Shown: one piece after another, positions 1-64,000 of the stretch
How the letters are laid out: every line of letters begins with the position of its first letter
Numbering within the stretch: position 1 is the first letter of the stretch
Assembly (NCBI GenBank): GCA_026397045.1
Contig: JAPLVO010000010.1
Location: 15,858-79,857 of the forward strand
DNA: 64,000 nucleotides
From: Patescibacteria group bacterium
GTDB lineage: Bacteria > Patescibacteriota > Saccharimonadia > CAILAD01 > BJGX01
Direction of reading: 5' to 3'
Program-made: the position numbers and the translations under genes
The notes under the pieces: generated by a model
Seen by the model: the letters and a program-made list of their open reading frames with translations, nothing else
Told to the model about the DNA's origin: nothing
Database searches by the model: none

Positions 1-625
1 CAAGCGAAGCCACATTGGTTCCACCACCAACTCCATTGCCATCAATGCTGGCAACACCAGCTGAACCAGGGCACCAGCTGGCATTGATAAAGTTTGGTTG
101 TAAAAAGCAGTTTTTCCACAGCCAATAATCGTATATTTTTCTGGTAGAGTTATCTATCACTGTCAGGTGATGGTCATTGCCAAGCTGTCTAATGGGGTTA
201 TCTGGGATTGGAACTGGGCTAGAGGATATGGCATCGCACGCATAAACATAGCAGAAAACAGTTGATTTGTTTGTGGTGGAATCCACATCGTAGATCGGCA
301 AGGACCAGGTCAGAAGAGAAGTCACTGCTGGTGGCTGGGCGTCTTGGATACGAAGCTGCCCGTCCGCGCGGTATCTAACATCGGCTGGGATGATTTGGTT
401 GAGTGGGCTATCGGCCGTAAACATCCTGCCGGACGGTTTTTTTGTGGCATTATCATAGCTATATTTCATAGTGCTAGCCATGCCTCGGTAGATTAAAAAT
501 ATGCCAGCGAAAATTACCGTAGCAATAATTATTATCGCTAATACTTTAGATGTTTTGATTTTGGCCAAGCTTGTCGATGTTGCGCGGGACTTTGTACTGA
601 CTTTTTGTTTTTTTGTATTTTTCAT
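1..625 (-). CDS. Hypothetical membrane-anchored protein, 5'-partial in this window. It starts at the ATG at 625-623 on the minus strand and runs off the window start.
   Basis: Manual minus-strand translation from the ATG at 625-623 gives MKNTKKQKVSTKSRATSTSLAKIKTSKVLAIIIIATVIFAGIFLIY, a basic N-terminus followed by a TM helix. The reading frame stays open to position 1. It is absent from the ORF track, apparently because no stop codon falls inside the window. Confidence 0.4.
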   Translation of the reverse strand, partial: MKNTKKQKVSTKSRATSTSLAKIKTSKVLAIIIIATVIFAGIFLIYRGMASTMKYSYDNATKKPSGRMFTADSPLNQIIPADVRYRADGQLRIQDAQPPAVTSLLTWSLPIYDVDSTTNKSTVFCYVYACDAISSSPVPIPDNPIRQLGNDHHLTVIDNSTRKIYDYWLWKNCFLQPNFINASWCPGSAGVASIDGNGVGGGTNVASL

Positions 626-724
626 AATATTTATGTTTATAATACACTAAAAATAATTTATCAACAATATTTTTTAAGAAAAAATATTACCGCAGCTCAG
701 TACCTGCGCCAGCAAGAGCACTAT

Positions 725-1165
725 TTATTCTTTTTTCCGAATATGAAGCGTTTTGCTGGCGCTACGCATAGCCTTGCGGGGGTCTATCGCGGGTGCTGGC
801 GACTTAATTACTGCAAGATCTAATTTGACCTTGCTTAGGCTAATTACAAACATTCCTACTGGAGCAGCTGCAGTCAGCCAAAAGCTAGAAAACGCCGTAC
901 CCTTGCCAAAGACCTTACCAAGCCTAATCGCGATGGCAACAGAGTAGACAGTACCCGCATAGGGAACAATGGATGCTCCATACCAGGATTTAGGTAGCCC
1001 CAGTGCGTTGATAAGACTGAAGTAATTTATCATCGGTATAAAGGCTCTCCACCTTGGGGTACTAAGTTTCTTAAATACCAACGAAAGCCCTATACAGTAA
1101 ACCAAGTACAGAAACATCATCGCAGCTATTACGAGGATACCAGCACTAATTATTGCTTTGATCAT
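725..1165 (-). CDS. Hypothetical integral membrane protein
   Basis: 146-aa ORF with several hydrophobic segments. It is on the same strand as the upstream partial ORF. The overlapping plus-strand ORFs are short and rich in Ala/Arg. Confidence 0.35.
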   Translation of the reverse strand: MIKAIISAGILVIAAMMFLYLVYCIGLSLVFKKLSTPRWRAFIPMINYFSLINALGLPKSWYGASIVPYAGTVYSVAIAIRLGKVFGKGTAFSSFWLTAAAPVGMFVISLSKVKLDLAVIKSPAPAIDPRKAMRSASKTLHIRKKE

Positions 1166-1294
1166 GTACTAATTATATATCATCGAGAGGCCTTATTGGC
1201 GTGCTTAGCTAATAATTTTCCACAGGCTGTTATAAAGTAATTTGCTGTTTTGTAGCAAAATTCTAGGCATAAGACATATGTTACTATTGTATTA

Positions 1295-2560
1295 ATGAAA
1301 AAAGTTATCAAAACTTCTAAATCCTTCTTCATTCGCCATAAAATCATTAGCTCATTGATTATTATTTTAGCTGTGCTGGTCGTGGGCGCTACTATTATAA
1401 GCCTAATCGACAGATCTAAAACGGCCATATATCAGTCTTCGATAGCTAGCTTTTATGATACTTCCAATATTGACATTGATGGGCCAGTTGGCCAGATGGT
1501 AAGATCCGAGCCAACAGCCACTAGCCTTAAAAACGGTACGGCTACAAGGGTAATTTATAGAACTCAAAAGGCCGATGGAACCAATACCTTTAGCTCTGGC
1601 ATGGTATACATACCAAGTACAAATTCACCTACCCCTAGGCCAGTAGTGGCCTGGGCTCACGGCACACTGGGGATGGGGGATGATTGTGCCCCATCAAGGC
1701 AACAAGATACTATAGCGAGCACTGGAATGGGTTGGGTCGATACAATGCTACAAAGAGGCTGGGTGGTTACCGCAACAGACTACGCTGGTTTTGGCACACC
1801 TGGCATTGAGGCATATTTAGTTGGGCAGGCAGAAGCTCATGATGTACTTAATAGCATTAGGGCACTTAGGGATTTGCCCGCAGCAAATGCTGGCAGCAGG
1901 TATGCTATTTGGGGGCATTCACAGGGAGGGCATTCGGCATTGTTTAGCTCGGATATGTCCACAGCCTACCTGCCAGAATATGAGCTAGTAGGTACCGCCG
2001 CCACGGCGCCAGCTGCTCAGCTTGAGTCGCTCTTATCCCAGCAATTTACAACTGCCGTTGCCTGGCTAATAGGCCCAGAAGTTGTGGTGTCTTGGCCCAA
2101 TAATTATAGCGGCTTGAGCCCTGAACAAGTACTGACCAAGCCCGGGCTCAACAACTATAAATCTATGGCCCAAGCCTGCATCAAGTCTGTAGCCATAGAT
2201 GGCATCATTAGACAGAAGATCGGACAAGATTTTTTTTCCCCCGAATTATTAAAATTGCCAGCCTGGAAGCAAGTTATTGCTGAGCAAACTGCACCAGTTC
2301 TAGGATCCAATCGGCCTCTTTTGGTAGGCGAGAGCCTGACTGATCAAGTGGTGCTGCCCAATACCACAGCTCAATACATACAGCGAGCTTGCCAATCGGG
2401 ATCCGACTTGACTTCAATATGGCTAACTGGTGTCGGCCATGTACAGCTACAATCAGTTATTTCCCCGAGTGTAATTAATTGGCTGGGCGATAGATTCGCA
2501 AACATACCCACATCACCTACCTGCAATCAGCCCCTGCCTATTACCCCGTCGCAGTCTTAG
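1295..2560 (+). CDS. Secreted lipase/esterase, alpha/beta-hydrolase fold
   Basis: N-terminal TM or signal anchor (IISSLIIILAVLVVGATII). Nucleophile-elbow pentapeptide GHSQGG in the sequence YAIWGHSQGGHSALF. Length fits LIP-type secretory lipases. Confidence 0.55.
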   Translation: MKKVIKTSKSFFIRHKIISSLIIILAVLVVGATIISLIDRSKTAIYQSSIASFYDTSNIDIDGPVGQMVRSEPTATSLKNGTATRVIYRTQKADGTNTFSSGMVYIPSTNSPTPRPVVAWAHGTLGMGDDCAPSRQQDTIASTGMGWVDTMLQRGWVVTATDYAGFGTPGIEAYLVGQAEAHDVLNSIRALRDLPAANAGSRYAIWGHSQGGHSALFSSDMSTAYLPEYELVGTAATAPAAQLESLLSQQFTTAVAWLIGPEVVVSWPNNYSGLSPEQVLTKPGLNNYKSMAQACIKSVAIDGIIRQKIGQDFFSPELLKLPAWKQVIAEQTAPVLGSNRPLLVGESLTDQVVLPNTTAQYIQRACQSGSDLTSIWLTGVGHVQLQSVISPSVINWLGDRFANIPTSPTCNQPLPITPSQS

Positions 2561-2609
2561 CTATTTAATATGTTTTATATAAACATATATTTAGTAGTAC
2601 AATATATAT

Positions 2610-3668
2610 ATGAGTTCAAATATTAATGAAATAAGCAATAATACCATTGTTAGGATTCTGGCCATCATAGTGGCCTTTGTCATAGCTGTTTTTTTGATTG
2701 TCACGCTTAGGCAGCCACTTGTCTGGGTGGGTATATCTTTCTTTTTTGCTCTCGCCCTGGAGCGTCCTGTAGATTGGCTAAGTAGCAAGCTACCTCGTAA
2801 AAGCCGAGGTTTGGCAGTACTTATCGTGGTCGCTGGGGCAATCCTCGGAATCGCATATTTCGTATCTACGATAGCACCCCCACTATTTCGGCAGTTTAGC
2901 GAGATGTTAAAAAATTTGCCAGGATACTATTCAGACTTTCTAAGTAATGATAACCCAGTTTCGGACTATCTTGCTAAGAATGATATCAGCAATACATTAT
3001 CTTTAAATGGCGAACGCATAACGAATTTCTTTACAACAGCCAGCGGCGGAGTTGTTAATGTCTTTACGGGGATATTCAGTAGTATTTTTGCATTTTTCAC
3101 GATTATTGTTTTTACATTTTTTATGGTTTTAGAGTGGCCTAAATTCCACGATCTATTCTGGCGATACCAAGACCCAAGCAAGCGCAGCCATCGTAAGCAC
3201 CTGTATTCCCGAATGCAAAAGACAGTTAGCGGGTATATTGGTGGCAACTTACTGACTAGCTTAGTGGCAGGTGCTGTAACGCTGATATTTCTATTATTAC
3301 TGAAAAACCCATATGCATTTTCGCTGGCATTTACAGTCGCTGTTCTGGACCTAATACCGATGTTCGGAGCACTGCTGGCATCTATAATAGCAGTTTCTGT
3401 GGTGCTGGTTTACGGTGGTGTCCCCCCAGCTATCGCTGCAGCTATTTTCTTTCTGGTGTACCAACAAATAGAGAATAATATTCTGCAGCCCTATGTATTT
3501 TCCAAAACCGTCAATATATCTCCGTTAATTGCCGGGATAGCGGCCTTGTTTGGCGCCAGCCTCGGCGGGCTAGTGGGGGCCTTGGTCGCAATACCAATCG
3601 CCGCATCCTCACAAATACTAATTAAGGACTACCTCGAGAGAAAGTACCCAAATAAACATAGCAAATAG
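2610..3668 (+). CDS. AI-2E family transporter (UPF0118/PerM-like)
   Basis: 352 aa with about 8 TM segments. Shows the LDLIPMFGALLA and YQQIENNILQP motifs typical of the AI-2E family. Confidence 0.6.
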   Translation: MSSNINEISNNTIVRILAIIVAFVIAVFLIVTLRQPLVWVGISFFFALALERPVDWLSSKLPRKSRGLAVLIVVAGAILGIAYFVSTIAPPLFRQFSEMLKNLPGYYSDFLSNDNPVSDYLAKNDISNTLSLNGERITNFFTTASGGVVNVFTGIFSSIFAFFTIIVFTFFMVLEWPKFHDLFWRYQDPSKRSHRKHLYSRMQKTVSGYIGGNLLTSLVAGAVTLIFLLLLKNPYAFSLAFTVAVLDLIPMFGALLASIIAVSVVLVYGGVPPAIAAAIFFLVYQQIENNILQPYVFSKTVNISPLIAGIAALFGASLGGLVGALVAIPIAASSQILIKDYLERKYPNKHSK

Positions 3669-3706
3669 TTTATTAGTTGCTTGGGATCTAGTATAATAAT
3701 TATCTA

Positions 3707-4858
3707 ATGACAACTAATAGCTCACCAAACTACCAACAACTCGCCCTAGAACTCCACAAAAAACTAAAAGGCAAAATCACTAGCCAAAGCAAGTTAGAGG
3801 TAAAAACTGAAGCTGATCTTAGCTTGGTCTACACGCCGGGGGTGAGTGCAGTATCGCAGCTATTGGCAGAGAAGCCAGAGTTGGCCCCAGATTACACCAT
3901 AAAACACAATACTGTAGCAGTTATTTCAGACGGCTCAGCAGTACTTGGCCTTGGTAACATCGGCCCACTTGGTGCATTGCCTGTGATGGAAGGCAAAGCT
4001 ATGCTTTTTTCTCAGCTAGCTGGGCTTAACTCTTTTCCTATAGTACTAGACACTCAAGACACAGATGAAATAGTACAAACCATTATAAACATCGCACCAG
4101 CTTTTTCTGCTATCAACCTAGAAGATATACAGGCGCCCAAATGTTTTGAGATTGAAAAACGCCTGCAAGAAGCTCTAAGTATTGCCGTTGTGCACGACGA
4201 CCAGCACGCTACCGCCATAGTAGTGTTAGCCGGGCTAATAAATGCTCTCGAGGTGGTAGGCAAAGCCGCCAATACAAGTAAGGTAGTGATATTGGGTGCT
4301 GGCGCGGCTGGTGTGGGCGTGGCGAGCTTGCTTGTAGAATACGGCTTTGAAGATATTGTTGTGGTAGACAGCAAAGGAATAATATCTAGCTCACGAAATG
4401 ATCTTAACAAAGAAAAACAAGTAATAGCTGGGCTAACCAACAAACATGACCAGCAGGGTGATCTAAAAGATGCACTAGAAAACAGCGATATATTTATTGG
4501 TCTTTCTAGTGGTGGCAAGTTGCCTTCAGAACTCATTAAAACTATGAATCCAAAAAGTATTATTTTTGCTCTAGCCAATCCAGAGCCAGAGATTTTGCCA
4601 GATTTGGCCCTAGAGGCTGGGGCTATGATTGTTGCGAGCGGAAGATCTGACTTTGCGAACCAAATAAATAATGTACTGGTTTTCCCAGGTCTTTTTAAGG
4701 GTCTTATAGACAATAATATAGTAAAGGTTTCTAGCAAGGTAAAGATTGAGGCCGCCGTGGCTTTAGCTGGCGTCGTAGAACAACCTACAGCGGATAATAT
4801 TATACCTTCTGTATTTGACCCATCAGTTGTTGGGGCTATTGCGAAAAGTATTCTATAG
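3707..4858 (+). CDS. NAD(P)-dependent malic enzyme, small form
   Basis: VYTPGV, VHDDQHATAIVVLAGLINAL (the malic enzyme HDDQ signature) and the GAGAAGVG Rossmann motif. A length of 383 aa matches small prokaryotic malic enzymes. Confidence 0.7.
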   Translation: MTTNSSPNYQQLALELHKKLKGKITSQSKLEVKTEADLSLVYTPGVSAVSQLLAEKPELAPDYTIKHNTVAVISDGSAVLGLGNIGPLGALPVMEGKAMLFSQLAGLNSFPIVLDTQDTDEIVQTIINIAPAFSAINLEDIQAPKCFEIEKRLQEALSIAVVHDDQHATAIVVLAGLINALEVVGKAANTSKVVILGAGAAGVGVASLLVEYGFEDIVVVDSKGIISSSRNDLNKEKQVIAGLTNKHDQQGDLKDALENSDIFIGLSSGGKLPSELIKTMNPKSIIFALANPEPEILPDLALEAGAMIVASGRSDFANQINNVLVFPGLFKGLIDNNIVKVSSKVKIEAAVALAGVVEQPTADNIIPSVFDPSVVGAIAKSIL

Positions 4859-4917
4859 TATTACCATAATAAGTAAAGTATCATCAAGATTAGTAATATA
4901 GAAAGTTAAAATAATAT

Positions 4918-5619
4918 ATGTCACCAGAAAAAGAGCCAGATAATATTTCGAAAACAGAACCAATAGAAACTCAAACTCAAGAGCCAGCAACAGTATCATC
5001 CACAAATGAAAAAACTAGCGGACTTGCCATCGCCGCTCTTGCAATGGCGTTTTTAGCTCCGGTAGTTGGCTTCATACTGGGTATCTTAGCCCTAGGCAGT
5101 ATTAAGAAAAATAAAGAAGCTGGCCGAGGCTTGGCTATCTCTGCGATCGTTGTTTCAGTGGTAATTACACTTGTTACTATAGCTATAGGGCTTTTTTTCG
5201 TGATAGTAATAGGCGTAGCCAGCAACGAAGATAGCCTCCGCACAGAAAATAACAGCGTTTCAATAAGCGGGGAGAACGGCAATGAGGCCGAGATTGGTTC
5301 GTCCAAAATTCCAGATGGCTTCCCGAAAGATGTCCCTATATATCCTGGTGCCAAAGTACTGGCTTCTACTAGCATAGATGGCAACTATAGTGTCGCCCTT
5401 AGTACTCCAGACTCTAAAAGCCAGGTAGAAGCTTATTACAAAACAACCCTAGCAAATAATGGCTGGGTGTCTGAAAATGGTAGCTCAAGCGCAGAATTTG
5501 GGGGCTTTAGCTCGCTAGCATTGGTGAAGGATGGCTCTAGGGTTGGCGTAACCATTGGCGAGAGCACCGATAAAAATCAAACCACAGTAACTATTTCGGT
5601 ATCCCAGATTAAAGACTAA
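4918..5619 (+). CDS. Membrane protein with a DUF4190-like N-terminal TM region and a conserved C-terminal extracytoplasmic domain
   Basis: GLAIAALAMAFLAPVVGFILGILALGSIKKNKEAG resembles DUF4190. The C-terminal segment IPDGFPKDVPIYPGAKV...SKSQVEAYYKTTLANNGW is shared with the next gene. Confidence 0.4.
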   Translation: MSPEKEPDNISKTEPIETQTQEPATVSSTNEKTSGLAIAALAMAFLAPVVGFILGILALGSIKKNKEAGRGLAISAIVVSVVITLVTIAIGLFFVIVIGVASNEDSLRTENNSVSISGENGNEAEIGSSKIPDGFPKDVPIYPGAKVLASTSIDGNYSVALSTPDSKSQVEAYYKTTLANNGWVSENGSSSAEFGGFSSLALVKDGSRVGVTIGESTDKNQTTVTISVSQIKD

Positions 5620-5779
5620 TCAGTAGAGTTATAAGCAAACTGGTGTAGATTATTTTAGAGCTCCTAAGGCCAGAAGTAAGCTTGAGCCAAATAACCAAGT
5701 ATAGTAGAGTTAAGTGTATAAATAATAATGAAACATAGAGATAAAATATTAGATACAGCACAGCCCAAAAAGGCTAAAA

Positions 5780-6298
5780 ATGCCTGATCCAGCCAAACAG
5801 GGAGCTCCGAGTTTTAGATTTATAGTGTGGCTTACTGCATTTTTGTTTGCGGGAGTACTGATAATAGCTTTTATTACTTTATTAAAACCCAATAATCAGC
5901 AAAAAGAGCTTACAGGTACAATACAAAACGGTAACAATAACAACTCTGCAAAGTCTTCGCAACAAAATAATAATAATGTCGATTCTACTAGCCTGCCAGC
6001 CGATTTTGCAAAAGACATCCCAATATACCCCGGTTCACGCGTCATAGAATATAGCAAAGAAAATAATCTGACTGGCCTTAAGCTAACTAGTAAAGATTCC
6101 AAAGAGCAGGTGGATGGTTATTATAATTCTGCACTAATAGAGAGTGGCTGGACAGCTGAGCCAGGGGCATCCACTTTTGATTTGGGCGGGCTAAAAGCTA
6201 AATCAGTGACTAAAAACAGCTCTCGGCTGACCACTATATCTGCCACAGATCCCGCAACAAAAACTACTAATATAATCATATCGGTCAATAGGCAGTAG
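5780..6298 (+). CDS. Membrane-anchored paralog of the preceding gene; the C-terminal domain is shared
   Basis: LPADFAKDIPIYPGSRV...SKEQVDGYYNSALIESGW aligns with the C-terminus of the 4918-5619 product. It has a single N-terminal TM and an Asn-rich linker. Confidence 0.4.
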   Translation: MPDPAKQGAPSFRFIVWLTAFLFAGVLIIAFITLLKPNNQQKELTGTIQNGNNNNSAKSSQQNNNNVDSTSLPADFAKDIPIYPGSRVIEYSKENNLTGLKLTSKDSKEQVDGYYNSALIESGWTAEPGASTFDLGGLKAKSVTKNSSRLTTISATDPATKTTNIIISVNRQ

Positions 6299-6301
6299 CT
6301 A

Positions 6302-6892
6302 GTGAACATCACAAAGCAAGACTTACTCAGAATATTAATTCCTAGCAAGCGTGAGGCATGGATAATCATCTTTCTGGTGCTGCTTGTTTTTGTGGTTTTT
6401 GAGGGAAATTTGGTGTATTTAAGATTAACTCAGGAAACAATATTTTCTGACACAAAACTGCAGGATAGCTTTAGTGCCCAGATAGATGCGATATTCGCCG
6501 ATAATAAATTTGCCAATACAGCCAGCTTGGTCGTATTTTGGGCCGGAGTCGGCCTGGTGGCTTATAGCGTAATTTGGTCCATCCATTCTTTTTTTGCGGA
6601 GGCAAGAGGGGAGGCTGAGGTAGGCCAGAAATTTATAAACCAAAGCGCCAAGCAAGATCAGCTCCATAGATCTCTAGTACAGGCAGGCGCGCTAGCTGGC
6701 ATAATCGCCCTGGGCCTGCTCAGCCTTAATGTTACAGTCCCGTTCTTTATAAGTATGTGGACTGGGGGCATATTGACAGTCGGCTATGAATTGATTTTTG
6801 GCTCACTGCAGATTATCGCTGGATTTATAGGTATGTTTGTCAATTTTTATTTATTCAAGGTGTTGATGGATTGGATAATTATACTGGAGTAG
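6302..6892 (+). CDS. Hypothetical membrane protein
   Basis: 196-aa ORF with a GTG start and about 4 TM helices. Consistent codon usage. Confidence 0.35.
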   Translation: MNITKQDLLRILIPSKREAWIIIFLVLLVFVVFEGNLVYLRLTQETIFSDTKLQDSFSAQIDAIFADNKFANTASLVVFWAGVGLVAYSVIWSIHSFFAEARGEAEVGQKFINQSAKQDQLHRSLVQAGALAGIIALGLLSLNVTVPFFISMWTGGILTVGYELIFGSLQIIAGFIGMFVNFYLFKVLMDWIIILE

Positions 6893-6902
6893 CGAAAGGC
6901 TC

Positions 6903-7526
6903 CTAGTACTTGCGAATTAAACCAATAAGCACGCCTTGTATCTTTATTGGGGTCCCCTTTTCTACATATATTGGCTCCATAGTAGAGTTAGCCGGCTGTA
7001 GCCTGATTCTATTGGGCTCCTTATAATATCTTTTGAGCGTTGCTTCGTTATTATTGACTAGCGCTACCACGGTGTCCCCATTACTAGGAACTGATTTTTC
7101 CTGAACAACCACATAATCCCCATCGTGTATGCCATCTTCGATCATGCTTTGGCCCTTCACCTGAAGCACATAAGAGTTCTTGCTACCCACCATAAAAGCG
7201 GGGACTTCTAGGGTCTCCTTGTGGCCTGTGACAGTTTCTATGGGGCTTCCCGCGGCAATCATGCCTAAAATTGGCAACCCTATACCAGGCTCATTGATGG
7301 AGGACTGTACCTCAAGTACTGGGATAAGTGACCGAGCCGAATTTGCACCTTTCTCTAGGAAACCCTTATCTACAAGAGTATCTATATGCTGGGCCACGGT
7401 GGCTACGGAGTTGAGCTTAAGCCCGTTAGCGATCTCGCGGTAGCTAGGGGAGTATCCCTTCTGCTCTATAAAGGTCGTTATGAAGTCGAGTGTCTTGCGC
7501 TGTTTTTTGGTTAATGCTGGTTTCAT
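6903..7526 (-). CDS. lexA: LexA repressor (SOS regulator, S24 peptidase)
   Basis: N-terminal winged-HTH region (KQRKTLDFITTFIEQKGYSPSYREIANGLKLNSVATVAQHIDTLVDKGFL). C-terminal S24 region with the Ala-Gly cleavage site (MIAAGSPIE), Ser in KGQSM and Lys in the ATLKR motif. Confidence 0.85.
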   Translation of the reverse strand: MKPALTKKQRKTLDFITTFIEQKGYSPSYREIANGLKLNSVATVAQHIDTLVDKGFLEKGANSARSLIPVLEVQSSINEPGIGLPILGMIAAGSPIETVTGHKETLEVPAFMVGSKNSYVLQVKGQSMIEDGIHDGDYVVVQEKSVPSNGDTVVALVNNNEATLKRYYKEPNRIRLQPANSTMEPIYVEKGTPIKIQGVLIGLIRKY

Positions 7527-7567
7527 TTATATTTACCTCCAAGTTTTATATCGCTTTTAATTATAGC

Positions 7568-7582
7568 GAACATAGAACGAAC
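7568..7582. promoter_or_regulatory. Candidate LexA operator: direct repeat GAAC-N7-GAAC immediately upstream of lexA
   Basis: gcGAACatagaacGAACc lies 42-56 bp upstream of the lexA start codon. A third GAAC sits at 7575. It is a direct repeat rather than a palindrome, which resembles the alphaproteobacterial-type SOS box. This is inference only. Confidence 0.3.
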
Positions 7583-7785
7583 CTGTCAAGCACTATAGCA
7601 TAAGTTTCTTGCGGTTAATTCAGCCCTAATCAATATTCCAGATACAGCCTTGCAGCTGTGTTTCCTCTGCGATGCCTGCAATCACCACCAGTAGCCGATA
7701 AAAATTCAGGCTCTTTCTATTGACATAAGATTGTACCTGGAATAACCTAGACTACATAGTAATATTTAATGGAGGAAACAGAACA

Positions 7786-7986
7786 ATGGCATTTTCACAT
7801 GTTAATTCAAAAGGTCAGACATATTATCTTCACTCACGAGAGGTTACTCTTAAGGGTGGACGATTGCAAAGGATATTCTTTTTTGGTCGCGAAGCCAAAG
7901 AAGGCGCAATAGATGCACTTCCAGAGGGCTATATCATTGTTGAAAATACTCGAACCGGCCTACCTATCTTGAAAAAAGACAGATAG
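7786..7986 (+). CDS. Small hypothetical protein, divergent from lexA
   Basis: 66-aa ORF preceded by a GGAGG Shine-Dalgarno sequence (ttaatGGAGGaaacagaacaATG). Confidence 0.35.
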   Translation: MAFSHVNSKGQTYYLHSREVTLKGGRLQRIFFFGREAKEGAIDALPEGYIIVENTRTGLPILKKDR

Positions 7987-8103
7987 TCTAGATAAAGTAG
8001 CACTTAGCTACTGGCAAAAAAGCACCAACGCAAGAAGGTGCTTTTTGCTTATATAGATAATTTGCGGTAATATACCAGCTGGTATTTATTAAGTTCTTTA
8101 GCT

Positions 8104-8131
8104 TGAAAAATATGTCAATTTACTTGATAAT
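8104..8131 (+). promoter_or_regulatory. Putative sigma70-type promoter for the tRNA gene
   Basis: TTGAAA (8104-8109), a 16-nt spacer, then GATAAT (8126-8131). The tRNA 5' end is 8 nt further downstream. Confidence 0.35.
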
Positions 8132-8139
8132 TATATCAA

Positions 8140-8212
8140 GGGCCCGTAGCTCAGTGGTTAGAGCAGTCGGCTCATAACTGATTGGCCGTTGGTTCAAATC
8201 CAACCGGGCCCA
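8140..8212 (+). tRNA. tRNA with CAT anticodon (Met elongator, or Ile2/lysidine type); the CCA at 8213-8215 is encoded
   Basis: Manual fold: acceptor gggcccg/cgggccc, D arm gctc-agtggtta-gagc, anticodon loop cuCAUaa, T arm gttgg-ttcaaat-ccaac, discriminator A followed by CCA. Confidence 0.8.
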
Positions 8213-8299
8213 CCATAGTAGAATAAGGTCGCTTATGTGATCTTTTTTTATTGTCTAAAACTTGCCCTTACAACATAAGCCCTTTACAATAAATAGTCT

Positions 8300-9037
8300 A
8301 TGGTAAAAAAACAAAACACACGGGCAGCTTATAAGCCAGATCATCCCTACCTCAAAACGCTTAGCATACAAAAGAGCTCGGGCTTCGGCCGAAATAAGAT
8401 GCTGGCCATGAGGTCTGCGGTAATTATAGCTTTATTCTTGCTGGAAGGGGTGGTGATGTTAGCCGTGGTTGATTCGAAGATCAGCCATAGCCCTATAAAG
8501 AGTGATGTAGCGGTGGTCGCTAAATCCCCCAAAGCCAAGCCTAAGACCGAAGTAAAAGCAGTTTCTGAGCCAGCCCTGCCTGCCCCAGCCTTGGCTGTAT
8601 CCGATATGTCCTTAGTGATACCTAAGCTATTTATTAACGCTCCAATCGACCCTGTTGGGCTCAATACAAAAGGCGAAATGGCTACTTCACCCAGCCTTCA
8701 AAGGCTGGCTTGGTACAAGGATGGTGCAGTACCGGGCCAAATAGGCACTGCAGTTTTTGCAGGCCATTATGGCGGACCCAACGAAATAGGGGTGTTCAGA
8801 TCGCTAGATCAGCTCAAAAACGGGGATGTTTTAGAGGTCAAAAGCAAGGCCGGCAAAATACAAAAGTACTCGGTCTATAATATAGGTAAATACGCCTTGG
8901 CTGATGTGCCGCTGCAAGAGCTTTTTAATAAAAATGACGGCAAATATCTTAACCTTGTGACTTGCGTGGGGACTTGGAGTAATGGCACTAGTAGTTACGA
9001 CCAACGCTACATTGTTTTTTCTAGGCTAATAGAGTAG
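8300..9037 (+). CDS. Sortase family transpeptidase
   Basis: N-terminal TM anchor. Catalytic His context (TAVFAGHYG). TLxTC-type active site LNLVTCVG. A later conserved Arg. Confidence 0.6.
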   Translation: MVKKQNTRAAYKPDHPYLKTLSIQKSSGFGRNKMLAMRSAVIIALFLLEGVVMLAVVDSKISHSPIKSDVAVVAKSPKAKPKTEVKAVSEPALPAPALAVSDMSLVIPKLFINAPIDPVGLNTKGEMATSPSLQRLAWYKDGAVPGQIGTAVFAGHYGGPNEIGVFRSLDQLKNGDVLEVKSKAGKIQKYSVYNIGKYALADVPLQELFNKNDGKYLNLVTCVGTWSNGTSSYDQRYIVFSRLIE

Positions 9038-9108
9038 TTGACAACCCAAAGCAATTTGAATACAATTAATCATAAGCGTAATTATAAATCTAAGTAGAAT
9101 AGGAAAAA

Positions 9109-10857
9109 ATGAAAATCAACATGACTCGCCGTACAAATATACTATCCTTAGCGGTATTAAGCCTCCTTATACCAGGAATGTTCTTGCTCGCGAAGCCAGC
9201 TAGCGCGCAGTATAGTGGCACTAATGGCCGAATAGTATTTTTGCAGGAGCGATCAGCTGGATTACCAAATACCGTGGAGGTCTGGTCTGCTAACCCAGAT
9301 GGTAGCGCTTTGGTTCAGCTCACTAGCGATGATGAGGCCAATGGTTACCCAGGGGTCTCTAGTGATGGCACAAAGATAATTTATACAAGCTATGACGCTA
9401 CTACTTCTGGTACTTATAGAATTCGGATGATGAATATTGACGGCTCTGGCAAGGTAATATTGCAAGGTACTCAGTCGGCCCCCAATGATTATTATGGGGA
9501 GCCTAAGTTTAGCAAGGACGGCTCTAAGATTGTTTTTGTAGCAGCAGCAGTTACTGGTTTGGCTGGCAATGAAGTGTTTACCGCCAATGCCACAGTAGGT
9601 GCAACCAAAACCCAGCAAACCTCTGGCAGTTCTAGCTCCAATACATCTATGTACCCGATCTTTAATAACGCCGCAACCAATATCTACTACTCCGCCTCAA
9701 ATTCTGGTACTCCTGGCCAAACCAACATATGGAGAGTTGCAGTAACTACCTCTACAATCAATTCCCCATTCCTTTTAACGCAGATAAACTTTGGTGGTGT
9801 TCAGATATCAGCGGCACCAGATTTAAGCCCGGATAATACTAAGCTCATATTCCATAAGAATACTTTTGCCGACCCCGGCATTTATCGTCTATTTTATTTA
9901 AGCAATCCAGAAACTATATCCACTACACAAAATTCAGCGACGCTTGTCACTTTTTCTACACCCCTAGGTGCAACAGACTCTGTTGCAAATCCTATCTTTT
10001 CGCCTGACGGAAATCGAATAACCTACACCCTTTCAGATAGTACAGGATCAGGGTACCAAGTTCAGTTTGCCGATTACTCTTCAGCGAATGTAGTAACTAA
10101 TCGTAGAGCGTTGATTTTAGGCAATGACCTTACTGACCCGAACACTATATTATCATACTGGGGTGCAATGCCTGCAATTCTGAATTGGCGTGGTGATTAT
10201 TCGGCCACACTGCTTTATGCGCCCAATGATGTTGTGTTTTATAGTGGTTCTTCCTATGTTTGTGTCACTGCAAGCTGTTCTGGTAGTACACCATCTAGCA
10301 CATCTACCGATTGGGATCTTATGGCTTCGCAAGGGACCCCTGGAACCAATGGAACCAATGGAACCAATGGAACCAATGGAACCAATGGAACCAATGGAAC
10401 CAATGGAACCAATGGAACCAGCTTTACATGGCTGGGGACTTTTAGCCCCACGACAATCTATACTGCCAGGCAAACGGTATTTTATAATGGGTCTTCATAT
10501 GTTTGCGACCCTGTTTCTCCGGCAACTACATGCCCAGCGGGCACCACACCTACTACTGCAAACGGCTGGGACCTATTGGCTCAACAGGGTATTGCTGGCC
10601 CAACTGGCGTAGCTGGCCCAACTGGCCCACAGGGTGCGACGGGTGCAACAGGCGCAACAGGTTCTGCTGGTTCTGCTGGTTCGGGCAGTTCCGCATCTGG
10701 TTCATCTACCCCCGGCGCTCCCAACGCATCTGTGGCTACATTGGTCAGAACTAGCTCCCCGGTGGCGTTAGCAGGAGTCGCAGTAGCTATGGTTATTGGT
10801 CTAGCTGGGTTCTGGATTAGTATCGAGATCAAATCCTCTAGGTTGGCTAAGCGATAA
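9109..10857 (+). CDS. Large secreted or cell-surface protein. It combines a TolB-like beta-propeller region, two CBM5/12-like chitin-binding modules, a (GTN)8 repeat, a collagen-like G-X-Y repeat and a C-terminal TM anchor.
   Basis: Signal peptide MKINMTRRTNILSLAVLSLLIPGMFLLAKPASA. Propeller-like repeats (DGSKIVFV, SPDGNRITYT). Two W..Y....V.Y.G..Y.C......W modules (NWRGDYSATLLYAPNDVVFYSGSSYVCV...WDL and the second FTWLGTFSPTTIYTARQTVFYNGSSYVCD...WDL). PGTNGTNGTN...GTS encoded by an exact 9-bp DNA repeat. GIAGPTGVAGPTGPQGATGATGATGSAGSAGS. C-terminal hydrophobic segment plus the basic tail KSSRLAKR. Confidence 0.6.
   Translation: MKINMTRRTNILSLAVLSLLIPGMFLLAKPASAQYSGTNGRIVFLQERSAGLPNTVEVWSANPDGSALVQLTSDDEANGYPGVSSDGTKIIYTSYDATTSGTYRIRMMNIDGSGKVILQGTQSAPNDYYGEPKFSKDGSKIVFVAAAVTGLAGNEVFTANATVGATKTQQTSGSSSSNTSMYPIFNNAATNIYYSASNSGTPGQTNIWRVAVTTSTINSPFLLTQINFGGVQISAAPDLSPDNTKLIFHKNTFADPGIYRLFYLSNPETISTTQNSATLVTFSTPLGATDSVANPIFSPDGNRITYTLSDSTGSGYQVQFADYSSANVVTNRRALILGNDLTDPNTILSYWGAMPAILNWRGDYSATLLYAPNDVVFYSGSSYVCVTASCSGSTPSSTSTDWDLMASQGTPGTNGTNGTNGTNGTNGTNGTNGTNGTSFTWLGTFSPTTIYTARQTVFYNGSSYVCDPVSPATTCPAGTTPTTANGWDLLAQQGIAGPTGVAGPTGPQGATGATGATGSAGSAGSGSSASGSSTPGAPNASVATLVRTSSPVALAGVAVAMVIGLAGFWISIEIKSSRLAKR
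10342..10413 (+). repeat. Perfect tandem repeat (GGAACCAAT)x8 inside the coding sequence, followed by one degenerate unit
   Basis: Read directly from the sequence. The 9-bp unit keeps the reading frame, and each unit encodes G-T-N. Confidence 0.9.
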
Positions 10858-10943
10858 TAGCCGATAAATGGCGGTATCTCGCGACCAGGCTACCCGCCCC
10901 AATTATCAAGCACTACATTAAGTTGATAGGAGACTAAAATATC

Positions 10944-11750
10944 TTGAAGGATGGCAGGATTGATCTAGCACATAGCCCCCTTTCTGGTGAGTTAAATCAA
11001 TCACAGAACAAGCCTCTGGGTGCAGGATCGCAAGGCAACCAAGTGCCAGCTGGCTCGCCATCTGAAAGCCTCGGCTCGGGCAGTGACCCGGCACCAAACA
11101 GTGATGCGGCGCTGGAAGCCGAAATATCTGCGCGCGTTAGGGCTCGCGAAGCAGACAACCAAGCCAATAATGCATTTAACCCTAGCGTGAGGCGATTTAA
11201 TAAGACCCCTAAAGCAAATAAAATCTTAAAGTATCTTCTTGCCGTGGTGATAACTATATCTATAGTTGCTAGCGCAGTGTTTGGAGCAATGTATTATATG
11301 AGTATTCGCAAGCCAACCCAGCCTGTGCCGGCAAACAACAAGCCCCAATCTGAAGAAAACTCATCACAGGATAATGCGGCAACTAATACCGATCCTAGCA
11401 AATATACTCCTGAACAGATCAAGGCAGTGTCGAAAAGCGAACTGTTTTTATCGTCCCTAAAGGCTCAAGAATACGACAAGGCCTTCGCCCAGCTGGCTCC
11501 AGAACTTAAAAAAGAGTACACCGATGGCATCGAGGGCTTTGCTAGTGACGCCAAGGGGGCAAACCTAAGCCTTATCGACGGTTGGCAGATCGCATCTGTG
11601 AGTACTAACGATTCAGGCGACCGAGTCGTGGTAAAGGGTACGCTTAGCTTTGCTCAATCCACACCTGATGGTAGTTTCGAATTCGGTTTCTACAAAGACG
11701 GCTCCGATTCTGTATTTCTTTTTCAGTGGCAGATAACCCCCGGGGCTTAG
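10944..11750 (+). CDS. Hypothetical membrane-anchored protein, Pro/Ser/Ala-rich at the N-terminus
   Basis: 268-aa ORF with a TTG start as called. Single TM helix ILKYLLAVVITISIVASAVFGAMYYM. The start codon is uncertain. Confidence 0.3.
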   Translation: MKDGRIDLAHSPLSGELNQSQNKPLGAGSQGNQVPAGSPSESLGSGSDPAPNSDAALEAEISARVRAREADNQANNAFNPSVRRFNKTPKANKILKYLLAVVITISIVASAVFGAMYYMSIRKPTQPVPANNKPQSEENSSQDNAATNTDPSKYTPEQIKAVSKSELFLSSLKAQEYDKAFAQLAPELKKEYTDGIEGFASDAKGANLSLIDGWQIASVSTNDSGDRVVVKGTLSFAQSTPDGSFEFGFYKDGSDSVFLFQWQITPGA

Positions 11751-11813
11751 CTAGGTACCAGCCTAAGCCAGCTTATAGACAGCAGGGTGGGCTGTGGCTT
11801 AAAATAGCAGGAT

Positions 11814-12866
11814 ATGATAATCCAAACACTGGAATTAAAAATAAGCGAATCCGTCCGTATCTTGGTTTTGAGTGATATACATTTGATGCTGCCCACTACA
11901 CCCGAGCTTGATTTGATTGAGAAATCATTAGTAGCAAGGATTGTCGACTTGTCCAAAAGCAAAGATGCGATATTAGTGCTTAACGGGGATATATTTGAGC
12001 TGTGGGAGCAGAAGGACCAAACTATCGCCGACATAATCGCTGGGTTCGAGGCCCTTGATGCTGCCATTAAGAACTTCAGTGGCGGAAGGGGGCACAGATT
12101 ACTTTACTGCGTCGGTAATCATGATGAGCTTTTGGCCACCAGCGCAAATGATAGGGCGGTACTACTAAAGCAATGGGGTGCCGAGATAGCCAGCTCCATA
12201 GAGCTCAGACAGGGCCGTAGGCTTATCAGGATTGAACACGGCCATGAGCACGACCATTACAACAAGACGAGTCCAACAGGCGTGTCTTATGGCAAGAGGC
12301 TAGTTCAGCACACCCTTCCTATGCTTCAGCTATATGCCCCAACTTTATTTAAAGGTATCGGGGATGTTGTCGGTCGTGAACTTCTCCCGAGCTATGTTTT
12401 GAGCAATCTAGTGTACGGCCTAGTTGTGCCACTGCTAGTTCCACTCGTGCTGGGGTTGTCCATGGCGGCGGCACTGTATGAGCGAGACCCCAGATATTTG
12501 TTTTCAGCATTGGCTGTGCTTGTGGCGGCATGGCTAGCGACCTTACTTTTCGACAGAGTCTTGAGGCTATTAGCAGCTAGAGTTTTTGGGGGTGGGACAC
12601 GATTCATGGATTCTATATTTGAATACCAGAAGCGTAATCGGTATGATGTTTTGATTTTAGGCCATACACATAGGGGAGCGGTCGTTAAGCGAGGCAAGTA
12701 TTACTATGCCAATAGTGGCTGTAACGATATCATTGCAATTCCCAAAAATGGCTGGCTGGGGCTTGTAAAATTTAATCGCTTTGTGCAGATGAGCGATATC
12801 AGACTTAACAATAAGCAAAAAGAGTTCGTTAAATACCACGAAGATATTATAACTTTGCTAAAATAG
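11814..12866 (+). CDS. Calcineurin-like metallophosphoesterase with internal TM segments
   Basis: Metal-binding motifs: LSDIHL, LNGDIFELW, GNHD, GHEHD, GHTHR. Confidence 0.55.
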   Translation: MIIQTLELKISESVRILVLSDIHLMLPTTPELDLIEKSLVARIVDLSKSKDAILVLNGDIFELWEQKDQTIADIIAGFEALDAAIKNFSGGRGHRLLYCVGNHDELLATSANDRAVLLKQWGAEIASSIELRQGRRLIRIEHGHEHDHYNKTSPTGVSYGKRLVQHTLPMLQLYAPTLFKGIGDVVGRELLPSYVLSNLVYGLVVPLLVPLVLGLSMAAALYERDPRYLFSALAVLVAAWLATLLFDRVLRLLAARVFGGGTRFMDSIFEYQKRNRYDVLILGHTHRGAVVKRGKYYYANSGCNDIIAIPKNGWLGLVKFNRFVQMSDIRLNNKQKEFVKYHEDIITLLK

Positions 12867-12870
12867 GTGT

Positions 12871-13266
12871 ATGCGTAAGTATCTAAAATCTGGAAAAATA
12901 ATATTGTGGGCTGGCGCGATCGCCCTAGTCTATATGTTTGTGATCTTAGCGAGTGAAACCAGCCGTAACTATCAGCTTAGAAGTAAGGCCGACGAGCTAG
13001 ATTCGCAGATTTCCAGGCTTGAAGGGCAGGTTGAAGATCTTGGCTATAAAATAACATATTATAAGACCGATTCATTCCGCGAAAAACTGGCTCGGGAAAA
13101 GCTAAATGTTGCTGGAGCCGGTGAGTCGGTCGTGATTATTAAAGATGATAAGCGCGACCGAGCCGAAGATTCGAGTCAGTCCAAGATAGAACTAAAGTCC
13201 GACGAACAGGTGCTTTCCGAAAAACCCAATTACCAGCAGTGGTCGATTTTTATTTTTGATAAATAA
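12871..13266 (+). CDS. Septum formation initiator (FtsB/DivIC family)
   Basis: N-terminal TM helix, then the coiled coil ELDSQISRLEGQVEDLGYKI, then a conserved FREKLAREKLNVAGAGESVVII block. Confidence 0.55.
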   Translation: MRKYLKSGKIILWAGAIALVYMFVILASETSRNYQLRSKADELDSQISRLEGQVEDLGYKITYYKTDSFREKLAREKLNVAGAGESVVIIKDDKRDRAEDSSQSKIELKSDEQVLSEKPNYQQWSIFIFDK

Positions 13267-13300
13267 AATACCTCTAGATAAGTTTAGAGGTATTTTATGG

Positions 13301-13374
13301 TGGCTGGAGGAGGATTTGAACCTCCGACCTCAGGCTTATGAGTCCCGCGCTCTAACCAACTGAGCTACCCAGCC
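13301..13374 (-). tRNA. tRNA with CAT anticodon. Position 1-72 is fully paired, so this is elongator Met or Ile2. CCA is encoded at 13298-13300.
   Basis: Reverse complement: ggctgggtagctcagttggttagagcgcgggactCATaagcctgaggtcggaggttcaaatcctcctccagcc-a-cca. Confidence 0.75.
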
Positions 13375-13513
13375 TAACTACCATTGATGAAAAAATCCTA
13401 AAAAAGACTGTTTTCAAGCTGTTATTATTACATATTGACCCTGTAATTTCAAGCTAGTAGGGGGCATATCGCCAAAGTAAAAACCCAACGCATAGGTTGG
13501 GTTTTTACTTTGG

Positions 13514-13587
13514 TAGCGGGGGCAGGATTTGAACCTGCGACCTCCAGGTTATGAGCCTGACGAGCTACCAGACTGCTCTACCCCGCG
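13514..13587 (-). tRNA. tRNA with CAT anticodon and a C1:U72 mismatch, making it a candidate initiator tRNA. CCA is encoded at 13511-13513.
   Basis: Reverse complement: cgcggggtagagcagtctggtagctcgtcaggctCATaacctggaggtcgcaggttcaaatcctgccccgct-a-cca. An unpaired first acceptor base pair is typical of bacterial initiator tRNA. Confidence 0.7.
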
Positions 13588-13694
13588 GCATTTTAGAGAA
13601 TGGTAATTATTTTAGCCCAAATATAGCAATTGGTCAAGCTAGTTAAGCTGGTCGGGGCGTTTATTATATTGCCCATATCCTCTACAATAGAAGC

Positions 13695-15011
13695 ATGCTA
13701 AGTAATTTACATAAACACTTGCAGGATCGTAAACTCCTACCCAAGCATAGCAAGATATTGGTAGCCGTTTCTGGTGGTGTCGATTCGGTTGTTTTACTCG
13801 ATCTTATTAACGGCCTTAGAGCAGAATATGGCTGGAAGCTGGCTGTCGCTCACTATAACCACGGCATGAGGCCTGATGCTAGCCAGGATGCCATGCTTGT
13901 AGGGGAGCTAGCCGACAAGTACGGCATTCCTTATTATATGGGCAAGTATGAATATACTAATTTCACCGAAGCCACCCTGCGCAAGTATAGGTATGAGTTC
14001 TTAGAAGAAATTCGCCGTGACTTAGCCTTTGACTATATTATCACCGCCCACCATAATAACGACTTCATAGAAACTGCAATATTTAATACCATTAGAGGCT
14101 CAGATAGGGAGGGCATGGTGGCCTTGAAGCCAAGGAGAGGCTCGATTATTAGGCCACTCCTGCCGTTTTCTAAGGCAGAGATTATAGTTTATGCCGGCCT
14201 TAAGGGCCTTAAATATCGCGAGGATAGCACCAATAGCGACCTCGGGTATAGCCGTAATTTCGTACGCAATATCCTTATCCCTCACGGTAGTATTGCGTAT
14301 CGTAATTTTCACCACAACATGAATCGCAGGCTATCTAGCCTTACGGACATTAACAGGAAGGTTAACCTTGGGCTGGGCCGAGTCGCCCGAACGCTGGTGG
14401 AATATGAAGATGATAAATCTCTGCAGATATCGGCTCAAAGGTTCGGCCAGCTACCATATTCTATCCAGAAAAGCCTACTCGTTTTCCTGGTGAAGCGACT
14501 TAGGCCTGTGCACGGTCTGTCCAGTGTTGGCGTAACCAAGGCTGTTAAATTTATAAACACATCCAAGACGGGCTCGCAAATGTCCCTGCCAGATGGCTTG
14601 CAACTAATTAATACCTATGATAAGTTTGTAATCACTTCAGATAAAAAAGACTTCTCCAGTGAAGCCGATGATAGCCTTCATATCTTCAGAACAGATAGGC
14701 CATTTCACAACAAGCTGTTTCGCCTTTCCATAAGCACTAAAGGCAGTGCAGGAACGAAGATCCCAGCGCGAAAATTATATGTTAGGTATAGGCAGGCAGG
14801 GGATAGGGTTAGGCCCATGGGCATGTCTGGCTCAAAGAAGCTCCAGGATGTTTTCGTGGATGCTAAAGTGCCTAGGCACCTGAGGGCTATTTGGCCAGTC
14901 GTCGTGACTGCTTCAAACGAAATCGTATGGGTCCCTAATGTAGTCAAGGATAGAAGATTTTTTGATGTATCAACCGATAATTATCAGTATTTAAATTGCG
15001 AGGTAGTATGA
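13695..15011 (+). CDS. tilS: tRNA(Ile)-lysidine synthetase
   Basis: PP-loop SGGVDS in ILVAVSGGVDSVVLL, plus a TilS C-terminal domain. The conserved tilS-ftsH gene order supports the call. Confidence 0.8.
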   Translation: MLSNLHKHLQDRKLLPKHSKILVAVSGGVDSVVLLDLINGLRAEYGWKLAVAHYNHGMRPDASQDAMLVGELADKYGIPYYMGKYEYTNFTEATLRKYRYEFLEEIRRDLAFDYIITAHHNNDFIETAIFNTIRGSDREGMVALKPRRGSIIRPLLPFSKAEIIVYAGLKGLKYREDSTNSDLGYSRNFVRNILIPHGSIAYRNFHHNMNRRLSSLTDINRKVNLGLGRVARTLVEYEDDKSLQISAQRFGQLPYSIQKSLLVFLVKRLRPVHGLSSVGVTKAVKFINTSKTGSQMSLPDGLQLINTYDKFVITSDKKDFSSEADDSLHIFRTDRPFHNKLFRLSISTKGSAGTKIPARKLYVRYRQAGDRVRPMGMSGSKKLQDVFVDAKVPRHLRAIWPVVVTASNEIVWVPNVVKDRRFFDVSTDNYQYLNCEVV

Positions 15012-16873
15012 AAAAAGTTCCAAAAAATGTCTGGTATGCAGTTGCGGCTTTTGTAGTACTAGTGGTGCTTGTTTTGAGTATGGGCAATGGCTCTTTACTG
15101 ACCAAGGCCCCAGAAGAAGTGCCTTTTAGCACTGTTCTAGATGAAACCAAGCAAGACAAGGTAGAAAAAATCCAAGTATCCGGTGATGAGATAATCGTTA
15201 CACTTAAGGATGGAACAAAGCAAAAATCTTACAAGGAATCATTCAAGAGTCTTAGTGATTTTGGCGTGGACTATAACAAGGTAAAGGTAGAGGCTAAGAA
15301 CCCAGACGCAGGCGGCGGCAGATGGCTGGACGTGCTACTAGCTATTATTCCTATTGTGCTAATAGCAGGATTCTTTTATGTCATTATGCGTCAAGCTCAA
15401 GGCAGTAATAGCCAGGCTATGAGCTTTGGCAAATCTAAGGCCAGGGTATTTGGTATGGAAAAAAACAAGGTTAAGTTCAAGGATGTTGCAGGCGTACAGG
15501 AGGCCAAGCTGGAACTAGAAGAGATAGTGGAATTCTTGAAGTTTCCGGCTAAGTTCGAAGCCTTAGGGGCCAAGATACCCAAAGGGGTCCTGCTTTTCGG
15601 ACGCCCCGGCACAGGTAAGACCTTGCTGGCTCGAGCAGTAGCAGGAGAGGCCGATGTACCATTTTTTAGCATCTCTGGATCAGAGTTCGTGGAGATGTTT
15701 GTGGGTGTGGGGGCGAGTCGCGTAAGGGATCTATTTGCCCGCGCAAAAAAGAACTCCCCCTGTATTATATTTATAGACGAAATCGACGCAGTTGGTCGGC
15801 AGCGCGGAGCTGGAATGGGGGGCGGAAACGACGAAAGAGAACAGACTCTAAACCAAATCCTTGTAGAGATGGATGGGTTCGAGCAGGGCACGAATGTAAT
15901 AGTAATTGCCGCTACTAACCGACCCGATGTATTAGACCCAGCCCTACTTCGACCAGGCAGATTTGACAGGAGAGTTACCCTAGATGTGCCAGACATGAAG
16001 TCTCGGCAGGAGATTTTGGAGGTTCATACCAGGAAAAAGCCACTAGAGAAAGGCATAGATTTCAAGGAAGTTGCTCGAAAGACCCCAGGCGTATCTGGTG
16101 CTGATTTGGCTAATATAGCTAATGAGGCAGCTATATTTGCAGCTCGCTCCAACCGTAAAAAGATATCCCTAGCCGACTTCCATGAAGCAGTCGAAAAGAT
16201 AGCATTAGGGCCAGAGCGCAGAAGTCATATTTTGAGCGATAAGGAAAAGAAGGTGACTGCATATCATGAAGCTGGCCATGCACTTATTGGCTATTTGCTA
16301 CCTAACTGCCACCCAGTACATAAGGTATCTATTGTTAGTAGAGGGATGGCAGGGGGTGTAACCTGGAGTCTTCCTATTGAAGACAAGCACCTTCATTCAC
16401 TGGCTGATTTCAAGGATGATATCGCCATGTCGCTAGGTGGCCGAACAGCAGAGAAGATTGTCTTCGGCGAACAAAATATCACTACGGGAGCAGAGAGCGA
16501 TCTTAAGCACGCCAATGGTCTTGCTAGGCGTATGGTGACAGAGTATGGCATGAGTAAGTCTTTGCAGAATAGATTTTTTGGGGACGATCAAGGCTCAATG
16601 TTCATGGGCCGAGCAATGCCACAAGAGCGAGGCTACTCCGAAGATATGGCGCGAAAGATAGATAGCGAAATAGAAAAAATCATTAATGAAGCAACCAAGC
16701 TTGCCGAATCGACTATATTAAAGTACCGAAGTGAGCTAGATATTATTGCCACCACCCTGCTTAAAAAGGAAACTATTGAAGGCAAGGACTTCGATAAGTT
16801 GCTAACATCGGTTAAGAACCAAATCAAAAAAGAGACCGCAGCAACCAAAAAACCTAAGAATAAGACCACCTAA
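15008..16873 (+). CDS. ftsH: ATP-dependent zinc metalloprotease FtsH
   Basis: Walker A GRPGTGKT, the second-region-of-homology motif, and the HEAGH zinc site. The ATG at 15008 overlaps the tilS stop (ATGA). Confidence 0.9.
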
Positions 16874-16982
16874 GGAGCTAGTAGGACTATCTCGGACAAT
16901 CTAACACAATCGAGCCAGCAAGGGGCTTGTTCGGCTATTGTAGGTTATATTGCACTCCCATCTGGTAGTATAATAAACTATC

Positions 16983-18569
16983 GTGAATAATTTATTAAAC
17001 AAAATCAACAAATCGCGGACCATGGGAATGGCCGCATTTGTTATCTCGTTTTCTTATTTTCTGAGTAGGGTCCTGGGGCTTGTCAGGGATAGATTGCTAG
17101 CTAGTAATTTTGGAGTTAGCCCGCAAACCGATGCCTATACGGCAGCCTTTAAGATCCCCGACCTCCTATTCACGCTGATCGTTTCTGGGGCCTTTGCAGT
17201 ATCCTTTATACCAGTATTTATTGGTTATCTGGAAAAAAAGCAAGAGCGAGAGGCTTGGGTGGTGGCCAACTCGGTACTAAACATACTTCTACTGACTGTG
17301 GGCTTTGCCAGCATCCTGGCCTTTATTTTCGCTAGCCCACTCGTAACACTCTTGACCCCAGGATTTGATACTTACAGGCACGATTTGACAGTTAATATTA
17401 CCAGGATGATGCTTGCAGCACCGTTGTTTTTTGTGATATCGAGTGTGTTTGGAGCAATCCAGCAATCCTATAATCGTTTCTTGATTTACGCTATGTCGAG
17501 TGTGTTTTATAATTTCGGAATAATTATCGGTATCATATTCTTTAGTAGGTTCTTTGCAGGGGAGCCGATATATGGCGTAGCGATCGGCGTGGTCGCCGGA
17601 ACCGCAATGCAGGCAGTATTACAATTTATTGGTGCATTTGGGTTAGGTTATAAATACAAGCTTACCATGCAGTATAAAAACAAGGGTGTGATTAAGATAA
17701 TTAAGCTGATGATACCAAGATCATTAGATCTTGCAATAGATCAGATCAATTGGATAGTCCAGACAGCAATAGCTTCCAACCTAGCTTCAGGCAGTTTGTC
17801 ATCATACTATTACGCCAATAACCTTAAAAATGTACCTGTGGCATTATTCGGCGCCGCAATGAGCACTGCTTTTTTCCCTTCTTTGGTAAGGGCCGCTGGG
17901 AACAAGGATAAATCTAAGCTGGCATCGGCTATTGTTAAGGACCTCAGCATCCTGATGTTTTTTGTAGTGCCATCAGCCTTTATCGCTATAGTGATGAGAG
18001 GCTACATAGTGCGCATTTTATTTGGCTTTAGCGATCAAGTCACCGCAGATACACTAGGCTTACTAGCTGGCTCAATAATTGCCACTAGTTTGTTTTTTAT
18101 GGTAGCCAGAGTGTTCTATGCTTTGGAGGACACCAAAACTCCTCTGTTCGTTAGTTTGGCATCGATTATATTAAATGTATCTATCAGTATTCCACTCTCC
18201 AGGATGTATGGGGTCGCGGGCCTTGGGCTGGCGCTATCTATAACTGGTTTTGCTGAACTAATAATATTGCTGGCGCTACTAAGGCGCAAAATAGGCGATT
18301 ATGGCCTATCTTCTATTTTTAAGTCAGCATTAAAAATAACTACAGCTTCCCTTGCTATGTCGACCCTGATGTATCTGATGGTGAGGTACTTGTTCCCGCT
18401 GAATAAATCCGATATTGGGTTCTCTCAGCTCGCACCGCAGTTTACCCTAATTTGTTTAATCGGCTTAATATTGTTTTATATTTCAGCCCGATCTCTGGGT
18501 GTTCCCGAAATACAGACCGTAACTAAGATTGTGCGTAAAAATATCAATAAGGTGGTGCATCGTGGATAA
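16983..18569 (+). CDS. murJ: Lipid II flippase MurJ (MviN)
   Basis: 528 aa with about 14 TM helices. MurJ-like N-terminus (RVLGLVRDRLLASNFGVSPQTDAYTAAFKIPD). Confidence 0.75.
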   Translation: MNNLLNKINKSRTMGMAAFVISFSYFLSRVLGLVRDRLLASNFGVSPQTDAYTAAFKIPDLLFTLIVSGAFAVSFIPVFIGYLEKKQEREAWVVANSVLNILLLTVGFASILAFIFASPLVTLLTPGFDTYRHDLTVNITRMMLAAPLFFVISSVFGAIQQSYNRFLIYAMSSVFYNFGIIIGIIFFSRFFAGEPIYGVAIGVVAGTAMQAVLQFIGAFGLGYKYKLTMQYKNKGVIKIIKLMIPRSLDLAIDQINWIVQTAIASNLASGSLSSYYYANNLKNVPVALFGAAMSTAFFPSLVRAAGNKDKSKLASAIVKDLSILMFFVVPSAFIAIVMRGYIVRILFGFSDQVTADTLGLLAGSIIATSLFFMVARVFYALEDTKTPLFVSLASIILNVSISIPLSRMYGVAGLGLALSITGFAELIILLALLRRKIGDYGLSSIFKSALKITTASLAMSTLMYLMVRYLFPLNKSDIGFSQLAPQFTLICLIGLILFYISARSLGVPEIQTVTKIVRKNINKVVHRG

Positions 18570-20334
18570 GATTAGGAATTTTTGCATTATAGCTCATATT
18601 GATCATGGCAAATCCACTTTGGCAGATCGCCTACTTGAGATTACAGGAACCGTAGCCAAACGCGACATGAAGGCCCAGCTACTCGACACTATGGAGCTGG
18701 AACGAGAAAAAGGAATAACCATCAAGCTGCAGCCTGCTCGCATGAATTGGAAGGGACACGAGTTAAATCTAATTGACACCCCTGGGCATGTTGATTTTAG
18801 CTATGAGGTAAGCCGATCGCTTGAGGCCGTCGAAGGAGCAATCCTAGTGGTGGATGCAAGCCAAGGTATACAAGCCCAGACCTTAGCAAATGTGTATATG
18901 GCTATTGAGGCTGGGTTACATATAATCCCGGTAATGAACAAAATCGATCTTCCTGCGGCTGAGCCAGAAAGGGTTGCGCAAGAAATTGGTAATCTTTTAG
19001 GGGTAGATCCACTGAGCGTTAGCAGTATATCTGCAAAGACCGGAGAGGGAGTAGATGATCTTCTCGACAGAATAATAAAAGATGTCCCGGCACCTACACA
19101 CGAAGAAGGTCCAACCAGAGCTTTAATATTTGACTCAATCTATGATGGCTATCGAGGGGTAATACTCTATGTGCGAGTAGTTAGTGGTACTATTTTTACC
19201 AATTCCGAGATCACTCTGATGCAGTCTGAAAGCGATTCTCTGGCCTTGGAGGTTGGTCATTTATCGCCAGCTAGAGTCGAGGATCCCGAGATAGGCCCCG
19301 GTCAGATAGGATTTATCACCACCAATATTAAGTCGGTACAGTTCGCTAGGGTTGGAGACACTGTGACCTTGGCCGAGAATAGAGCAACCGAGCCTTTGCC
19401 GGGCTATAAAAAAGTTCAGCCTTTAATCTTTGCTAGCTTCTACCCAATTAGCCAAGAGGAGTTTCCTAAGCTCAAAGACTCGCTTGAAAAACTCTCGCTA
19501 AATGATGCCTCGCTATCCTATACTACTGAAAACTCAGCTGCCCTGGGTTTTGGCGTGAGGATCGGTTTTCTTGGGCTGCTGCACTTAGAGATAATTAAAG
19601 AGCGACTGGACAGGGAGTTTGATCTGGATCTAATCGTCACAAGTCCAAGTGTTAGCTATGAGGTTTCGTTGACCAACGGAAGCAAGGAGAGGGTCGAGCA
19701 AGCCAGTGCTCTGCCAGATGAATCCCAAATACTGAGCATTGCAGAACCTTGGGTAAGAGGGGAGATCGTAACTCCCTCGGAATATATTGGCCCTGTACTA
19801 GGGCTTATTATTGATGCTAGAGGCAAGCAGACCAAGCTCGAATACTTCGACCAATCGCGCGCCGTAATCGGTTTCGAAGCCCCATTGGCTGAAGTTATAA
19901 CTGATTTTTATGATGTCCTTAAGAGCCAATCTTCTGGCTTCGCATCGCTGACCTATGAATGGGACAGATACGAAACTGGTGATCTTGTAAAAGTAGATAT
20001 TCTGCTGGCGGGGGAGAAAGTTGATTCCCTCGGTGTAATTATTGCTCGAGCCAAAGCAGAAAACTATGGCCGAGATCTTTGCGAAAGATTAAAAAAGTTG
20101 ATCCCCCGTCAAAATTTTGAAGTGGCCGTGCAGGCCGCAATTGGAGCAAAATTCATCGCCCGCGAAACAATCTCGGCAGTCCGAAAGGATGTCACGGCAA
20201 AGCTCTACGGAGGCGATATTAGCCGCAAAAAGAAGCTTTTACAAAAGCAGAAGAAGGGTAAGGCCCGCATGAAACAAATAGGCAAGGTTTCTATACCATC
20301 TAGTGTTTTTATGGACCTTATTAAGAAAGCTTAA
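18562..20334 (+). CDS. lepA: Elongation factor 4 (LepA)
   Basis: IRNFCIIAHIDHGKSTLADRLL, DTPGHVDF, NKIDL, plus the LepA-specific C-terminal domain. The likely GTG start at 18562 overlaps the end of murJ. Confidence 0.9.
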   Translation: MDKIRNFCIIAHIDHGKSTLADRLLEITGTVAKRDMKAQLLDTMELEREKGITIKLQPARMNWKGHELNLIDTPGHVDFSYEVSRSLEAVEGAILVVDASQGIQAQTLANVYMAIEAGLHIIPVMNKIDLPAAEPERVAQEIGNLLGVDPLSVSSISAKTGEGVDDLLDRIIKDVPAPTHEEGPTRALIFDSIYDGYRGVILYVRVVSGTIFTNSEITLMQSESDSLALEVGHLSPARVEDPEIGPGQIGFITTNIKSVQFARVGDTVTLAENRATEPLPGYKKVQPLIFASFYPISQEEFPKLKDSLEKLSLNDASLSYTTENSAALGFGVRIGFLGLLHLEIIKERLDREFDLDLIVTSPSVSYEVSLTNGSKERVEQASALPDESQILSIAEPWVRGEIVTPSEYIGPVLGLIIDARGKQTKLEYFDQSRAVIGFEAPLAEVITDFYDVLKSQSSGFASLTYEWDRYETGDLVKVDILLAGEKVDSLGVIIARAKAENYGRDLCERLKKLIPRQNFEVAVQAAIGAKFIARETISAVRKDVTAKLYGGDISRKKKLLQKQKKGKARMKQIGKVSIPSSVFMDLIKKA

Positions 20335-20384
20335 TTGCGATAGAGGCTGAACTCTTTTATAATTACTAATCAAAGGAGGTATAA

Positions 20385-20996
20385 ATGGAAGATCAAAACT
20401 TAGACAATACTACTGAAACAAACATAGCCGAGCGAAAGGTCGATAAGAAAACAGTGATCACACTCGTGGTTTTATTGGTGCTAGTTGTAATGGGTGGAGT
20501 TGGGTCGTGGTTTTGGCAACAGAGAATTATCAATTCCCAGAAGGCTAGTTCCCAAAAACAAATAGATGATCTTAGCGCAGAACTGAAAGCTGTACAGGCA
20601 GAGCAAGCCAACGACACTAAAAAAGACCAAGTGCTGGCCGAGGTGGATCAAAAAGCCATAACAGATCAAGTTCAGGCTATCTATAAGTACTGGATAGATA
20701 ATAAGGACAAAGATATTAATTATCTATTAAAAAATAATCTTATTACGCCTGCACTTGTGGAGCAATATAACTCTGGCTTGTCTTACGACCTAATATCGTG
20801 TAGCCAAAACACATTAGACAAATCTAGCGACTATACCTTTAGCCTGCCCACAATTACATCCCCAACCTCCGCTTCGATGCAAATAAGCGGTGAGTACCCG
20901 GGCGCAGGTACCCCATCTACACTCATAATAAATCTCGATATGAAAAAGGATAGCCAAGTATGGAAGCTTAATAAGGTCTCTTGCCCCAAAAGCTAG
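20385..20996 (+). CDS. Hypothetical membrane-anchored protein
   Basis: 203-aa ORF. Single N-terminal TM helix (VITLVVLLVLVVMGGVGSWFW) followed by a coiled coil. Confidence 0.35.
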   Translation: MEDQNLDNTTETNIAERKVDKKTVITLVVLLVLVVMGGVGSWFWQQRIINSQKASSQKQIDDLSAELKAVQAEQANDTKKDQVLAEVDQKAITDQVQAIYKYWIDNKDKDINYLLKNNLITPALVEQYNSGLSYDLISCSQNTLDKSSDYTFSLPTITSPTSASMQISGEYPGAGTPSTLIINLDMKKDSQVWKLNKVSCPKS

Positions 20997-21020
20997 AAAA
21001 ACAGAATAAATTATTTCTTA

Positions 21021-21047
21021 TTAGCACTCTTGACATTAGAGTGCTAA
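21021..21047. promoter_or_regulatory. CIRCE operator (HrcA binding site), perfect consensus, overlapping a sigma70-like promoter
   Basis: TTAGCACTC-ttgacatta-GAGTGCTAA equals the consensus TTAGCACTC-N9-GAGTGCTAA. A -35 TTGACA lies in the spacer (21031-21036), with a TATTAT -10 near 21053-21058. A second, degenerate copy TTAGCACTC-taatgtgtt-GACTGCCAA lies at 21068-21094. Confidence 0.85.
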
Positions 21048-21119
21048 TTTATTATTATGGTTATACATTAGCACTCTAATGTGTTGACTGCCAATAGTAC
21101 AAGTACTATTATTAACATT

Positions 21120-21818
21120 ATGACAGATAGACAAAGCAGCATCCTAGCCGAAATAGTAAGGCTTTACGCTGATAGTGCCGAACCAGTTAGTTCCCGTGAG
21201 CTGGCCAGCCACTTCGGCCTTAGTTCTGCTACGCTTCGATCTGATATGTCGACGCTAGAGGATTCGGGGTATATTTACCAGCCTCATGTGTCTTCTGGGC
21301 GTGTTCCCACCGACGCCGGCTATCGACATTTTGTAAATGAAATAGCCGATCGGCCAGCTATCAGTGGCCGTAGCATGCAGACCATATCTAAGCGGGTTGA
21401 TAGCTTCAAGGACCGCACCGATGGTGCAATCAAGATCGCCGCCGAGACGCTAAGCGATATGACAGGAAATATGACCTTTGCTACACTTAGCGATTCAGTT
21501 TATTTTCACGGCATGAACCAGCTTTTTAGCCAGCCAGAATTTACCGATATAGCCCAGGTTAGCCAGGCCGCCAAATTACTTGATTCTATGCAAACCTGGC
21601 TAGCTAGTGCTGATATAGAGAACATGCAGGTATATATAGGACAAGAGAACCCCATAACCCGTAGCAGTGGCCTAACTATGGTCCTCAATCGGTTCAGAAG
21701 CCCCTATTCGGATCGAAGCTACATCGGTATCGTCGGCCCCACCAGGCAGAGTTACGAGAAAGTTCTTGACTTAGTAGAGGGCACTAGCAGAGCCCTGCAG
21801 GAAGTATTTAGCGAGTAA
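21120..21818 (+). CDS. hrcA: Heat-inducible transcription repressor HrcA
   Basis: Follows the CIRCE operator. N-terminal winged helix (SSILAEIVRLYADSAEPVSSRELASHFGLSSATLRSDMSTLEDSGYI). The hrcA-grpE-dnaK-dnaJ gene order supports the call. The ORF track starts at GTG 21081; the ATG at 21120 is more likely. Confidence 0.8.
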   Translation: MTDRQSSILAEIVRLYADSAEPVSSRELASHFGLSSATLRSDMSTLEDSGYIYQPHVSSGRVPTDAGYRHFVNEIADRPAISGRSMQTISKRVDSFKDRTDGAIKIAAETLSDMTGNMTFATLSDSVYFHGMNQLFSQPEFTDIAQVSQAAKLLDSMQTWLASADIENMQVYIGQENPITRSSGLTMVLNRFRSPYSDRSYIGIVGPTRQSYEKVLDLVEGTSRALQEVFSE

Positions 21819-21832
21819 AGGAAGGCAATATT

Positions 21833-22342
21833 ATGACAAAGCAAAACCCAAGCCCAAAGCCTAAAAAATCCAAGACCAAGCTAACAGTTGATTATAGACT
21901 GCGATCAGTGGAGCTGACAGAGGCTCTCCAGAGGCTCCAAGCCGAGTTCGAAAACTACAAAAAACGACAGCAGGAGGAGCAGGCTAGCACTATGTCCAGG
22001 GCAAAAGAATCCGTGCTCAATGAGCTACTTCCAGCTCTAGATAACTTTGACCTTGCATCGTCACATTTGCCAAAAGAGCTGGAGTCCAACTCTTGGGCGC
22101 AAGGTATGCAATATATTGGCCAGCAGCTCACCCAAAAGCTAGATGATCTAGGGGTTATAAAGCTTAATCCTATTAGTGAGCAATTTGATCATAATATCCA
22201 CGAAGCAATCGACCATGTCCAATCTGATAAACCGGAGGGGATCATAACCGATGTGCTCACTCCGGGCTACCAGATTGGAGAAAGAGTCGTCCGCCCGGCT
22301 CGTGTAAAAGTAAGTGGCGGAAATACTAAAGCTAGTAATTAA
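21833..22342 (+). CDS. grpE: Nucleotide exchange factor GrpE
   Basis: Coiled-coil N-terminus and a GrpE C-terminal beta domain (DHNIHEAIDHV...GYQIGERVVRPARVKV). Confidence 0.85.
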   Translation: MTKQNPSPKPKKSKTKLTVDYRLRSVELTEALQRLQAEFENYKKRQQEEQASTMSRAKESVLNELLPALDNFDLASSHLPKELESNSWAQGMQYIGQQLTQKLDDLGVIKLNPISEQFDHNIHEAIDHVQSDKPEGIITDVLTPGYQIGERVVRPARVKVSGGNTKASN

Positions 22343-22356
22343 ATAGTAAAAAATAA

Positions 22357-24315
<1,959 letters not shown>

Positions 24316-24340
24316 CCTTCTTAGGCTAATATAGACGCCA

Positions 24341-25252
24341 ATGAACAAGCGTGATTACTATGAAGTACTTGGTGTAAGTAAGACAGCCACCCAAGAGGAA
24401 ATTAAAAAAGCCTTTAGGAAAAAGGCAGTTGAGCTCCATCCTGACAGAGGTGGTGATGAGACTAAATTCAAAGAAGCTAATGAAGCCTACGAAGTACTCA
24501 AAGATACCTCCAAAAGACAAGCCTACGATCAGATGGGCCATGCCGCAGGCGCCGACCAGGCCGGGGGCGGTAACCCTTATTCTGGCTTCCAGGGCGGTCA
24601 AGGATTCGACCCCAATGAAATTAGATTTGATTTTGGCGGTGGCGCAGGTGGGGGTGGCCTAAATGACATATTTGATATGTTTTTCAGAGGAGGCAATGGC
24701 AACCAAACAAGAGATGTCGAGCTGTCATTGACGATAGACTTCAAAGAAGCAATTAGCGGTGCCACAAAAGAGCTCAGCCTCAGGGTTGCGGACAATAAAA
24801 ATGGCGGTCGCAAACAGGAGAATATAAAAATCAAAATACCTGCAGGCATAGACACCGGCCAAGCTATTAAGCTAGAAGGTAAAGGGGAAATAAACCAACA
24901 AGGTATGCGTGGAGATTTGTATGTAAGATTTCTAGTTAGGCCCGATAGTAGGTTTGAGCGCGATGGCGATAACATTTTATCCAAGATAAAAATAGATATG
25001 GTTCAGGCCGCACTTGGAGTAGATTATCCGATCGAGACTATATGGGGGGATGTGAAGCTTAAAATACCTGCCGGTACTCAGCCGAATAAGATATTTAAGC
25101 TCACTGGCAAAGGGATGCCACTTATAAACTCAGAGCGCAAGGGAGATCATATAGTCATAGCTGAAGTGTCGATACCAACTAAGCTCAGCAGTAAGCAGAA
25201 AAGTATTCTCCAGGAATTAGCCAAAGCATCAAGCAAACATCGTTTTTGGTAG
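24341..25252 (+). CDS. dnaJ: DnaJ-class co-chaperone: J domain plus G/F region, with no Cys-rich zinc-finger domain (type II, CbpA-like architecture)
   Basis: [35 protein letters not shown] with the HPD motif. A Gly-rich linker follows. No CxxCxGxG repeats are present. Confidence 0.8.
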
Positions 25253-25289
25253 CCTTACAATATCCTGGCCGTAGGTCTATAATAAGCTT

Positions 25290-25769
25290 ATGAACATTGG
25301 TTTTGATATTATATTTTTGTCCTTGGTAGCAGTGTCAACTGGTGCAGGATTCCTGATTGGCGACGAAAGGTCACAGCGCATGGCGGTAGGGGTTGTGATA
25401 GGTACACTAGCTGCACTGGAGTTTGCTAAGCCGATCACAGAACTGACAGCTAGCAAACTAGACTTCATTAGCCCAGCCATAGTGGCAATCTGCCTATTGG
25501 TACTGTCTGTGGCGGCCTGCCTAATAGGCAAAAATGTCCGCGACCCAAAGTGGCCAAAAAATAAGATCAAAGCCCTTGTATCTGGGTTTGTATCTAGCCT
25601 TGTAGCTGCTGGAGTAATAATATCTAGCCTCGAACCTTCGGTCAGGGAAAAGCTGGTGACTGATTATAACCTAGCGGCGCTAGCTTACGACTTAAGGCTT
25701 ATCACTCTTGCGGCTCTGATAATATCGATAATAGTGGGGTATCTGGCCATCGGCAAGGCAAAAAAGTAG
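25290..25769 (+). CDS. Hypothetical membrane protein
   Basis: 159-aa ORF with 4 predicted TM helices. Confidence 0.3.
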   Translation: MNIGFDIIFLSLVAVSTGAGFLIGDERSQRMAVGVVIGTLAALEFAKPITELTASKLDFISPAIVAICLLVLSVAACLIGKNVRDPKWPKNKIKALVSGFVSSLVAAGVIISSLEPSVREKLVTDYNLAALAYDLRLITLAALIISIIVGYLAIGKAKK

Positions 25770-25878
25770 TTGACTAGAAGGTGTTTTGATCTGTATTATT
25801 GCTAGGTTAATTAATAAACTATATTTTATACTTATTTTGAACTAGAATTATAGATGAGTATTAAAAAGAAAGGCCAAG

Positions 25879-26784
25879 ATGAAGATAATAGTATTAGCCC
25901 GGCCTAATCGCAAAAACGGAGCCGAACGACTACTAGAAGCTGCTACCAAGCGAGGCCATGATGCCCGAATAGTGAATTACACTAAGTGCTACTGTAATGT
26001 CGTAAAGAGCAAGCCACAGGTATATTACGAAGGCAAGCCGCTAGAGGGAATTGATGCAATCATACCTAGAATTTCGATAGCCAGCCAGGCATATGGTAGT
26101 GCAATAATTAGGCAGTTTGAGATGATGAATGTATTCTCTACGACAGGTTCACTTGCCTTCATTAGAACCAGAGATAAATTACGAAGCATGCAACTTTTAG
26201 CAAGGCACGATATCGATATCCCCAAGACAGTTGTTGCCAATAACACAGATGCGCTCGACGAGCTTATTGCGATGGTTGGCGGCGCACCCTTAATTGTCAA
26301 AGTTGCCAGGGGAAGCCAAGGAATGGGGGTTATGCTAGCTGAAACTCGCAGTGCAGCCAAAGCGATAATCCAGGCGTTTTATTCCCAGAATGTAAATATT
26401 TTGGTTCAAGAATTCATTAAAGAATCTAATGGTAGCGATGTCAGAGCTTTTGTTGTCGATGGCAAAATAGTCGCAGCCATGAAGCGACAGGGCCCAGAGG
26501 GCGAGTTTAGATCTAACATACATTTGGGCGGCGAGGGTGTACCTATAAAACTAACTAGGGCAGAGAGGCTCATATCCTTAGGCGCTGCCAAGGCTATGAA
26601 TCTTAACATCGCCGGCGTGGATCTTTTACAGTCAGAGCGAGGCCCCTTGGTAATGGAGGTCAACGCATTTCCGATGTTTGGCGAAATAGAATCAGTTACT
26701 AGCCAGGATATTGCAGGGGAGATAATTGAGCATGTCGAAGACCATGTGCCTCGCAAAAGGAAGAGAGATAGAGTAGGGGCTTAA
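25879..26784 (+). CDS. rimK: RimK-type ATP-grasp alpha-L-glutamate ligase (ribosomal protein S6 modification)
   Basis: Collinear with E. coli RimK across its full length. RDKLRSMQLLARHDIDIPKT, MVGGAPLIVKVARGSQGMGVMLAETR, ILVQEFIKE, EFRSNIHLGG and GPLVMEVNAFP all match the RimK family, not merely a generic ATP-grasp. Confidence 0.8.
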   Translation: MKIIVLARPNRKNGAERLLEAATKRGHDARIVNYTKCYCNVVKSKPQVYYEGKPLEGIDAIIPRISIASQAYGSAIIRQFEMMNVFSTTGSLAFIRTRDKLRSMQLLARHDIDIPKTVVANNTDALDELIAMVGGAPLIVKVARGSQGMGVMLAETRSAAKAIIQAFYSQNVNILVQEFIKESNGSDVRAFVVDGKIVAAMKRQGPEGEFRSNIHLGGEGVPIKLTRAERLISLGAAKAMNLNIAGVDLLQSERGPLVMEVNAFPMFGEIESVTSQDIAGEIIEHVEDHVPRKRKRDRVGA

Positions 26785-26854
26785 ACGCTGCGGCTGGGCC
26801 AATTAACTATTCAATACTCCACCCTACAACGGCTAATATAGTTAGGTTAAAAAA

Positions 26855-27451
26855 TTGAAGTTACTACTTATAAATAATAATACATACTACAAGAATAGGC
26901 TTAAAGACCTACTCATTAAGCATGAGCTGGATATCATAGATTATGATGAATTGGCTGGGTTTGACTTACAAAAATACGATATAGTAGTGTTGTCTGGCGG
27001 CGGGATAAAGGTTGAGGGTAAAAAGCGATCTCTCAAGAGATTTAGCCACCTTTACGAAGATCAAATTGAGCTGGTCAGAGAATCCAATAAGCCAGTTGTC
27101 GGGATTTGTTTAGGATGCCAGATCATTGGCCACAGTTATGGGGCAGAGCTGCATAGGTTTTTTACCACTCGGCGCAAGGGTTTATTCCCTATAGTAGCCA
27201 TTAAGAAAAATAAGCTCATGGCTGGCAAAGATGAAGCTATGGTTTTCCAATCTAATCGCTGGATGATTACTGAATTACCCGAGGAACTAATCTGTATAGC
27301 CGCCTCCAACGAAGGCGCTGAAATAATCAAACACAAAACAAAACCCATCTATGGCGTCCAGTTCCACCCTGAGAGAGAGAAGCCAGGTGGCGAGGGGCGT
27401 AAAATATTTAATAGAATTCTCAAACAAATTTACGATGAAGAGGTTTCTTGA
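26855..27451 (+). CDS. Stand-alone class I glutamine amidotransferase-like protein (GATase1; TrpG/PabA/GuaA-small-subunit-like)
   Basis: Catalytic Cys in GICLGCQI and His-Glu in GVQFHPE. About 198 aa with no synthase domain. Confidence 0.6.
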   Translation: MKLLLINNNTYYKNRLKDLLIKHELDIIDYDELAGFDLQKYDIVVLSGGGIKVEGKKRSLKRFSHLYEDQIELVRESNKPVVGICLGCQIIGHSYGAELHRFFTTRRKGLFPIVAIKKNKLMAGKDEAMVFQSNRWMITELPEELICIAASNEGAEIIKHKTKPIYGVQFHPEREKPGGEGRKIFNRILKQIYDEEVS

Positions 27452-28145
27452 ATTCAGCGCTTAGATGGTAGAAGTTATAAATTATCTTCTCAGCAACTTC
27501 AGGGTTATACCTCGGAGGCATATCTATGTTCGTGAACCATCTGAATGGCACTCGGTGTTTTAGCCAGCTATTGACCTTAAGTGTGCCCCGATGCGCAGTA
27601 TATTCCGGGTGGAATTGCACGCCAAATATTGGCTTATATTTATGCTCATAAGCCTGGATATTTTTACCATTAGATAGAGCAGTTAATCTAAGTTCTGGGG
27701 GTAGATGAACTACATTTGAAGTGTGGCTCTCGAAAGCATAGAACTTTTTCGGGATATTCCTGAACAGTCGAGATGGGCTAGTCTGGTATATTTTAGTCCA
27801 CCCAATCTCGGGGTTTTCATAGTGTTCGATGCTAGTAAAATCTGAGAGAGCCGCGACAATAGCTTGAAAGCCAAAGCATATACCTAGGATTGGTATGCCT
27901 TCTCTTTCGGCCTTTTGTATCAATGGCTTTAGCCTAGAGTATATTATGCTACTTTCGTCGACGCTGCTGCCCGAACCAGTCAGGATTATATGACTATAGC
28001 GGTCTAGCTGCTGAGGTAGTGGCCCTTCAATACTATGCAGTACGCTGGTCTTGGCACTGAAGTGCCTATGGAATTGACTGCACTTAATACACTTGTGTTT
28101 AAAGGAGTTATCAACAATGAGGATTTTTTTATTCATACATAACAA
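27420..28145 (-). CDS. Second stand-alone class I glutamine amidotransferase-like protein. It is convergent with the previous gene, and their 3' ends overlap.
   Basis: GICFGFQAIV and GVQFHPE motifs. 241 aa. Its 3' end overlaps the previous gene by 32 nt. Confidence 0.6.
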   Translation of the reverse strand: MLCMNKKILIVDNSFKHKCIKCSQFHRHFSAKTSVLHSIEGPLPQQLDRYSHIILTGSGSSVDESSIIYSRLKPLIQKAEREGIPILGICFGFQAIVAALSDFTSIEHYENPEIGWTKIYQTSPSRLFRNIPKKFYAFESHTSNVVHLPPELRLTALSNGKNIQAYEHKYKPIFGVQFHPEYTAHRGTLKVNSWLKHRVPFRWFTNIDMPPRYNPEVAEKIIYNFYHLSAEFKKPLHRKFV

Positions 28146-28271
28146 TTATAGCAAGTATATTTGGCAAACACAGATTTAAGTTAGCTCGGGCTAACACTTG
28201 ATTTGTATGCTCGAGAGAAGTATACTCGTTTAAATTTGTATTCTGCAAGTTTGTACCTTCAGGAGGTTAAC

Positions 28272-28823
28272 ATGATTTTTGCAAGTTATGTAGATTTGAG
28301 CTTAGACAGTGCATATCGACGCCTAGGCATCCAAGAGCCAAGCTTTGGAAACCCAAGGATTAAGATTTTAAACAACTGTAAAATTGATCGCTGGAAGTTT
28401 GTTTATTCTAGGCCGCCAGGCCTCGAGCAACAGCAGGCCACAGCCGACATCAAACCAAGCCTTGAGGACTCACTAATGGTTATGGTTATGGATATTCCCA
28501 GCACGCTTATCGATAGGCTCTGCCTTGCTAATGGGGTTTACTCTGGCTTGCGACGCTTCGATAGCGTTTATACCGAGAGTGAAGATATAGCAGTATTGCG
28601 TTTTTGCAAGCCAATCGCCTTAAAGCCATCTGTTACCTATGTAGCTAACCTGGTGGCAAATCTTTTAGAGGCTGGGATAACCCCGAGCTATGTAGAGACC
28701 ATTATTTCTAATGCTGGTTTCGATAAATCCGACATAGAAACAATGTTTTCCGAAACCAACTACAAAGATACTGCCGAGTCTGGTAGTTTTATGCGCGAAT
28801 GGGCGCTCAAAAATCTGTGCTAA
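28272..28823 (+). CDS. Hypothetical cytoplasmic protein
   Basis: ORF with no recognisable motif. A GGAGG sequence precedes the ATG at 28272; the ORF track starts earlier, at 28203. Confidence 0.3.
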   Translation: MIFASYVDLSLDSAYRRLGIQEPSFGNPRIKILNNCKIDRWKFVYSRPPGLEQQQATADIKPSLEDSLMVMVMDIPSTLIDRLCLANGVYSGLRRFDSVYTESEDIAVLRFCKPIALKPSVTYVANLVANLLEAGITPSYVETIISNAGFDKSDIETMFSETNYKDTAESGSFMREWALKNLC

Positions 28824-28873
28824 TTCTTTAGCCCAGCCAAATCACCTTGGCTGGGCTAAAAAAATATTATAAT

Positions 28874-29254
28874 TTAGTAGGTTTTAAAAAAATACCCAGC
28901 CTGAGTATCGGCGTAACAGATATCAAAGGTGCCTTTGGGGGCCTGAGACTCTGGGAGATAAAATTCAACCTCTTTTCCAGAGTTTAACCTAGGGACTAAA
29001 ACGCAGTCTTTCCCAGTAATCTTGGTAGGCCCGGGCACCTTACCGTTACCCGTGGCGTTTATAGTGAAGCTCTTACCTGACTTATCTAGCACTACTATTT
29101 GGTATTGGCCAAATGATGTTCGGGATAAATCGTACCTTGCACTAACAACTTTGCCTTTTATGCTAGGCTTCTTTGAAAGTAATAGTATGGCAGAGATTAT
29201 ACCTACTATTAAAATTAAGCTCGCAGCTGCGATGAAAAATATTTTTTTATTCAT
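28874..29254 (-). CDS. Small secreted or membrane-anchored hypothetical protein
   Basis: 126 aa with an N-terminal signal anchor (IFFIAAASLILIVGIISAILLL). Confidence 0.3.
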   Translation of the reverse strand: MNKKIFFIAAASLILIVGIISAILLLSKKPSIKGKVVSARYDLSRTSFGQYQIVVLDKSGKSFTINATGNGKVPGPTKITGKDCVLVPRLNSGKEVEFYLPESQAPKGTFDICYADTQAGYFFKTY

Positions 29255-29314
29255 AATCTATATTATAGCAAAGTCTGACACCACATGCTCGTAGTCGCCG
29301 CCCTACCTTTTGGC

Positions 29315-30160
29315 TCAAGATAAACTAAGGTCTTTTGTGGTATAGCGCCAGTAAGCAATGATAAGTAAGACCATACTCAGCCCAAAGAGAGCCAGCATAT
29401 ACCAAATATCTGCACTACTAAACTTATATCCTGCAGTAGTAGCTTCAAATACAAAAGTAGGAGCAAGGTATTTTAGTTTTTCTTGTTGGGGCTGTATTTG
29501 TGCATACACCCCAACTAGGAAGCTGATAAAGAAGGCCGCAACTACCACCATATTTCTTTTTGATGTTCGCCTAGATATCGCAGTTAGTGAAAATGCTAAA
29601 GTGCCAAAGAATAGGTAAACCAAAAATGTCTTGATTGTAAGCCTTGTTAGCTCATATATAAATGGGCTACCATCTTTATTGAGCGCAGGTATTAATATGC
29701 AGCCGACGATAAATAAACCCAGTGTAATTAATATAATGAATGTAACCAGAGCTTTGTATTTGGCCAGAATAATGGAGCTTTTCATTATTGGCTTAGTCGC
29801 AAGATAGTCTATATGATTTTCATTATTTTCTTTGGCCAAAATGTTGGAGCCAAGATTTATCGAATATATAATTATCGCTATAACAAAAAATTGGCTCATA
29901 TAGCTAAAAAAGAAGAATATGTCTTGAAAGCTAACACCCGTGATGCCGCCGAGCCCAAAGGCAGCACCAAATCCCTTGGGTAGTGCATTAATTTTTGCAT
30001 TTACTAGTTCAAGGTAGTCTGACGATTTGAAAGAGGGGAAGGTGAGCATGAACAAGGTCATTATGATTAAGATAGCTGCCAACCAAACTAAAAATGGCTT
30101 ATAGTTTTGCTTTATTTCAAATTTATATAGGTTCCAGTAGCTTTTCTGGCTTTGTCTCAT
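29315..30160 (-). CDS. ABC-2 type transporter permease
   Basis: 281 aa with 6 TM helices. The 4-nt overlap with the upstream ATPase gene suggests translational coupling. Confidence 0.5.
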   Translation of the reverse strand: MRQSQKSYWNLYKFEIKQNYKPFLVWLAAILIIMTLFMLTFPSFKSSDYLELVNAKINALPKGFGAAFGLGGITGVSFQDIFFFFSYMSQFFVIAIIIYSINLGSNILAKENNENHIDYLATKPIMKSSIILAKYKALVTFIILITLGLFIVGCILIPALNKDGSPFIYELTRLTIKTFLVYLFFGTLAFSLTAISRRTSKRNMVVVAAFFISFLVGVYAQIQPQQEKLKYLAPTFVFEATTAGYKFSSADIWYMLALFGLSMVLLIIAYWRYTTKDLSLS

Positions 30161-31038
30161 TGGGCTGCTCCTTCGTAGTATTCATCGAATATATCTTCGA
30201 GCTTAACATCTGAAATTCTTAAATATTCCAGCTTATATTTAGATAGGTAATAGATGAGTTCATTGACATTGCCTTTATAGGCAAAGGTGATGGCGCCGGT
30301 GCCTATCGAGCCATGTTTAATATTGTGCTTTTGAAGGAACCCAGGGTTGAGCTTTTGTTTTGTTTTGATAGTGATTTGTACGCCATTAGCATCGATTATC
30401 TTTTTGACATTGTCCTTTTTAATAATTTTCCCCTCACGGATAATAGCGATATTCTTACAATATGTTTGGACTTCTTCTAGGTTGTGACTAGAGAAAAATA
30501 TAGTCGTGCCCAGCTTGTTTAGTCTTATAAGTTCAGCAAATAGAGCCTTTTGCATTATAGGATCTAGACTATTGGAGACTTCATCGAAGACAAGTAGCTT
30601 GGGTTTGTTCATCAGTGCGCAAACTATCGATACTTTCTTTTTGTTGCCAAGAGAAAGTTCAGATATTTTTTTTCTATCATCTACAAGGAACATTGTTTTG
30701 AGTTCATTAAGATAGCCCTGATCTATCTCATCGAAAAATCTACCAAAATAGTTTATTTGATCTTTAACCCTCAGGTTTTCGTACAGATTGGCTTCGCCCG
30801 GAACATAACCGATGTTCGCCTGAAATTTATTTTGTTTAATATCTTTACCGAATAACTTAATTTCCCCATCGTATGGGTTTAGCAGATTAAGCATAGTTTT
30901 TATAGTGGTAGTTTTTCCGGCACCATTAGGTCCGATGAAACCAAAGAAATCTCCATAGCTGATATCCAGATTAATATTATCTACGGCGGTTAGTTTGCCG
31001 TATTTCTTGCTGAATTGATTGATGCTGATAGCTTTCAT
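30157..31038 (-). CDS. ABC transporter ATP-binding protein
   Basis: Walker A GPNGAGKTT, the ABC signature LSLGNKKK, and Walker B LLVFDE. Confidence 0.8.
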   Translation of the reverse strand: MKAISINQFSKKYGKLTAVDNINLDISYGDFFGFIGPNGAGKTTTIKTMLNLLNPYDGEIKLFGKDIKQNKFQANIGYVPGEANLYENLRVKDQINYFGRFFDEIDQGYLNELKTMFLVDDRKKISELSLGNKKKVSIVCALMNKPKLLVFDEVSNSLDPIMQKALFAELIRLNKLGTTIFFSSHNLEEVQTYCKNIAIIREGKIIKKDNVKKIIDANGVQITIKTKQKLNPGFLQKHNIKHGSIGTGAITFAYKGNVNELIYYLSKYKLEYLRISDVKLEDIFDEYYEGAAQ

Positions 31039-31135
31039 ATTTATTAACCTTAAGTATTATATTAACATGCCAGGGTAGTTAAAATAACATAAGCCCTCCA
31101 AATAAAAAACTCCCTAAAAGGAGTTCTTTATTTGG

Positions 31136-31209
31136 AGGGCCCAGTGAGACTCGAACTCACGACATGCTGCTTAAAAGGCAGCCGCTCTAACCAACTGAGC
31201 TATGGGCCC
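31136..31209 (-). tRNA. tRNA-Lys (anticodon TTT). CCA is encoded at 31133-31135.
   Basis: Reverse complement: gggcccatagctcagttggttagagcggctgcctTTTaagcagcatgtcgtgagttcgagtctcactgggccc-t-cca. Confidence 0.8.
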
Positions 31210-31577
31210 TCGTCGAACTATTGCTTAAGTTTATGTAAAATTAGTATAAACTAATTTACTTCAACCACCGCAACAGTTCTCCTCTCGATGTAACAAACAG
31301 AATTTAAGGTCTTGGTTTGTTCCATCGTAGAAAAGGTAAACCTTCAAAAGCTTGCACCAGCGCTTTATTTCTCGTCTCGATTTACGAAACAGACTTGGGG
31401 TCTTGGTTTCATAAATCGTTTAAGAAAAATAATCTAAAAAAAGTTTAGGAGCGTATATTTTAAGCTATTATGTATCTTTTATAACCTCAACATTATAAGT
31501 TTTATGTAATAATAAATCAATATCTGTACAGCCCTCATGCTTGGCCGCAACGAGCTTAAGCCGATAGAGTAGAGATT

Positions 31578-33008
31578 ATGCGAAGGCCAACTATAATAAT
31601 ATTATCCTGCATGAGCTTCATAGCTGGAACTATAGTTGGCTATAATTTTTTGTTCAGCCCTAACTTTTGGTGGACTGTATTCTGTATCTTTTCTGCGTTG
31701 GCCAGTCTGCTATTGTCGCGCAGATTAAAGTTTATACCGATTGTCCTATGCGGCGCTGTTCTGGGGCTGGCAATCATAACATATCAGCAAAACTATATAT
31801 CGCAATATGGCCTTTCGGGGTCGACCTACAAAAAGCTAGAGATTTCAGGGGATGTTAAGGGCGACCCCTATTGGGACAAAGATAGAAATTATGTTTTTAC
31901 ATTAACAAATCTTAATGTCGATGGATCTAGTAGGGTGGGCGATGTACGTATAAAAACATTTTCATCGGCCGTAAAAGAGGGCTATAGGGTAACGGTGGTC
32001 GGTAAGATATTCCCGATTATGGCTAAGCCAGGCTATCAAATAAGTTATGGCACAGTAAAGATCGCATCATTTAATCAGCCAGTAATGGTGATGGCCAAGC
32101 AGTTGTTCTATTCTGGGATAGATAGATCTCTCGAGGAATCCCCAGCCGGCTTTCTCAAGGGTATCCTAGTTGGAGCTAGGAGCTCATTGCCTCTACCCCT
32201 ACAGCAAACATTAAATGAAGTAGGCCTCTCGCATATTGTTGCGGTATCTGGGTATAACCTAACAATATTGGTGGTAATTCTCCAAAGACTATTAAAAAAG
32301 CGCTGGCTTTGGGCGAGCTTAATAATATCGCTCGCACTTGTCTGGAGCTTTACGATTCTAACAGGAGCCTCAGCTTCTATTTTGCGAGCTGCAGTAATGG
32401 CCACAGTGTTTTTGATAGCCAGCTACTATGGCCGGCCGTTGAGTGTTTTTACATGTATAAGTATTACCGCGGCTATAACATTATTAATTAATCCATCCTC
32501 TGCGGTAGAGGACATAGGCTGGCAATTATCATTTTTATCACTCACCGGGATAGTGGTACTGGCCCCAATTATAACTACCATACTTCCCAAAAAGACCCCA
32601 TTACTTAGCGATCTTGTGGCTGTTACTTTTGCCGCTCAAATTGCTACCGTTCCGTATTTACTATACTTATTCGGTAGCTACTCTATTGCCTCAATTATAT
32701 CTAATATGGTACTAATGCCCATCATTCCGCTAATGATGTTGGCCGGCTTTCTTATCGCTATTGTGGGTATACTAGCCCCTAGCTGGGGGTATATATTGGC
32801 GAGTCCACTGGCAAAGCTGATAAGTATTATCTTCGATTTCTTACAATATTTACAGTCTCAAAAGGGGTTAATAGTGGTTGTAAGACCGCAGACCTATGTA
32901 TTAGTTATATGGTACCTACTTATTTGTATACTTGGGGCTATAGTCTATCACCACAATCTCGATACCAGCCTTGCATCTTTCCAAATGCCAGATCGCTTGG
33001 TAAAATAA
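31578..33008 (+). CDS. comEC: Competence protein ComEC/Rec2 family: membrane channel domain only, with no metallo-beta-lactamase domain
   Basis: DUF4131-like N-terminus with OB-fold region. Competence-domain motif GLSHIVAVSGYNLTILV. Multi-pass TM. 476 aa. Confidence 0.6.
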   Translation: MRRPTIIILSCMSFIAGTIVGYNFLFSPNFWWTVFCIFSALASLLLSRRLKFIPIVLCGAVLGLAIITYQQNYISQYGLSGSTYKKLEISGDVKGDPYWDKDRNYVFTLTNLNVDGSSRVGDVRIKTFSSAVKEGYRVTVVGKIFPIMAKPGYQISYGTVKIASFNQPVMVMAKQLFYSGIDRSLEESPAGFLKGILVGARSSLPLPLQQTLNEVGLSHIVAVSGYNLTILVVILQRLLKKRWLWASLIISLALVWSFTILTGASASILRAAVMATVFLIASYYGRPLSVFTCISITAAITLLINPSSAVEDIGWQLSFLSLTGIVVLAPIITTILPKKTPLLSDLVAVTFAAQIATVPYLLYLFGSYSIASIISNMVLMPIIPLMMLAGFLIAIVGILAPSWGYILASPLAKLISIIFDFLQYLQSQKGLIVVVRPQTYVLVIWYLLICILGAIVYHHNLDTSLASFQMPDRLVK

Positions 33009-33041
33009 CACCATTCTAATCTGTTAACAGAAAGGCTTACA

Positions 33042-33779
33042 ATGTCAGGACATAGCAAATGGGCCAGCATTAAACATAAAAAGGGTGCTACAGATGCAAA
33101 GCGCGGTAAGATTTTTACTAAAATGGCTGCCGAAATCGCACTTGCCGCACAGGGTGGCGCTGATCCTACGATGAACTTCAAGCTTAGGTTGGCTATTCAG
33201 AAGGCCAAGTCTGCGAATGTTCCGGCCGGCAATATCGAGCGGGCAATTGCCAAGGGTAGCGGGCAGGGTGGGGCCGCCAAGCTAGAGGAACTGTTGTATG
33301 AGGGGTACGGACCAGCCGGCGTGGCGATTATGGTTAAGGCTCTAACTGATAATCATAACCGCACCGGACCAGATGTTAAATCGACCTTCACCAAGCACGG
33401 TGGCAATCTTGGCTCGCAGGGCTCAGTGGCTTATATGTTTGAGCAAAAAGGTGTAATCGTATGCAGGCCAAATATCGACAATGACAGTGCAGAGCTCAGC
33501 GCAATCGATGCCGGCGCCGATGATATCGACGATAGCGGCGATCAGCTCGTGGTGCTAACTTCGCCAGGCAAGCTCGAGGCGGTGCGTGATGCAATCGGCG
33601 AAGACAATGTTGAGAGTGCTGAAGTACAGCAAACACCCAGCCAGAGCGTGATGGTCGACGACGAGTCTAAGGCCAAGACTCTACTAAACCTCATAGACTC
33701 ACTCGAGGATCTAGACGATGTGATAGAGGTTACAGGCAATTTTGACATTCCCGAAGACATATTGAATAAATTGCAATGA
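33042..33779 (+). CDS. yebC: YebC/PmpR family DNA-binding transcriptional regulator
   Basis: MSGHSKWASIKHKKGATDAKRGKIFTKMAAEI is the family hallmark. Confidence 0.85.
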   Translation: MSGHSKWASIKHKKGATDAKRGKIFTKMAAEIALAAQGGADPTMNFKLRLAIQKAKSANVPAGNIERAIAKGSGQGGAAKLEELLYEGYGPAGVAIMVKALTDNHNRTGPDVKSTFTKHGGNLGSQGSVAYMFEQKGVIVCRPNIDNDSAELSAIDAGADDIDDSGDQLVVLTSPGKLEAVRDAIGEDNVESAEVQQTPSQSVMVDDESKAKTLLNLIDSLEDLDDVIEVTGNFDIPEDILNKLQ

Positions 33780-34246
33780 AGATTTTAGGTGTGGACCCGG
33801 GTACTGCGACAACCGGCTTTGGTCTAATAAACAAGGTCGGCCATAAGCTCAGCTTACTAGATTGTGGGGTAATTTTGACTTCTAAGGATTTAGAAATGCC
33901 GAACCGACTTAAGATAATATATGATGACCTAGCTCAGCTAGTGGCTCATCATAAACCCGATGCGATAGCGGTTGAGAAATTATTTTTTACAAATAATATC
34001 ACTACAGCTATGACCGTAAGCCAAGCTAGAGGCATAATATTGCTCGTTGCCTCTCAAAATAATGTGCCAATCGCCGAATACACCCCCCTGCAAGTCAAGA
34101 TGTCGGCCACTGGATATGGTAAGGCGACAAAAAAACAAGTCCAGGAAATGGTAAAAAAAATTCTTAAACTTAATGTTATCCCGAAGCCCGATGATGCAGC
34201 AGATGCCATAGCAATTGCAATTTGCCATGGGGCAAATATAGCTTGA
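33776..34246 (+). CDS. ruvC: Crossover junction endodeoxyribonuclease RuvC
   Basis: ILGVDPGTATTGFGL, AVEKLFF and a C-terminal DAADAIAIAICH motif. A 4-nt overlap with yebC matches the conserved yebC-ruvC pairing. Confidence 0.85.
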   Translation: MKILGVDPGTATTGFGLINKVGHKLSLLDCGVILTSKDLEMPNRLKIIYDDLAQLVAHHKPDAIAVEKLFFTNNITTAMTVSQARGIILLVASQNNVPIAEYTPLQVKMSATGYGKATKKQVQEMVKKILKLNVIPKPDDAADAIAIAICHGANIA

Positions 34247-34277
34247 CCATCTTGGGTCTCTACATCATACTTAGCAC

Positions 34278-34727
34278 ATGGACGCAATTACTATTTTTGG
34301 GACACTCTCACTATTTATACCCTTTGCCCTTATAGCCTTAATCGTATATTTGGCAGTTAATTTTTCTAAGCCCAATTTCTCTTTACTACGCAATATGATC
34401 ATCACCACCACCATACTGTCCGCACTATTTAGCGGCGTTACAGCCTTTTATTATTTTCCAACAGAAGTACTAGGCTCTACAGAAGGTTCTCTTAGCTTTG
34501 GTATAAGAGTTGCTTTCGGGGTGGCAGTTATAATATCAGGCCTGTTCTTGAGAAATGGCATACAGAAGTATTTCTTACTGGTATTTGGCCTCATACTGTT
34601 GGCTCTGCAGGCGCCATACATATTTGATAATTTTGGCACTTTGGGCGCATTATTTGTTGTGATAATGGCATTTGTAGCCTTAACTGGGGTGACGGTATGG
34701 CTTACAATGAGGCCAAAACATGAATAG
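34278..34727 (+). CDS. Hypothetical membrane protein
   Basis: 149 aa with 4 TM helices. Confidence 0.3.
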   Translation: MDAITIFGTLSLFIPFALIALIVYLAVNFSKPNFSLLRNMIITTTILSALFSGVTAFYYFPTEVLGSTEGSLSFGIRVAFGVAVIISGLFLRNGIQKYFLLVFGLILLALQAPYIFDNFGTLGALFVVIMAFVALTGVTVWLTMRPKHE

Positions 34728-35409
34728 ATTCGTCAAAATTATTCTTGCCATCGCTATAGGCATTATGTACCCAGTACTAATATTCACCCTATCTTTAAAT
34801 CTTTTCCCGGACATAAAGCCGCAACCTAACAGTGCCAATGATAATACATTCCAGGATACATTCGAGGAATGCGATGCCATACGCCGGGTTGAAAACGCAC
34901 CCAAAAATAATTATAAATATAATAGCGATGAATACGATAATTGCATTAGAGTCGGAGACGAAAAGCGTGATGCCCTCGTCAAGGCCGAAAACGCGCTCAA
35001 AAATAATGTGGTAATAAATAGGATTAACCTCGCTCTTGTATCAGCCTTGATAGGCTTTACTTTGGTTATTGTCCTGAGCTCAGTTTCACCGTTAGCCGCT
35101 GGTATGTCTGGTGGATCGATGATGATTATAATTATATCCACGGGCCTTGCATTAAGTGTAAAATCAAATGGTAATCTTGGCCCTCTACCGGTCGCATTGT
35201 TTACCACCTGCTTTGCTTTCCTAGTTGTAGTTTTGTTTATGATAGATACCAAGTTTCCCAGGCTCAATAAACCCGAGGCGAGCAAAGATATGAACAACAC
35301 AGCACCGTATGCCAATCAAAGCCCGGCTGATTCCCCGCAGGTAAGTAGCAGTACAACTCATGAGCTAAAAGAGACTATAATTCCTCCAGAAAAACCCGAA
35401 GCCAAATAG
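34720..35409 (+). CDS. Hypothetical membrane protein
   Basis: 229 aa with an N-terminal TM, 3 central TM helices and a Pro/Ser-rich tail. Confidence 0.3.
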   Translation: MNRFVKIILAIAIGIMYPVLIFTLSLNLFPDIKPQPNSANDNTFQDTFEECDAIRRVENAPKNNYKYNSDEYDNCIRVGDEKRDALVKAENALKNNVVINRINLALVSALIGFTLVIVLSSVSPLAAGMSGGSMMIIIISTGLALSVKSNGNLGPLPVALFTTCFAFLVVVLFMIDTKFPRLNKPEASKDMNNTAPYANQSPADSPQVSSSTTHELKETIIPPEKPEAK

Positions 35410-35484
35410 GCTACCCGTGCCTTGTTGAAATTATCTACCAAAATATGTTCGGCATATGTTTAATCTACTGTTATAATTATCGGT

Positions 35485-36042
35485 ATGATAGCCAAAATAA
35501 CAGGTGAAGTAGAAGATAAATTGCCCCAAGGTGTTGTCGTCGGAGTCGGCGGAATAGGCTATGAAGTTGTGGTACCGAGTAACTATTTGTTGGGGATATC
35601 TATAGGGGATAGAGTTAGCTTCCATATCGCCGAGAATATCAAAGAAGATGAATACACTTTATTCGGCTTTCCCGATATATCTTCAAAAACAATATACTAT
35701 AAGCTCAGGAGCGTAAACGGTATTGGGCCAAAGGCGGCAATTGCAATATTGTCGGCCAACAATGCTCAGCAAATACAAGATGCAATTATTAAGGACGATA
35801 TCATGGTGTTTAGTAGTGTAGCAGGTGTAGGCAAAAAAACTGCCCAGAGAATAATCCTAGAATTAAAGGGCAAATTAGTGGAGGCCGAAACTTCTGGATC
35901 AAACCCTGAAGATCAGGCATATCTTGCCCTCATAAGCCTAGGTTTTTCCGCTAAAGACGCCAGTACTGCGCTAAGAGGTGTGAACACAGAATTATCTACC
36001 CAGGATAGGATTAAACTAGCCCTAAAAGGTGCAACAAAGTGA
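35485..36042 (+). CDS. ruvA: Holliday junction DNA helicase RuvA
   Basis: MIAKITGEV start. HhH motifs (LRSVNGIGPKAAIAIL, VAGVGKKTAQRIILEL). Confidence 0.8.
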   Translation: MIAKITGEVEDKLPQGVVVGVGGIGYEVVVPSNYLLGISIGDRVSFHIAENIKEDEYTLFGFPDISSKTIYYKLRSVNGIGPKAAIAILSANNAQQIQDAIIKDDIMVFSSVAGVGKKTAQRIILELKGKLVEAETSGSNPEDQAYLALISLGFSAKDASTALRGVNTELSTQDRIKLALKGATK

Positions 36043-37058
36043 TAGAGCGCCAAGAACAGCTCGCCCACCCTGCCAAAGAAGTTGCCCAGGAAGCTGTGTT
36101 CGAGTTATCCCTGAGGCCTAAAACATTCCAACAGTACATTGGGCAAGAACAGATTAAAAAAGCTCTTAAAGTGGCTATTGAGGCTACAAAAAAGCGTAAT
36201 GAAGCGCTCGACCATATTTTGCTATACGGGCCACCCGGGCTAGGCAAAACTACCCTTGCTCATGTTATCGCCAACGAGCTTGATGGTAATTTGAGGGTAA
36301 CGAGTGGACCCGCTGTAGAAAAAGCCGCCGATCTAGCATCCCTACTCACTAGCCTGGAGGATGGAGATATATTATTCATCGATGAGATACATCGGCTCCC
36401 CAGGAATGTAGAAGAGATTCTATACTCTGCGATGGAGGATTATGTTATAGATATAATGCTAGGAAAAGGCCCTTCAGCTCAAAACCTACGCCTTGATCTG
36501 CCCAAATTCACTCTGATTGGCGCTACCACACGCTATGGAGCATTATCATCGCCGTTGCGCGATAGGTTTGGTATTGTTAATAGGCTTAACTATTATCTGG
36601 AGGAGGAAATAGAGGAAATTATCGCTCGCTCTGCGAAGTTAATGGATATACAGATCGGCAATGATGCCCTGGCAAAGATGTCTCGTCGTTCAAGGCTAAC
36701 TCCCAGAATAGCCAATCGGCTTCTAAAGCGCGTGAGGGATTGGGCTCAAGTACACGGCGATAATACTATAAATACCCTGGCGCTAGAAGGCACACTGGCT
36801 ATTCTCGAGATAGACAGCAAGGGTCTCGATCAGTCTGATCGGCGGATATTAGACACAGTTATTAGTAAATACTCGGGTGGTCCGGTTGGGGTCAGCGCTA
36901 TAGCTGCCGCTTCTGGAGAAGAGCGCCAAACTATTGAGGATGTTAATGAGCCCTATTTGATACAGCTTGGATTCCTGGAGAGAACTAGCCGAGGCCGCAA
37001 GGTCACGAAGAGTGGCTATTTGCACCTTGGGCTGGAGCCCCCAGAAGATACTTCATAA
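36039..37058 (+). CDS. ruvB: Holliday junction DNA helicase RuvB
   Basis: LRPKTFQQYIGQE, the Walker A motif GPPGLGKTTLA, and ILFIDEIHRL. Confidence 0.9.
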   Translation: MIERQEQLAHPAKEVAQEAVFELSLRPKTFQQYIGQEQIKKALKVAIEATKKRNEALDHILLYGPPGLGKTTLAHVIANELDGNLRVTSGPAVEKAADLASLLTSLEDGDILFIDEIHRLPRNVEEILYSAMEDYVIDIMLGKGPSAQNLRLDLPKFTLIGATTRYGALSSPLRDRFGIVNRLNYYLEEEIEEIIARSAKLMDIQIGNDALAKMSRRSRLTPRIANRLLKRVRDWAQVHGDNTINTLALEGTLAILEIDSKGLDQSDRRILDTVISKYSGGPVGVSAIAAASGEERQTIEDVNEPYLIQLGFLERTSRGRKVTKSGYLHLGLEPPEDTS

Positions 37059-37086
37059 GATGAGCTTATTAGGATAAAATATTAGT

Positions 37087-37659
37087 ATGAAACAAATGAT
37101 TCCAAATAAAATAACTTATCCTGGCCAGCCAGAAGGGGAGATTACCCAAAGGGTGGTGTATAAAAGCATTATGACTATTGGGCCAATACTGGCCGCTATG
37201 GCCCTAGTATTATTGGGGTATATAGTAGTCGTAATAGCTTACGATAAGAACTCAGCCCAGATAAATGCCATTATACCTAAGGGCTTTATTAGCGTCCTAG
37301 GCTTTTTACTAATTGGGTCTGTAGTATTTTTACTACTTGGAACGGTCTGGATTTGGCGTCGTAATAAGATAATTATAACCAACTCTCATGTTGTAGATAT
37401 GGATCAAATTGGGCTTTTTAATATGTCTCTATCGACTCTGAGCCTATATGAGATACAAGATATCAAGTCTAGTATCAAAGGGCCCATCCAGACATTTCTA
37501 AATTATGGAACTGTTGTGATCCAGACTGCTGGAGAGACAGAGAATTTTGTATTCGATTTTATAGCAGATCCAAATGAACTAAAGCAGTATATCTTGTCGG
37601 CTCGAAAAATATTCTACTCTTCTAAGGCCGTCCAGAAATCCACCAATACAATAGTTTAA
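37087..37659 (+). CDS. Hypothetical membrane protein (two TM helices followed by a PH-like/YdbT-like domain)
   Basis: ORF of 190 aa. The topology is reminiscent of bacterial PH-domain membrane proteins. This is weak. Confidence 0.3.
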   Translation: MKQMIPNKITYPGQPEGEITQRVVYKSIMTIGPILAAMALVLLGYIVVVIAYDKNSAQINAIIPKGFISVLGFLLIGSVVFLLLGTVWIWRRNKIIITNSHVVDMDQIGLFNMSLSTLSLYEIQDIKSSIKGPIQTFLNYGTVVIQTAGETENFVFDFIADPNELKQYILSARKIFYSSKAVQKSTNTIV

Positions 37660-38087
37660 TTTGTGCTAGTGACTCTATAAATACCCTTAGCCTGGTCACT
37701 ACCTAAAGTCTTGAGGTCTTTATCATTTTTGTTCTCTAGTTCGGCGTCTAGATAGAAGCTACTAGGGGGAGTGCCACTAACCACATAAATGTAGTCATTC
37801 CCTGATTTTGGGTCTTTGGGCAGTTTCTTGATAAATGGCACAGCGCCACTTTCTAGCTCTGCAAGAGTTGCTGGGTATGAGCCCTTTTCAGTGTAGTAGT
37901 TTTCTAATGAAGACTTGATTACCCTCAAATCGCTCTTGCGTGAAGAATCGCGAGCCCTAGATGGCCCGCTAACTAGCCCTGGTACTATAAGAACCGCAAA
38001 AAACCCAACCACAATAGCCACAACCACTACATCTAATATCGTGAAGCCAGCCGGCTTATTTGAGAATCTTTGTTTCAATGAAAACAT
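37656..38087 (-). CDS. Type IV pilin-like protein (prepilin-type N-terminal cleavage/methylation domain)
   Basis: KPAGFTILDVVVVAIVVGFFAVLIVP shows a G-F-T-I-L class III signal with a hydrophobic helix, except that Asp replaces the usual Glu at +5. 143 aa. Confidence 0.5.
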   Translation of the reverse strand: MFSLKQRFSNKPAGFTILDVVVVAIVVGFFAVLIVPGLVSGPSRARDSSRKSDLRVIKSSLENYYTEKGSYPATLAELESGAVPFIKKLPKDPKSGNDYIYVVSGTPPSSFYLDAELENKNDKDLKTLGSDQAKGIYRVTSTN

Positions 38088-38184
38088 GATACAGCTATTG
38101 TATAACCCTTATGATTTATAGGTCAATAGCAGTTTTATTTTTGCTATGCTTTACATTTTACTTTGATAGACCTATCATGTCGCC

Positions 38185-39468
38185 ATGAAGCATATAATAA
38201 TATCATTGATAGTAGTTATGACGGTAGTTGTAATGATGCCATCTAGAGCTCTATCAGCCTCTAAGCCAGTACTGATTAGTGAGGTTCAGACTGGCTCTTT
38301 GATATCCGCAGGGGAAGAGTTCATCGAGATTTTCAATAGTAGCACCTCAGCCATAGATGTAACTGGCTGGAGCCTTTATTACCGATCGGCTACCGGCGTT
38401 GTATGGTCCAAGAAAGGTACTATAGCGTCTGGCAGTGTAGATCCTGGAGATTTTTGGGTCTTGGCGGCCAACACTGTGGGTAATAGCCCGTTTACTAGCG
38501 GCCTAGCACAAAGTGGGGGTAGTATTGAGCTTAGGGACAAACAAGGCGCAGCAGTGGATCAGTTTGGCTGGGGTACGGCAAATACTGCACTTATAACTCC
38601 CGGAAGTGAATCGAAGCCTGGCGAGAGCATGTATCGTTTGTATGATTTTGGCTTAAAGGAAATGGTAAATAGTGATAATAATTTCGCTGATTTTGATATA
38701 TCTAATTCCCCAACACCTGGCATGGCTCCAGCTCAGGAAATAATAGAAGTAGAGGAGCCAGTACAAACATACCCTAACTTAGAGCTAAGCGAACTATTCC
38801 CTGATCCAGTCTCACCTTTAAGTGATGCGAGCGATGAGTTTATCGAGATATACAACCCCACAGCAGAGGCCGTAGATCTTTCGGGCTGGAAACTAAGAGA
38901 TGAATCGGGGGGAGAATACTTAATAAAAGGCAAGACAATCCTGGCATATGGCAGGATAGCAATAATGTCGAGCGAATCAAAGATTACACTTAACAATACA
39001 GGGGACATAATACTTCTGATCGACCCTAACGATAAAGTGGCTGATGAATCTAGCAATTATGGAGCAGCTGAAGAAGGCTTAGGCTGGACAAAGCAAGCTG
39101 GACAATGGCAGTGGAGCATCAGCCCGACTCCTGGTGCAGCTAATTCCGCCATATATATAGATAGCTCTCTTAGCCCCGCCTCATCTGTTGCAAACATTAA
39201 GAAGTCATCAACCAAAAAACCGTCTTCAAAAACTATAACCAAAGCCAAGGCCAAAGCCAAAGCTAAGACCAAGATAAGCAAATTGAAGGCATCACCAAAT
39301 AGTAGCTCCAATCCAGCGTCGTACCCTACCGATGCTAATAAAACGCCAGCTTCAGGTTTGTGGCCCTGGTTGCTTGTATCGCTAGGAATCGCTACCATAG
39401 GTTATGGAATATATGAATACAGAACAGAAATTCAGCTTCAATTCAAAAAACTTAGATCAAAGTTTTAA
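38185..39468 (+). CDS. Secreted protein with two lamin-tail domains, a (KA)n repeat and a C-terminal TM anchor
   Basis: Signal peptide. LISEVQTGS...EEFIEIFNSSTSAIDVTGWSL and ELSELFPDP...DEFIEIYNPTAEAVDLSGWKL match the lamin-tail-domain pattern. KAKAKAKAKTK. C-terminal hydrophobic segment. Confidence 0.5.
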   Translation: MKHIIISLIVVMTVVVMMPSRALSASKPVLISEVQTGSLISAGEEFIEIFNSSTSAIDVTGWSLYYRSATGVVWSKKGTIASGSVDPGDFWVLAANTVGNSPFTSGLAQSGGSIELRDKQGAAVDQFGWGTANTALITPGSESKPGESMYRLYDFGLKEMVNSDNNFADFDISNSPTPGMAPAQEIIEVEEPVQTYPNLELSELFPDPVSPLSDASDEFIEIYNPTAEAVDLSGWKLRDESGGEYLIKGKTILAYGRIAIMSSESKITLNNTGDIILLIDPNDKVADESSNYGAAEEGLGWTKQAGQWQWSISPTPGAANSAIYIDSSLSPASSVANIKKSSTKKPSSKTITKAKAKAKAKTKISKLKASPNSSSNPASYPTDANKTPASGLWPWLLVSLGIATIGYGIYEYRTEIQLQFKKLRSKF

Positions 39469-39889
39469 TCTCGGAACTAAGCTAGCCAAATTAATCCATC
39501 CGCCAATTCTTATTGAATTAGTCGGTGATCTTGGCGGTGGAAAGACCGCACTCGTAAAGGCAATTGCCAAAGGCCTAGGTATAACTCAGACAGTCACTAG
39601 CCCTACATTTAATATTCATCGGGGTTACGAAGCACCCTCTGGAATTCGCTTAGAGCACTTCGACCTGTACAGATTAAACGACGATGAAATCGTAGAAAAC
39701 GAACTGCAAGATAGTCTTGCCAGCTCAAATACGATAGTCTGTACCGAATGGGCTAATCATTTCAGTAAGAATATGGCAGAAGATAGGCTAATGTTGGAGT
39801 GCCACTATATAGACGATAATACGCGGCGCTATGACTTTACCTCAACCGGGCCGATATCTTCCAAGATAATAAACGGACTTAAGCAATGA
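39404..39889 (+). CDS. tsaE: tRNA threonylcarbamoyladenosine biosynthesis protein TsaE
   Basis: P-loop in ELVGDLGGGKTALVKAIAKGLG; TsaE/YjeE family. The called start overlaps the 3' end of the preceding gene by 65 nt, so the true start may lie downstream. Confidence 0.7.
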   Translation: MEYMNTEQKFSFNSKNLDQSFNLGTKLAKLIHPPILIELVGDLGGGKTALVKAIAKGLGITQTVTSPTFNIHRGYEAPSGIRLEHFDLYRLNDDEIVENELQDSLASSNTIVCTEWANHFSKNMAEDRLMLECHYIDDNTRRYDFTSTGPISSKIINGLKQ

Positions 39890-40278
39890 TACTGGCGCTA
39901 AGATCCGACAAGCCAGAGGCAGAGCTATATCTATTTGATGATGGCAAAAAAATAGCTGAAATAAAATGGGAGGCTCATCGCGAGCTTGCCGATACAATAC
40001 TAGGCAAGATAAAAGAAATTTTAGTAAATAATAATATCGCTGATAAAGATATAACCGGAATTATCATGCATACTGGCGAAGGGTCTTTTACTGGGCTGCG
40101 CATCGGAACGACTGTGGCCAATGCTATGTCCTATAGTTTGGGTGTTCCAATCGTTGAGGCAGAAGGCGACAATTGGATAAATGAGGGCCTCGGCAAAATT
40201 ACAAGCTCAAAGCCAGGGAATTTAGTAGTACCAAAGTATAACGCCGAACCAAATATCTCTCAGCCCAAAGACTCTTAA
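39886..40278 (+). CDS. tsaB: TsaB (YeaZ)-like protein, short form
   Basis: MILALRSD...TGEGSFTGLRIGTTVANAMSYSLGVP matches the TsaB N-terminal domain. Only 130 aa. Confidence 0.55.
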   Translation: MILALRSDKPEAELYLFDDGKKIAEIKWEAHRELADTILGKIKEILVNNNIADKDITGIIMHTGEGSFTGLRIGTTVANAMSYSLGVPIVEAEGDNWINEGLGKITSSKPGNLVVPKYNAEPNISQPKDS

Positions 40279-40399
40279 GCTTGAATATAGGCCCAAATAG
40301 TTGTTAAATAGTAGTAGTCTTATATTGTTATTTAGAATTTAATTTTAGAAAATCAGTTTTTACTTTAATACGGGTGAAAACAACTACTTAGAAAGGTAG

Positions 40400-41923
40400 G
40401 TGTTTATGGAAATACTCTTTGCAGTACTTGCCTTAGCTATAGGTGGGGGAGCTGGCTATGGTGCTAATTCCTATATCTCAAAACAAAAAGCTTCTGATGC
40501 AGACTCAAAAGCCAAGAAGCTTTTAGACGATGCCAAGGAAGAAGCAAAAAATAAAGTTTTAGATGCCCAGCAAGAGGCTGTCAAAATTAATGGTGAATTG
40601 AAACAAGAAGAACGCGAAAGGCGTAATAAAATTGATGCTTCAGAAAAGCGCGTAGCCGACCGTGAGACGCTATTAGATAATAAGCTCGATCAAATAGAGA
40701 AACGCACTGAAGCTCTGGGTAGATCCGAAAAAGAGATTGAAGCTATTAAAGAAGAGATTCGGGCAATTAGAACTCGCCAAGAAAATAATTTAGAAAAAAT
40801 AGCCAAGCTTAAAAAAGAAGATGCTCAAAAGAAACTTATGGAAATGACCGAGCGCGATATTAAAAATGATTTAGTAGAATACATAGAGAAAAGAAAGCGC
40901 GATGCGACTGAAAATGCTGATGAAATAGCCAAGGACATTATGTCTCAGGCAATGGAGCGTCTGGCTACAGGCACAGCATCGGAGCGCACAATTAGCACAG
41001 TGGCAATACCAAACGATGGCGATAAGGGGAAGATTATCGGTAAGGAAGGTCGTAACATTCAGACCCTTGAGCGCCTCACGGGGGTAGAGATTATTATAGA
41101 TGAAAGCCCAGGGGTAATTACTATTTCTGGCTTTAATCCTATTCGCCGCCAGGTTGCCAAAAAGGCCTTAGAGGCGCTTGTTAAGGACGGCCGAATCCAC
41201 CCAGCCAAGATAGAAGAAACTGTCGAAAAGGCTCAGAGAGAAATCGACGAAGAGGTGAAGGTTGCCGGGGAACAGGCTGCCCGTGAAGCTAAGGTACTAG
41301 GGCTGCCATCAGAAATATCAAAGACTATGGGAATGCTAAAGTTCCGCACTAGCTATAGCCAAAATGTATTGCACCACTCTGTCGAAATGGCCCACTTAGC
41401 CGCAATGATTGCCGAAGAAATCGGCGCCGATGTACAGGTATCTCGCACAGCTGCATTTTTGCATGATCTTGGTAAGGCAGTTAGCCATGAAGTAGAAGGC
41501 AAACACCACCATATCACTGGCGATATGATGCGCAAGGCCGGTTTCGATGAAGCCACCACCCATGCGGCCGAAGCGCACCATGATGATATAGAGGCTACTA
41601 CGTCAGAAGCTCTGATAGTCAGAGTAGTCGATGCATTAAGTGGCGGTCGGCCAGGAGCCAGGGGCGATAAGCTAGAAAACTATGTAAAACGCATGACTGA
41701 TTTAGAAAATGTCGCAAATGCGTTTAGTGGAATCAAAAAAAGCTATGCGATAAGTGCCGGTAGAGAGATTCGAGTATTTGTGGATCCCGAGGAGATAGAT
41801 GATCTCTCGGCCATAAAATTGGCTCGTGATGTAGCCACTAAGATTGAGGCATCCCTAAAGTACCCGGGAACAATTAAGGTAAATGTAATTCGTGAAACTA
41901 GAGCAGAGGAGTACGCAAAATAA
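40400..41923 (+). CDS. rny: Ribonuclease Y
   Basis: N-terminal TM, long coiled coil, KH domain (IIGKEGRNIQTLERLTGV) and HD domain (HSVEMAHLAAMIAEEIG...HDLGK). Confidence 0.85.
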   Translation: MFMEILFAVLALAIGGGAGYGANSYISKQKASDADSKAKKLLDDAKEEAKNKVLDAQQEAVKINGELKQEERERRNKIDASEKRVADRETLLDNKLDQIEKRTEALGRSEKEIEAIKEEIRAIRTRQENNLEKIAKLKKEDAQKKLMEMTERDIKNDLVEYIEKRKRDATENADEIAKDIMSQAMERLATGTASERTISTVAIPNDGDKGKIIGKEGRNIQTLERLTGVEIIIDESPGVITISGFNPIRRQVAKKALEALVKDGRIHPAKIEETVEKAQREIDEEVKVAGEQAAREAKVLGLPSEISKTMGMLKFRTSYSQNVLHHSVEMAHLAAMIAEEIGADVQVSRTAAFLHDLGKAVSHEVEGKHHHITGDMMRKAGFDEATTHAAEAHHDDIEATTSEALIVRVVDALSGGRPGARGDKLENYVKRMTDLENVANAFSGIKKSYAISAGREIRVFVDPEEIDDLSAIKLARDVATKIEASLKYPGTIKVNVIRETRAEEYAK

Positions 41924-41969
41924 TGAAAATATCACAAGAAGAAATTAGAAATAATAGAAGACTAAAAAT

Positions 41970-42764
41970 ATGAAAATTTTATATATCGGCGACATAGTCG
42001 CAAAAATAGGTAGGCGAGCAGTTGGGCAAGTATTGCCAAAGCTAAAAGAAGAAAGGCAAATCGATTTTGTAATTGCACAATCCGAGAATATGAGCACCGG
42101 TAATGGCATAACTAAAAAATCCATTAAGGAAATGAAGGATGCAGGAGTGGATTTCTTTAGCGGTGGAAACCATAGCTTCAAAAAGCCTGAAGGTGTGGAT
42201 ATGCTCAATGATCCAAGCGAGCCGATAATACGCCCCGCAAACTATCCTGGCAAAACTCCGGGTCGAGGTTGGAAGATTGCCGAAACACCATTTGGCCGAA
42301 TATTAGTCATCAATTTGCTTGGCCAAACTTTTAATGGCCCACAATTAGACCACCCCCTAAAAGTAGTAGATGCAATACTCGAAGAAAATAAACATGAAAA
42401 GCTAGCTGCCACCATAGTTGATTTACATGCTGACTTAACATCTGAAAAAGTGGCGATTGGATTTTACCTAGATGGTCGAGTCAGTGGTGTGGTTGGTAGC
42501 CACATTCATGTAAGCACCGCCGATGCAAAAGTTCTGCCGGGCGGAACTGCGCATATTAGCGATGTCGGTATGACAGGCCCAATAGATTCCGTACTTGGCG
42601 TTAAAAAAGAAATTATAATCGAAAAGTGGCTCAATCAATTGCCAAACAGATTTGATTGGCCTAAAACCGGTATCGTGCAATTTAGCTCTGTACTAATTGA
42701 TGTCGGTAGCGATGGCAAAGCTAGGAGTATTGAACAGATATTAATTAGTACTGAGGTAAATTAA
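41970..42764 (+). CDS. ymdB: YmdB-like metallophosphoesterase (TIGR00282 family, 2',3'-cyclic-nucleotide phosphodiesterase)
   Basis: MKILYIGDIVAKIGRRAV and GNHSF motifs. The conserved rny-ymdB gene order supports the call. Confidence 0.75.
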   Translation: MKILYIGDIVAKIGRRAVGQVLPKLKEERQIDFVIAQSENMSTGNGITKKSIKEMKDAGVDFFSGGNHSFKKPEGVDMLNDPSEPIIRPANYPGKTPGRGWKIAETPFGRILVINLLGQTFNGPQLDHPLKVVDAILEENKHEKLAATIVDLHADLTSEKVAIGFYLDGRVSGVVGSHIHVSTADAKVLPGGTAHISDVGMTGPIDSVLGVKKEIIIEKWLNQLPNRFDWPKTGIVQFSSVLIDVGSDGKARSIEQILISTEVN

Positions 42765-43045
42765 TGATAAAGCCCGAGCTAATACAGGCCATAGCCAATA
42801 AAACTAAGATGCCTAAAAAGCAGATAGAAGTAGTTATCGACACTATGGTTGAAACCATCACAACAGAAGTTAAAGACGGCCACAAGGTGCTGATTAGTGG
42901 CTTTGGCTTATTTTACTCGGCCAATCGAAAGTCTCGTAATGGGATTAACCCCGTCACTAAGGCACCTATACGAATAAAAAGTATGCAGATGCCTAAATTT
43001 AGGGCTGGGGAGCGTTTCAAAAGAGTTGTCCGAAGCAAAAGTTAG
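42764..43045 (+). CDS. hup: HU/IHF family nucleoid-associated DNA-binding protein
   Basis: MIKPELIQAIANKT...GFGLFYSANRKSRNGINPVTKAPIRI is the HU arm motif region. Confidence 0.8.
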   Translation: MIKPELIQAIANKTKMPKKQIEVVIDTMVETITTEVKDGHKVLISGFGLFYSANRKSRNGINPVTKAPIRIKSMQMPKFRAGERFKRVVRSKS

Positions 43046-43084
43046 GCCTGTTTATTATAAGCCCTAGGCTATATAATACTAGAT

Positions 43085-44341
43085 ATGAAATACTCTTTTG
43101 TAGACGAAAAAGTAGTTAATAAAATAAATGCTAGCCGAAACCGAAAGTTAGATATATTTAGGGATTCCGAACCAGCGCAGAAAGGGTTTTTGCTGCTTGC
43201 TCTACCCAAGCAAACAGCCCATAAGATTATTAACGATCTTGATAACAGAGAGATCCTGGATATCATAGGTACCTTAGACCCAAACAAATCCACTCGATTA
43301 TTGCATGAACTATCTTCCACAAGAGCTCGCCATATTATTGAAAAGCTTAAAGCTGAAGACAAAGAGAAAATCGACTTATTGCTCAGCTTCAGCCCTAAGA
43401 CCGCAGCTGGGCTTATGGGCCTTGACTACATTATCGCCTCACCGAGTATGCATTTCAGCGATCTATCCATCGATTTAGCAGCCCATGAAAAAGCAACTGG
43501 AAGGTTCCCTTCCATATTTGTTGTCGAGAACGGTAGCTTGGTAGGAGAGATACCTGGCCATATATTATCTCAGCATCCTGGGAGCGAGAAGGTAGGCCAG
43601 TATGCCACTCGAGTGCCTCACATCAAGTATGATATTGATGAGCATAAAGTTATCGATACCTTCCTCAAACACCCACACGATAAAGTAGTAGTACTGGGCG
43701 ATAAAGAAGATATCATTGGTGTCATAAACTCCAATGATCTACTCAGCTTGCTAGACAAAAAGCGAGCCAGTGATATTTATGGACTGGCGGGAGTTAGCAA
43801 TGATGAGGCTGCCATGGATACTGTATTTAGTAAAGTAAGGCACAGGTGGCTCTGGCTTATACTGAATCTTGGGACGGCATTTTTGGCGGCTTCGATAGTA
43901 GGTATGTTCGAGGGCACTATAGCTCAGATAACTCTTTTAGCAGTATATATGCCAATTGTTGCAGGCATGGGGGGCAATGCCGCCACTCAAACCCTTGCTG
44001 TGACAGTTCGCGGAATTGTTATGCACGAAGTATCGCTTGCTAGCTGCGGAGTCTTTATAGGCCGTGAAATAGCCGCAGGGGTTATAAATGGAGCAATTAA
44101 CGGAACCTTAGTGGCACTTGTTGCTATCCTACTAAATAAAAACCCCATGCTTGGGTTTGTATTGGCTGTTGCGATGATTTGTAATTTGTTTATTGCGGCT
44201 TTTGCTGGCGCGCTAATACCTCTGATAATGAAGAAGCTCGGCAAGGACCCTGCAACATCTGCGACAATCCTAATTACAACATGCACTGATGTCGGCGGTT
44301 TCTTCATATTCCTTAGCTTAGCAAAGGTATTTTTGACATAA
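43085..44341 (+). CDS. mgtE: Magnesium transporter MgtE
   Basis: N-terminal MgtE-N domain, CBS pair, then a TM domain carrying PIVAGMGGNAATQT. Confidence 0.8.
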   Translation: MKYSFVDEKVVNKINASRNRKLDIFRDSEPAQKGFLLLALPKQTAHKIINDLDNREILDIIGTLDPNKSTRLLHELSSTRARHIIEKLKAEDKEKIDLLLSFSPKTAAGLMGLDYIIASPSMHFSDLSIDLAAHEKATGRFPSIFVVENGSLVGEIPGHILSQHPGSEKVGQYATRVPHIKYDIDEHKVIDTFLKHPHDKVVVLGDKEDIIGVINSNDLLSLLDKKRASDIYGLAGVSNDEAAMDTVFSKVRHRWLWLILNLGTAFLAASIVGMFEGTIAQITLLAVYMPIVAGMGGNAATQTLAVTVRGIVMHEVSLASCGVFIGREIAAGVINGAINGTLVALVAILLNKNPMLGFVLAVAMICNLFIAAFAGALIPLIMKKLGKDPATSATILITTCTDVGGFFIFLSLAKVFLT

Positions 44342-44358
44342 ATAGTAAGGAGTAATAG

Positions 44359-45438
44359 ATGGCGGACAATAAGACAAGAAACAAACCAAACACAAAAACT
44401 GAAGATACCAGTAAAAATCTTCAAGACACAAACGACACCGCTGCTAGCCTAAAAGTGCAAACAAACGCCGAAGAAGTGGATCCTCAAATATCCAAACCCA
44501 AGGTAAGATTGTACAAGAAATTTTCGTTTTGGCTTATACTTATTTCGGCTATTGTATTACTGGGCTTAGTAGCATTGGGTGGAATCTATATATCCAACCA
44601 AAATAACAACAAAAAGCTGATCAAAGAAGGGTGGGGTTCTATAGTTCGAAAATCTGAATCACTCGTATCGCTCTCTGAAAAGGTCCAGGACAAAGAAACA
44701 TTTGAGAACTACATTATCGAGCTAAAAAATCTTACCTTTCTGGTCTCCGATAGCAAGCTAGCTGCTGAAAAGCTAAAACAAGGAGCCCAGGACGCCCAGC
44801 TGTATAAAATATTTTTGAATGATTTTTATGCCTATACTACCGACAGTCTGGACCATGCCAATAGAATTAACGATTTCACGGACTCCAATGCCGAAGCCCT
44901 AAAAGCTAACTCCTTAATTTCTAAGGACTCTTCAGAAACTCTAAAAAATAGCACGAAGTATCTTACCGAGTCTATGCCCGATGGTGCGTTTGATATTCAG
45001 TCTCTGCTTTCCAGAATAAGCAAAGTATTGCTGGTAAAAGATCTAGCTATAAAATCAAAAGAGCTAGCTGAACAAGATAAGTCTGCCAAAGACATGGCTG
45101 ATAAGAAACTTGTCGAGGCTTCCATAGACGGTTATATGAGCAACTTTTTAATAGGCAACGCAGCTAAAATTCGTCAGTACATGACCGAAGAGTATCAAAA
45201 AGAGTTTGACTTTAACCAGCTCACCGCACAGGCTCGTGAGTATAGCTACCCCTCTGGTTTTAGGGTGCTATCAACTCAAAAATCTGATGGTGGTAAATAC
45301 AAGAGCGAGGCAAACATCATTTATAAGCTAAGGGATGGGTCAAGTCAGTACACCGTCGGCAACGAGATAAATTTGGTCTATAATGCTGATACTGCTAGCT
45401 GGCTAGTAAATAGCATCAGAGAATCTAGCGGGTATTAA
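44359..45438 (+). CDS. Hypothetical membrane-anchored protein
   Basis: ORF of 359 aa with a single N-terminal TM helix (FWLILISAIVLLGLVALGGIYI). Confidence 0.3.
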   Translation: MADNKTRNKPNTKTEDTSKNLQDTNDTAASLKVQTNAEEVDPQISKPKVRLYKKFSFWLILISAIVLLGLVALGGIYISNQNNNKKLIKEGWGSIVRKSESLVSLSEKVQDKETFENYIIELKNLTFLVSDSKLAAEKLKQGAQDAQLYKIFLNDFYAYTTDSLDHANRINDFTDSNAEALKANSLISKDSSETLKNSTKYLTESMPDGAFDIQSLLSRISKVLLVKDLAIKSKELAEQDKSAKDMADKKLVEASIDGYMSNFLIGNAAKIRQYMTEEYQKEFDFNQLTAQAREYSYPSGFRVLSTQKSDGGKYKSEANIIYKLRDGSSQYTVGNEINLVYNADTASWLVNSIRESSGY

Positions 45439-45512
45439 CACCTGGCTTCAGCCTAAAGACATAATAATAACCCCCATTAAAAAATGCCAGCTTTACTGGC
45501 ATCTTTTAATGG

Positions 45513-45587
45513 GGCGAGTGATGGGGCTTGAACCCACGACCTCCTGGACCACAACCAGGCGCTCTAACCAACTGAGCTACACCCGCC
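45513..45587 (-). tRNA. tRNA-His (anticodon GTG) with an encoded G at position -1. CCA is encoded at 45510-45512.
   Basis: Reverse complement: g-gcgggtgtagctcagttggttagagcgcctggttGTGgtccaggaggtcgtgggttcaagccccatcactcgc-c-cca. G-1 pairs with C73, a His identity element. Confidence 0.8.
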
Positions 45588-45623
45588 ACGGCGTCAGACA
45601 ACTACTTTGAAAATACTTTATGG

Positions 45624-45697
<74 letters not shown>

Positions 45698-45759
45698 TTA
45701 CATAGTTATTATACCCCAGATATAAATTAATCCCGGCAAGCGGGATAAATTTTTCATGG

Positions 45760-45831
45760 AGCGGGTAGCGGGGATCAAACCCGCATCTCCTGCTTGGAAG
45801 GCAGGAATAATAATCATTATACGATACCCGC
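45760..45831 (-). tRNA. tRNA-Gly (anticodon TCC). CCA is encoded at 45757-45759.
   Basis: Reverse complement: gcgggtatcgtataatgattattattcctgcctTCCaagcaggagatgcgggtttgatccccgctacccgc-t-cca. It has a U73 discriminator and a short D arm that closely resemble E. coli tRNA-Gly(UCC). Confidence 0.8.
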
Positions 45832-46055
45832 AAACAGAAGTGACGCACGAATGCGTCACTTACTGGATCAAATTGATTATTTCTACCAATTTGGGATATG
45901 AAAAGAAATAAAAGGTACAAGGACTAAAAATAAGCGCCTATAGTTAAAAAATTATATACTATTTATGAACTTACCGCAATATTACAGTTAGTAAGCAGAT
46001 CATTATTGTTAAAATTGTGTCATAATGGTATCAATAAATAATAACGAAAGGAAGT

Positions 46056-46445
46056 ATGAATAAATTAAAAAAATTAGCGGCAGTTATCACGGCACTAGCG
46101 AGCACTTTGCCAGTTTCTGCATTTGCTCAGGACGGATATGTATCTAGCTCATTATCGGATAATGCCCAACAAAATTCTGTTGGAGCAACAGGGGCGTTTT
46201 TATTATTCTTTATTGTACTATATGGAATATTTATTATTATTGGGATGGTACTATTCGTATTCTGGATTTTTATGTTGGTAGATGTATTCAAAAGAACCAA
46301 CTGGAAACAGGAAAACGATAAAACACTCTGGATTTTATTAGTTATATTGCTTTACCCAATAGGCTCAATTTTATATTTCTTCTTAGTAAAGAGAAAACTC
46401 GATAATAACAAAAACACCCTTACCGCCCCTCCAAGTGCGACCTAA
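46056..46445 (+). CDS. Small hypothetical membrane protein with a signal peptide
   Basis: 129-aa ORF sitting between two divergent tRNA clusters. Signal peptide plus 2 TM helices. Confidence 0.3.
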   Translation: MNKLKKLAAVITALASTLPVSAFAQDGYVSSSLSDNAQQNSVGATGAFLLFFIVLYGIFIIIGMVLFVFWIFMLVDVFKRTNWKQENDKTLWILLVILLYPIGSILYFFLVKRKLDNNKNTLTAPPSAT

Positions 46446-46566
46446 GTATATTAAAATACGAAAATATTTCAGCTACCAATTGCTAGCCGCTACAAAGCAC
46501 GGCCCCATACGGAATAGTTTTACTGGTAGATTGTTTCGCTTCTATATGCTAAAATAACCAAGATTA

Positions 46567-46640
46567 GCGCCCTTAGCTCAGCTGGATAGAGCGTCTGACT
46601 TCGGATCAGAAGGCCGGGGGTTCGAATCCCTCAGGGCGCA
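46567..46640 (+). tRNA. tRNA-Arg (anticodon TCG). CCA is encoded at 46641-46643.
   Basis: gcgcccttagctcagctggatagagcgtctgactTCGgatcagaaggccgggggttcgaatccctcagggcgc-a-cca. Stem tctga/tcaga, loop ctTCGga. Confidence 0.7.
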
Positions 46641-46673
46641 CCATAAAGTATTTTCAAAGTAGTTGTCTGACGA

Positions 46674-46747
46674 GGGCCAGTAGCTCAGTTGGTTAGAGCG
46701 GCTGCCTCTTAAGCAGCATGTCGCGGGTTCGAATCCCGCCTGGCCCT
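46674..46747 (+). tRNA. tRNA-Lys (anticodon CTT). CCA is encoded at 46748-46750.
   Basis: gggccagtagctcagttggttagagcggctgcctCTTaagcagcatgtcgcgggttcgaatcccgcctggccc-t-cca. Confidence 0.8.
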
Positions 46748-46849
46748 CCATAGTGTTTGCCTTCCTTTGCGATGGAACAAACCAGATTCTATATTCTGCT
46801 TGTTGCATCGAGGGGAAGACAAGTTAAGCTTACGAAAGCGATTTGGCAA

Positions 46850-46923
46850 CGGGGTGTGGCGCAGTTGGCTAGCGCGCGTCGTTTGGGACGATGAGGTCGA
46901 AGGTTCGAGTCCTTTCACCCCGA
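46850..46923 (+). tRNA. tRNA-Pro (anticodon TGG). CCA is encoded at 46924-46926.
   Basis: cggggtgtggcgcagttggctagcgcgcgtcgttTGGgacgatgaggtcgaaggttcgagtcctttcaccccg-a-cca. G37 fits Pro. Confidence 0.75.
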
Positions 46924-46934
46924 CCATAAAAAAT

Positions 46935-46962
46935 ACTCCAGCTTGTCTGGAGTCTTTTTTAT
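46935..46962 (+). terminator. Rho-independent terminator after the tRNA-Pro gene
   Basis: 7-bp stem actccag/ctggagt with loop cttgt, followed by CTTTTTTAT. Confidence 0.7.
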
Positions 46963-47019
46963 GACCAGAGAAAGGACGAGAAACCCAAAGGTTTGGTGCA
47001 CGAGGCAGCAAGAGCAGCT

Positions 47020-47571
47020 TTAGCTGCTTTTAAGTTTGGTAGCTAGCCCCTTGCGTAGCTTGGTGTTCTCGAGCAGTGCATCGATACTGCATATTATTCC
47101 AAAGCCCAGGCCACTGATTATTAGCAGAGTGGTCGTACCCGACACCGTAAATACCACCAGTGCTAAAAAGGCATACAGGCTAGCCAATAAAAAATAGCTT
47201 AAATTAAATTTGTATATCACGGCAATAATTATCATCGCTACTGCACAGGTTGCTGGCCAGCCCGCAAAGCCATTACCGATTACTGGCGCTAGGCCTTGAT
47301 ATTCAAAATAATTAAACACAAAGCCAGGCAGCACTATTACTAGCAGCCAAAGGGCCTGTATCAGCTTGGTCTTATTATCACCAAAGCCTCCTAGCTTTAG
47401 CTGAACTACCAGCGCAATCGTTATTAGAATTGCCCAAATTGTAAAAAACTGTACTGTATTTTGAAATGTTATAACACTAATAAAATATCCAAGCGACAAT
47501 GTAGCCGCCCAGGTGAATAGTATTATTTGATAGTTGTTCAGTTTTTTGGCTTGCTTGGTGATTTTTTTCAT
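47020..47571 (-). CDS. Hypothetical integral membrane protein
   Basis: ORF of 183 aa with about 6 TM helices. Confidence 0.3.
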   Translation of the reverse strand: MKKITKQAKKLNNYQIILFTWAATLSLGYFISVITFQNTVQFFTIWAILITIALVVQLKLGGFGDNKTKLIQALWLLVIVLPGFVFNYFEYQGLAPVIGNGFAGWPATCAVAMIIIAVIYKFNLSYFLLASLYAFLALVVFTVSGTTTLLIISGLGFGIICSIDALLENTKLRKGLATKLKSS

Positions 47572-47779
47572 AACACCAGTATAGCAGATATAAACATAAG
47601 TTAATTTAATGAATTACTAAAACAATAAAATAATCATGAATTATGCGCCATAATAGTCACGCAGTAGAGTCAGCTTATTATCCATTAGTAACCCATTTAA
47701 GCCCACTGTCTGCTTTCCCCCATACCAAATACTGTATTACTTAATTAATCCTAAGTAGGCCAATGATGATAATTACCTC

Positions 47780-48058
47780 TTAGGCCACCCAGGCAACTTG
47801 GGCTGTGATTATTGCTAAGTCCTTGTGCTTAAGGCCATACCATAGCCATATAGAGGTAGCGATAAGATAGGCCACCCAGGATATTATAGATACACCCTTT
47901 TCTTGCAAAATCCATATAGAGTACACCTGAGGTATAGTCAGTAAGGGCCCAATAGTAATTGCGAAATAAATTAATTTATCAACTTCAGATTTTTTATTCT
48001 TGTTTTTGTTTTTATTCTTATTCTTTTTTGAATACGCGCGTATTTTGTGTATAGACAT
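47780..48058 (-). CDS. Small hypothetical membrane protein with a (KN)n low-complexity N-terminus
   Basis: 92 aa. KNKNKNKNKNKK, then 2 TM helices. Confidence 0.25.
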   Translation of the reverse strand: MSIHKIRAYSKKNKNKNKNKNKKSEVDKLIYFAITIGPLLTIPQVYSIWILQEKGVSIISWVAYLIATSIWLWYGLKHKDLAIITAQVAWVA

Positions 48059-48164
48059 AGACTATATTTTATCAAACAACTAGGCTTATTAGTAGTTATT
48101 TATACCTACTAGCTGTTGGGTGCTGCTTTCACTTAACAATCTTATGCTATATAATATTAAAAAA

Positions 48165-48764
48165 ATGCAGTACACAATTAATTCAGCTCCTTCTCATAGA
48201 GTAAGAACTAGAAGAAACCGATGGGCGTTCGCAGTTATTGGTTTATTTCTGCTCATTTTGGGAGTTTATTTATCCATTCTATTAATTACGCCTAAAATCC
48301 AGAAGAAGTCACCTCAGCAGATCCAGAAGTCTGCTAGCGAACTACCGGTTTACGACAAGAATACTATATTTATACCGTCAGTAGGTGTCCAGTCCGAAAT
48401 AGGCCAGGGTGGGCCGGGTGTTTTAGATAAGGGCTTAGCCTGGAATCGACTCCCCGAGCAGGGTAACCCAATTAAAGGCGGCAATATGATAATTACTGGC
48501 CATAGTTTTGTATGGGGCTACGACCCATCGCAGGTTACAAAAAGATCCATTTTCTATGACCTTAAAAATGCCAAAGTTGGCGGTGATGTACTAATAAATT
48601 GGTATGGCAAACAGTATAAATATACTATTACTAAAGTAAAGACAGTTAAACCCAGCTCTGTTGAAATTGAAAATCAAAGTAGTGAACCAATGCTCACTAT
48701 CTACACCTGCACCTTGGGAGGGTCGGCCGATGGCAGGGTAGTAGTAATCGCTAAGCCCAGTTAG
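48165..48764 (+). CDS. Sortase family transpeptidase (second copy)
   Basis: N-terminal TM anchor. His in ITGHSFVW. TLxTC-type active site LTIYTCTLGG. The ORF may begin at 48120. Confidence 0.55.
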   Translation: MQYTINSAPSHRVRTRRNRWAFAVIGLFLLILGVYLSILLITPKIQKKSPQQIQKSASELPVYDKNTIFIPSVGVQSEIGQGGPGVLDKGLAWNRLPEQGNPIKGGNMIITGHSFVWGYDPSQVTKRSIFYDLKNAKVGGDVLINWYGKQYKYTITKVKTVKPSSVEIENQSSEPMLTIYTCTLGGSADGRVVVIAKPS

Positions 48765-48805
48765 TTATGGGTGACATATCTTGATAATAATAGTATAAAT
48801 AGTAT

Positions 48806-49027
48806 ATGGATTTAAATTTAATAGTTCAAAATAATATATGGTGGCTTATTGTTATATACATTTGGGCAACTGCCTGGAAGGCATGGGCACTTTGGATTGC
48901 CGCTAAAAAAGACCAGAAAGTATGGTTCTTGGTTTTTATAATAGTTAGTACTGCAGGCATTCTAGAAATATTTTATATATTCTATTTTAGCAAGCAAGAT
49001 AAGAGCACTATAAAGGCCAATAAGTAG
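48806..49027 (+). CDS. Small hypothetical membrane protein
   Basis: 73 aa with 2 TM helices. Confidence 0.25.
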   Translation: MDLNLIVQNNIWWLIVIYIWATAWKAWALWIAAKKDQKVWFLVFIIVSTAGILEIFYIFYFSKQDKSTIKANK

Positions 49028-49033
49028 CTTGCT

Positions 49034-49504
49034 CTACCACCCCTCTGTCTGATAAACCGCCGAGACAAGTACGCTGGTTGGCCGACCTTTGCAGGTCGTA
49101 CCCTTTATAGACATTTGTATCTCACTCCATTTATCATTTGGTCTGCTCGCAGTCATGTGATTAAGAGAGTTAGATATCATATCCTCAAGGCCTTTTTGTG
49201 TATTGCTATGATGCTCTACAAAGAGGCCTTTTTTAGTGCTAGCTTCTTGAACCCAGCCTATGCCAACCCACATCTCTTGGCCGGCGGTTGAGCTGCGGAC
49301 TTCAGATATTACAACATAAAGCTTGCTACCGAAATCTTTTGGCGTAAAAGAAGGCTTTTCGAATACGATATTGCTACCAGGCGGAATTACGGAGCTTAGA
49401 CAGATCAGGTTCTGATCTCCAATGCCAGCACTCATTAGGGCTGAATCAAAGGCCGACAGTTCAGTGGGGCCAGTGCCACTGCCTTTTGTGATTTGTATAT
49501 TCAT
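49034..49504 (-). CDS. pdaD: Pyruvoyl-dependent arginine decarboxylase (PdaD/AaxB family)
   Basis: GSGTGPTELSAFDSALMSAGIGDQNLICLSSVIPPGSNIV aligns with the archaeal PdaD region [29 protein letters not shown]. That alignment includes the Ser-Ser self-cleavage site, which generates the pyruvoyl group. About 156 aa, matching the family size. Confidence 0.7.
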   Translation of the reverse strand: MNIQITKGSGTGPTELSAFDSALMSAGIGDQNLICLSSVIPPGSNIVFEKPSFTPKDFGSKLYVVISEVRSSTAGQEMWVGIGWVQEASTKKGLFVEHHSNTQKGLEDMISNSLNHMTASRPNDKWSEIQMSIKGTTCKGRPTSVLVSAVYQTEGW

Positions 49505-49563
49505 AATAGCCTAATTGTAACCTAAAAATATTATTTGTAGTATAATAATCGCAATTCGCCAGA

Positions 49564-50073
49564 TTGGTGTTGGTACCTAGAAAGGGAGCCTCAATGGTTG
49601 CTGAAGTGGCATATAAGACACCAAGCACAGTTAAGGCCATGGTCTTTGTTGTGCCTGTCTTGGTGGTTAACTCTGCATTTTTCTACTTAGGAATGTGGAT
49701 CTGGCTAAGGGTCATGGTTAGCTTGGCACTAGTATTACTACTTGTGCTAGCACGCAGCCACGTCTTTAGGGGCCTAGACAAGCTCAACCGTAAAGCGGTA
49801 GAGGAGTACCATGTAAAGTTTGAAATATTTATTGGGCTTTATGTGTTTTCTTTTTTGCCATTTTACCTTGGCATTTTTATGACCGTTCAAGGGACACTTA
49901 ATAACGCCTGGCTGATAGCAGTCTTGGGCGTTATTATCAATCGTCTAGCTTGGGCCTTGCCATATCTGTACCCGCTAGTTTGCGGCACGCTTCCCAAGAA
50001 GTTGCAAATTGGTATTTGGTTATGGATAGCTAGTGGAGTCATCTACGGCATAGCAAAGGCTATGCTCCAATGA
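49564..50073 (+). CDS. Hypothetical membrane protein
   Basis: ORF of 169 aa with 4 TM helices. Confidence 0.3.
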   Translation: MVLVPRKGASMVAEVAYKTPSTVKAMVFVVPVLVVNSAFFYLGMWIWLRVMVSLALVLLLVLARSHVFRGLDKLNRKAVEEYHVKFEIFIGLYVFSFLPFYLGIFMTVQGTLNNAWLIAVLGVIINRLAWALPYLYPLVCGTLPKKLQIGIWLWIASGVIYGIAKAMLQ

Positions 50074-50657
50074 GGAGAGATATGGAAATAACTAGAGAAA
50101 CCCAAGTGGATATTGAGCTAGAAGACAAATTCTGGCTGCTCTACAACACTGCATTTGCAGATCTCAGAACCGCCTCGCCTTGCAGACAGTACATGCACGA
50201 AAGTGAGTTTAGAGAAGAAATGTCAGATGAGCGCATGCTCAAATTTGTACTCTGGGAAGACGATACGGCTCTAGCTATGGCTCTTGTAGCGGTAGATCTT
50301 ACAGCAATCGACTGGATTTCACCAGAGTTTTTTGAGAAGAAGTACCCGGATCAATACAAGCAAGGCACCATCTTTTATTTTGGTGCGTTGCTTGTAGTCC
50401 CAGGCCTTCAAGGCCTGCATTACAGCGAGCTTTTGCTGGCCGAGCTCATTAACTTTGTCGTTAGAAATAATGGCGTTGCAGCATTTGACTGTTATTCAAA
50501 AAACAGCGATTGGCTACCTAGTCACATAGAGCAAATGGGTGATAAGGTGGCGGTTGTAGAACTGAGTGAACTCGACTACCAAGCTTATTACGCGATTGAG
50601 TCTAAGGGCTTTAAGAACCAGAAAGAGCCAAGCGCATTTGTTTGGCTAGAAAAATAA
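50070..50657 (+). CDS. Hypothetical cytoplasmic protein; possibly an acyl-CoA N-acyltransferase-like fold, which is a weak guess
   Basis: 195-aa ORF. The 4-nt overlap with the upstream gene suggests translational coupling. No clear motif. Confidence 0.3.
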   Translation: MRRDMEITRETQVDIELEDKFWLLYNTAFADLRTASPCRQYMHESEFREEMSDERMLKFVLWEDDTALAMALVAVDLTAIDWISPEFFEKKYPDQYKQGTIFYFGALLVVPGLQGLHYSELLLAELINFVVRNNGVAAFDCYSKNSDWLPSHIEQMGDKVAVVELSELDYQAYYAIESKGFKNQKEPSAFVWLEK

Positions 50658-50660
50658 TCA

Positions 50661-50689
50661 TTAACCCCCGGCATTACGCCGGGGGTTAA
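50661..50689. terminator. Perfect 12-bp stem-loop; the likely terminator of the upstream two-gene operon
   Basis: ttaacccccggc-attac-gccgggggttaa, lying 4 nt after the stop codon. No strong T tract follows. Confidence 0.5.
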
Positions 50690-50729
50690 TCGCCTTTAAA
50701 GTGTTATTTTTTGCTAAAATATAAGTGTT

Positions 50730-52910
50730 ATGCTTACTAACCTTTCATTACTCATCACCACCGTGCTAACATTTTTTCTAGGTATTTTGGTGTATACCAA
50801 TAACCCTAAGAAGCCTTCTAACAGAAACTTTTTTTACTTCACTTCTTCATTATCACTTTGGGCTATAACCAATCTAATGGCTAATATCTCTGCAGAGCCC
50901 AGCCTGGCACTTTTTTGGTCGAGAGCCGCTATTGTAGGGGCAGCGCTGCTGATATACTTTTTCTTATTATTTAGCATGACATTTACTAGCGATAAGCAGC
51001 TGAGCCGTGCGCTAAGACTAATATTATTTATTCCAGCTTTTATTATTATTTTGTTTAGCCCCACAGCCGCCAATGTAGTCTCATCTAATGCCTATGCCCA
51101 GCAGATACAGACCGGCTGGCTGTATATTTTTGTGATTGCCTACTTGCCTACTTACACTATCTGGGGGGTAGCACTGTTTATAAAAGCCCAGCGTAGCTCT
51201 GCAGGGCATAGAAAAGACCAAATCAAATATATCTTGATGGGTACAGCCCTTATCGCTATTCCTGGATTTATTTTTAATGCCATTTTACCAGCACTGGGGA
51301 TCACATCCCTTTCGTCATTTGGGCCAATATTTATTTTACTTTTGGTGGCCATGATAGCTTACTCAATACTTCGTCATCAGCTTATGGACATAAGATTTAT
51401 CGTTACAAGGTCACTGGCTTTTGCCTCGTCTATATTTATTATCGCAGCCGTATTTGGACTAGTCAGCTTTCAGATAGTTGATGTTATATTGCCAGCGAAT
51501 GCCTCACAAGTTACCATTAGGCTTTCTTATACCGTTATAGCTATTTTGCTGGCCTTTGCATTTAATCCACTAGTAAGATTTTTTGAAAAAATAACAGCTA
51601 AGTTGTTTTTTCGTGGCCAATACGACCCACAGAAGCTGACTGACCAAATTGGTGGTATTTTGTCTAGCGAAATAGACCTAGACAAGCTAAGCACCCGAGT
51701 ACTAAGTGAAATAACTACTCAAATGAAAATCAATATTTCTGAGATTGTAGTATTTAGCAAAGACAGAGTGTTTTATGAAAAGATACCTCTCAAGAATAGT
51801 CAAAAAGAAATAAGCCACAAACAATTACAAAAGCTCGGTAGAGTTACGCTGATTGTTGAAAATCTTAAGCCTGGTGAACGCAGAGATATCTTAAAAGAGT
51901 TTGGTTTTAGTCTTAGTATCCCGCTGCGCACCAGCGAGAAGTTTATAGGCTATTTACTTTTGGGCGAAAAAAAGAACGGTGAGATTTTTGGCTCTCAAGA
52001 TTTGGCGGTACTAAAATCTATTGCCAATGAAGTAAGCGTTGCTATGGCCAACGCCCTAAGCTACAAAGAAATTCAACTTTTTACAGAGACGCTTTCGGAA
52101 AAAGTTCGCCAGCGTACTGCTCAGCTCAACACCGCCAACAGCCAGCTAAGAGAGCTAGACCAGGCCAAAGATGAATTTATTTCTATGGCATCTCACCAGC
52201 TCAGAACTCCACTAACGACTGTAAAGGGGTACATTAGCATGCTTGATGATGGGGATTTCGGCAAGCTAACGAAAGAACAAAAGCAAAGTATTGAGCTGGC
52301 TTTGGATGGAAGCAATAGAATGGCACGATTAATCGATGACTTATTGAATATCAGTCGTATGGAGGCGGGTAAATTCTATATAGATGCCCGGAAAGTAGAT
52401 CTTAGTAAGCTTGTAAGCGAGGAGGTTAAAGCCCTACAGTTTATGGCAAAATCTCAAAAAGTTATTATCAGATACAAAGCCCCAACGAAAGCAATCCCAC
52501 TAATCAACTTAGATGAAAATAAGACTCGGCAGGTAGTGATGAATATATTAGATAATGCAATCCATTATAGCCAGCCCCCTAAAGGAGGCGGCGTGGTTGA
52601 AGTTTCGCTTCTGCACTCTGGTGGTAGTGTGAGCTATATTGTTAAAGACAATGGCATTGGGGTGCCTAGAGATCAGCAGTCCATGCTCTTTACCAAGATG
52701 TTTAGGGCCAAAAATGCTAAAGATATGCGCCCTGATGGAACTGGGCTAGGGCTATATATGGTTAAGCGTGTGGTTGAAGACCAAGGAGGAAAGGTGCTAT
52801 TTGAATCCAAATACGGCAAGGGCAGTCTTTTTGGATTCAAAATACCAGTCCACAATCATATAGAAATAGATGCCAAAGCCCAGGCAAAACTAAAATCTCA
52901 AATTAATTAG
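50730..52910 (+). CDS. Sensor histidine kinase with a multi-pass (about 7TM) N-terminal membrane domain. No response regulator gene is adjacent.
   Basis: The HisKA H-box (ISMASHQLRTPLTTVKGYISML) and HATPase_c motifs (ILDNAIHYS; DNGIGVP; GTGLGLYMVKRVVEDQGG). No response regulator ORF within the window. Confidence 0.75.
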   Translation: MLTNLSLLITTVLTFFLGILVYTNNPKKPSNRNFFYFTSSLSLWAITNLMANISAEPSLALFWSRAAIVGAALLIYFFLLFSMTFTSDKQLSRALRLILFIPAFIIILFSPTAANVVSSNAYAQQIQTGWLYIFVIAYLPTYTIWGVALFIKAQRSSAGHRKDQIKYILMGTALIAIPGFIFNAILPALGITSLSSFGPIFILLLVAMIAYSILRHQLMDIRFIVTRSLAFASSIFIIAAVFGLVSFQIVDVILPANASQVTIRLSYTVIAILLAFAFNPLVRFFEKITAKLFFRGQYDPQKLTDQIGGILSSEIDLDKLSTRVLSEITTQMKINISEIVVFSKDRVFYEKIPLKNSQKEISHKQLQKLGRVTLIVENLKPGERRDILKEFGFSLSIPLRTSEKFIGYLLLGEKKNGEIFGSQDLAVLKSIANEVSVAMANALSYKEIQLFTETLSEKVRQRTAQLNTANSQLRELDQAKDEFISMASHQLRTPLTTVKGYISMLDDGDFGKLTKEQKQSIELALDGSNRMARLIDDLLNISRMEAGKFYIDARKVDLSKLVSEEVKALQFMAKSQKVIIRYKAPTKAIPLINLDENKTRQVVMNILDNAIHYSQPPKGGGVVEVSLLHSGGSVSYIVKDNGIGVPRDQQSMLFTKMFRAKNAKDMRPDGTGLGLYMVKRVVEDQGGKVLFESKYGKGSLFGFKIPVHNHIEIDAKAQAKLKSQIN

Positions 52911-52934
52911 TAATCGAAGTGATATAATATACCT

Positions 52935-54119
52935 ATGGCCAAACTGCTTACACTAAAAGATATTGATTATGCGGGTAAAAAAGTATTTTTGCGAGTCGAT
53001 TATAATGTGGTGGTTAACGGCAAAGTGATCGATGAGTTTAGGGTCGCTCAAAGCCTCGCAACCATCAGTAAGCTGCTTTCTAGCGGCTGCTCTGTTATTT
53101 TGGCCAGCCATAATGGCCGACCAGAAGGAGAGCCAGATCCAAAACTAAGCCTCAGGCCAGTAGCCCAGGTTTTGGCTCAATTAATTAAGAGGCCAGTTGG
53201 TTTCGTCCCAGACTGTGTAGGCCCTGATACGGCTAAGGAGTCTAGGGCACTTAAGCCTGGGGAGCTGCTTTTATTGGAAAACTTACGGTTTCATGCAGCC
53301 GAGGAAAAAAACACTGTAGCCTTCGCCAAATCTCTGGCTAGCTTGGCCGAGGTCTATGTGGATGATGCCTTCGCCAACGCCCATAGACCGCACGCCAGCA
53401 TGATCGGTGTGCCACAGTACTTACCCCACGCCGCTGGGCTGCTAATGGAAAAGGAATATCTAAGAATAATATCTCTTACTAAATCTCCGAAGCGACCTTA
53501 TGTGGCAATAGTAGGGGGTGCTAAGATATCCACCAAGATAGAGGTATTACAGAGTTTGACAAAAAAGGTTGATACGCTTGTTATCGGAGGTGCAATGGCC
53601 AATACCTTCTTGCAGGCTCAGGGCTATAATGTGCAGTCCAGCATGACGGAGCCTGACCATGTAGGCACAGCCGCGGCTATAATAAAATTAGCCCATAAAA
53701 ATAATGTCAGCCTAATACTGCCTACCGATGTTGTCGTAGCAGAAAGAGTTGAGCATGGAGCCAGCCATCGGCAGATTGGAGTGGGTAAGATATCCGCCAA
53801 TGAGCTTGTCCTGGACATCGGTAAGAATACTATGAAGGGTATTTTACCTATCATATCTTCTGCCAAGACAGTTTTCTGGAACGGCACACTTGGCGTAGCT
53901 GAAATACCAGAGTTCGCCTGGGCTAGCAGGGACTTGGCTCACATGATCGCACTCAGAAAAAACAAAGCAGATACGATTGTCGGTGGGGGGGATACAGAAG
54001 CTTTTGTAGCTAAATTAGGTATGACCAATAGATTCGGTTTCGTTAGCACTGGTGGAGGTGTGTGTTTAGAGCTCTTAGCCGGGGATAAGCTCCCTGCAAT
54101 TGAAGTATTAATGAGCTAA
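52935..54119 (+). CDS. pgk: Phosphoglycerate kinase
   Basis: KKVFLRVDYNV, HNGRPEG, VGGGDT and a GGGV-containing C-terminus. Confidence 0.9.
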   Translation: MAKLLTLKDIDYAGKKVFLRVDYNVVVNGKVIDEFRVAQSLATISKLLSSGCSVILASHNGRPEGEPDPKLSLRPVAQVLAQLIKRPVGFVPDCVGPDTAKESRALKPGELLLLENLRFHAAEEKNTVAFAKSLASLAEVYVDDAFANAHRPHASMIGVPQYLPHAAGLLMEKEYLRIISLTKSPKRPYVAIVGGAKISTKIEVLQSLTKKVDTLVIGGAMANTFLQAQGYNVQSSMTEPDHVGTAAAIIKLAHKNNVSLILPTDVVVAERVEHGASHRQIGVGKISANELVLDIGKNTMKGILPIISSAKTVFWNGTLGVAEIPEFAWASRDLAHMIALRKNKADTIVGGGDTEAFVAKLGMTNRFGFVSTGGGVCLELLAGDKLPAIEVLMS

Positions 54120-54147
54120 AATAAGCTACTTACAAAAAAGTCAGCCG

Positions 54148-55980
54148 CTAAAGCGCGCTAGCAGGCCCATTATTATTTGCACTTGCTGTATTGTCTTCGA
54201 ATTCATCTCTGGATCTATTCAGTGGATTTAGTTCATTTACAGCTTCCGGAAATCCCGATACCAATGTGCTTGAAGGAGTGGCCGGTATTGTAATCGGCTG
54301 GCTCGCAGGGGCTGTATTGGGCAATACCACTGGATGCTCGGCCGATTGGGTGCTAGATGTTATCGCAGGAGCTATGACAGGAGACGGCATTGCGGGTGGT
54401 ATTGAAGTAGGTATGATGTCGCTATCATTACTTTGCCCGATAACGGGTGCTTTTGTCTCTGATGGCTGAGGAGGAATTAGCGGGGGCTTGGGGGCCTTGG
54501 CAATGGGCGTAGGAGGCTCTAAATTAGAGATTGGCGGTGTTACTCTTGGGGGCTGAGGGGGAAAATTATTTGTATTAGCAAATTTATTATCTCTTGTCGC
54601 AGAGGGGGTTACCGGCCTGGGTGGAGTCATGGCTTTTGGTGGTGCCTGGATGTCGCCATCGATACTTTTTAGGGGCTTTGGCCTAGGCCCATCAATGGTG
54701 TTAAGAACAGCACTTTGGGTCGGCATATTTGCTGATTCTTTCGAAGGCTGAGTGGAATCTAGTGAATATTGGATTTCTAGCAAGCGATTATATTTTGCTA
54801 TTCGTTCACCTCTGACAGGAGCCCCAACTTTTATTCCATAGGCGCCTACTCCATAGGCTAAATCCACAATAAAATCATCATTACTTTCACCACTTCTGTG
54901 GCTAATTATGACCTCATTGCCTACCTCTCGAGCCATATCGATAGCAGCAAACATTTCCGATATGCTTCCAACTTGGTCGGGCTTGATAATTATCCCGTCA
55001 AAGACCTTTTCTTTTGCGAAATCATTAATCTTGCGTGAGTCTGTAACTGTAAAATCGTCTGATATTATCTGGAAGGGCTTACTTTCTGAGGGGATGCTCT
55101 TGAGTAGCTCGAGACCTTCAAGATCGGTTTCAGCAAATGGGTCTTCTAGCGAGAAAAGATCAAACTTTTGATCCCATGCCTGGTAGGCTGCAAGTAAATC
55201 GCTAGCGTGTGCGTTGTTTCCCTCAAAAACATAATTTTTACCGTTGTAAAAGCTGTTGGCAGCAATATCTAGGGCTATTTCAAATTTCGAATCCATTTTT
55301 TCTCTGAGGTTGGCAATTGCTTCTAGGACTACTTCTGTTCTAACACCAACTGGCGCGATGGCACCCTCGTCGCCTACTAGCTGGGCCGCTGGGCCATACA
55401 AACTAACCATTATTGTCTTGATGGTTTGATAAACCTGAACTATCATTTCTATAGATTCTATTGGGTTGGTTGATTTAGGGACAATCATAAACTCCTGAAT
55501 ATCCAGTCCGGGGGCGTGTTTACCACCACTAACTAAATTAGCGTATATTCTAGGAAACTTAGGAGTGGTTTTTCGATTTTCAGCAATGTATTGCCAGAGG
55601 GGTTTTTTACTGAGCTTGGCACTTAGCTTAAAGTAGGCACCTGAGAGCGCCAAAATTGTATTTGCGCCCAAGTTCTGCTTATTATCTGTCCCGTCTAGAG
55701 CGATTACTAGGCTATCGAAGTCATCTTGATGTTTTAGCGGATACCCAATAAACTTGGGTGAAACAATTTTATTGATTAAATCCACGCACGAGGCTACACT
55801 CTTTCCGCCGTAGCTATCGCCGTTATCAGTCTTTTTTTCTGCTTCACCTATACCCAAGCTAGAGCCTGCGGGCACAATAAACCATGATGAAGTACCATTT
55901 TCAGCTACCATCCTGACTTTTAGCGTCGGCTCACCGTTAGAATTTAGTACCTGCGAGGGTACAATGCTTTTAATTCCCAT
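54148..55980 (-). CDS. eno: Enolase carrying a C-terminal Pro/Ser/Thr-rich extension of about 185 aa
   Basis: The enolase core is roughly residues 1-425: SHRSGESNDDFIVDLAYGVGAYGIKVGAPVRGERIAKYNRLLEIQ, and IKPDQVGSISEMFAAIDMA. The low-complexity tail (PPKAMTPPRPVTPS...PPQPPRVTPP...) is encoded by 54148-54705. Confidence 0.85.
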   Translation of the reverse strand: MGIKSIVPSQVLNSNGEPTLKVRMVAENGTSSWFIVPAGSSLGIGEAEKKTDNGDSYGGKSVASCVDLINKIVSPKFIGYPLKHQDDFDSLVIALDGTDNKQNLGANTILALSGAYFKLSAKLSKKPLWQYIAENRKTTPKFPRIYANLVSGGKHAPGLDIQEFMIVPKSTNPIESIEMIVQVYQTIKTIMVSLYGPAAQLVGDEGAIAPVGVRTEVVLEAIANLREKMDSKFEIALDIAANSFYNGKNYVFEGNNAHASDLLAAYQAWDQKFDLFSLEDPFAETDLEGLELLKSIPSESKPFQIISDDFTVTDSRKINDFAKEKVFDGIIIKPDQVGSISEMFAAIDMAREVGNEVIISHRSGESNDDFIVDLAYGVGAYGIKVGAPVRGERIAKYNRLLEIQYSLDSTQPSKESANMPTQSAVLNTIDGPRPKPLKSIDGDIQAPPKAMTPPRPVTPSATRDNKFANTNNFPPQPPRVTPPISNLEPPTPIAKAPKPPLIPPQPSETKAPVIGQSNDSDIIPTSIPPAMPSPVIAPAITSSTQSAEHPVVLPNTAPASQPITIPATPSSTLVSGFPEAVNELNPLNRSRDEFEDNTASANNNGPASAL

Positions 55981-56018
55981 GATATATAAATTATAGCATA
56001 AGCATTATAAAGTGCTAA

Positions 56019-57035
56019 CTAATTTGTCTTTATAATGTTCTGAAGCTGACCAGAAAGGAAGCCGAGAATATTTGTTGCTGTGGTCTTGCGGATAATTGCC
56101 AACCCTTCAGTGGAGTTGAAGGCATTATGGGGGGATAATATCACATTGTTCATTTTTGATAAAATATCAAGCTCAGCTATATCGTAGGGAGCCTTTTTGT
56201 TGCCTAGGTATAAGTCAGTTTCAATATCGAGGTCTAGGGCCCTCTCTCCCTCCACGACATCTAGCCCTGCCCCGGCTATTTGCTTGGATCGAAGAGCCTC
56301 AATCAAATCGGAGGTATTAACAAGCTGGCCACGAGCTGTATTTATTAATACCGAGTGGGGGCTCATCAAAGCGAGAGATTTGGAATTAATAAGTTGCTTA
56401 GTACTTGGGTTCAACGGCGCATGCAGACTTATATAATCACTCCCTCTGAGCAGCTCGGGCATTGTCACTAAGCTAAAGCCAAGCTGCTTGGCCGCATTTT
56501 CATCTGGGTAGGGGTCGTAGGCAATTGCATGCATTCCCATTGCTTTGGCGATACTAATTACCCGTAAACCAATCTTGCCAGTCCCGACCACCCCAAGTAT
56601 TTTGCCGTTCAGCGTGGAGCCAGTTAGCTTTCGGTAGTCAATTTGGCCGTCCTTTACCGAGCTAAGCACTGCTGGCATTTTGCGGGCCAGCATAAGCATA
56701 AGCAGTATCGTATATTCAGCAACTGTTGTCTGCCCATAAGCTGGCACATTACTCACCACAACAGCCTTTTGCTTGCAAGCCCTGAGATCTACATTATCAA
56801 CACCTGTCGACCGGCAAGCCACAAAGCCTAGACTCGGCATATGAGCTATGGCGGCTTCATCTACATTGCTAGATGAAGAAACACTAATAACCTTAGCTTC
56901 CTTATATTCGTAGGCTGGCACTTTATTTATCTCCTCATGGAAAAATAAGAGCTTGTATTTACTACCTATAAAGTAGTGCTCAAAAGAGCTTTTCTCTTTG
57001 CTGGTAGTGTCAAAAAATGCGATTGTTGTAGCCAT
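56019..57035 (-). CDS. D-isomer-specific 2-hydroxyacid dehydrogenase (D-lactate dehydrogenase-like)
   Basis: NAD-binding motif GVVGTGKIGLRV, plus catalytic Arg/Glu/His positions (TARGQLV...LDVVEGE...SPHNAF). Confidence 0.75.
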   Translation of the reverse strand: MATTIAFFDTTSKEKSSFEHYFIGSKYKLLFFHEEINKVPAYEYKEAKVISVSSSSNVDEAAIAHMPSLGFVACRSTGVDNVDLRACKQKAVVVSNVPAYGQTTVAEYTILLMLMLARKMPAVLSSVKDGQIDYRKLTGSTLNGKILGVVGTGKIGLRVISIAKAMGMHAIAYDPYPDENAAKQLGFSLVTMPELLRGSDYISLHAPLNPSTKQLINSKSLALMSPHSVLINTARGQLVNTSDLIEALRSKQIAGAGLDVVEGERALDLDIETDLYLGNKKAPYDIAELDILSKMNNVILSPHNAFNSTEGLAIIRKTTATNILGFLSGQLQNIIKTN

Positions 57036-57293
57036 AAGTTTTATCCTTTATTCAATACTACAATAAAATCAGAAACATTGGCAGTAATCTTATTTATTTT
57101 ATATGTTACATTTATCGGTCCTAGAGTTTTATAGCTTCTATTATTAGTGTAGCTGTGTCTTGGCGCACCTTAGCCTATTTGGCTGGGCACAAGCTGACCG
57201 AACTTTTTAATATATATGAGCGAACAATTGTAGCATTATTGAAGTTTTAGAAGATATTGTGTTATCTTTAAAATAATTAAATCAGGAGGAAAT

Positions 57294-57902
57294 ATGAGTG
57301 AGTTAGGTAGATATAATCCAAATAATTCAGAAAAAAATCGAAACCAATTTTCTAGAAGAAAACTTGGAGCAGCTTTTATCGCTGCAGCACTTGGCGCGGG
57401 TGCCATTATGGGGACAGATAAGAGTGATGTAAAAAAAGATAAATCGGGCGAGCTGGCTTTAGATGAAAAAATAGATAAAATGTTTGAAGAAGCAGGAATC
57501 CAAAAGGGTTCAATAATCAATGTCATAGCAGCCGAATTAGTAATAAATACTGAAAAAGTAAATGTCAGGGAAGGCTATGATGTTTCCGACTTTAACAAGA
57601 TTACTTCTAGCGAGCTCATAGGGGTAAGTGGTGCAATCATGATACCCCTCACTGACGACGACCCTAATGGCTCAAGATATATGGCTATATTGAAAGGCCC
57701 CAATGGAGAAAGAACATTGATTAGTTTTGTAGTTGAGGTGGATGGTGTATCTTATGCTGCAACTGGCAAGCCGTATGATGGAGTAACAACGAAAATGATA
57801 TATGAAGGATCTAAGGATGGTCAGCCAATGGCCATCGAAGAAGGCGGAGCAGAAATACTCGTAGCAACAGCCCAAGAATTAGGTAAGAATAAGTCTAAGT
57901 AG
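57294..57902 (+). CDS. Hypothetical exported protein (possible twin-arginine-like signal)
   Basis: N-terminal SRRKLGAAFIAAALGAGAIMG resembles a Tat signal. Otherwise no motif. Confidence 0.3.
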   Translation: MSELGRYNPNNSEKNRNQFSRRKLGAAFIAAALGAGAIMGTDKSDVKKDKSGELALDEKIDKMFEEAGIQKGSIINVIAAELVINTEKVNVREGYDVSDFNKITSSELIGVSGAIMIPLTDDDPNGSRYMAILKGPNGERTLISFVVEVDGVSYAATGKPYDGVTTKMIYEGSKDGQPMAIEEGGAEILVATAQELGKNKSK

Positions 57903-58060
57903 TTTTCGTTCGAAAAAACAGTTGGTGATCCCACGGAGAAGGCGGGCTAGCGCCCTTTTCCCTGCGGTGCTCGGTAAATATTTAAGTGAACTTGATATTT
58001 ACGCTGCGCTCCTCGTGCACCGAACTCCTTTGGTAGTTCAATTCGTCGAGTCGAATACGC

Positions 58061-58096
58061 AAAAAAAAAGCCCGAGACGAGCTCAGGCGTTTTTTA
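58061..58096. terminator. Bidirectional rho-independent terminator
   Basis: AAAAAAAAA-gcccgag-acgag-ctcaggc-GTTTTTTAT is a stem flanked by A and T tracts. It terminates the plus-strand gene 57294-57902 and the minus-strand tRNA-Glu. Confidence 0.7.
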
Positions 58097-58099
58097 TGG

Positions 58100-58171
58100 T
58101 GATCCCACGGAGAATCGAACTCCGGTTGCCGGGATGAAAACCCGGTGTCCTAACCGCTAGACGATGGGACC
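58100..58171 (-). tRNA. tRNA-Glu (anticodon TTC). CCA is encoded at 58097-58099.
   Basis: Reverse complement: ggtcccatcgtctagcggttaggacaccgggttTTCatcccggcaaccggagttcgattctccgtgggatc-a-cca. The GUCCC...UCGUCUAG body is typical of tRNA-Glu. Confidence 0.8.
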
Positions 58172-58304
58172 ATCAACTATTTTTTTACGAAATAACCATA
58201 CAATTTTAACACATTTAGGTTCTTATTTCAATCTGTAAATTGGACATTTTAAGCTAAAGCGTGTATATATTATAAGCATTAGATAATTATGGATCAAGCC
58301 AAAC

Positions 58305-58706
58305 ATGACACAAACTACACTAGATAACATCAAGCCCACACAGCCACTTTCTCAATCTGGCCAGCAAGACTCTACAATCGATCTTAGGACGCCAGAGGGA
58401 GAAGCCCAAAAATTAAGGGATAAAGAATCTAGAACACGAGCTATACAGAATCAAGCAAATCGGTCTAATGTTTTGCCGAGGGTCGGCCTAGACGGCATGC
58501 GTCGCACCAGACCTAGCCCTGGGGCTACAGCCACTTCTACTGGCCCACCATCCGAAGGTTCGGCTTTCATACTACCCAAAGAGCAGCTAGAACAGCCGCC
58601 GGTTGTGGTATCTAACCCTAGCACCAGTACCGAGGCCCAGCCTATCGACCAACAGCAAGAGCAAAAGAAGCCAGGCTTTTTTGCCAGAATGTTTGGGAAA
58701 AAGTAA
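58305..58706 (+). CDS. Hypothetical low-complexity protein
   Basis: 133-aa ORF rich in Q/S/T/P. This may not be a real gene. Confidence 0.2.
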   Translation: MTQTTLDNIKPTQPLSQSGQQDSTIDLRTPEGEAQKLRDKESRTRAIQNQANRSNVLPRVGLDGMRRTRPSPGATATSTGPPSEGSAFILPKEQLEQPPVVVSNPSTSTEAQPIDQQQEQKKPGFFARMFGKK

Positions 58707-58824
58707 CCATATTACAGCCTTGGCTGCTTGTTAAATTTTATATTTATTAGGTAGCTTCCCTGCAAAATTAGATGTTATTGTTACGCTTTTACTAATACTC
58801 TAAAAACCATTACAATATAAACAT

Positions 58825-60360
58825 ATGCAGCATGAAAAATTAGACGCCACAAAGTATAAAAAAACTAAGATTATAGCTACACTAGGGCCTGCAAGCCAAG
58901 AAAAGATTGGCGCATTGCTTGTTGCTGGAGTTAATGGAATAAGATTGAATTTTAGCCACAATACACATAAATGGCATTGCGATGTAGCACTCCGTGTGCG
59001 AAGTGAAGCCAAAAAGCTCGACAGGTCGGTAGCGATTATACAAGATTTGCCTGGTCCGAAAATGGTGCTTGGCAAGCTGCCAAGTGGTGGTATCGAAATT
59101 GCGGCTGGCCAAACTATAAAATTCAAGCACGGCGACGACAGCACTGAGGGTATCCTGCCGATACAATACGATTTTGCCGCCCAAGTAAAAAAAGGCGAAC
59201 GACTATTTTTAAGAGATGGCCAGATTCAAACCGAGATTACATCAGTAGAGAAAAAAGTAATTACAGCCAAAGCTCTTAACTCTGGAAAGATATTGAGTGG
59301 CCATGGCATTAATCTGCCAGACACAGTTTTTAAAAATGGTGTAATAAGCGAGAAAGACAAAAATGACCTGACTGTTACCCATAAGTTAGACGCTGATTAT
59401 GTTGCCGTTAGCTTTGTAAATAGGGCGCAGGATATCCATGATGTTCGCAATGAGCTAGCTAAGCATAAAGCCAACGCCAAGATTATCGCTAAAATTGAAA
59501 CAAAAGCTGCGGTCGAAAATCTCGAAGAAATAATTAAAGCTAGCGATGTAGTGATGATTGCGCGTGGGGATTTAGCAATCGAGGTAGGACCTGAACGAGT
59601 ACCAATTATTGGCAGAGAAATAATCCTGCTTTGTAGAAGGTATAAGAGGCCGGTAATTATGGCGACCCAAATGATGGAGAGCATGATAACAAGCTTAACT
59701 CCCAGTAGAGCCGAGGCCAACGATGTAGCCACCGCAGTTAGTCTTGGGGTTGATAGCTTGATGTTGTCTGGCGAGTCGGCTATCGGGCAATTCCCAGTCG
59801 AAACGGTAGCGATGATGAAAAAAATAATCTTGAGCGCTGAACAATATTTTGTCAATTCATCAGCCTCAATAGATCTATCAAGCGGCGATACAGATGTAGT
59901 TTCGGTAATTGAATCGAGCGGGGACAGTATGCTAAATAAAATAGGCCAAAAAACACGATTGGTATTCTCAAAGCAACCTAAACTATCACCAAATATTTCA
60001 TCGGAAGCAGCTCAGACCAGTGTTAGTTTTGCGGCAATAACTCTTGCCAACCAATTGAATGCAAAAGTAATTCTGGCAGAAACCCTTACTGGCTCCACAG
60101 CCCTAAGTATTTCTAGCCTTCGCCCTAATTGCCCGATTATAATAATTAGCCCGACTGCTAAGGTCTGTAATCAATGCTCTATTGTTTGGGGTGGTAAAAC
60201 ATTTTTGATTTCTAAATCTAAGAATCGTAAAGCTACGATTATAAGAAAGCTCAAAGACAGAAAAAGCATCAGTAAGGGGGACTGGGTGGTCGAAGCCTTT
60301 GGTCGCAATGAAGATGTTGCGGGTGGAACTGACACAGTAAGACTATTGGAGGTTGAATGA
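58825..60360 (+). CDS. pyk: Pyruvate kinase
   Basis: KIIATLGPAS, RLNFSHN, MIARGDLAIEVGPERVP and MLSGESA, plus a C-terminal regulatory domain. Confidence 0.85.
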   Translation: MQHEKLDATKYKKTKIIATLGPASQEKIGALLVAGVNGIRLNFSHNTHKWHCDVALRVRSEAKKLDRSVAIIQDLPGPKMVLGKLPSGGIEIAAGQTIKFKHGDDSTEGILPIQYDFAAQVKKGERLFLRDGQIQTEITSVEKKVITAKALNSGKILSGHGINLPDTVFKNGVISEKDKNDLTVTHKLDADYVAVSFVNRAQDIHDVRNELAKHKANAKIIAKIETKAAVENLEEIIKASDVVMIARGDLAIEVGPERVPIIGREIILLCRRYKRPVIMATQMMESMITSLTPSRAEANDVATAVSLGVDSLMLSGESAIGQFPVETVAMMKKIILSAEQYFVNSSASIDLSSGDTDVVSVIESSGDSMLNKIGQKTRLVFSKQPKLSPNISSEAAQTSVSFAAITLANQLNAKVILAETLTGSTALSISSLRPNCPIIIISPTAKVCNQCSIVWGGKTFLISKSKNRKATIIRKLKDRKSISKGDWVVEAFGRNEDVAGGTDTVRLLEVE

Positions 60361-61109
60361 AGAGAATTATAATCGGCAACTGGAAGATGAATCTGACTGC
60401 CAAGCAATCAGAAATATTAATAAACAGGCTAGTAGAAAACACCGAAAGGCCATCTGCAGATATCGTGCTTTGCCCTAACTTTGTCCAGCTTGCTAATATT
60501 AATATGTTACTCAAGGCGAAGCCGGGTAATAAATTTAAGCTTGGCGTACAAAATATCAATAATCATGACTTAGGAGCATTCACCGGTGAAGTCAGCGCCC
60601 CTATGATCAAGGGTTTAGCCAGCTATGCGATTGTAGGGCACTCCGAGAGGAGGGTTAACTTTGGTGAGACAGATGAGATGATATCAAAAAAGGTTTCAGC
60701 CTGTTTACGCAATAAAATAATCCCGATACTCTGTGTCGGCGAGAACTTACACGAAAGACAAGAGGGTTTAGCAAAGCGAACTGTCCTGGACCAGCTCGAG
60801 GAGGACCTATCCGAGATAACATCAGCCGAATCAGCCAAAATAGTGATTGCTTACGAGCCAGTATGGGCAATAGGTACTGGCAAAACAGCTAGTCCTTATG
60901 ATGTAGAGGATATGCTAGAGGGTATCTATCGGTACTTAGTTAACAAATATACTGAGCCTCGGGCAGACAAAATAAGCCTTCTTTATGGTGGCAGTATCAA
61001 TGCTGAAAATGCTAAGAGCTTCTTGGATCTGAATAAATCTGGAGGGTTATTGGTGGGCGGGGCCAGCCTCAACTATAAGGCTTTTAGTAGTATTTGCCAG
61101 CTGGGATAG
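60357..61109 (+). CDS. tpiA: Triosephosphate isomerase
   Basis: IIGNWKMN, VGHSERR, AYEPVWAIGTGKTA and YGGSI. Confidence 0.9.
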   Translation: MKRIIIGNWKMNLTAKQSEILINRLVENTERPSADIVLCPNFVQLANINMLLKAKPGNKFKLGVQNINNHDLGAFTGEVSAPMIKGLASYAIVGHSERRVNFGETDEMISKKVSACLRNKIIPILCVGENLHERQEGLAKRTVLDQLEEDLSEITSAESAKIVIAYEPVWAIGTGKTASPYDVEDMLEGIYRYLVNKYTEPRADKISLLYGGSINAENAKSFLDLNKSGGLLVGGASLNYKAFSSICQLG

Positions 61110-61179
61110 CTAGTGTGGCTGTTGGATGGTGGATGGTGGGCTATTTATGATAGTATACTAGTGTAAATAAGGAGCAGTA

Positions 61180-61707
61180 ATGACCGAACTTAGCTATGGC
61201 GAAAAGTCACCAGAAGTTGTTAATTTAGTAATAGAAATTCGTAAGGGCGAAAAAAATAAATATGAATATGACAAAGAAACTGGCCGGCTTTTTCTAGACA
61301 GAGTAAATGGCACAGCCCTGGGCTATCCTACTGATTATGGCTTCGTGCCAAACACTCTTTGTGATGATGGCGACCCACTAGACGGCTTACTAATAATAGA
61401 TGAGTCTGTACCACACGGCACCGTCGTGCCAGCCAGGCCTATTGGCGTTTTGTACATGATAGATGACGGCGAAGGTGACGAAAAGCTTATTTGTGTTGCG
61501 GCTGATGATGTCAGCAAAGACCACATCAAAGACCTAAGTGATCTAGGCGAAAACTTTCCAAAAGTAATAGAGCATTTTTATACTCACTACAAAGACTGGA
61601 AAAACAACTGGAGTGGGGTGAGCGTGAGCTTTAACGGCTGGGGAGACGCCCAGGCTGCCAAAAAAGTAATTGCCGAAAGTATTGCTAGCGCCAAAAAAAG
61701 TGGCTAA
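61180..61707 (+). CDS. ppa: Inorganic pyrophosphatase (family I)
   Basis: EIRKGEKNKYEYD, YPTDYGFVPNTLCDDGDPLDGLLI, plus the acidic metal-binding cluster. Confidence 0.85.
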   Translation: MTELSYGEKSPEVVNLVIEIRKGEKNKYEYDKETGRLFLDRVNGTALGYPTDYGFVPNTLCDDGDPLDGLLIIDESVPHGTVVPARPIGVLYMIDDGEGDEKLICVAADDVSKDHIKDLSDLGENFPKVIEHFYTHYKDWKNNWSGVSVSFNGWGDAQAAKKVIAESIASAKKSG

Positions 61708-61857
61708 TTAAATTTAAAGCCATAATTGAACATCCTAATGGTAGGGTGCTCACGATTGCCTTTTTTATTTTCGCCTCTCATCCTTTGGCACACCCTGGGA
61801 GAGTATTGGGAAATTTTATACTTATCATACCCAGGTATAAAGGTGTATCATATATAA

Positions 61858-63321
61858 ATGAATAAATTATTAGAAGGCTTAAACGACGCTCAAGTTGAAG
61901 CAGTAGTTAAGACCGATGGCCCAATATTGATGCTGGCTGGCGCTGGTAGCGGTAAAACTAAAACCCTAACCCATCGCATGGCCTATTTAATATCCGAAAA
62001 GAAAGTGCCACCATCATGCATCTTGGCAGTAACTTTTACCAATAAGGCAGCAGGCGAGATGCGCTCGAGGGTATCTAGGCTACTTGGGTTTGATGAGAAC
62101 GGAACTAACCCAATACCGTTTCTTGGTACCTTCCACTCGGTTGCTAATAAAATACTCAGGTATGAAGCCGATCGAATGGGCCTTGGGAGCAATTTTTTAA
62201 TATATGATTCTGGGGATTCACAGGCCTTAATCAAAAAAATCATGAAGTCCCTGCATATTGATGATAAGAGCATCACCCCCTCTGGTATAGGCTGGATGAT
62301 ATCCTCTGCTAAAAACGAATTAATAGGCCCAGAAAAGTATCGATCCACCACAACCAATCGTGCTGGCCTTATTGCCGCCGATGTATATCCTATTTACCAG
62401 AGAGAATTGCGCAAAGCAATGGCTTTTGATTTTGATGACCTTATAATGGAGCTAGTTAAATTGCTTCAAATCGAGCCCGATATACTCGAGAAATATCAGA
62501 AACAATTCCAGTACATATTGGTTGATGAATACCAGGACACTAACCACGCCCAGTACAAGCTTATTCAGCTGCTAGCCAAAAAACACAAAAACATTTGCGT
62601 TGTGGGCGACGACTGGCAGAGTATTTATTCTTGGCGCGGAGCAAACTACCAAAATATTCTAAATTTCGAGAAGGACTACCCATCCGTGAAGGTTATTAAG
62701 CTGGAGCAAAACTACCGATCCACTCAGATGATACTAGACGCCGCACATTCTGTGATTACTAAGAATATCTCGCGTAGCAGCAAGAAATTATGGACCGACT
62801 TAGGACTTGGCGACAAAGTCCATGTTGTTTCGACAATCGATGAGGTTAATGAAGGCAGAACAATTATTCAGACTATTGAAAGGCTAAGGAGCACGAACCC
62901 GAGTATGACTCTTAAAGATGTAGCGATTCTTTATCGAACTAATGCCCAGTCGCGAAGCCTAGAAGAAAGCTTGCTTCGCTATAATATACCCTATCAAGTT
63001 ATAGGAGGAACGAGGTTTTACGATAGGCGCGAAATAAAAGATATTTTGGCTTATATGAGAGTTATATTCCAGCCCAACGATACTGTTAGCTTGGCCAGAA
63101 TACTAAATGTACCAATCAGGGGAGTTGGAGCCAAGAGTTCATCTGCAATTATCGACTTCTTAGATAAAAACGAAGCCGATACAATCCAGACCTTGCGCCA
63201 ACCTGAGGACATACCGGGCCTTAGGGGCAAGGCCCTAGTAGAGATCCGCAATTTAGGAGTTATCCTAGATGATATTAGCAATAAGCCAGACCTAAATGCA
63301 TTCAAGTTATGGAGTCATTAA
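61858..63321 (+). CDS. uvrD: UvrD/PcrA-family DNA helicase, N-terminal portion. The reading frame is interrupted; see the next entry.
   Basis: Walker A LAGAGSGKTKTL. Motifs II-IV (YILVDEYQDTNHAQYKLI, VVGDDWQSIYSWRGA, LEQNYRST). The frame-1 ORF stops at TAA 63319-63321. Confidence 0.8.
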   Translation: MNKLLEGLNDAQVEAVVKTDGPILMLAGAGSGKTKTLTHRMAYLISEKKVPPSCILAVTFTNKAAGEMRSRVSRLLGFDENGTNPIPFLGTFHSVANKILRYEADRMGLGSNFLIYDSGDSQALIKKIMKSLHIDDKSITPSGIGWMISSAKNELIGPEKYRSTTTNRAGLIAADVYPIYQRELRKAMAFDFDDLIMELVKLLQIEPDILEKYQKQFQYILVDEYQDTNHAQYKLIQLLAKKHKNICVVGDDWQSIYSWRGANYQNILNFEKDYPSVKVIKLEQNYRSTQMILDAAHSVITKNISRSSKKLWTDLGLGDKVHVVSTIDEVNEGRTIIQTIERLRSTNPSMTLKDVAILYRTNAQSRSLEESLLRYNIPYQVIGGTRFYDRREIKDILAYMRVIFQPNDTVSLARILNVPIRGVGAKSSSAIIDFLDKNEADTIQTLRQPEDIPGLRGKALVEIRNLGVILDDISNKPDLNAFKLWSH

Positions 63322-64000
63322 TTGAAAGGATAGATTATATTAGCTATCTTCAGGATGGCTCCATATCGGCCGAGGATAGAGTGGAGAATGTTCAGGAACT
63401 ACTAGGGGTAGCTAAAAACTACGAGGATATGGACCTCGAAACCTTTCTGACTGAAGTCGCCTTGGTTTCAGACCTTGATTCGCTAGATAGAAATACCCAG
63501 AAGGTTAGCTTGATGACACTGCACGCAGCAAAAGGCCTAGAGTTTGATGTGGTGTTTATGGTCGGCATGGAAGAGGGTGTATTCCCACACGCCAGAAGCC
63601 TTTTTGAGCCGAGTGAACTAGAAGAAGAGCGCCGGCTCTGCTATGTGGGTATGACTCGCGCCAAGCAGCAGCTGTATATGATCCATGCATCATCTAGAAC
63701 ACTGTATGGCAAAACCCAGCACAATGTTCCCTCAAGGTTTATATCAGACATTCCAGAAGAAATCATCGAACAGCCGCTTGGGTCTGGTGCTACAAGTGCA
63801 AGAGGGCAGGTTGCCCGAGAGAGCTTTGATACTGACTTCCCAGACGATGTTAGCAGTGTCAATGTCGCGACAGGTGACAAGGTCATTCACCCCACATTTG
63901 GTGTCGGTGTAGTGGAGAGAATAGACGATCTAGAGGCAGCTATAAGGTTTGAAAAATCAGGACTCAAAAATTTAAATCTTCAATATGCCCCTCTCAGGAA
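63309..64000 (+). CDS. uvrD: UvrD/PcrA helicase C-terminal portion (domain 2A/2B continuation) in a different reading frame. 3'-partial at the window end.
   Basis: Manual translation of frame 0 from the ATG at 63309: MESLIERIDYISYLQDGS...VSLMTLHAAKGLEFDVVFMVGMEEGVFPHARS...RLCYVGMTRAKQQLYM, carrying helicase motifs V/VI. An upstream stop at 63282-63284 sits in this frame, and there is no stop before 64000. Confidence 0.7.
   Translation, partial: MESLIERIDYISYLQDGSISAEDRVENVQELLGVAKNYEDMDLETFLTEVALVSDLDSLDRNTQKVSLMTLHAAKGLEFDVVFMVGMEEGVFPHARSLFEPSELEEERRLCYVGMTRAKQQLYMIHASSRTLYGKTQHNVPSRFISDIPEEIIEQPLGSGATSARGQVARESFDTDFPDDVSSVNVATGDKVIHPTFGVGVVERIDDLEAAIRFEKSGLKNLNLQYAPLR

Follow-up and report, generated by a model that had tools for sequence, protein, structure and literature searches.

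The canonical enolases, exemplified by those of M. jannaschii (2pa6), B. subtilis (4a3r) and E. coli (1e9i), share a two-domain fold, catalytic and metal-binding residues and a glycolytic context, and all of these recur in the enolase described here. Solved enolases are 417-477 aa long and end approximately 10-25 residues after their last helix, whereas the present enolase adds ~200 residues that are predicted to be disordered. Tails of a comparable build are known from other proteins. FtsZ carries a C-terminal linker followed by a conserved C-terminal peptide, SSB carries a linker with an acidic tip, and both use these elements to dock partners. As with FtsZ and SSB, the enolase passes from a folded oligomeric core through a variable disordered linker to a short conserved C-terminal peptide. 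However, the sequences are unrelated, the enolase core is a metabolic enzyme, additional motifs lie within the linker, and binding of a partner by the peptide is putative here. Enolase tails resemble the FtsZ and SSB linkers in being disordered and variable in length and sequence, a matter of architectural class and not of homology, and they also end in a conserved peptide, to which the tip of the protein studied here conforms loosely.

In E. coli, the non-catalytic C-terminal region of RNase E contains microdomains and recruits enolase to the RNA degradosome (PMC4435900, PMC5758883). This too is a long, fast-evolving disordered region that keeps short recognition islands, and it places enolase in a tethered assembly. 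There, however, the scaffold is on the RNase and enolase is a folded client, whereas here the arm is on the enolase itself; any link between the tailed enolase and RNA decay in this organism is speculation. The sperm-specific GAPDH (GAPDHS/GAPD-2) is anchored to the flagellar fibrous sheath by a proline-rich N-terminal extension (PMC3224139). It is likewise a glycolytic enzyme with a gained Pro-rich, non-catalytic extension, in that case used for localisation, but GAPDHS is eukaryotic and its extension is N-terminal, ~70-100 aa long and of unrelated sequence, making the comparison an analogy only. Streptococci and other Gram-positive bacteria have surface enolases that bind plasminogen; these belong to the same family, and moonlighting is conceivable here as well. 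Those enolases are of normal length and bind through C-terminal lysines and an internal loop, in contrast to the present protein with its long tail ending in GPASAL.

The window (the whole stretch of DNA analysed, 64,000 nucleotides) contains a 610-aa eno open reading frame at 54148-55980 on the minus strand, made up of a complete enolase (residues 1-410) and an in-frame tail. The gene and its surroundings are as follows.

52935-54119, plus strand: pgk (phosphoglycerate kinase, 394 aa), convergent with eno, the two stops lying 28 bp apart; from the ORF listing, with PF00162 on the same gene in related loci.
54148-54750, minus strand: C-terminal tail, residues 411-610 plus the stop codon (54148-54150); predicted disordered, Pro/Ser/Thr/Ala-rich, in the same frame as the core with no stop between.
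54751-55980, minus strand: enolase catalytic core, residues 1-410; N-terminal domain and TIM barrel, complete by Pfam/TIGR01060, phmmer against the PDB and AlphaFold2.
56019-57035, minus strand: gene of the D-2-hydroxyacid dehydrogenase family (PF02826 and PF00389), immediately upstream of eno and co-oriented with it; a neighbour conserved in related loci.
58825-60360, plus strand: pyruvate kinase (PF00224, PF02887), part of the lower-glycolysis neighbourhood.
60357-61109, plus strand: triosephosphate isomerase (PF00121), part of the lower-glycolysis neighbourhood.

The original prediction of a 610-aa frame with a complete core is borne out by family models, which span the core to residue 410: PF03952 (Enolase_N) matches residues 3-132 (110.7 bits, cutoff 35), PF00113 (Enolase_C) residues 145-410 (199.3 bits, cutoff 21.5) and TIGR01060 (eno equivalog) residues 3-410 (321.6 bits, cutoff 300). 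Solved enolases in the PDB all align by phmmer solely with residues 1-412 of the query, one example being 2pa6 (2.5e-78, over residues 3-408), with which the SHRSGE, KPDQVG and EDPF motifs align. An AlphaFold2 model gives pLDDT >90 over residues 1-415, and its alpha/beta pattern fits the Pfam N-terminal and TIM-barrel domains. E163, D238, E279, D308, K333, R362 and K384 are invariant in one alignment of homologues and E205 is nearly so; H361 is nearly invariant in a further alignment. From established knowledge, we take these columns to be equivalent to the catalytic and metal-binding residues that in yeast numbering are presumably E168, E211, D246, E295, D320, K345, H373 and K396. By sequence, the core is a genuine enolase. 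The invariant catalytic columns and the position among pgk, pyk, tpiA and a 2-hydroxyacid dehydrogenase gene suggest that this is the housekeeping enolase of the organism, with predicted activity. It is the only enolase seen, and genes for pyruvate kinase and triosephosphate isomerase also lie near eno in one related locus.

A Pro-rich tail of ~185 residues had been proposed. Such a tail exists, and all three Pro-rich strings quoted for it are found in the translation, but it is longer than was thought: the span first flagged, 54148-54705, corresponds to residues 426-610 and the stop codon, whereas the non-enolase part begins at approximately residue 411 (nt 54750) and measures ~200 residues. 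It consists of 21% P, 10.5% S, 10.5% A, 8.5% T and 8% N, has a charged-residue fraction of 0.15 and is free of Cys and Trp. With 40% Pro over 40 residues, it is richer in Pro than any other stretch in ORFs of 100 aa or more across the 64 kb of the window, and GC skew is strongly positive at 54200-54800 because of the CCN codons on the minus strand. None of the other genes in the window bears a tail-like extension or C-terminal tip of this kind, and the tail DNA has no tandem repeats of note, only a trivial 9-bp match of 2.1 copies. The last helix of the core occupies residues 391-410 in AlphaFold2, and pLDDT is <50 over residues 427-610, as it is in the tail of a relative, P0002 (two runs). 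The tail is thus predicted to be intrinsically disordered, and the earlier idea of an extended spacer gains support from low pLDDT in two different proteins.

Searches found no homologue of the tail outside these enolases. No Pfam or NCBIfam model matches past residue 410, phmmer with residues 411-610 gave 0 matches against 1.84 billion representatives, and a profile of the last 75 residues (17 relatives) found nothing at E <= 0.01 among 5.8 billion proteins. The correction for composition bias probably suppresses even true relatives of the tail in such searches. The tail module was found on no other protein in these searches, which thus give no sign of a docking system shared between proteins.

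The tail is a genuine part of the open reading frame. The identical 610-aa protein was assembled independently in 4 Logan runs and matches NCBI record MCX6804778.1, a variant differing by 2 aa is present on 24-26 contigs from JGI, ENA, NCBI and Logan (10 DNA haplotypes), and the intact 610-aa form has been assembled independently on at least 28 contigs. Samples that contain this population include the runs SRR20698640, SRR20698643, SRR20698644 and SRR20698652. When the 600 tail nucleotides were shuffled 20,000 times, only 2 shuffles remained free of stops in frame, and the tail frame is therefore open beyond chance; the other two frames of the same strand contain 11 and 18 stops in this region. 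GC3 is 0.39 in both tail and core.

The extension is also conserved in relatives, a check that the original prediction had proposed: more than 100 homologue clusters are tailed. Among the matches listed, 108 of 120 homologues have tails, of 24-225 aa, and the next-nearest relatives end at 402-403 aa and are tail-less. The latter length, and not the ~430 aa used for comparison at first, is the appropriate reference in this lineage. In a neighbour-joining tree of the cores, the order runs from tail-less proteins of 402-403 aa through tails of 25-35 aa and 85-185 aa to tails of 150-225 aa. A genome-collection scan with generic enolase patterns, with at least five close relatives among the matches listed, served as the background set for tail lengths; in 75 more distant enolase loci the extension past the last helix has a median of 7 residues and a maximum of 63. 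The tail is kept across a clade of Saccharibacteria/Patescibacteria enolases and is specific to this lineage.

Within clusters of 90% identity, variable sites make up 1.7% of the core and 8.0% of the tail, and in a second cluster 2.4% and 22%. The tail thus varies 4-10 times more than the core, and between subclades its spacers are unalignable, whereas residues 541-598 (58 residues) are invariant among the variants of cluster 1 while the spacer varies. The tail is under relaxed constraint, with its frame and motifs preserved. Amino-acid variability among cluster members was used here in place of a count of 12 synonymous and 1 non-synonymous tail changes across the 10 DNA haplotypes; as a sign of purifying selection that count was rejected, because the contigs had been retrieved by exact protein identity and the test was circular.

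The conserved parts of the tail are short motifs.

54748-54771, minus strand: motif a, QYSLDSTQ (residues 404-411), the end of the last core helix and the start of the tail; family pattern [EQ]-[YA]-x-L-[DE]-x-x-Q.
54673-54714, minus strand: motif b, SAVLNTIDGPRPKP (residues 423-436); it corresponds in degenerate form to KPIETPLDRPxNKP of the closest relatives, a weak match made by eye.
54574-54600, minus strand: motif c, ATRDNKFAN (residues 461-469), which corresponds in degenerate form to an island of wide occurrence, [RK]-D-[IL]-H-F-G / IHFDRPLYP.
54274-54351, minus strand: motif e region, TQSAEHPVVLPNTAPASQPITIPATP (residues 544-569), to which NPPENPIPIVPQ or THVVTVPPETPMP of relatives may correspond; homology uncertain (alignment of relatives).
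54205-54258, minus strand: motif f, SGFPEAVNELNPLNRSRD (residues 575-592), S-F-x6-L-N-P-x2-R-A, the best conserved island of the tail.
54151-54168, minus strand: motif g, the C-terminal tip GPASAL-COOH (residues 605-610); across the family, the extreme C-terminus follows the pattern P(-5)-x-hydrophobic-small-x.

Counted over 108 tails that are not phylogenetically independent and set against expectations from shuffled tails, the motif a pattern occurs in 67 (0.7 expected), a DIHFG-like pattern corresponding to motif c in 28 (0.16 expected) that span distant subclades, the LNP..R pattern of motif f in 31 (2.5 expected) and the tip pattern P.[LIV][STAG].$ in 31 (1.1 expected); Pro is found at position -5 in 76 of the 108. 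Motif g is present even in the shortest tails, P0070 and P0073. Motif b is invariant in cluster 2 bar one site, the motif e region is invariant among the 10 variants of cluster 1, and motifs c, f and g are invariant within the clusters. The P and R of motif f are invariant in one alignment of relatives, and another gives the majority consensus SF......L.P..RA. AlphaFold2 places a helix here at residues 578-583 of the window protein and at 574-581 and 584-587 of P0002, and motif f is predicted to be a nascent helix. Motifs b, c and g occur in the window protein in degenerate form. Motif c retains R-D-x-x-F alone, with RDNKF in place of RDIHFG, and the tip PASAL fits loosely with the P-x-L-[SA]-x or P-x-L-S-x of relatives, so that in this species certain docking sites may be weakened or missing. 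Taken as sequence patterns, the motifs suggest that the tail binds something specifically and is more than a spacer. They had gone unnoticed in the original prediction.

In this lineage, a complete glycolytic enzyme is followed by a long disordered arm, so what is its role? The explanation we favour, and hold with about even confidence, is a disordered linker whose short docking motifs tether enolase to a partner. Its build would be of the sticker-and-spacer kind, with a fast-evolving Pro/Ser/Thr/Ala spacer of variable length interrupted by a few short linear motifs. The tail would act as a flexible tether, with motifs that attach the enolase dimer to at least one partner, most probably an intracellular one; candidates are a membrane complex, an assembly for RNA degradation and further enzymes of glycolysis. 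Docking could localise enolase or make it part of a larger complex, as the tails of FtsZ and SSB do for their proteins. P0002, a relative with canonical motifs, was modelled to look for motif docking on the core, and in the single-chain AlphaFold2 models of this and the window protein the tail does not dock to the core of the same chain. The genes neighbouring eno give no clue to a partner. A bolder version, which we consider rather improbable, makes the tail a multivalent docking arm and enolase the organiser, not the client, of a lineage-specific assembly, whether a degradosome of reversed polarity, a glycolytic metabolon or an arm exposed at the epibiont-host interface and touching the host cell. 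If true, a new interaction module would have arisen on a core enzyme of metabolism in a streamlined episymbiont.

The tail could instead be a non-specific appendage, an entropic bristle or spacer that alters solubility, oligomeric state (dimer versus octamer) or condensates, the islands being incidental or structural. The wide variation and fast drift of tail length (24-225 aa) and sequence are consistent with this, as are the AlphaFold2 disorder throughout, the partly degenerate motifs of the window protein and the lack of any tail homologue or partner in the searches made. However, several islands and the extreme C-terminal tip are kept across subclades whose spacers cannot be aligned, the block at residues 541-598 is invariant beside a variable spacer in cluster 1, and a streamlined genome would hardly keep 600 nt without selection. 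We consider an appendage of this kind unlikely.

Enolase is a classic surface moonlighter, and bacterial enolases reach surfaces by non-classical routes; on an adhesin reading, the tail would span the wall or serve as an adhesive arm to a host bacterium or matrix. Wall-spanning and extracellular linkers are low in charge and rich in Pro, Thr and Ser, and the Pro/Thr/Ser/Ala-rich, low-charge tail resembles them. The relatives are labelled Saccharibacteria/Patescibacteria, a group with known epibiotic lifestyles. In contrast, the enolase models match from residue 3, leaving no N-terminal extension or signal peptide; the maximum 19-residue Kyte-Doolittle mean in the tail is 1.16, so a hydrophobic segment is absent; and the end, ...NNNGPASAL, has neither LPXTG or another C-terminal sorting signal nor the C-terminal lysines with which streptococcal enolase binds plasminogen. 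The features of a sortase substrate (a Sec signal peptide, and LPXTG with a hydrophobic stretch and basic tail) are thus absent from this protein, and the surface adhesin arm envisaged in the original prediction finds no support in the sequence. The gene is, moreover, the sole enolase seen and sits in a glycolysis cluster, and the conserved islands look like docking motifs and not like adhesive repeats, which are absent. Surface display appears improbable. The low charge and high Pro/Thr/Ser content that are typical of extracellular linkers do count against an intracellular tether.

ClpXP, Tsp and PDZ proteases recognise small or hydrophobic C-terminal ends, and the conserved residues at the very C-terminus are of this type. 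The tip might therefore be a degron or a protease/PDZ-recognition signal, with the tail serving regulated turnover or processing of enolase, but such a signal would need neither a linker of 200 residues nor additional motifs within it, the tip follows only a loose pattern with no apparent likeness to a known tag, and a housekeeping enzyme is an odd target; we regard it as very improbable.

An assembly artefact, in which a lost stop or frameshift joins enolase to a downstream ORF, was the alternative raised originally and is effectively refuted by the repeated independent assembly of the intact form on at least 28 contigs, by in-frame tails in more than 100 diverged homologue clusters and by the lack of space for a downstream gene beside the convergent pgk, the next gene; no separate downstream gene is shown in relatives. 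Some database entries do call a separate 192-aa tail-only protein, which was considered as evidence for a split gene and rejected. These calls trace to a 44-bp deletion (nt 1076-1119), a 2-bp deletion (nt 1185) and a 1-bp insertion (nt 445) with an N-gap, all inside the core and all in scaffolds of one assembly project, after which the gene caller starts afresh at Met419; a stop at the core end underlies none of them.

Literature searches found no published description of this enolase extension. Although the genomes of Patescibacteria are very small, a whole clade spends ~600 nt on a disordered appendage of a core glycolytic enzyme, and its retention there with preserved motifs implies a role other than catalysis. 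Should the motifs prove to be docking sites, they would offer a handle on the organisation of metabolism or RNA turnover, or on host contact, in ultra-small cells. Environmental Saccharibacteria have been reported to lack enolase (PMC7427843). Several tailed enolases are deposited as “hypothetical protein,” and these labels may contribute to such reports.

The enolase gene (eno) lies among genes of lower glycolysis, and its frame continues for 200 residues past the enolase core, to a TAG at 54148-54150. The features of this neighbourhood are:

54148..55980 (-): eno ORF, 610 residues encoded
directly upstream of eno: 2-hydroxyacid dehydrogenase gene
convergent, downstream of eno: pgk, its stop 28 bp from the eno stop
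a few kb from eno: pyruvate kinase and triosephosphate isomerase genes
54191..54469 (+): 92-aa ORF, antisense, inside the tail-coding region

Enolase models cover residues 3-410 of the protein (Pfam Enolase_N 3-132, Enolase_C 145-410), and TIGR01060, the NCBIfam equivalog model, gives 321.6 bits where 300 is the cutoff. All solved enolases found in the PDB align with residues 1-412 only, the top match being Methanocaldococcus jannaschii 2pa6 (E = 2.5e-78), and enolase alignments show no variation in the catalytic and metal-binding columns. No second enolase was seen in the 64-kb window, and a comparable tail or tip is absent from every other window gene, including those for PGK, PK and TIM. 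This is the organism's working enolase, with an appendage that belongs to it specifically.

The original prediction placed a Pro-rich tail of about 185 residues at 54148-54705 (residues 426-610). Its Pro-rich character stands, and all three strings quoted occur in the translation of the ORF, while the non-enolase part in fact starts near residue 411 (nt 54750) and is 200 residues long. The tail is made up of Pro (21%), Ser (10.5%), Ala (10.5%), Thr (8.5%) and Asn (8%), with few charged residues (FCR 0.15), no Cys or Trp, and no hydrophobic stretch (the Kyte-Doolittle 19-residue mean peaks at 1.16). When the tail DNA was shuffled 20,000 times, the frame was free of stops in 2 cases; the other two frames are interrupted by 11 and 18 stops, GC3 does not differ from the core, and TRF found no tandem repeats in the tail DNA. 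A GC-skew peak at 54200-54800 reflects CCN codons seen from the opposite strand, and the antisense 92-aa ORF probably has the same origin, as a shadow ORF.

The extension proved to be conserved in relatives. C-terminal extensions of 24-225 residues are present in 108 of the 120 best homologue clusters; the other 12, the most distant, are 402-403 aa long and end four or five residues past the last helix. In a neighbour-joining tree of enolase cores rooted on this tail-less group, tails of 25-35 aa, then 85-185 aa, and finally 150-225 aa follow in order, the last in a crown group that includes the window protein. Among the matches listed, the 75 more distant enolase loci, all in species-representative genomes, extend a median of 7 and a maximum of 63 residues past the last helix, and extensions in the five closest GTDB representatives measure 91-132 residues, except in one ended by a contig edge. 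Given this tree order and the short background extensions, the long tail is a derived, clade-specific character of Saccharibacteria- and Patescibacteria-labelled genomes and not general to enolases. Separately, a MAG labelled Gammaproteobacteria (CAYHNU010000003.1, locus L019) encodes a distantly related enolase (38% identity) with a Pro-rich extension of ~60 residues (…PLPVPATPSRLPRPR…TPTPTPSSSPTANQ), which hints at repeated origin of short Pro-rich enolase tails or at a mislabelled bin.

No Pfam or NCBIfam family matches past residue 410, phmmer with the tail alone returned 0 hits from 1.84 billion representatives, and a profile built on the C-terminal module found no non-enolase protein at E <= 0.01. 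Literature searches found no published description of the extension. AlphaFold2, given a 72-sequence alignment, predicts the tail to be disordered, with pLDDT >90 for residues 1-415 and <50 for 427-610, where the sole secondary structure is a 6-residue helix at 578-583. A model of the homologue P0002 agrees and shows two helices of low confidence, 574-581 and 584-587; neither run docks the tail onto its own core. Spacers are unalignable between homologues; short islands nonetheless recur.

Conserved islands of the tail, N- to C-terminal (counts against shuffles are phylogenetically non-independent, yet hold across subclades with spacers diverged beyond recognition)
motif a: [EQ]-[YA]-x-L-[DE]-x-x-Q, where the last helix ends; 67/108 tails, 0.7 expected
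motif b: KPIETPLDR-like; no count
motif c: [RK]-D-[IL]-H-F-G or IHFDRPLYP; 28/108 tails, 0.16 expected
motif e: Pro-rich block, NPPENPIPIVPQ or THVVTVPPETPMP; no count
motif f: S-F-x6-L-N-P-x2-R-A; core pattern LNP..R in 31/108 tails, 2.5 expected
motif g: C-terminal tip P.[LIV][STAG].$; 31/108 tails, 1.1 expected

The P and R of motif f are invariant across a 17-sequence tail alignment. Position -5 of motif g is Pro in 76 of 108 tails, and some of the shortest tails (P0070, P0073) have this tip already. In the window protein motifs a and f are clear, and there are degenerate forms of b (IDGPRPKP), c (RDNKF) and g (GPASAL). Within two clusters at 90% identity, variable sites make up 1.7% of the core and 8.0% of the tail (10 sequences), and 2.4% and 22% (7 sequences), with no length changes in either. 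Neither cluster varies in motifs c, f or g, and residues 541-598 are likewise constant in the first. Such rates are the mark of a disordered region in which constraint is relaxed except in short motifs. A 12:1 count of synonymous to non-synonymous changes was discarded as evidence of selection, because contigs had been chosen by protein identity and the test was circular.

What might such a tail do? The arrangement runs from a folded dimeric enzyme, through a long disordered linker whose length varies, to conserved short motifs (one of which is a nascent helix) and a peptide conserved at the extreme C-terminus. This architecture matches the linker and C-terminal peptide of FtsZ, the linker and tip of SSB, and the disordered half of RNase E with its microdomains (PMC4435900, PMC5758883), and a eukaryotic precedent exists in sperm GAPDHS, where a Pro-rich extension localises a glycolytic enzyme (PMC3224139). 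From this tether-like architecture and the GAPDHS precedent we infer, with middling confidence, a flexible docking arm that would recruit enolase to one or more putative partners, most likely intracellular. The tailed enolase is a variation on a thoroughly familiar enzyme and not a new kind of system. Of interest is that a streamlined genome has kept on a core enzyme a disordered arm, 200 residues long and bearing motifs, and that these motifs offer a direct handle for experiments.

A non-specific appendage, entropic or condensate-promoting, is a possible but rather improbable reading, set beside unalignable spacers on one side and recurring islands on the other. Somewhat less probable again is the surface-exposed adhesive arm of the original prediction: enolases do reach surfaces non-classically, but the sequence lends this no backing, as signal peptide, membrane segment, LPXTG-type signal and terminal lysines are all absent. 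That the conserved tail end is a C-terminal degron or processing signal seems very unlikely.

An artefact, in which a lost stop or frameshift fused enolase to a downstream ORF, can be dismissed almost entirely. The exact 610-aa protein (MCX6804778.1, from a MAG labelled 'Patescibacteria group bacterium') also occurs on contigs from four sequencing runs, each assembled independently. P0001, differing at two residues, is found on 24-26 contigs from JGI, ENA, NCBI and Logan with the same neighbours every time; together with the window these represent 10 distinct DNA haplotypes. A separate downstream gene has no room because of the convergent pgk stop. The 90%-identity cluster also includes 192-aa 'tail-only' proteins, and all three source contigs were inspected (L085:1202-2990, L097:1749-3579, L098:208-1982; one ENA project, GROS21-1). 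None has a stop at the core end. A split gene is ruled out, since each contig breaks the frame differently inside the core: one has lost 44 bp at nt 1076-1119, another 2 bp at nt 1185, and the third has gained 1 bp at nt 445 and also has a run of N. In every case the gene caller then resumes at Met419. These lesions most probably arose as errors when a strain mixture was assembled or scaffolded, the alternative being defective alleles in the population.

Several tailed enolases are named 'hypothetical protein' in NCBI (e.g., MCX6804778.1, HYX70_04805, KBC99_00615), though the window protein passes TIGR01060. A 2020 paper reported enolase in oral Saccharibacteria groups only, missing from environmental genomes (PMC7427843). 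Under-annotation of the divergent, tailed enolase could contribute to this reported absence.

Further ORFs of the window are as follows:

57294-57902 (+): 202-aa ORF, no Pfam matches, between the 2-hydroxyacid dehydrogenase gene and the 133-aa ORF
58305-58706 (+): 133-aa ORF, no Pfam matches, Q/P/S/T-rich and disordered-looking throughout
38185-39468 (+): protein of 427 aa in which two stretches match the Lamin Tail Domain (PF00932), moderately Pro-rich near residue 171

The 202-aa product may be secreted or membrane-anchored, because it has a hydrophobic segment at its N-terminus (RRKLGAAFIAAALGAGAIMG); a gene of 207-232 aa occupies this place in five related loci (L086-L090). In the same loci the 133-aa gene is kept between those for 2-hydroxyacid dehydrogenase and pyruvate kinase. 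Its product ends in KKPGFFARMFGKK, which resembles the C-terminal amphipathic helices that target MinD and FtsA to the membrane. The window also contains eleven tRNA genes, including clusters at 45513-45831 (-) and 46567-46923 (+).
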